NCBI RefSeq assembly: GCF_032191835.1 | Contig: NC_083234.1 | Location: forward strand, 2,232,001 to 2,296,000 | Direction: 5' to 3' | DNA: 64,000 bases | Origin: Heteronotia binoei | Lineage: Eukaryota | Shown: positions 1 to 64,000 of the stretch, one piece after another | How the letters are laid out: every line of letters begins with the position of its first letter | How positions within the stretch are numbered: the first letter of the stretch is position 1 | Program-made: the position numbers and the translations under genes | The notes under the pieces: model-generated | Database searches by the model: none | What the model saw: only the letters and a program-made list of their open reading frames with translations | Told to the model about the DNA's origin: nothing

Positions 1-14403
<14,403 letters not shown>

Positions 14404-16948
14404 GCACTGCCCGCCTGAGCCTGGAGGCTGCATGGGGAGCGAGACTCCACCTTGGGCTGGAGAGGCCTGGTCTCCACGGAGATCCCTGGGGCCTGGCAAG
14501 TGGTCCAGCCGCAGGAGGGGCATCCTTTTCCTCCCCCAAGAGGGGGGTGGCAGTCGACAAAGACACTGCTCTCCTGCCCGGCTGGAGAGATGAGCGGAGA
14601 CAGGCAAGAGGCTGGGCTGGCTGGCGTGGGAGGCTCCGGCACAGAGTGCTCAAGGGACCTTCTGCCTGCTTGCTTTCTCGTTCTCCTGTGGCAGGTGCTG
14701 TTCTGTCCTCCTGTGGCCTTGTGCCGCTGAAGGGCTTTCTGGGTTGCTTCTATACGGGGCCTGCAGAAGTAGCTGTTAGTCCTCCAAGGTTTTGTACGTG
14801 TGTATATTTATCAAAGGGCCAGTGGAGAAGGCAAGCTGCCCCCCTCCCCCCCCTCGGGAAAGGGTGCTTCTGGGATGCCTCTTGGGGGAGGAGCCCACTC
14901 TTAGCAAAGGCCAGACAGACCTGGAGCTGCGGGGAAGTTGCTTTGTGGGACTGGGGCAAAGAGGGAGAAGGCTGTGCCTGCCCACCCCCACCCAGTGTCT
15001 GGCCCACAGGGCAGGACGTCTCTTGCAGACTCTGCAGGGCTTGGCACTTTGGGAAGTTCCCTTCCAGGAGCAGGACTCTGGGCTGCCGGACAAGTCTGGG
15101 GCAAGTTTTGCAAGCCAAGCTGGCCGTCTCCTCCCCCTTCTCCGGCTGGGGCCAGCGCCTGCGGGACTCTGAGCCGCTCTCCCTCTGGGTCTTAGTGGAA
15201 CTCTTCATCAGACAGAACATTAGAGCTGTTTCTAACCTCTCGGCCACCACTGTGCTCGAAGGAAGAACACAGACCAGACAGCTCTGCCTAGGGTTGCTCC
15301 ACTTTTAAGAGTTTCTAGCCCAAAAGAACACCTGCTGGGGCTCACCATCCACCGACCCTTGCGGGGGGGGAGGGGTTTTAATGTGCTCTGCAGGGAAGCT
15401 GCAGCCCAGCCTCAGCCTGCGGGGCCACTGCCCTCCCCCCATCCCCACTGCTACAGCCGACCCTCAGGGGCTGCAGGCTGGCCCTGGCAGACCCTCTGCC
15501 CTCCTTTGTGTAACTGCCAGTGGCCCAAGCTCAAGCAGTGTGAGCCAGGCTACTCCTGAGCCCGAGGAAGAGGAGGGCATGTTGTGGGCACCTGCATGGC
15601 TAGCAGAAGCTGGCAACGCTCTTGGGCAGGAGCAGCCAGGCATGCCATCTTCTGTCTAGGAATGAGCCCCCCCCCGCCCCAGGCCCACATTTCCCTGCTG
15701 CCCCTTGGCCTCAGCACTGCTCCTGGGAGGTGCCCAGCCCCCAGGGTGGAGGGGAGCAGGCAGGGAAAGTCTCTCCCGCAGCCCAGTGGAGGGGCTGGCT
15801 GAACGGAATCAAAAGGCCCAGCCCCAGAGTTACTCCCCCCCTCCTGTGGTGATCCTCGAGTCACTCCTCTCTTGCTGGGGGCAGGGAGGCAGCTGTGCTC
15901 TTTGTGCCGGAGGCCCTCTGTATGATAACACTGTAAATAGTTGTAATATTAGCCTTTAACTGCCGCAGTTGGTCTCAGTCTCAAGTGAAGGAGGAGGAGC
16001 CAGACAATCTTTTCAGTTTTGTTTTTCTGAAGTAACTGGTTGGCTGCTTTTTGGTATTGTTGGGGCTGGAGGGGTGATGTGGTGTGGGAGGGGGTGCACC
16101 TTAGGGGCTGCGTGCTGGACGCGGTTCTCCCACCCTGTTCCTGGTGACTGGGGTGGTTGCTGCTTAAGAACTGCAGCTCTCTCGAGCCCACCTCACACCT
16201 TTCAGAAACCTGCATTTACCCTTTCCGCTCTCTTCCACCAACCCCCATCCCGTCTTGCACTTCTCAAGCAGGGCCCACGCAGCTGGCATCACCTTCTCGC
16301 TGTGGAGGTGGCAGCTGCCCTCCTCTGGATATCGTGGCTGCCATGGCAGGGGCACCAGCAGGGCTGCAGACCCACCCATGACAGCAGCCCTGATATGTCC
16401 AGAGAAGGGCTGTCTTTGGCCAACCCCAACATCCCAGGCTGCCTGGGGACTCTTTTACCGAAAGCTGAACCAGGAGCGCTTAAAAACTGGGCTGCCTGCA
16501 CCTCCCAAAGCAGGTAATGAAGTTGCAGACCCCTCCCCCTTTTAGGAGGAAGGAGGCCAAAAAGAGAGCTGAACGGTGTGAGCAAACTGCCCCAAGCACC
16601 AGCCACTGAGGCCGGCAAAGAGGCCCCCCCCACCCCAGCAGACCCTGCTTTGGCCAGCTGCTCCAAGGAGGGGGCGAGGGGGGTGTCCCAGCTTGTGGGG
16701 GGAGGGACAGGACGGGAGCTGAAAGGGGTGACCCAGGGCAAGGGCCAGCCCTTCGGAACTGGTCTTCTCTCCCCTTCCTGTCTGCTCTGTGTGAGTCGTG
16801 AACTTTCAACGGAGTAAAAATTGTTGCCTTCAGAGAGAGAGGCCTCTTGGCTACCTTATTTCGGGGGGGGGGGCACAGGGGGAGCAGCGCAGCACCCTGG
16901 AGGAAACCAGAGGCACAAATCCAAGACTCCGGCATAATATACACACTT

Positions 16949-16954
16949 TAATTC
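16949..16954 (-). terminator. Candidate RNF214 poly(A) signal ATTAAA
   Basis: First canonical hexamer on the minus strand after the RNF214 stop (17108), followed by a GU/U-rich tract. Confidence 0.55.
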
Positions 16955-16999
16955 TGAACTAGTCTGTATATGGACCTCCTATACACACATTCCCTATAG

Positions 17000-17005
17000 A
17001 ATAAA
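17000..17005 (+). terminator. Candidate BACE1 poly(A) signal AATAAA
   Basis: First AATAAA I found on + after the BACE1 stop (14403), followed by TGT-rich sequence. Confidence 0.6.
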
Positions 17006-17107
17006 AATGTACATGTGTATACATGGCTGTATAAATATAGAGTTGTAGAAATGCGGGGAGCCCCTCGCGGCAGCAAGTCCCGCCACCGTCGTGTCTCCAT
17101 CGTGGGG

Positions 17108-31843
<14,736 letters not shown>

Positions 31844-32003
31844 CCTCGCTGGTCCCTGCAAGCAACGGGGCCGAAGGTCAGAAGACCCGGGGGGGAGAGG
31901 GACCCCCGGCAGCCCCTTCCCCGGAGGGCAGGCCCCCCCCCCTCCCCCGCCCGGGAGCATGTGCAGAGCGCCCTCCCCTCCCCTCCCCTCCCCCCCCCCT
32001 CAC

Positions 32004-32060
32004 CTGGGCCGCGGGGCTCCTCCTCCTCCGCTGGTGGGCCGGGCGGGCTCGGGGCCGCCG
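32004..32060 (-). other. RNF214: Predicted non-coding exon 1 of RNF214 (5' limit approximate)
   Basis: Donor CAG|GTGAGG. The next acceptor TGCTTGCAG|G gives exon 2 starting at 31855, 12 nt before the ATG at 31843. Confidence 0.55.
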
Positions 32061-32084
32061 GATGTGACGCGCCACGCAGGCCCC

Positions 32085-32164
32085 AGCCCCGCCCCTTCCG
32101 CCGCCGCCCCTTCCTGCCGCCGCCGCCGCCGGAGCCCCGCGCCGCCCATGCCCGCCCCGGAGCG
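32085..32164 (+). other. PCSK7: Predicted non-coding first exon of PCSK7 (5' limit approximate)
   Basis: Donor GAGCG|GTGGGT at 32164/32165. Coding-exon acceptor TTCCTTTGCAG| at 32702/32703. Confidence 0.4.
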
Positions 32165-32249
32165 GTGGGTGCCCCCCGCCCCCCCCCCCTCAGGATCCCC
32201 GAGCAGGACTCGCACCCAAGCCCCTCCCCAGCTCCCCCGAGGAGAGGAA

Positions 32250-32630
32250 GGAAGAACTCCCCCCTGCTGCCCCAGGGAGAATTCGCACCCAAGCCCCCTC
32301 CCGCCCTCTCCCCCAAACTGTCCCACCCAGAGGAGAGTGCACAGAGCAGAGGAAGAACTCCCCCCTGCTAAAACCCCCCAGGCCCAGACTGCCCAAGGGA
32401 GAATTTGCACCCAAGCCCCCTCCCACCCTCTCCCTCAAGCAGTCCTCAGGCCCCAGGCCAGCTGGCAGGTGCTGGAGACTCCCCGGAGGAGAGTGCAGAG
32501 AACAGAGGAAGAACTCCCCCCTGCTAAAACCCCCCAGGCCAAGCCCCCTCCCGCCCTCTCCCCAAACTGTCCCACCCAGCTGGCAGGTGCTGGAGACTCC
32601 CCAGAGGAGAGTGCACAGAGCAGAGCAAGA
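32250..32630 (+). repeat. Mosaic local duplications in the PCSK7 5' intron
   Basis: Blocks AGAGGAAGAACTCCCCCTGCT (x3), CCAAGCCCCCTCCGCCCTCTCCCCAAACTGTCCCACCCAG (x2) and GCTGGCAGGTGCTGGAGACTCCCC (x2) are shuffled. Confidence 0.75.
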
Positions 32631-32714
32631 ATTCCCGCCTGCTTGGCCCAGCAGGTGGGCATCTTTGGAAGAGTCACAATTCTCTGCCCTCTTCCTTTGC
32701 AGCTCGCCTGTCGG

Positions 32715-35700
32715 ATGCTACCCCGGAGCGGGGAGGAGCCGTCATGGAGCACCGTGATGGAGACTGTGCTGTGGGCCCACACCTGCCTCTGGCTAATCCC
32801 GGCCTGGCTCCCTTTGCTGGCGCCCAGTGGATTTGTGGGTGGGGCAGCAGAACCTTGTGGGGCCGCCGGACCGCCTGGGGAGCTGAGGTGGGCAGTGCGC
32901 TTGACCGCTCCCCAGGGGTCTTCTGAGGAGGAGCTGGACAGGCAGGCCGAGGAGCTGGCCCAGGCGGCCGGCCTGGTGAACGTCGGCCGCATTGGAGAGC
33001 TGAGGGGCCACTACCTCTTTGGCTACCAGCCAGGAGACCGTGGGGAGACAGGCCTGGAGGAGGTCCAGCAGCTGGCAGAAGCCGCGTTTGCGCAGCACAA
33101 CCGGGTGACGTGGCACGCTGAGCAGCAGCTCCTCAAGAGGTCCAAGCGCAGCCTGCGCTTCAATGACCCCAAGTACCCCCAGCAGTGGCACCTGGTGAGT
33201 AGGCCTGCCTGCGGCCGCTGTAGACTGAGCTGGGGAGCCCTGTGCATACAGGAATGGGTGAGGTGGCTCTTCTCTACACCCTCCCTCTCAGGTGAGGGGT
33301 AGCCCAGTGTGCCTGCAACAGCTGGTGCCTGAATGACTTGGGGGGAGGGAGGAAAGAGGCAGGAGCAGCAGAGACCCTCTCTGGCGCAAGGAGGCATTTG
33401 GCGGGTGTCTGGCTGTCCCTTTGCGGGGTAGCCGCCCTGAGCCTGCCTTGGCGGGGAGGGTGGGATATAAATAAAAGTTGTTTATTATTATTATTATTAT
33501 TATTATTGATGTAGGGCCTACAGTCCAGCAGGAACTGTGGGTGCCGGGAACTGTGCTTAGTCACCCTGAGCAAACCCCCGGTACCCACTCTGCAGAGGGC
33601 AAGGTGGCTCTCCGTTTGCCAGTCCAACTGTGTCCTCCAACCTCCTTGTCTTTGTGTCCAGAGCAATCGCAAGAGTCCAGGGATGGACATCAATGTGACC
33701 GGCGTGTGGGAGAGAAACGTGACCGGCCAAGGGGTGACGGTGGTGGTGGTGGATGATGGGGTGCAGCACACGATTAAGGACATCCAGCCCAACTACGTGA
33801 GTCACCCCTAGCGGCATCCTTCATGGGGGAGGGAGCTGCACTGGCTGGAGAGGAGGCTGCCCAGGCCCTGGGAGAGGGTGGACTGAACCCAGAATGGAAA
33901 GGCAACCCAGCTTGAGCCTGGAAAGACCCCCAAGCCCAGACCCCGGCTGCTCTGCAGAGGAAGCCCTCGGTGCTTTCAGGTGACAAACAGGAAGGGGCCT
34001 GTCCAGCCAATTCTGAGCAGGGGGCTCAGCAGGCAAAGCACAAAGGGAGCTGAAGGCAGGCTGTGAAGCACTTCCCTCCTTTAGAGGGGGGGAGAACAGT
34101 ATTGCAGGGTGGGGGACAAGACCAGACCCCAAACCCTGTAGCGATCCCAAAGGACTCAAAGCCCCCCAGGCTGAAAGAGTCCTCACAGCGGCAGGACGCA
34201 AAGGCAGAGTCCAGTGGCATCGGTGGGTCGGGCAGCAGCAGCAGCAGCTCTGAAGGTGGGCAGGGCAGGGCAAGGCAAGGCAAGGAAGTGCTGTTGCTTT
34301 GTAGGCCACTGCAGGGCTGAAGGGTCCTGTCCTGGCCTTGCTTCTGGTTCTGTGGGCTCCCAAGTGCTGTTGCAGCAGTGACGGACAAGCTCTGGCAGCA
34401 CAGTGCACCCCCCAGCCCCCCCCCCCCCCACCTCTGGAGGCCTATCTGGGCCTTGCAAGCCGCAGCTAGGAAGCAGTTCAAACTGGAGGAGGAGGACCAG
34501 GAAGCCAGGCTGTTTCCAGGAGGCTGGAGGTGGAGTCCCGGCTTGCTCTGCTTGGCAGCTCTCGTGGTCTTGCTGGAACTCCCTTGTTGCAGCAGGCGAG
34601 GGAGGCCCCGTGCCCCACAGGCAGCGCCGGTAGGTGACTCAGCCCTGCTGCTGTCCAGTGGGGGGGTTCCAGTTTGCCACTGATCCTCTTGTGTTCCCAG
34701 TTGCAACAATTCCGTTATCTTTCTGTTATCCTTGTGGATAGCACAATTGTTCCCTAATATGTGTGGGTTTTGTGTCCCACTTTCATCCAAAGGAGGGAGG
34801 TTTCAGCTCTGGGCTGTGTCTCTTTCAGAGCCCTGAAGGCAGTTATGACTTGAATTCCAACGACCCTGATCCCATGCCCCACCCTGATGAGGAAAATGGG
34901 AACCACCATGGGACCCGATGTGCTGGAGAAATCGCAGCCGTCTCCAACAACAGCTTCTGTGCTGTGGGGGTTGCCTACGGGAGCCGGATTGCAGGTACCT
35001 TGGCAAGATGCTTCCCCCCACCCCCTTGCTGCTTGGGAAGGGCTCACAGCAGGGACTTTATTAGAGGGGCATAGCTAAGCAGACATTTATACAGACATTA
35101 TCTGCGAGGGGGGAAAGGGCAGCCACTGGGCTCCAGAGGGAGAGCCGCTTGGGTCTGTTGCAGCAGAAGTGAATGGGTGCCTTGTGTAGCTTCTAGACTA
35201 ACAAAATTTAATGTCTGCGTAAACTCCCATGGCCCACTTCTTTGCATGCAGCCGTAACCAATGCTGGATGAGCCTGCTTAGCCCAGCTTGGGCCAGGTGT
35301 GTCAGAGCCAGGAAGCTCAGCAGAGTCGGCCCCGGGGAGGACTTGGACCGGAGACCACTGGGGCAGACAGACGGGGCGGCTGTGCAGTGCCAAACCTCCT
35401 CTGCTCATCTCTTGCTGCTGTGGGGGGGGGGGGGGCATGAGTCACTTCTGACCACGAGGCATGTTATTCATTCATGATCAGAGAGCAGGTGAGCAAGAAG
35501 AAAGAAGCGGTCCAGGCTGCATGGACAAGTTTAGGGGATTTTTGCAGGCTTGTGCTTACTATACTTTGCATGGCATGATTAGCAAAACAGTCTCTGGCAG
35601 GGCACACAGCGTGGGTGTCCTGGTGCAGGGCTGGGGCTCAGCATGGCCGGTCAGAGGCCAGGTGACAGAAAGTCACTAGAGCCCAGTCCCAAAGCCCAGG

Positions 35701-38700
35701 GTTCCAGAGAGCAGGCTTGCCAAAGCCCAGTCTGGGGTCAAGGAGCTGCAGGCAGCAAGGCCTGTCCAAACCGGGGGGTTCCAGAAAAGCCAGTTGTCAG
35801 GTCCAGTCCAAGGCTGCAGAAGTGCAGTAACAGCAAGGTTGGTAGTTCAGGAGCAAAGTGTACTTGTTGTGTCCACAAACTTCGGCTTCTCCTGGCTGAA
35901 TTTACAGCCAAGCCTTTTTCAGCTAAACTCCCAGCCAGTTCCTGGTACGAATTGACACATATCTGTACTCTGTGGCTCCGTCTGAATGAGAGACTGAGCA
36001 GAGGAAGAACATTGAAACAGTCTTTAAGTTCCAGAAAGGACAAGTTGTCTTTCTCTCCCAAGTTTGGGCTTCTGTGAGAAAACTTCTCAGTGCACAGCCC
36101 TACAACAGGAGGTGGACTTTGAACCATTTTGATTGCAGCTACAATTGTTTACAGTGGAAGAGCTCTGCAGCACCAGAATTTAGAGAGGCATTGGCACAGA
36201 GTCCTGGAAGTCTGACTATTGTAATTCAGATTTCTGCAGAGATTTTGGCACCATAGGGTGTTCATAGGAAGACATGGAAGCAGTGACAGACTTCACATTT
36301 CTGGGGTTCAAGATCAATGCAGATGGTGACTGTAGCCATGAAATTAAAAGACGTTTGCTCCTTGGGAGGACAGCTATGGCAAACCTGGGCAGTATAATAA
36401 AAAGTAGAGACATCACCCTGCCAACAAAAGTCTGTATAGTCAAAGCGATGGTATTTCCAGTAGTAATGTATGGCTGTGAGAGCTGGACCATAAGGAAGGC
36501 TGAGTACAAAAGAACAGATGCTTTTGAGATGTGGTTCTGGAGAAGAATCTTGAGAGTCCCTTGGACTGCTTTGAAGATCCAATCCGTCAATCCTAAGAGA
36601 AATCAACCCAGAATGTTCCCTGGAAGGTCAGATGGTGAAGCTGGAGCTCCAATACTTTGGCCACCCAATGAGAAGGGAGCACTCCCTGGAGAAGGTCCTG
36701 ATGCTGGGAAAGGCAGAAGGCAAAAGAAGACAGGGACGGCAAAAGAGGAGATGGCTGAGCAGCATTACTGATGTAAGAAACACGAATCTGAGCAGACTTC
36801 AGAGGATGGTGGAAGACAGGAGGGCCTGGCGTGACTCGGTCCAGGGGGTCGCAAAGAGTCGGACTCGACTGTGCAACTGAACAACAACAACCAGGGTGTT
36901 CAATTAATGGCTGAGAGCTGGCTGCAGGCAGCTCTTCAGCTGATAAAGCCCAGGGCGGCCAAACTGCAGCTTGGGAGCCACAAGTGGCTCTTCAGCACAT
37001 ATTGTGTGGCTCTCAAAGCTCCCATCACCTGATCTGCTGACTGGGAGAAGACATTTCTCCCTTTCAGTCATTTCGCCAAGCCAGAGAGTGGCTAGTTGAT
37101 CATGAACTTTCAAAGACTGTGCCCTTCCTGTGTTTTCACTTTAGGTGTGCTGTATGTGAGGGTACATTTATAAGATGGTTTGTAAATTTGTACAGTTGTC
37201 TTATTGCTTCTTTGAGGCTGGTTATCACGGGACCTCAGGGTTTTCTCCTGTCACCCCAGGGGAGTGTGGCAGAAGCAGCTGCTGTGCCCCAACTGTGAGG
37301 GAGGGTGCCCACTGGTTTCCTCTGGCCTTGCAGAGCCTTGGGGCATGCTAGAAGCAGAGCAGAGGCTTTGTGGATGGTGCAGCGGGCAGAGGAGAGTGGT
37401 TGCTGTCAAACGGTCACTTCCTTAGGATTTGTAGAATCTTTCGGGCTCAAGCGCCTTGTTCTACTGGAGAAAGTTTTTCTTCCAGACGTTTTGTTCTCGG
37501 CTGCAGAGAACATCTTCAGTGGCGTTGCAGCCGGAGCATGCGCTCTGACCTTCTTGGCTGCTGAGGAGCCAACATTGTCGCCATGCCAAGCTCACTTTGC
37601 AAAGATACGGTGCTTCCGGAATTCCCAGAGCAGTCCTCTGCCAGTGGGCTTTGTGCCTGTAACTGGCCACAGAAAAGAAGAAGAAGATGATATTGGATTT
37701 ATATCCCGCCCTTCACTCCGAAGAGTCTCAGAGCGGCTCACAATCTCCTTTACCTTCCTCCCCTACAACAGACACCCTGTGAGGTGGGTGGGGCTGAGAG
37801 GGCTCTCACAGCAGCTGCCCTTTCAAGGACAACCTCTGCCAGAGCTACGGCTGACCCAAGGCCATTCCAGCAGGTGCAAGTGGAGGAGTGGGGAATCAAA
37901 CCCGGTTCTCCCAGATAAGAGTCCGCACACTTAACCACTACACCAAACTGGCTCTTTATTAGAGCTATGGCTGACCCAAGGCCATTCCAGCAGGTGTAAG
38001 TGGAGGCGTGGGGAATCAAACCCAGTTCTCCCAGATAAGAGTCCGCACACTTAACCACTGCACCAAACTGGCTCTCAGGCTGGGAGTGTTGGGCTCCGCC
38101 CCCCTCCCCCCGCCTTTGGCGCTGCTAGGCTGCAGTCTCCTGCTTGGCACACAGAGCACATCTTCTGCCTGCTCTGGTCCCTGGGATGCCTCTTTGGCGG
38201 GGAATCGTGCAAGGTGGTTCACCACAGGTGGCTTCGCTCCCGGCAGTGGAGAAAGGATCAGAGCTTCTTGGAAACTGCATCAAGTTTTTTCACAAGAGAG
38301 GCTGCTTCTCCAGCAAGCGAGAGAAGAGAGAGAGCTGCTGGGACGGCTCCTGCCCCCAGCTAAGGAGCGGCTTAGGAGAAGGGGTGCTGCTGCTGCTGGG
38401 AACTGGCTGCAGCTGAGGATCACATCCCTGTCGAAGCCTTGCTGCAGCTGCCTGCCTGGCTCAAGGGGCAGCTTCTCGACTCATAGGCGGGCTGGCTTCC
38501 AGGCCAGGGCTCTGGGTGGAGCAGAAGAAAGTCAGTCTCCGGCAATTTCACATTCATTTCTTGGAACAGAAGAATCTTGCTGGATCCGACTCTCCTGCCC
38601 CACATCCTGTTTCCCATGGAGGCTGCCCAAAGCCCCCCCCCCCCTTGCTGCTGCTCAGAGGCTAAAAGGTCCTTTCGGTCTCACTCAGGCCCTTCAGAAG

Positions 38701-41700
38701 GGCAGGGGAGCTGTCAGAGGAACATCTGCCCCGCATCTGTATGGTTGATGACAGCCACCCCTCCCTGCCACAAGGCGTATCCTGCCCAATCCAGCCCCAG
38801 GGCAGCAAGCAGGGGGAAAATAAATGATTAAAAACAACATCTAGGAACACATAAGCAGGCAAGACCAGAAGAGGGAGGAAAAGGGCCTCTGGGGGTTGTT
38901 GGGGTTTGCCAAATGAGACACAAAGGGCTTCACTCGCTGGCAAAAGACCCCGGCCGAGAGAGACAGGCCGATCTCGGGGGGCGGGGGGAGAAGGAGGGAG
39001 TTCCACAGTTTGGGTGCTTCCGGTCAGGCCTCAGACATTGGAGGCAGCTGAAGCTGGGCTTGTGAGGATGGCCAGAGTGAACAAGCGGGGGGGTTGTGGT
39101 CCTTAAGGTCTGTGGGCTGGTGCCATGTGGCTCTTTAGGTGTCCAGAAGAGTGCTCTGCAGGGTCTGTGGTTTGGGTTCTTACAAGCCTGTGAGGCAGGT
39201 CCCTCTTCAGTGTAGTGGTGAAGTGTGCCGACTCTTATCTGGGAGAACCAGGTTTGATTCCCCACTCCTCCACTTGCAGCTGCTGGGATGGCCTTGGGTC
39301 AGCCAGAGCTCTCTTATCTGGGAGAACCGGGTTTGATTCCCCACTTCTCCACTTGCACCTGCTGGCATGGCCTTGGGTCAGCCATAGCTCTGGCAGGAGT
39401 TGTCCTTGAAAGGGCAGCTGCTGTGAGAGCCCTCTCAGTCCCACCCACCTCACAGAGTGTCTGTTGTGAGGGAGGAAGTGAAAGGAGATTGTAAGTCGCT
39501 CTGAGATTCAGGGTGAAGAGCGGGATATAAATCCAATATCATCTTCATCTTTGTGAAAGAGACGAAGAGGAAGAAGCGGGTGGGGCTGCATCCAGACAAG
39601 CCCCGCTGGGGGAGGGAGGCCTCGGCTGGTGTGGCTGGCTTTGGGGGCCTGTCCATGCCCTGCGCAGTAAACCCCACCTTCTCCTTGGCCACGCAGGGAT
39701 CCGGGTTCTGGATGGGCCACTTACAGACAGCATGGAGGCGATTGCTTTCAACAAGCACTATCAGATTAATGACATCTACAGCTGCAGGTCAGTGTCTGGG
39801 CACTGTGGTGATGGCGGGGTGGTGGTGGTGGTGGGGGAAAGCAAGCCCCGTTGCTGGATTCCAGCCCCAGAAGTGAGCATGGCAGGGTGACTTCCTGACT
39901 GCCTGTCAGCCTCCCTGGGCTTGGAGCCGCAGCTCAGGCACCAACCTAGTCGTCTTCACGCGGCTGCAAGTCCCCAGAGGCCCGGACCCTCCCTCTCAGG
40001 ACGTCGGGGCTGCTGCCGCTGCTGCTCTGGCTCTCCGGCCTCTGGAATGCGCCTGCTCCCGGGTGTTGCTAAGCCCTGCTTTGGGGTGTCTCCCTGCACA
40101 GCTGGGGTCCAGATGATGATGGCAAAACCGTGGATGGGCCTCACCAGCTTGGAAAGGTATGGAGGAGTTAGGTTGCTTTGCTGTGGTTTGGGGGCCTGGA
40201 AGCTGCAGGATGCCCCACCCCCCTTACACCGCCTGCTGGGAGAGCAGGATCATGGAAGCGTGGTTTGAGCAGGAGGCATCCTGAGGCAGGGGTGGAACAG
40301 TCCCTGAGCTTACCTGGGCTAATGTTCAAAACCTGCCCAGCTGACCTGGTGGGGAGGGGAGAGAGATCCTCCGATCCCAGCGCCCCTCCCCGTCTTTGGC
40401 AGACACACTTCAGCAGTGGCTGCCGTGGCCCCCTGTGGGTGTCTGTGGTGGGAGAGCCTCCCCAGGAAGCCTCCTGTCTGTCCTCTGCTGCAGGCTGCCT
40501 TGCAGCATGGCGTGATCGCCGGCCGGCGGGGGTTCGGCAGCATTTTTGTGGTGGCCAGTGGCAACGGAGGACAGCACAATGACAACTGCAACTACGACGG
40601 CTATGCCAACTCCATTTACACCGTCACCATTGGTAAGGCACCCAGGACATGTGTTGGTATGGCAGGTTGCTCTGGGCGGGAGAGAGAAAGAGAGGAAGTG
40701 GTGCTGCCAGGTGGGACCCAGAAGTCTGCTCCAGCGCAGGTCTCAGCTGTGGACCTTCCTAGTTCTTTAGTGGTGCTTGCTCGCCACATTGGCCAGAAGC
40801 CTTCTGAGAGCAGGCAGGGGTTCTCTGCCCAGTGGCCACGCATGCCAGGCCTGAGTGCTTTCCTCTGTCTGGGGTTCCTACCCTGAGTCTGCAGGGCACA
40901 TCTGCTGCCTAAACTGCCGTTTTGTGTAATGCAGAGTGTTGGACTGGATGGGCCGTTGGCCTGACCCTACATGGCTTCTCTTTCACGCTCTTGGATGAGG
41001 CCCTGCTTGTGGCCTTCCCTGTGGGATTTGGCTTGCTGCTGCTGAAGCAAGGTGCAGGTCTGATCCTGCTGCACAGTTCTTAAACATCCTAGAAATGAGC
41101 CCACATGGAGGAGAGCTCTAACTGTGGCCACTAGCCATGGTGACTAAAAGGAACTTCCATGTTCAGAGGCAGTCAGCCCTGAATCCCAGAACCAGGAAGC
41201 AGCATCGGGGAAGGCCTTGGCCTCTCTGCCCTGTTGCTGGTCCTCCAGAGGAACTGGCCGGCCACTGTGTGAGACAGGAGGCTGGACTAGATGGACCCTC
41301 CCTGGTCTGATCCAGCAGGGCCCTTCTGATGTTCTTCTCAGGGGAAGGCCTCAGCCTCTCTGCCCTGTTACTGGCCCTCCAGAGGAACTGGTTGGCCACT
41401 GTGCAAGACAGGATGGACCCTCACTGGTCTGACCCAGCAGGGCTCTTCTGATGTTCTTCTCAGGGGAAGGGCTCGGCCTCTCTGCCCTGTTGTTGGCCCT
41501 CCAGAGGAACTGGCCGGCCACTGTGTGAGACAGGAGGCTGGACTAGATGGACCCTCCCTGGTCTGATCCAGCAGGGCCCTTCTGATGTTCTTCTCAGGGG
41601 AAGGCCTCAGCCTCTCTGCCCTGTTACTGGCCCTCCAGAGGAACTGGCCGGCCACTGTGTGAGACAGGAGGCTGGACTAGATGGACCCTCCCTGGTCTGA

Positions 41701-44700
41701 TCCAGCAGGGCCCTTCTGATGTTCTTCTCAGGGGAAGGCCTCAGCCTCTCTGCCCTGTTACTGGCCCTCCAGAGGAACTGGTTGGCCACTGTGCAAGACA
41801 GGATGGACCCTCACTGGTCTGACCCAGCAGGGCTCTTCTGATGTTCTTCTCAGGGGAAGGGCTCGGCCTCTCTGCCCTGTTGTTGGCCCTCCAGAGGAAC
41901 TGGCCGGCCACTGTGTGAGACAGGAGGCTGGACTAGATGGACCCTCCCTGGTCTGATCCAGCAGGGCCCTTCTGATGTTCTTCTCAGGGGAAGGGCTCGG
42001 CCTCTCTGCCCTGTTGTTGGCCCTCCAGAGGAACTGGCCGGCCACTGTGTGAGACAGGAGGCTGGACTAGATGGACCCTCCCTGGTCTGATCCAGCAGGG
42101 CCCTTCTGATGTTCTTCTCAGGGGAAGGCCTCAGCCTCTCTGCCCTGTTACTGGCCCTCCAGAGGAACTGGTTGGCCACTGTGCAAGACAGGATGGACCC
42201 TCACTGGTCTGACCCAGCAGGGCTCTTCTGATGTTCTTTTCAGGGGAAGACCTTGGCCTCTGCCCTGCTGTTGGCCCTCCAGAGGAAGTGGTTGGCCACT
42301 GTGTGAGACAGGAGACTGCACTAGATGGACCCTCCCTGGTCTGACCCAGCAGGGCTCTTCTGATGTTCTTCTCAGGGGAAGGCCTGGGCCTCTCTGCCCT
42401 GCTGTTGGCCCTCCAGAGAAACTGATTATGCACTGTGTGAGACAGGGGGCTGGACTAGATGGACCCTCCCTAGTCTGATCCAGCAGGACTCTACTGGTGT
42501 TCTCAGAGGAAGGCCTTGGCCTTGGCCTCTGCCCTGTTGTTGGCCCTCCAGAGGAACTGGCTGGCCATTGTGTGAGACAGGATGCTGGACTAGATGAGCC
42601 CTCCCTGATCTGATCCAGCAGGGCTCTTCTGATGTTCTTCTCAGGGGAAGGCCTGGGCCTCTCTGCCCTGCTGTTGGCCCTCCAGAGAAACTGATTATGC
42701 ACTGTGTGAGACAGGAGACTGTACTAGATGGACCCTCCCTGGTCTGACCCAGCAGGGCTCTTCTGATGTTCTTTTCAGGGGAAGACCTTGGCCTCTGCCC
42801 TGCTGTTGGCCCTCCAGAGGAAGTGGTTGGCCACTGTGTGAGACAGGAGACTGCACTAGATGGACCCTCCCTGGTCTGACCCAGCAGGGCTCTTCTGATG
42901 TTCTTCTCAGGGGAAGGCCTGGGCCTCTCTGCCCTGCTGTTGGCCCTCCAGAGAAACTGATTATGCACTGTGTGAGACAGGGGGCTGGACTAGATGGACC
43001 CTCCCTAGTCTGATCCAGCAGGACTCTACTGGTGTTCTCAGAGGAAGGCCTTGGCCTCTCTGCCCTGTTGTTGGCCCTCCAGAGGAACTGGCTGGCCATT
43101 GTGTGAGACAGGATGCTGGACTAGATGAGCCCTCCCTGATCTGATCCAGCAGGACTCTTTTGATGTTCTTCTCAGTGGAAGGCCTCAGCCTCTCTGCCCT
43201 GTTGTTGGCCCTCCAGAGGAGCTGATTATCCACTGTGTGAGACAGGAGGCTGGACTAGATGGACCCCCCCTGGTTTGATTCAGCAGAACTCTTCTGATGT
43301 TCTTCTGAGGGGAAGGCCTCGGCCTTTCTGCCCTGTTGTTGGTCCTCCAGAGGAAGTGGTTGGTCACTGTGTGAGACAGGAGGCTAGATTAGATGGGCCT
43401 TCCCTGGTCTGATCCTGCAGGGCTCTTCTGGTGTTCTTAACTGTAGGGGAAAGCCTTCGCTTTTAGCCCTGAGGTTGGCCTTCCAGGGGCACTGGCTGGC
43501 CACTGTGTGACGTGGGATTCTGGACCACATGGGCCATTGCTCTGATCTAGCAGGTGGTCTTCTGGTGGTCTTATATAGATCACGAATGTGGCAGACCTTA
43601 GTTAGATTAATTGTATTGCAGGCATTAGTACTCATTTGTTTATGCCTTAACTGGAGCACACTTCTGAATGAGCAATGCACTTAGACTTGATTTGAGTGGT
43701 TCAGATTTCGGCCCAACAGAAGAGCTGGATCTGGCTTCCTGGGACTGCCGTCTGGGGGCCTCCAGGGGCCATGGCTCTCCCAGTCCCTGCTCAGAATGCA
43801 AGGGCCAGGCCGGAGGCAGTGGGGGAGATCCCCCAGGATCCCACGTGCTGATGAGATCCCATTGACTTGCCCCAGAATAAGAAACTCCATTTCACTAGCG
43901 GCACTTCTGGAAAGCGGACTCCAGTTCTGTTGGGAAAGGGGCTTGCCACCTCTCAGGTCCTCCTTAGGAGTGGGTTGGGGTTTGCGTGCCTGTGTGCAGA
44001 GCCAGCCTGGCAGCCCCGTCCCTGTCTCCCTCCTCTCTCCAGGCGCAGTGGACGAGATGGGCTACATGCCCTTCTATGCGGAGGAGTGTGCCTCGATGCT
44101 GGCTGTCACCTTCAGTGGGGGCGACAAGCTGATGAGGAGCATTGTAAGTGGGGCCCCCCTCGGGAGAAGCGGGGGAGGGGCAGCCAGGCACTCATTCCTG
44201 TTTGTTTCTGTCGCCCTCCGGTGGAGTTCCTGTTCTCCTGCCATCCAGCAAGCTCCAGCAGTGCTTTGGCTGCTCCACGCCACTGACCAGCTCGTGGGCT
44301 TCACTTGTGCCAAGCTGAGTGGGCCAAAGGGAAGGGGGTGTTAAACTTCCTTTGGGGCTCGCTGTTTCAACCCATAGCATTTCCAGAAGCCAATCTAATT
44401 CCCTGACCTTCTCTATCTTACTGGACTGTGTACCCCCCACCCCCCTCTGACACACAGAGCCACCCCACCTGCAGCCCTTCCCCGCCCCCATCCTTCTGAC
44501 ATAATTTATATCCAGGAATCACCGTGTCCCACTGATTCTCCTCATCCCACCAAGTTTCTGAAATGCCCGCAGTGTCCAAGTTCCCCCCCAACACTAAGCG
44601 TTCCAATTCCCTGATTTTGCCTCCAGACACTTTTGGCATTTGTGTATCAAGATCTCTAATTTCCCAGGCATGTTGGTTTGACTGCCTCTGAATGGGGAGG

Positions 44701-47700
44701 TCCCCCTCAACCTCCAGGGCTAGCAGCCCCTGACAGGCTTCTTCTCCAGGAATCGAGTGACTCTCTTTCCCAAGCTGTTCATTCCTGTGGCCATTGCTAC
44801 ACCATCTGGCAGCAAATTCCGGCAAAGTCTTCGTTGGGGGAGGAGCCCACAGAGCTTGTGCGCAGTTCCCCGCCCTCTGCCTCTTCGCCCAGCGCTGATG
44901 GCCACAGCCTGAGGTGGGCCAGCTGGGCGCCGCTAGGCTGCTGTGGAGCGGGGCCTGCCCATTGGAAGGGGTGTGGCAGTTCCTGACAAGCCAGGCTCCA
45001 AAGTCTGCCCAGTCCAGGGGCCACAAGCCAGTTGCCAGCAGGGCCAGCCCACGATCATGGTTCCAGAGGGCAGCTGTGTTGGGGCTGGGTTCGAGTGTCT
45101 GAGGCAGGGACTTTAACTCCCAGAAGCTTCGTCTCCAAAACCCTGCTGGACTCCCGTCTGCCTCTTAAGGGCCACCTGGTGCCTCTGGCAGCTACAAACA
45201 GCCGTTGCCTCGGCCTTTCTGTGCTCTTTCCTGGAGGAGGAGTGACTTGGGTGGGTTCCTTGTTATTGCTAGAGAATCCCTTCCTCCCCACAGCAGGAAA
45301 TACCGCCCCCCGCCCCCCCACACACACAAGCAATCCATGTTCCAAAGAGGCAAAATGGTAGAACTTTCCTCAGGTGTTTAAAAGGGAAAGGGGGGGGGGG
45401 GGTTGCAGCCCAGGTTCTCTAAATAGCCCTCCCGCCAGGCTGATGACATATTTCAAAGGGGTGGGAGATGGGAGTCTGGAGTCACATGACCAGAGGGGCC
45501 AAAGTCACCTCTTCTAGACTTCGGAGCCAGAATTTCCCACCCCAAATCCTTGCAGCAGGAGGATCTTCCCCCTCAAAAAACCGGGGGTGGTGGGGAGAGC
45601 GGCCCAGCGAGACTCCTGCTCCAGGCAGCACAGCAGGTGTTTCTGCAGCGGCAGGAGAGCCCTGGAGCAGGCAGGGCCTGCATCTGCCTTGGGCCTCAGT
45701 GGAGAGGCGCCTGCTGCTTTCCCTGCCCTTTCTCACTCCCTTAGCCAAAGCGAAGTCCACCCTGAATGCTTGTCTTGGAATGCAGCTCAGCAGGTGGGCC
45801 TGGGGGTGTGAAGAGGAAGGGTGTGATGGGGGGACACCACAGGAGTCACAGGCTTGTTTCTGCACCCCCAGCACCAAGTGCTCGGCTGGGCCCTCTGCCT
45901 GAGTGCCTTCCAGCCAGGGCTTGGGCTGAACTCCACCTGCAGCTCCTTCCCCCCGGCAATTCAGGGGCTGCAGCGCTGCTTGCCAGGCCATCCCCCGGGG
46001 GGAAGAGGCTCTGCAGGCTCCAAGAAGGAGGAGTGGATCCAGCCTGCCCAGAGAGCTGTCCTCATGGGCTGGGGGTGGGTTCTGGCCCCAGGGCTGGAGC
46101 CAAGTCCTCAGACCTCTTCTGTCTGCCTGACCTCCCCTGGCTGTTCTCTCCTTGGCAGGCCACAACTGACTGGGATTTGCAGCGAGGCACGACTGGCTGC
46201 ACGGAGGGCCACACGGGCACCTCTGCTGCGGCCCCTCTGGCGGCTGGCATGATTGCCCTCATGCTACAGGTGCGCCCCTGCCTCACCTGGCGGGACGTCC
46301 AGCACATCGTTGTCTTCACGGCCACCAAGGTGAGTCCCAAAGTCCCCCCTTTCCTCTGCAGCTCCAGAGCTGTGTGTGGATTTGGGGGGGGGGGGGGGTT
46401 GCTCCAGAGCGACTGTTCTCCCAGACTGCAGCAGTGACCCCCCCCCCGCCCTCTTCCTTTGCAGTATGAAGACCACCGGGCCCAGTGGGACACCAACCAG
46501 GCCGGCCTGAGCCACAGTCACCAACACGGGTTCGGCTTGCTCAACGCCTGGAGGCTGGTGAATGCTGCCACGGTAGGGCCTGCTGCTCCGGGGGGGGGGG
46601 GGTCTCCTGCCCGCCTGGCTCTGAGGAAGGGGGCAACCAAAGGAGAGTAGGGCAGCCAGAGGCTTTTCCACTAGGGAAAGGGGGATCTGCCCCCAGCCAC
46701 CATTCAACCTTTTGGGCCCTGGGGAGGACTAGCCGTTTGCTCCGTAGAATGTTTCTTCCCTGCCTTTCAGCCCCTCTCTGCAGTGGCTGCCCCTTGTGGA
46801 GGGGGTGTTCAGATGTCCCCCACCCCAAGGCACGAGGGGGGAGAATCGGGGCCAGTGGTGTGCTCTGGAGAGCCCCTGCTGCCCTTGCAGAGTGCACTCT
46901 CGGGGAGTCGGGAGTTAAGACCAATGGGGGCTGGATGTGGCCAGGAGTTCCGTGCGGAGTGGGGGGGGGTGGCCAGAAGGGGAGGCTGCAGGTGGTGTGA
47001 GCGCTTTTTCGTCTCTGGCAGGTCTGGGAATCTGTCCCTTACCTGGCCTCCTACGTCAGCCCAGTCTTGAAGGAGAGCAAGGCCATCCCTTTGGCGCCCC
47101 AGCGGCTGGAAGTCACCTGGAACGGTAGGTGCAGCTTCCCCAGAGGGGGGGTGTTATTTGGAAGAAGAATGGCTGCTGGAGGGGGGGGGGCTGTTTCTCA
47201 AAGTGTGCCTGAATACGTTTTGGTGTCATGACTTCCTGTAGGGACCCCTGGAGTTCACCCTGGGGGAGGGGTGGCTGGGACTTCCTGGGAGAGAAAGGGC
47301 TATTCCGTGGGGGGGGGAGCAGGTCTGCCACTCACTCAAGGGGGGGAGGCGGGGGGAGCCCAAGACCCACCAGCAGGCTCTGACTGCAGTGCACGGGGGC
47401 GGTGCCAAGAGGCCATGTTAGTGAGCGTGTGCATATCTTGGGGGGGGGGGGGCAATGAGGGGGCTAGAACTTTGGTGTCTGCTCTCCCCTTCTCAGCCCA
47501 CACTGTCCTGGAGGAGGGAAAGGCGGCAGCAGCTGTGGCTCCCTTCTTCCTCCAGACACTCCCAGTGCCAAGAGCAAGGCTGGGATGGGTGGCAGCCACC
47601 CCGAGCAGGAGCTCCTCCTTCCCTTTTTAGGCAATGCTGCTGCTCCCGTCTTGGCCGCTCTCAGCCCACACAAAGATTTCTTCCCTCCTCTCCTGGCAGC

Positions 47701-50700
47701 CTCAGGGCTTCCAAATCCTGTTGGTCGGTCTTTCTTTTGTTGTGCTACTGAGGACTTTGATCACACACACACACTATTTGCCTTTCTGTTGGGCCCAAGG
47801 AGGAGAGGAGAGGAGAGGAGAGGAGAGGAGAGGAGAGCGTGTCTGGGGCCAGGGCTGGCATCTGAGCCATGGACTTCTCTGTCCTGCCACCAGCATGGTC
47901 CTAGAGGGAGTGGGGTGCAAGGAGATGCACTTTAGATACCTGCAGGAGCAGAAGTTGAGGGAGCTGGGAAGGGGTGTCTTGCAGGCAGTCCCCCCCATTC
48001 CCAGTGGGGCAGGGCCTGCTTGGCTTCCTTGTGCCATGGGGACTTTTTTATCCTGCTCTAACTCTGGCCTGAGCAGCAGCACTGGAACATGTGTGTGTGC
48101 ACACACCCACACCCACTGGTTCTGGGCAGAGCTGAAGTTCACCCCCTCAAGCCAGCTTCTGCAGCTCTCACCAGTTCCCAGAAGAGCCAGTTTCAGGCCC
48201 AGGTGTATTGCAAGAGGCAGAGTGATCCCACTGGTGGGGGGAGGGGGGTCTTCTCCCTCCCCTTCTCTCCCCCCATTCCCAGAATTTGGAAGAGCCTTAA
48301 AGTTCACGGGGACTTGGAAGGAAGTTCAGGCCTCTCTGATGTTTCCCCTAAAAGGAATTCTTGTGAGCAAACTGGGCAAGCACAGACAAGAGGCTGGCTG
48401 GGAAATGCCAAAAATGCTGCTGGATGGAAGCCTGCAAGGCAGGCCAGGCTCAGGAGCCGTCTGGGGAAAGGGGGCCCAGGAATTAACCCTTTCACAGGGA
48501 CCGCCTGCACTGGGCAGGGGTTGGACGAGATGGCCCAGGAGGCTCTCGGGATTCTGTGACCGGTGGATGCAGAGGAAGGCGTGATGCGTGGCAGGAGACT
48601 TGGGTGGGTCGTGGGAGGGAGTTCCTTGGGAATGGCAGACAGCTGGCTAATGCCACTACCCCCCAACTCCCTCAGGCCGAGTTTTCCTGCCCCCCACCCC
48701 TCTGCCCCCTGTGAGGAAGACAGGAGCTGTGGGTTCATGCAAGGGGACTTGGGGAAAGGAAGAGCTGGTGCTGCCTTGCATGGGGAAGAGCCACTTGTGG
48801 TTTAACATAAGAGAAGCCATGTTGGATCAGGCCAATGGCCCATCCAGTCCAACACACACACACAGTGGCTAATAGCCACTGATGGACCTCTGCTCCATAT
48901 TTTTATCCAATCCCCTCTTAAAGCTATCTGTGCTTGTAGCCGCTGCCACCTCTTGTGGCAGTGAATTCCACATGTTAATCACCCTTTGCGTGAAGTACTT
49001 CCTTTTAACCCAACTGCTCAGCAATTTCATTGAATGCCCACAAGTTCTTGTATTGTGAGAAAGGGAGAAAAGTACTTCTCTCTCTACCCTCTCCATCCCA
49101 TGCATAATCTTGTAAACCTCTATCATGTCACCCCGCAGTCAACTTTTCTCCAAGCTAAAGAGCCCCAAGCGTTTCAACCTTTCTTCATAGGGAAAGTGTT
49201 CCCTTTAATCATTCTAGTTGCCCTTTTCTGGACTTTTTCCAATGCTATAATATCCTTTTTGAGGTGCGGTGACCAGAATTGTACACAGTATTCCAAATGA
49301 GACCGCAGCATCGATTTATACAGGGGCATTATGATACTGGCTGATTTGTTTTCAATTTCCTTCCTAATATTTCCCAGCATGGCGTTGGCCTTTTTTTATT
49401 GCAATCGCACACTGTCTTGACATTTTCAGTGAGTTATCTACCACGACCCCAAGATCTCTCTCTGGGTCAGTCTCTGCCAGTTCACACCCCATCAACTTGT
49501 ATTTGTAGCTGGGATTCTTGGCCCCAATGTGCATTACTTTGCGCTTGGCCACATTGAACCTCACCTGCCACGTTGACGCCCACTTACCCAGCCTCAACAG
49601 ATCCCTTTGGAGTTCCTCACAATCCTCTCTGGTTCTCACCACCCTGAACAATTTAATGTCATCTGCAAACTTGGCCACTTCACTGCTCACTCCCAACTCC
49701 TTGCCTGGGAAGACCTGGCCTCCCCCCCCCCATCAGATCTACGCAAGCAAGCCAAGAACAAGATGGCTTCAGTCAGTCGGGACCTTGTTGTGTGGCCAGC
49801 TGGACTCACGGAAGGCCCCCCTGTGGCCACCCCCAGGCATCCTGTTGCTACTCTGCCCTCCTTTCCTTCCTTCCTTCCCAGTCACAGGAGCTGACCTGGA
49901 GCTGTCCGGGATGAGAACCTTGGAGCATGTGGCAGTGACGGTCAGCATCACCCACCCTCGCCGGGGCAACCTGGAGATCCGCCTCCTCTGCCCCAGCGGC
50001 ATGGAGTCTTTGATCGGGACAGCGAGGAGTATGGACTCGTGAGTTCGGTGGGGGGGGGGCAGGAGAGCAGCCAAGAGGGTGGAGCCCCACACCAGCCGGT
50101 CCCCCCCTGCTAACCTTTCCTGGTCCACTGGGAGTGTGGGGGCGCCCTGAGCCACCAAGAGAGAATGCCAGAGATCCTGAAGAGGGCAGCTTCCTTCCTT
50201 CCGCCTCCCGGCTTGGCTGGGCCCAGGGCAGAGGGGCTCCTCCGGGCTGGTGCTGAGGGCCAGAGCCAAGGGAGGGAGGGCCTCGGGAGGGGGGCCCTGG
50301 ACCAGCCCTTGTTCGCAGCCTGGCCTCCCACACAAGGATGCCGGGTGGGTAAGACTGGTTCTCAGCACCAGAAAGAACCTTGTTTCTCTCTCCGCTTTAT
50401 TCAAGCTGCATTCAAGTCCTTTGGCAGAGAAAAGTGGCTTATAAAGGTGCACATAAACCACTAGAATGGCGGAGAGGAGGCCGGAGCTTCTGATGGGGGG
50501 GTTTCACCCTCTCTTTTTGGAGTTTTCTGGCCTCCTTCTGGCCAGAGGGCTGTTTTCCTTCGTATTCTCTTGGGCAGCTCAGTGCTTTGTGGTGGTGTTA
50601 TGCCCTGACTGTTTTTAAGGGTTTTAGCTCTAAGCCGCCTTGAGCAAGTTTCCGCATCTAAATGGTCCCAAGAAACCATTGTAGCTCACCCTGAGCGCCT

Positions 50701-52576
50701 TAGAGGAGAGTCGAGTTGAAAACATGAGGCGGGGAGGGGGGTCCTTGCCTGTAGGCGGGCCTGAGTTCCGAGGAGGCTGCGGCCTCTCTCTCCTCACTGC
50801 CTGTGTCCCCCACTCTTTCCTAGAGACCCCAACGGCTTTGTGGACTGGACCTTCTCTACGGTGCGCTGCTGGGGGGAGGAGGCCCAGGGCACTTACCAGC
50901 TGGTGATCCACGATATTGGTGAGTTCTCCTGCCTCAGGCAGCGGCTCTTGCTTTGGTCCCGCCCAGCCCTGCTACGCCTCTCCTTCCCCTGGCTCACCTC
51001 TCGGGGGGGGGGGCTGCAAAACACGGGCTGAAGGGGGGGCTCCCCCGGGCCCATCTGCAGCCCGCTGTGTCTGGCAAGCACTCTCCTTTCAGGGGACGAG
51101 ACGCGCCCAGGGGTGCTGCAACAGTGGCAGCTGGCGCTCTACGGGTCCTCCTTGTCCCTGGCTGAGATCAAGGAGCGGCAGAGGTAAGGTGAGGAGCGTG
51201 GGTGAGGGGGGGCGACAGGCTTCCCAGGGTGGGGAGGGAGGGAGGGGCTCTTCCCACCTCGCAGGAGGAACCTTGTTTCTGTGGCATGACTGAAGCACAT
51301 CTTTGCCCAGTCAGCGTGTGCATATGCGAAGTCACACAGTATTGCAACGTTCTCTCCTTTGGCCACTTCCCTGATTTCCCCTCTCATCACAAGGTCTGTC
51401 TTGTGGCTTTGATCAGAGGAGGGGGTGACAGCACACCGCCACATAGAAGTAAACCGTAGGGCCTGCTATCTCCATCCATAGTGATTCTAGGGGTAGTTTC
51501 TTCCCCTGATGTTTTCTAGCATATTTGACTATTCTGTCTTTGAAACTACCTAGCAACGGGCATCTTGGCTTGCTGGCACAGGCCTTCTCTGCTAGGTGCT
51601 TTGCATTTACCTTTCTACAACACCGCAGCTGTTTGAAGTCTGGACAAGGGGTGGACTGGATGGCCTCTGGGCCCTGCCCAGTATCCCACAATGACCCCCT
51701 CCCCCAATCAGCGTGGCCCGTTCTGGCTGAGGGGGAAGAAAGGCTGCTGCCCCATCCTCTCCTGTGTCGGCCCAGCCCTCCCTGCTCTTTTGCCTGCAGG
51801 CTGCTCGAGGAGGCGATGAGCGGCCGCTTCCTGGATGCCGGGTTCTCCTTGCCCTGCCCGCCTGGCTTGACGATCTCGGAGCAGGAGCCCTACCCCATCC
51901 CTACCAACACCCTCAAGGTGGGCTCCGGGCAGGCGGGGGGAGGGCCTCCAGAGGGGCCTGCTGGGCTCTGCACTGCCTCTTTGCAGCCTGCAGGAGTCGC
52001 TCTTGGCAGAAGGGACCCTTGCCAAGGGGGGTGGGGATGAGCGCTGCAGGCTCCCTCGGTCCTGAACAGGTGGGTGGTGGGGAATCCACGAGCATGTGGG
52101 CAGAGGTCAGTGGGCGCGGGGCCTTCTGCGGGTTCTTTTGCTGAAGACCAGCAGTCTGGCCATTCTCTGCTGAGCCTCCTTCCCAGCCAGAGTCCAGCTG
52201 GCCGATGCCGCAGCCGAGTCTGTTCAGGTTTTGAGCTTTGGGCTGACATTTCTCTCCCCTGCCCCTCCGCCAGACTCTGATGTTGCTGGGCTGCTTTGCC
52301 ATCTTCTGGACCCTCTACTACACGCTGGAGGTGTTTCTGACCCGCAACAAGGTGGCCTTGGACCTCGCCGCCTGCAGCAGTGCCCGTGGATGCTCATGGT
52401 CCAAAGGCAGGGCAGCCTCAAGTCTGGAGGACGGGACAGAGATGGAGGAAACCGTCCCCCTGTGCATGGAGGAGGACATGGAGGTGGAGACTGAGATGGA
52501 GCAGCTCCCGGCCGGCCAGGAGGGGCACAAGGGCCCCTGGAGCTGCCAAAGCCCCAGGCGAGGAGAGGCTTGCTGA
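32715..52576 (+). CDS. PCSK7: Proprotein convertase subtilisin/kexin type 7 (PC7), 770 aa
   Basis: join(32715-33194, 33662-33796, 34829-34994, 39697-39787, 40102-40156, 40494-40632, 44043-44143, 46159-46329, 46465-46572, 47022-47124, 49882-50038, 50824-50918, 51093-51183, 51800-51917, 52274-52576) = 2313 nt. Prodomain site RSKR|[13 protein letters not shown], catalytic VVDDG / HHGTRC / SGNG / GTSAAAP, P domain RRGNL, TM and VPLC tail. An alternative start is the ATG at 32757. Confidence 0.97.
33420..33508 (+). mobile_element. MIR-like SINE tail ending in (TTA)n microsatellite
   Basis: AGCCGCCCTGAGCCT...GGGATATAAAT followed by TTATTATTA... at 33481-33508. Confidence 0.5.
36265..36892 (+). mobile_element. 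RTE/BovB-type LINE, 5'-truncated, with 10-bp TSD
   Basis: [32 protein letters not shown]...[15 protein letters not shown]; 3' end GTCGCAAAGAGTCGGACTCGACT...(CAA)n; TSD AGGGTGTTCA at 36255-36264 and 36893-36902. Confidence 0.92.
37672..38075 (-). mobile_element. MIR/Ther1-like tRNA SINE (Squam3-like) with duplicated 5' 115 bp
   Basis: Head AGAGCCAGTTTGGTGTAGTGGTTAAG...GGTTTGATTCCCC present twice with a 120-bp period (37841 vs 37961); (CTT)n tail at 37672-37686. Confidence 0.8.
39209..39551 (+). mobile_element. MIR/Ther1-like tRNA SINE with internal 79-bp duplication
   Basis: Same family as 37672. CTCTTATCTGGGAGAACC occurs at 39232 and 39311. Confidence 0.8.
41085..43575 (+). repeat. Tandem array (~18 units of 120-136 bp) derived from a CR1 LINE 3' end
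   Basis: Marker CCCTCCAGAG or a variant at 41241, 41375, 41497, 41631, 41765, 41887, 42021, 42155, 42275, 42409, 42544, 42678, 42810, 42944, 43075, 43209, 43343 and 43479. Each unit ends GGTCTGATCCAGCAGGGC.CTTCTGATGTTCTT, like the CR1 tails elsewhere in the window. Confidence 0.93.
44440..44830 (-). mobile_element. CR1 ORF2 N-terminal (endonuclease) remnant
   Basis: Minus [39 protein letters not shown] matches the APE endonuclease start of CR1 ORF2. Confidence 0.7.
47801..47835 (+). repeat. (AGGAG)7 microsatellite
   Basis: Read directly. Confidence 0.9.
48804..49699 (-). mobile_element. CR1 LINE 3' portion (TTCTTATG-tail type)
   Basis: ORF pieces [18 protein letters not shown] and [11 protein letters not shown]; tail AACATAAGAGAAGCC at 48804. 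Confidence 0.9.
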
Positions 52577-53426
52577 GCGCCTGGGGCAAGATCTGGCTAC
52601 CTCACCCTGGGCCACCCAGACAGTGGACTGAGAGCATCAGGCACACTAGCCGAATTGGTGCCTGCCTGCCCGCCCCTCCCGGAAGCATCTTCAGAGGAGC
52701 CCTTTGCCCTGGCAGCTCGCCCAGCAGCCACCTGAGGCAGGGCCCAGCATGCTGAAGATGCGGGGGGCAGGGGGGTCCTCATGCGGTCCCTGCAGGAAGG
52801 AGAGGTGCCCCCCATAGCCTGAACACGGAGAGACATCAGTGTCTCTTCCCGGAGTGGGGCACTGAGCGCTCTGGAGGTGCCCAGCTGGCCGGACTCAAAC
52901 TCTCGCTGCCTTATGCTGCTGCAAGCCACAGAGCAGCAAGACCTTGGCTGACCTCAGCCCCTTTGGCCAAACATGACCAGAGTTTCCTGCCAGGGAACCC
53001 TGCTCACTTCTGCCTTTGCTCTTTGTGCTTCCCTGCTTGCCTCTCGCCGTGCCGCCCAGGAAGGGCAAAAGGAGGCCAGCGGCAGGCCGGCACCGCCAAA
53101 GCCAACAGCAGCCTTGCCTCTGCTGCCTTTCGTGACTGGCCCCGGGGGTGGGGGGGCCTTGCCCAGAGGACAGTCCAGGCCCTGCAGCTGGGAGGGGCTC
53201 CTCCTCTCTCTGCAGTGTGGTCTGTGGCCTGCGGGGCCTGCATGAGCTTCTCAGCCTGCTTGGAGCTGCACCTGTGGAATGGACGGGCAGGGCTTTGTGT
53301 TCTGCGCTGGCCAAAGAGCTGGGGGCCTTTGCTGTCTTGAAGCCCGTCGTCCACCTTGGGGGTGGAGGGTGGTTTTAGTTCAGCGGGGTTTTGTTTTTTA
53401 ACAGACTCTTCTTTGCAGCTTTCCAA

Positions 53427-53432
53427 AATAAA
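53427..53432 (+). terminator. Candidate PCSK7 poly(A) signal AATAAA
   Basis: First AATAAA I found after the PCSK7 stop (52576), inside an AT-rich patch. Confidence 0.6.
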
Positions 53433-53971
53433 GCAATTTAAAAAGCCGAAGATGGTTGTGCCTCTCTTCCTGTTGGGCCAGCAGGAGCCGTTGTGGCTGG
53501 CCAGGAGGGAGAGGCCTGCGCAGGCCGTGGGGGGGGGGCGGTGGGCCTTCCAGAGAAACCCAGCTGGAGCAGGAGGGCACCTCCAGGACGTGGGAGAGGA
53601 GAGAAGGGGCCCCGGGCAGGCTAGAGCCCAAAGCAAGCAGGGCTGAGGAGGAGTCAAACAGGCAGCCAGAGAGATTGGCAGGTCTTGGGTGCTCAGCCTG
53701 AGCGCCCCCCACGATCTGGACTCCGGCCCTCTGCTGCTGCCCCTTTGCTAGCTGGGCAGAGACTTATGCCTTTTGAAACCGCATGGCAGCTTTTGCGGGC
53801 AGCAGACTGGAGGGGGTGGGGGGCAGAAAGGGCCTCAGCCATCTCGCCTCAGAGGAGGAGAGCACGGGGGGGGGGGGTTGGGGGCCAGCTGCCTCCCCAG
53901 CCCTGATGGCTGCCAGGTGGAAAGCAGGAACTGCCAAGAAAGAACCAAGGAAGCAACAGAGGTTCATACTT

Positions 53972-53977
53972 TTTAAT
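53972..53977 (-). terminator. Candidate TAGLN poly(A) signal ATTAAA
   Basis: TTTAAT on +, ~430 nt past the TAGLN stop, followed on the minus strand by GU-rich sequence. Confidence 0.6.
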
Positions 53978-54409
53978 GGATGAACAAAAGTAGTACAAAA
54001 CGGGTAGAAGGGGGAGGCAGTTACCCCTCCCCACGATAACAAGAGTTTTGTTTTCCTTGTGCAAGTTTCAGCCATTTCCAAATACGCAGCAGGCCAGTGG
54101 TTTCCCAGGGCCCCTTCTCAGGGCTAGAAGGCCAGCCGGCCTGGGGCTCGTGAAACAGCCAGTCTCTCCGCTTGACCCGAAACGATGCAGTGCGGGGCGG
54201 GCAGCCAGTGAAGCAGGGGGCAGGTGGGTGAGGGGCTGGGGTGGGAGCCCCACGGGGCAGTCTGGCTGGGCTCCTGGTGCTTGGGGGGGCCAGGCATCGC
54301 TGGACGGGCTGAGTTAAGGGGGCCCGGCTGGCACTTCCCTCGTGGCAGGATTCATTGGGGTGGCGTTGGGGCATGTAGCGTGGGGCCAGGAGGACCGCTC
54401 CTTCCCCGT

Positions 54410-56418
<2,009 letters not shown>

Positions 56419-56828
56419 GCTCACAGCGGGCGGAAGACCTGGCGGGGAGAAAGGGAAGGCAAGTGCCCGTCAGCCCTGCACCCAAAGCCCAGTCCTGACC
56501 CACACAGCGCCTCCCTTCCCCACAGCAGAGGACACAGGACCCTCTGCTTTGCTTCTCCCAAGGCAGAAGTCCCATTTTCAGCTGCCCTGAGAAGCTCCCT
56601 CCCCCAGCGCTTCTTGCCAGTGCCATCTGTTGGCTCCACACCCTATGGGGAAGGAGGCAGCTAGCCTCTCCCCACCGCCCCCCATTGGCTACCTGGCCAG
56701 CTGCTTCCAGGAGCTGGGCATCAGGCCCCCTGGCTGTTAGTCCTGAGGAATTTGGCCATGGAGCTTGCTGCTACTGCTGTGCCCAGGGCAGCCCTTCCTG
56801 AATCGGCGAAACTATAGGATGTTAGCAT

Positions 56829-57277
56829 ACAGCTGTGTAAATAAAAAAAACCACTAAACAGTGTAATGTAAAGGTCAGTGGTGTCCTGACAGAGCTTGCA
56901 CATCGAACCTGGAAATCTTACAGACATGTTCTGAACCTTGTTGGTCTCCTGTGAATGCATTGTAAAGATTGGGTTCCAATGATAAATAGGCCTCCAAACT
57001 GAAGAAAGATGGATGAAACCTCTTGATATCTGGAACAGACGTCTTTGGAAGGGCTTCTCTAGTTCCATGAACTAAATACTGGAAAATTGTCACTCCTTGG
57101 TGATTGGAAAGACTGCTTTTGAACTCTCTTCCACTAATGTCTTCTTGCTTCCATTAATGTGCCTGTCTTTTGAAGTTCTGTGTGCAAGCTCTGTCAGGAC
57201 ACCACTGACCCTTACATTATATTGTCTGGTTGTTTAAAATTCATGGTGTCTCTTAGCGTTTTTTTTATTTACACGCC
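56829..57277. mobile_element. Fold-back / MITE-like element with long inverted arms
   Basis: Arms 56864-56902 and 57181-57219 are 38/39 identical as inverted repeats; outer arms 56835-56850 and 57259-57274 are 16/16. The left end is TA|CAGCTGTG. Confidence 0.72.
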
Positions 57278-58182
57278 TTCCTGAATCAGGGCTGGGACCG
57301 GCCCTGGACAGAGCCTAGACGGGAGAGGCCTGGGGATGCTCTCCTTCCAGTGCCAGATTAAACCCTGCGAAGGCCCCTAGGAGGCAGTCGAAATCTTGGG
57401 GGGCCCCTTGCAAGTTATCTCAGAGTCTGTCTAAGTGCCCTCCCTGCCCCCCATGGCCCCCGCTGCAGCCTGCAGGCCCCTTCTCCAAAGCCACAAAGCT
57501 GTGGGGGAGAGGCAGAGAGAGCGAAACTTGGCCGCAAAGCCAGCAGCAGCTGCACCAGGCAAGGTGGGCAAAGAGCAGCTCTGTTGTGGCTGCAGGTGCA
57601 TGTTGGAAGGGCTGCAAGCAGGGGGGAGCTGGCCTGGGGCCTCTAAAGGCAGGGGGGCGCACAGGCCAGTGCCTACTTAGCCTAACTGTTAATCCGGCTC
57701 TGTCCCCTCCCCTCCCCTCCCCCCCCCCCAGCTCCAGGCGGGGGCAACAGAGCACTGCAGGATCACATTTGGTTAACAAGACAGTGAATCCTGAATCCCA
57801 CTGAAAGGTGGTGGCTGGGAATGTGAACCTCTGAAGTCTCACAACGTTTTCTCACCCAGACACCAGAAACATGTGTCCCTGATGGCCATTGTGCTCTGCT
57901 CCACCCACTGCAGCGTTTGCAAGTCAGGCCAATGCTGCCCTCTGGCCTGGGAGGAAGAGCCCCATGCCTGGGCCGGAAGCAGCATCTGCCTACAGCAAAG
58001 CCTGGAGACCTGGCGGGGGGGGGGGGGGAGGAGGGCAGGCAGGACAAGCCAGGAGGCTGGCAAGGTGGTGGTGGGGGGTCATGCCACATTTCCCGTGCTG
58101 CAGCCAGTGGAGGCTTGTCTCCAAAGCACCTCAAAGTGCTGGCCTTGTGCCCTGCAGGAGAGCTGCTCCCATCAGCCCGTTG

Positions 58183-58855
58183 GATCACAGAGGTGGAAGG
58201 GACCTCCAGGGTCATCTAGTCCAACCCCCTGCACAACACAGGAACTTCACAAATACCTCTCCTCACCCCTGCAGGCTCCACACCCAGAAGATGGTGCCAA
58301 AAAGACAACAAACCCCTCCAGGATCCCTGGGGCCAAACTGGCCTGGAGAAAAATTGCTGGCTGACTCCAAAGTGGGGATGGGCATTTCCTCCGGTGTGTA
58401 GAACGAAGCCCCGATGCAGCCCTTCCTGCCCTCCTCCTTATGATCTGTCTCATTCACGGGATCTTCATCGCTGTCAGGTGGCCATCTAGCTTCTGTTTTA
58501 AAACCTCCAAGGAAGGAGAGCCCACCACCTCCCCAGGAGGAAGCCTGTTCCACTGAGGAATCGCTCTAACGGTCAGGAAGTTCTTCTTAATGTTGAGCCG
58601 GAAACTCTTTGGATGTAATTTCAACTTGTTTGTTCTGGTCCGACCTTCTGGGGCCACAGAAAACAACTCCACACCATCCTCTATAATAGGACAGCCCTTC
58701 AAGTACTTGAAGATGGTGATCCTATCACCTCTCAGCCGCCTCCTCTCCAGGCTAAACATGCCCAGCTCCTTCAGCCTTTCCTCCTTGTAGGACTTGGTCT
58801 CCAGGCCCCTCTCCATCTCCGTCGCCCTCCTCTGGCCCTGCTCCAGCTTGTCTCT
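58183..58855 (-). mobile_element. CR1 LINE 3' portion (ATTCTRTG-tail type)
   Basis: [34 protein letters not shown]...FRLNIKKNFLTVR; 3' end GAGGTGGAAGGGACCTCCAGGG on +. Confidence 0.88.
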
Positions 58856-59954
58856 CTCCTTCCCAAGTGACCCGAAGGCTCTGGGTGAGGGCTGAGCAGA
58901 GCAGAGCAGAGCGAAGGGCCAGGAGGAGCCGGGCTGCTGGGCATGCAGAGCCTGGGAAAGTTCCCGCCCGCCCTTCTCTGTGCTCCTCTCAGCCGCCTGC
59001 AGAGGTTGGCTGTCTCTGGCTTGAGACCTGCCGCCAGATTTGGGGGCAGGCCGTGGGGATGGGAGGGAGCTCGGCGGCGGCCGCAGTGCCTTCTGCTCTC
59101 TGAAGCTGCCAATCCCACCAGTGCAGCCCATCTCTTCAGCCTGCTGGCGCTCCCTTGACATTCCGGGAGAACTCCAGGTCCCACCAGGAGGTTGGCAGCT
59201 GTGGTCTTGTCCCCCCAGAGGGCTAGGCAGCCAGAGGCCCTTGACTCTCCTGCTGCTGGGGCCCCCACCCCCACCCGCCACCACTGGGCACTCCTCACTC
59301 CGCAAGGGCTGAAGCAGCCCCGCCCCCGCCCATGCCAGGCCAGCTGCTCCGCCGCACCAGCCTAGCCCAGCTCGCTCGCTCCCCCTGAGCCCCGGGAACT
59401 TGCCAGGAGGGGGGGCCAGGGCCAAGGCTGGAAAGGTGGGGGTGGAGAGCATAAGGGGGGGGGTGTCTGGGATGGAGCCCCTGGCAGAGGAGACGTGGCT
59501 CATCTCCGAGGGACTACTTCGGCACTATTATTCTCCATCCGATCCCTGAAGCGCCCTTTCCCAGCTGCTGCCAGGCTCTGGGAGGCGCGCAAAACAGGCA
59601 GGCGGCCATCCAACTGATAGAGACCCTTCAAGTTCCAGAGAACAAAAAGGAATGAGGCGCTAACAAGACCCTGGACTGAAAGGTCCCCGCGGTGGCCGTC
59701 GAAGTTGCCGTCTCGGTTCTGGACCCTCCTGCCGCTTGCTGGGGGGGGGGGCGGGATGCCCGTGAGGTGCGGCGCCTGCAGCTCTCCTCAGCCACGGAGC
59801 TTTGGGCCACTTACTCCCACCTCGCAGGCCTCTTGGGTGGGTCCTCTTCTCCCAATGAAGTCGAGGTCAAGGTAGTCCCTGCGCAAGCGCCAGTCGCATC
59901 TCGGCATTTTCCCGGCAGACTTTTACGGGGTGGTTTTGCACTCCCCCCCCCCCC

Positions 59955-60118
59955 CAGCAAGCCGGGGACTTCTTTGACCGACCTCGGAAGGATGGAAGGC
60001 TGAGTCGAACACAGCCGGCTACCCGAACCCACCTTCCGCTGGGATCGAACTCAGGTCGTGAGCAGAGAGCTCGGACTGCAGGACTGCAGCTTTACCGCTC
60101 TGCTCCACAGGGCTCCTC
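59955..60118 (-). mobile_element. tRNA-derived SINE 5' portion
   Basis: Minus strand GAGCCCTGTGGAGCAGAGCGGTAAAG...GAGTTCGATCCC (A/B boxes), then GACTCAGCCTTCCATCCTTCCGAGGTCGG. Confidence 0.65.
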
Positions 60119-60662
60119 TTCCCCCAATCAGGGAGGGCGAAATACACGGCGGACAGAGAGACACAAGGCAGATCCCCCTCCAAGCAGCCCGCAGCAGCCC
60201 CGACCGCGCCGCGCGTCCTATGCTGGCCCAGCTGAAGCAACCCCCCCCCCTCCACCCCCCAGCTGGATCCCAGGCGCCCTTGGCTCCCCCCTTCGCTTCC
60301 CTCCCCTCCGGCGCTCTTGCGCTTCGTTCTCTGGCCTCCTCCTCTCTGCCATGCTGGGCAACGCAGCAGGGCCTCCTCGGAGCTGGCCCCCCGCCCGCCC
60401 TGCTGCTGCTGCTGTTCACCCCGAAGACAAGCCGCCCCCCTCTCCTCCCCACCCGCGGGGGAGCCCCAGCAAGCCCCCAAGGGCAACGCTCCCCACTGGG
60501 GACTGGCACGCTGGGTCGGGCAGCCCGCAGCCCCTAAGCTTCTCCCCCAGCCCCGCCACGCCACCCTCCCAGCCGCTGAGTGGGTCTGACTGCCCCCCAG
60601 CCCCAGCCCCATGGCCGTGCCCCATTCCTCGCCCTGCGCCCCGACGGGGGGGGGGGACTCAC

Positions 60663-60708
60663 GAGACGCAGCTCCGGGCGGCTTCTGCTGCTGCTGCTGC
60701 TGGGTGTG
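60663..60708 (-). other. TAGLN: Predicted non-coding exon 1 of TAGLN (TSS approximate)
   Basis: Donor CTC|GTGAGT at 60663/60662, ~30 bp downstream of the TATA-like CTTTTAG (60734-60740). The exon-2 acceptor gives an exon start at 56438. Confidence 0.6.
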
Positions 60709-60733
60709 GGGCCGGCCACAGCTGGCTCGGGGG

Positions 60734-60883
60734 CTAAAAGCTCCGGCTCCCGCCCGGGCGGCTGATGTCACCGGCCGTGCGCGCCGCTCCAGGCACCATA
60801 TTTGGGGAAAGACTCCCAAAAGACGGACATTCCCCAGATGCCTGCGTCGGGGGGGCAGCCCCAGGCAGCCCGGCCTTTTTAGG
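60734..60883 (-). promoter_or_regulatory. TAGLN/SM22 smooth-muscle promoter: two CArG boxes, MCAT, CRE/AP1-like site and TATA-like box
   Basis: CCAAATATGG (60796-60805), CCTAAAAAGG (60874-60883), GGAATGT (60827-60833), GTGACATCA (60763-60771), CTTTTAG (60734-60740). Confidence 0.85.
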
Positions 60884-61636
60884 CAGCCCAGCAGCAGCCC
60901 AGATGTTGAGCAAGAAGGAGGGCGGGGGGCTGCTTTCCCGGTGAGGTCACTAGGGGGCCGCTCTGGGCTGAAGCTCCAACAAGAGGCTGCAGGCTGCAGA
61001 AGCAGCAGGAAGGCCAGGATCGGGGCCCTCTGCAGATGCCGCCCCCTCTTGTAGGGGCGCCCCCTCCCCCCATAGAAGGCGCCTCGGGGTCTGGGTCTGG
61101 AGAGCTCCCCCACCCCCCAAAGCTGCTCAAGTGACGGCAAGATCAGGCCCGGGGGGAGCCAGCCAGCGGCAGAACTCTCCCAAGAAGAGCCCGCCGGTCC
61201 CCAAACCCGCTCGCTCAGGGGGCGGGGCCAGCACGTCCAGCTTTGTTCTGCCGCTGGAGGAGGGGGCCCAGAAAGCTTCTCCTTCAAGTCTCTCCCGGGT
61301 GACCCCGAACTAAGTTGGCAGCCGCTTCACCCCCCCCCCCGCAGGATACCTTGGCAAAGCCCTGGGGGGCGGGGGGAGGGGCGCTGCCCTTGAGCAGGAG
61401 CAGCTCAGAGAGCCCTTGAGGCCGCCCCCCCCCCCCCCGCCAAGCGGCAGCCCTCCTCCCCCTGCCTTTCGGGAGACGCCCCCCCTGCGGACTCGGGCCT
61501 GCCTTGGAGGAGCCCCACTACCCCCAAGCCCTCCCATCCCAGTAGAAGGGGACTGGAGGAAGGGGCCTGGGCGGTATTCTTGGTAATGCCTGCCCCCCTT
61601 CTACCCCAAAGGAAGCCAGCTTAGGGGAACGGTTAG

Positions 61637-62256
61637 CAGGGGCATCAAACATGCGGCCCAGGGGCCGAATCAGGCCCCCAGAGGGCTCCATTTCAAGCCC
61701 CCCAGCAACTGGCTGTCATCTGCTTCCTTCTCCCTCTCTCTTGCTTCCTTCTGCATCACAGCTTGCTTTGCCAGGCTCGCTAAATTGCACAGGAACTACA
61801 GAGCAAGGCCTCTATTTTCTCCATTGGCTGAGGCTCCTCCTTTGGGGAGAAAGGGGAGGGAAGACCACTTGCTTTGCCAGGCAATCTCAATGGCACAGCT
61901 ACTGAGCCAAGCCTCTCTTCCTTCTATTGGCTGAGACTCCCCCCTCCAGTCTCTGGGGAAGGGAGGAAAGAGCCAGAGCTTCCTTTGCCCAGTTCCCTGG
62001 ATCCATGGGAGAGAGATTTAAAAGGCACCTTTAAGATCAACCAGTGCTAATTTTTAAGAATGGTTTATTTTAAGGTTGTTTTTCTTTTTTAAACCCCCAC
62101 CTTTAATTGTGTTTATCGTTGCCCTTAATAAAGTTTGTATCTCTGCTACCGGATCTTAAAGAGGCACACACACGGCCCGGGCCAGCATGGCTCTGCCCAG
62201 CAAGGTCTCATTTATGTCAGAACTGGCTCTCTTAACAAATGAGTTTGACACCCCCG
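61637..62256. mobile_element. hAT-type MITE
   Basis: Ends CAGGGGCATCAAAC ... GTTTGACACCCCCG, with subterminal TGCGGCCC/GGCCCG motifs; no intact TSD seen. Confidence 0.6.
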
Positions 62257-62404
62257 GGGTGGGTTGGCGTGCCAGGCTAGATCGAGGTGGGCAGCCGGGG
62301 CGCTCTGAAGCAGCACAGCCCAAGTCGAGTCCAGCGACGCCTTTAAGACCAACCAAGTTTTATTCTAGGAATGAGCTTTAAGGAAGTGAATGAATGAAGT
62401 CTAT

Positions 62405-62715
62405 ATTGTAGGAAGGGATCTCCAGGGTCATCTAGTCCAGCCCCCCTCACAATGCAGGGAATTCACAACTTTGTTGTTCAGTCGCACAGTCGAGTCCGAC
62501 TCTTTGCGACCCCCTGGACCAAGTCCCGCCAGGCCCTCCTGTCTTCCGCCATCCTCCGAAGTCTGCTCAAATTCGGGTTAGTTACATCAGAAACGCTGTC
62601 CAGCCGTCTCCTCTTTTGCCTTCTGTCTTTCCCAGCATCCCCAGGGTCTTCTCCAGGGACGGCTCCCTGCTCATTGGGTGGCCAAATCCACAACGATCTC
62701 CCCCTAAATTCACAG
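62405..62715 (-). mobile_element. Short CR1 3' end hosting a BovB fragment
   Basis: GGAAGGGATCTCCAGGGTCATCTAGTCC...AATTCACAAC | insert | ACAACGATCTCCCCCTAAATTCACAGG. Confidence 0.72.
62470..62688 (-). mobile_element. RTE/BovB-type 3' fragment with 6-bp TSD
   Basis: Reverse complement of the 36700-36892 tail; TSD CACAAC at 62464-62469 and 62689-62694. Confidence 0.85.
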
Positions 62716-63092
62716 GCCCCGCAGTGCTGTCAGCTGGCCACCCAACCGGAGACTTCCGTCTGCCTGTATCTGAGGAGGATCGGGGGGGGGCTCTGCCGTG
62801 GGGGTTTCCGGGGGGGGTGACCTTGGGTTGGCACCTCTTGCCTTGCGGGATGCGAGTCCTGGCAGCGGCCCCAACGGGGGGGGGGGGGCAGACCCCAGCC
62901 GGGTGGCTACAGCTAGATGGAGCCCCCTCCATGTGGGGAGGGAGGGGCAGAGACCCCCCCTGGGCTCCCACCACAGCCCTCGTGGTGTCCCCTGCTTAGC
63001 ATCTGTACAGGTGGGGGTTCCACAGGGAGGAGGGAGAGCCCGGAGGACAGTCTTCCACTTCCCGGTGAACTCCAGGCTGTCGGAAATGGCCG

Positions 63093-63369
63093 GAAGAAGA
63101 AGACCATAGGTTTATACCCCGCCCTTCTCTCTGGATCAGAGTCTCAGAGCGGCTCACAATCTCCGGTATCTTCTCCCCCCACAAGAGACACCCTGTGAGG
63201 TGGGTGGGGCTGAGAGGGCTCTCCCAGCAGCTGCCCTTTCAAGGACAACCTCTGCCAGAGCTCTGGCTGACCCAAGGCCATTCCAGCAGCTGCAAGGGGA
63301 GGAGTGGGGAATCAATCCCGGTTCTCCCAGATAAGAGTCCGCGCACTTAACCCCTACACCACACTGGCC
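63093..63369 (-). mobile_element. MIR/Ther1-like tRNA SINE (Squam3-like)
   Basis: Near-identical to the 37672-37955 copy. Confidence 0.82.
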
Positions 63370-63849
63370 AGCGGGGATCCTGCCTCTCTGCCATCTTCCC
63401 GGCTCCAGCCCAAGTCAGGCAGTCATCCGTCCGGTCCAGTTAGCTCAGCCCACTCACAGGCCCGCTGTGGGGACCGGGAGGACTCGCCTCTCCTCCCCAC
63501 TGGCTTCCTGGAGCGGCTCCCAAAGGGGGCAGGCAGGGGTTGGAGTGGGGCGAGGGCGCTTGTCCTCCTCGGGGGCTCTGCTGCTGCTGCAGCCCGCTGA
63601 GCGTCGGCGGAGTCGTTCCCGGCGGCCTCCCTGCCGGCTGGTGAGGGGCTGAGGGGGGCAGCTGCCAGGCACCGCCACGCCCCCTCCCTTCTCTGTGCAG
63701 CTGGCATGGGGAGGGCTCCTGGGGGGAGATGCATGCTCTGGCAAGGGTCTCGCCCCGCCCTGCTGGCAACTGCCAAGCCCTCGAGCTTTCTACGGAAAAG
63801 GCACCGGCTTCGGGGTAGACTGCGACAAAATCAGAACAACCACCAAAGC

Positions 63850-64000
63850 GCAACTTGAAACAGAGGCAAATATTTACTAATGTGTGAAACATTATTAACC
63901 ATTTATAGAACGTTCGTACAAATAAACAATATAAGCTCCAAAATCTTTGCCTGCTGATTGCATAATAGCTACAGTCTTAGAATTCCATTGCGCACCAGCC
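63850..64000 (-). other. Probable 3' UTR end of the next minus-strand gene (SIDT2 by synteny)
   Basis: AT-rich island with variant hexamers AGTAAA/TATAAA on the minus strand and a downstream TTTGGTGGTTGTT tract. No coding sequence is visible; the identity is inferred from gene order only. Confidence 0.35.

What the first reader, a model, noticed from the sequence alone, without database searches (positions are those of the whole stretch)
41085..43575. Satellite born from a CR1 LINE 3' end, with 3-mer and 4-mer higher-order repeats, inside PCSK7
Seen: one CR1 3' UTR segment (41085-41200) is followed by ~18 tandem units, each running from GGGGAAGGCC to the CR1 tail (GACC-CTCCCT-GGTC hairpin, then CTTCTGATGTTCTT). 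Spacings 134/122/134 repeat as a 390-bp higher-order unit (41241, 41631, 42021); the short monomers share a 12-bp deletion. A 535-bp four-unit repeat follows (42275/42810, 42409/42944), and the rightmost units are the most diverged. Inference: stepwise amplification of a LINE terminus into a structured minisatellite. It is in the PCSK7 sense orientation, so the pre-mRNA carries ~18 CR1 RT recognition ends, a possible substrate for trans-mobilisation. It is probably a length-polymorphic VNTR. I do not know of this array being described.
Basis: partly seen in the sequence, partly recalled or inferred. Interest (0 to 1): 0.72.

Follow-up and report, generated by a model that had tools for sequence, protein, structure and literature searches.

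The report
CR1 LINE-tail minisatellite in convertase intron
The last 134 bases of a CR1 jumping gene have been copied head-to-tail 18 times inside an intron of a PCSK7-like gene of a gecko; the array is real, but it is one more case of a known process in which pieces of mobile elements grow into satellite DNA.

Summary
From 41207 to about 43575 there are 18 head-to-tail units of 122-138 bp. There is a 390-bp three-unit repeat at 99% identity, with a 363-bp exact run, and a 535-bp four-unit repeat with a 319-bp exact run. The two rightmost units are the most diverged.

The units are the 3' end of a CR1-type LINE, not of a SINE. The 122 bp before the first unit carry the last ORF2 codons and the stop, and match other CR1 copies in the window. 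Each unit carries the CR1 stem-loop, which is supported by two compensatory pairs. The same sequence is very abundant in contigs from other sequencing runs.

Copies of each unit type share changes that the dispersed copies lack. The array therefore grew at the DNA level, in blocks of one, three and four units, and not in one burst of reverse transcription. How the first duplication arose is open. Its right end lies in the terminal microsatellite of the CR1.

The array lies on the sense strand of an intron between two consecutive kexin/furin-type exons. I did not test the PCSK7 name beyond that family.

Trans-mobilisation and length polymorphism remain untested.

The scan has already noted many CR1-tail arrays elsewhere in this genome, with 67-bp and 184-bp units. 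Published parallels exist. Verdict: a new member of a known kind, of modest interest.

The parts
40494..40632 (+). Upstream exon of the host gene (kexin/furin-type proprotein convertase catalytic domain; PCSK7-like)
   Evidence: Frame-1 translation is open. phmmer to PDB matches kexin residues 170-215, E 8e-14, and furin 168-210. Weak Peptidase_S8 hit. AG acceptor before 40494 and GTAAGG donor at 40633.
40633..44042 (+). Phase-1 intron of 3410 bp; the array makes up about 69% of it
   Evidence: Splice sites read directly. The two exon peptides match consecutive furin residues, 168-210 then 213-237.
40923..40991 (+). Older solitary CR1 3' end of the short-UTR subfamily, same strand, about 95 bp upstream of the array-bearing CR1
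   Evidence: nhmmer with a tail profile, E 2.4e-19; alignment A1; very high depth in other runs.
41085..41206 (+). Head: the 5'-truncated CR1 body before the first unit. It holds the last about 9 ORF2 codons (41105-41131), the stop TAG at 41132-41134 and about 72 nt of proximal 3' UTR.
   Evidence: 41105-41138 aligns without gaps to the ORF2 end plus stop of four other CR1 copies in the window (z 3.1-9.8 against shuffles). In dispersed copies of other runs, the sequence upstream of the unit start matches 41180-41206, and depth falls towards the 5' side. No tRNA and no Rfam family.
41207..42242 (+). Units m1-m8: the young domain, built of a 390-bp three-unit block (134+122+134) repeated about 2.6 times
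   Evidence: Blocks 99.0% identical with a 363-bp exact run. m3=m6=m7 and m2=m5. Clade m2/m5/m8 has support 100/99. The last about 40 nt of m8 belong to the 535-bp repeat.
42243..43308 (+). Units m9-m16: the domain with a 535-bp four-unit duplication; m12 is a hybrid unit
   Evidence: m9=m13, m10=m14, m11/m15 96%, and m12 is 91% to both m9 and m10. 319-bp exact run at offset 535. Clade m10/m14/m12 has support 95/90.
43309..43575 (+). Units m17 and m18: old, unhomogenised right edge. m18 ends in the CR1 terminus, followed by unique intron DNA.
   Evidence: Identity 77-86% (m17) and 64-73% (m18) to the other units. m18 branch length 0.33. nhmmer tail hit 43497-43575. Depth in other runs drops to zero from 43604.
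44043..44143 (+). Downstream exon of the host gene
   Evidence: The translation from 44045 is open and matches furin 213-237, E 0.03. Acceptor AG at 44041-44042 and donor GTAAGT at 44144.

Best explanation
This is an intronic minisatellite derived from a LINE tail.

Shown: a severely 5'-truncated CR1-type LINE lies on the sense strand of an intron of a kexin/furin-type convertase gene. It consists of the last ORF2 codons, the stop and the 3' UTR.

Inferred: its terminal ~134-137 bp were duplicated once or a few times. These bases hold the distal UTR, the conserved stem-loop and the octamer-like tail. The right breakpoint lies inside the terminal microsatellite, just after GTTCTT. The left breakpoint lies in the UTR just before GGGGAAGG.

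Shown by the pattern of shared changes: the seed then grew, and is still turning over, by ordinary DNA-level mechanisms. These are unequal exchange, replication slippage and gene conversion, in register of one, three (390 bp) and four (535 bp) units. Growth was most recent on the left. The two right-edge units escaped homogenisation.

No function needs to be invoked. The likely consequences are length variation, and a row of CR1 stem-loops and splice-site-like motifs in the pre-mRNA.
For: Array and block structure.

LINE origin: the ORF2 end and stop upstream of unit 1 align to four other CR1 copies. The stem-loop of 10 pairs is 91% paired over 15 tails against 17-52% in slid controls, with compensatory CG/UA and GC/AU changes between the two CR1 subfamilies. 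The tail reads as two octamer-like repeats. In three other runs, summed contig depth is 1e5-1e6 on the units and on the solitary tail at 40868-40981, about ten times less on the head, and zero on the unique flanks. Upstream of the unit start the dispersed copies carry the head sequence.

DNA-level growth: copies of each unit type share states that the dispersed copies lack. m1, m3, m6 and m7 share C at unit positions 52 and/or 115 (41259, 41515, 42039; 41322, 41968, 42102). m2 and m8 share A at position 30 (41370, 42150), and m8 also has CA at 42184-85. m11 and m15 share T (42568, 43099). These are, table 3, read. m4 and m5 are identical to their sister units at these positions. There are also exact runs of 319-363 bp next to units only 64-86% alike, a hybrid unit m12 and a chimeric m8.
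Against: No reads or contigs of the source individual covered the unique flanks, so copy number and block order rest on the assembly alone.

The seeding step is not resolved. The unit ends at the LINE terminus here, and also at the second multi-tail CR1 in this window (25163-25350). That hints at a step linked to retrotransposition rather than a random DNA duplication.

The CR1 clade assignment rests on the 3' structure and the ORF2 C-terminus. No EN/RT domain of this subfamily is in the window, and Pfam found nothing in the C-terminal ORFs.
Confidence: 0.8

Rival explanations
1. The whole array was made in one retrotransposition event, by repeated re-priming or template jumping of the CR1 reverse transcriptase on the RNA 3' end.
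For: Every unit ends at the CR1 terminus, within the terminal microsatellite. The same holds for the three-tail CR1 at 25163-25350. Contigs of other runs also show tail-to-head joints (tables 5c and 7).
Against: Units range from 64% to 100% identity. Copies of one unit type share private changes and a private 12-bp deletion that the dispersed copies lack. Multi-unit blocks of 390 and 535 bp are 99-100% identical next to old units. A hybrid unit is present. One burst would give units of equal age.
Confidence: 0.05
2. It is a SINE-derived satellite of the kind described in geckos, for example the ~130-nt Squam3-derived unit of Gekko japonicus, and not a LINE derivative.
For: Unit length (~134 nt), the unit ending at the element's 3' terminus, and one longer terminal unit all match the published architecture (PMC10702118).
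Against: The sequence before unit 1 is a CR1 ORF2 end with its stop codon, not a tRNA-derived head. ARAGORN and Rfam find nothing. BLAST of head plus unit against the window hits only CR1 tails and none of the tRNA-like SINE copies. The Squam3 consensus itself was not available for a direct comparison.
Confidence: 0.03
3. The array exists, but its copy number or block order is an assembly artefact: collapse, expansion or a haplotype mix in near-identical 390-bp blocks.
For: Exact repeats of 319-363 bp are hard to assemble, and no independent reads covered the locus.
Against: The units carry many distinguishing changes. The two block domains join inside m8 in a coherent way, and the edges run smoothly into unique intron DNA.
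Confidence: 0.1
4. The array is kept because it does something: it acts as a splicing decoy or a source of pseudo-exons, as a regulatory block for the host gene, or as an internal entry site for the CR1 reverse transcriptase.
For: 12 of 17 junctions read as a pyrimidine tract followed by CAG|G. 14 units carry a GTGAGA donor-like site about 61 nt downstream, all on the sense strand. Each unit holds the CR1 stem-loop. A scan note reports a PAF1 retrocopy that ends in an intronic CR1 tail in this genome (not checked here).
Against: The RNA run showed no supported joints in the array. About 80% of its reads were only 90-95% alike, so they came from other copies. Units decay freely: three lack the outer stem and m18 is 27-36% diverged. 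The turnover pattern is that of neutral tandem DNA.
Confidence: 0.05

Closest known systems
SINE-derived satellites (sSat) of squamates (Vassetzky, Kosushkin & Ryskov 2023, PMC10702118)
   Same: Both are tandem units that correspond to part of a retroposon, with one longer terminal unit that continues into the element. Both show alternating di- and trimeric unit variants, greater homogeneity in the amplified parts, and independent origins at many loci. Geckos are the richest group, and one gecko unit of about 130 nt includes the element's 3' terminus.
   Different: The source here is a LINE (CR1 ORF2 end plus 3' UTR), not a tRNA-derived SINE. That paper did not treat LINE tails.
Tandem arrays derived from LINE/CR1 and SINE/tRNA-V in frog subtelomeres (PMC10794172)
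   Same: Both are minisatellite expansions of a fragment of a retroposon's 3' UTR or tail. The paper attributes them to recombination-driven expansion and names LINE/CR1 among the sources.
   Different: Those arrays are in amphibians and enriched in subtelomeres, and the example they describe in detail has a 52-bp unit. The chromosomal position of this locus is unknown, and it lies inside a gene intron.
Chicken HinfI repeat containing CR1 3' UTR and partial ORF2 (Li & Leung 2006); cetacean common satellite from the L1 3' end; both as listed in the review PMC9659126
   Same: Both are satellite or tandem repeats whose monomer derives from the 3' part of a LINE, including a CR1.
   Different: I know these only from the review's table. 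Their monomers are larger and composite, and they form genome-wide satellite families. This is one 2.4-kb locus with a unit that stops at the LINE terminus.
CR1-tail arrays noted by this scan elsewhere in the same genome (s1-330106, s1-321173, s1-323886 and others)
   Same: They are in the same genome and come from the same kind of element. The unit ends at the CR1 terminus, and the follow-up agents reached the same conclusion: a short seed followed by DNA-level growth.
   Different: Their units are 67 bp and 184 bp; here the unit is 134 bp, from a long-UTR subfamily. I could not see their sequences. Only the 67/59-bp triple tail in my own window (25163-25350) was checked.

Membership tests
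CR1-clade LINE 3' end | ORF2 C-terminus and stop codon directly upstream of the 3' UTR | tested here: met
   41105-41138 aligns without gaps to the last codons plus TAG of four other CR1 copies in the window, z 3.1-9.8. Those copies carry an open C-terminal ORF that runs into the same tail.
CR1-clade LINE 3' end | Conserved 3' hairpin upstream of the tail (PMC8665684, PMC4316615) | tested here: met
   Two 5-bp stems are 91.3% paired over 15 tails, against 17-52% in slid controls. There are compensatory changes at two pairs between subfamilies. 6 of 18 units keep all ten pairs and three units lack the outer stem.
CR1-clade LINE 3' end | Terminal octamer microsatellite (ATTCTRTG)n (PMC8665684) | tested here: inconclusive
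   The tail reads as two octamer-like repeats (TTCTGATG, then TTCTT followed by ATG in dispersed copies). This is a variant of the published octamer. Inner units are cut just after GTTCTT.
CR1-clade LINE 3' end | Endonuclease and reverse-transcriptase ORF of the CR1 clade | not tested
   No full-length copy of this subfamily is in the window. Pfam found no domain in the C-terminal ORF pieces and the protein atlas gave only unnamed eukaryotic clusters.
CR1-clade LINE 3' end | High copy number with loss of copies towards the 5' end (5' truncation) | tested here: met
   Summed contig depth in three runs is 3e5-6e6 on the units, 3e4-2e5 on 41096-41209, and 4e2-8e2 on 40982-41095.
SINE-derived satellite (sSat) sensu Vassetzky et al. 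2023 | Monomer derived from a Squam1/2/3 SINE | tested here: not met
   The head is a LINE ORF2 end. There is no tRNA-like head, and there is no similarity to the SINE copies of the window. A direct comparison with the SINE consensus sequences was not possible.
SINE-derived satellite (sSat) sensu Vassetzky et al. 2023 | Architecture: four or more tandem units plus a longer terminal unit that reaches into the element | tested here: met
   18 units, with the head 41085-41206 continuing the element on the 5' side.
Higher-order-repeat tandem array | Multi-unit blocks more alike than neighbouring units | tested here: met
   Neighbouring units are 75-97% identical, apart from the identical pair m6/m7. 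390-bp blocks are 99.0% identical, and the 535-bp offset has a 319-bp exact run.
Satellite family (many loci, concerted evolution between loci) | The same unit and junction at many genomic loci | not testable with these tools
   Only this window can be read. Contigs of other runs show tail-to-head joints with a slightly different junction, which is suggestive only.
VNTR | Array length differs between individuals | not testable with these tools
   No run covered the unique flanks, and the reads tool's single call was used.

The most novel reading that the evidence does not exclude
In this gecko lineage CR1 3' ends may seed tandem arrays through a step tied to retrotransposition. The reverse transcriptase could jump back to an RNA 3' end, or extremely truncated copies could be primed on the microsatellite of an existing tail. 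That would explain why units of 59/67, 134 and 184 bp all stop at the LINE terminus. It would make LINE tails a systematic generator of satellites. Sense-strand arrays in introns, like this one, would then place many reverse-transcriptase recognition signals in pre-mRNAs and favour chimeric retrocopies.
Probability: 0.15. Interest if true: 0.6.

Novelty: new member of a known kind. Interest (0 to 1): 0.28.

Why it matters
This is a clean, datable example of how a mobile-element fragment becomes a structured tandem array. One locus shows the parent element, old edge units, a hybrid unit, and two generations of higher-order blocks.

Taken with the other CR1-tail arrays that the scan noted in this genome, it suggests that geckos make satellites from LINE tails as well as from SINEs. 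I found no paper in the searchable library that describes this.

For the host gene it matters only as a likely length-variable block of 2.4 kb that fills two thirds of an intron and carries repeated splice-site-like motifs. It is not evidence of a new mechanism or function.

Tried and rejected
1. Independent read support. The one run search found no run holding more than 0.21 of the sampled words. Laying four runs showed that they hold the dispersed CR1 family but not this locus: depth is zero on the unique flanks. Spanning, allele length and locus-specific RNA therefore could not be tested.

2. Minimum-free-energy folds of the single tails gave varying structures and did not always show the canonical hairpin. 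I used pair counting on an alignment instead.

3. MAFFT misaligned the head against the other CR1 copies. A local alignment with shuffles was needed.

4. Pfam and the protein atlas did not name the CR1 ORF2 C-terminal pieces. Rfam and ARAGORN found nothing in the intron.

5. The stretch 40992-41084 as a further degenerate tail gave only weak colinear matches, z 1.1-4.7. It is not claimed.

6. I looked for a bias in the direction of the private changes, as GC-biased conversion would give. They are mixed, so I dropped the idea (table 3).

7. Searching the paper library for three 14-16-nt motifs of the tail gave no hit. The supplements of the sSat paper do not hold the motifs.

8. Minus-strand ORFs of up to 184 aa across the array are a mechanical result of repeating stop-free DNA and were not pursued.

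9. The joined protein was not built or searched, so the PCSK7 name is not confirmed. The large protein searches were not used.


Full report
OBSERVATION

Tandem Repeats Finder reports one array at 41207-43510 with period 134, 17.5 copies and 85% matches. It also reports periods 256 and 390. Anchor motifs give 18 unit starts, with spacings of 134/122/134/134/122/134/134/122/132/131/138/134/132/131/134/134/137.

In the unit alignment, the three 122-bp units (m2, m5, m8) share one 12-bp deletion. m3, m6 and m7 are identical, as are m2 and m5, m9 and m13, and m10 and m14. m11 and m15 are 96% alike. m12 is a hybrid, 91% to both m9 and m10. m17 is 77-86% and m18 is 64-73% identical to the rest.

The 390-bp blocks are 99.0% identical, with a 363-bp exact run from 41242. 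At offset 535 there is a 319-bp exact run, 42204-42522. It starts inside m8, so m8 is a chimera of the two block domains. A maximum-likelihood tree recovers (m2, m5, m8) at 100/99 and (m10, m14, m12) at 95/90, and puts m18 on a long branch. The window holds no N.

WHAT THE UNIT IS

The 122 bp before unit 1 (41085-41206) are not part of the repeat. Positions 41105-41138 align without gaps to the last ORF2 codons plus the TAG stop of four other CR1-like copies in the window. The z scores are 3.1 to 9.8 against shuffles. Those copies carry an open C-terminal ORF that runs into the same kind of tail.

A profile of the last ~80 bp finds the 18 units plus independent tails at 12238, 21935, 25156-25360 (three in a row), 40923 and 48804.

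Over 15 different tails, a two-stem hairpin of ten pairs is 91% paired, against 17-52% when the partners are slid. Two pairs changed on both sides between the short-UTR and the long-UTR subfamily (CG/UA and GC/AU). The tail after the hairpin reads as two octamer-like repeats. A hairpin plus an octamer microsatellite is the published signature of CR1 3' ends and the presumed recognition site of the CR1 reverse transcriptase (PMC8665684, PMC4316615).

No tRNA and no Rfam family lie in the intron. BLAST of the head plus unit hits only CR1 tails, not the tRNA-like SINE copies of the window. The source is therefore a LINE and not a SINE. The CR1 clade was not confirmed through an RT domain: Pfam and the protein atlas were uninformative on the C-terminal ORFs.

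EVIDENCE FROM OTHER RUNS

No public run held more than 0.21 of the sampled words. The holders carry more than ten coded organism labels. I laid three contig runs of DNA or unrecorded type and one RNA run.
- Summed depth is 1e5-1e6 on the units and on the solitary tail at 40868-40981.
- Depth is about ten times lower on 41096-41209, a few hundred on 40982-41095, and zero on the unique flanks 40754-40867 and 43604-43831.
- These runs therefore do not hold this locus. They hold a very abundant dispersed family whose copy number falls towards the 5' side, as expected of 5'-truncated LINEs.
- Upstream of the unit start, the dispersed copies carry the same sequence as the head (loose ends at 43038). 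After GTTCTT they read ATG and then diverge, which marks the element's terminus.
- Some contigs go from a tail back to a unit start (42630 to 41207; 43439 to 43312). The loose ends behind the tail begin alike in three runs. Tail-to-head joints with a slightly different junction therefore probably exist elsewhere. I could not follow this up.

HOW IT GREW

Table 3 shows where the window differs from the bulk of the dispersed copies. Those private states are shared by copies of one unit type.
- m1, m3, m6 and m7 share C at unit positions 52 and/or 115 (41259, 41515, 42039; 41322, 41968, 42102). m4 is identical there.
- m2 and m8 share A at unit position 30 (41370, 42150). m8 also has CA at 42184-85. 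m5 is identical to m2.
- m11 and m15 share T (42568, 43099).

Units that had already mutated were thus copied in place. The evidence for DNA-level growth is:
- exact runs of 319-363 bp lying next to units only 64-86% alike;
- the hybrid unit m12 and the chimeric m8;
- a clear left-young, right-old gradient.

This is the pattern left by unequal exchange, slippage and conversion in register of one, three and four units. It rules out one burst of reverse transcription for the array as a whole.

The seed is a different matter. The oldest junction (m17/m18, spacing 137) and the younger ones place the right breakpoint just after GTTCTT, three bases short of the family terminus. The left breakpoint lies in the UTR just before GGGGAAGG, with at most two bases of shared sequence.

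The second multi-tail CR1 in this window (25163-25350, minus strand, units 67 and 59 bp) also ends its units in the terminal microsatellite. A random DNA duplication does not predict that regularity. The candidates for the first step are a template jump, the priming of a very short new copy on an existing tail, or microhomology-mediated slippage at the microsatellite. I cannot tell these apart with this window.

HOST GENE

The exon 40494-40632 matches kexin 170-215 (E 8e-14) and furin 168-210. The exon 44043-44143 matches furin 213-237. The splice sites are canonical and the intron (40633-44042) is phase 1. The array is on the sense strand and fills 69% of the intron.

The joined protein was neither built nor searched. 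The PCSK7 name therefore rests on family membership, on a scan note that places RNF214 next door, and on my memory of the human locus. The species name (Bynoe's gecko) comes from a scan note, not from my own test.

POSSIBLE CONSEQUENCES

Twelve of the 17 junctions read as a pyrimidine tract followed by CAG|G. Fourteen units carry a GTGAGA donor-like site about 61 nt downstream. The sense pre-mRNA therefore carries a row of pseudo-exon signals.

The RNA run showed no supported joint. About 80% of its reads came from other copies, being only 90-95% alike. Nothing suggests that these signals are used.

The signals are also internal to the RNA, not at its 3' end. A scan note reports a retrocopy that ended in an intronic CR1 tail, but I did not check it.

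COMPARISON AND NOVELTY

- SINE-derived satellites are described in 56 squamate genomes and are richest in geckos. They share the architecture seen here: tandem units, one longer terminal unit, alternating unit variants, and more homogeneity in the amplified parts (PMC10702118).
- Frog subtelomeric arrays derive from portions of SINE/tRNA-V and LINE/CR1 (PMC10794172).
- A review lists a chicken tandem repeat that contains CR1 3' UTR and ORF2, and a cetacean satellite from the L1 3' end (PMC9659126).
- The scan has already noted many CR1-tail arrays in this genome, with 67-bp and 184-bp units. Its follow-up agents reached the same reading.
- No paper in the library prints the tail motif or describes CR1-derived arrays in geckos.

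The locus is thus a new member of a known kind. It is well preserved and instructive, but it is neither a new mechanism nor a new function.

Noticed in passing
window 25163-25350 (minus strand), element body up to about 25650: A second CR1 copy, of the short-UTR subfamily with an open ORF2 C-terminus, ends in three tails in a row (units 67 and 59 bp). Each is cut in the terminal microsatellite. This matches the 67-bp CR1-tail arrays that the scan noted elsewhere in this genome.
   Followed up: partly
window 2802-3059, 37841-38075, 39232-39391: Three tandem dimers (periods 137, 120 and 79; 93-95% matches) are made of parts of tRNA-like SINEs. They may be two-unit seeds of the SINE-derived satellites described in geckos.
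   Followed up: no
window 40923-41084: A solitary CR1 tail (40923-40991) lies on the same strand as the array. A stretch with weak colinear matches to the array unit (40992-41084, z 1.1-4.7) lies directly before the array-bearing CR1. There may therefore be three CR1 3' ends in a row, as if new copies landed on older tails.
   Followed up: partly
window 41339-42910 (unit junctions) and 41269-43371: 12 of 17 junctions form a pyrimidine tract followed by CAG|G, preceded by CTGAT branch-point-like motifs. 14 units hold TGT|GTGAGA about 61 nt downstream. These are repeated pseudo-exon signals on the sense strand of the host gene. No RNA support was seen.
   Followed up: partly
contigs of runs X2 and X3 laid on window 41207-43445: Contigs of other organisms join a CR1 tail back to a unit start (42630 to 41207; 43439 to 43312) or to mid-unit (41455 to 41276) at depths of 300-750. 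Tail multimers of this subfamily therefore probably exist in related genomes, with slightly different junctions.
   Followed up: partly
window 28015-28590 (minus strand): Two adjacent ORFs (105 and 81 aa) look like a further CR1 ORF2 C-terminal fragment of another subfamily.
   Followed up: no
window 41368-43680 (minus strand): ORFs of 90-184 aa run antisense through the array. They are most likely a mechanical result of repeating stop-free GC-rich units.
   Followed up: no
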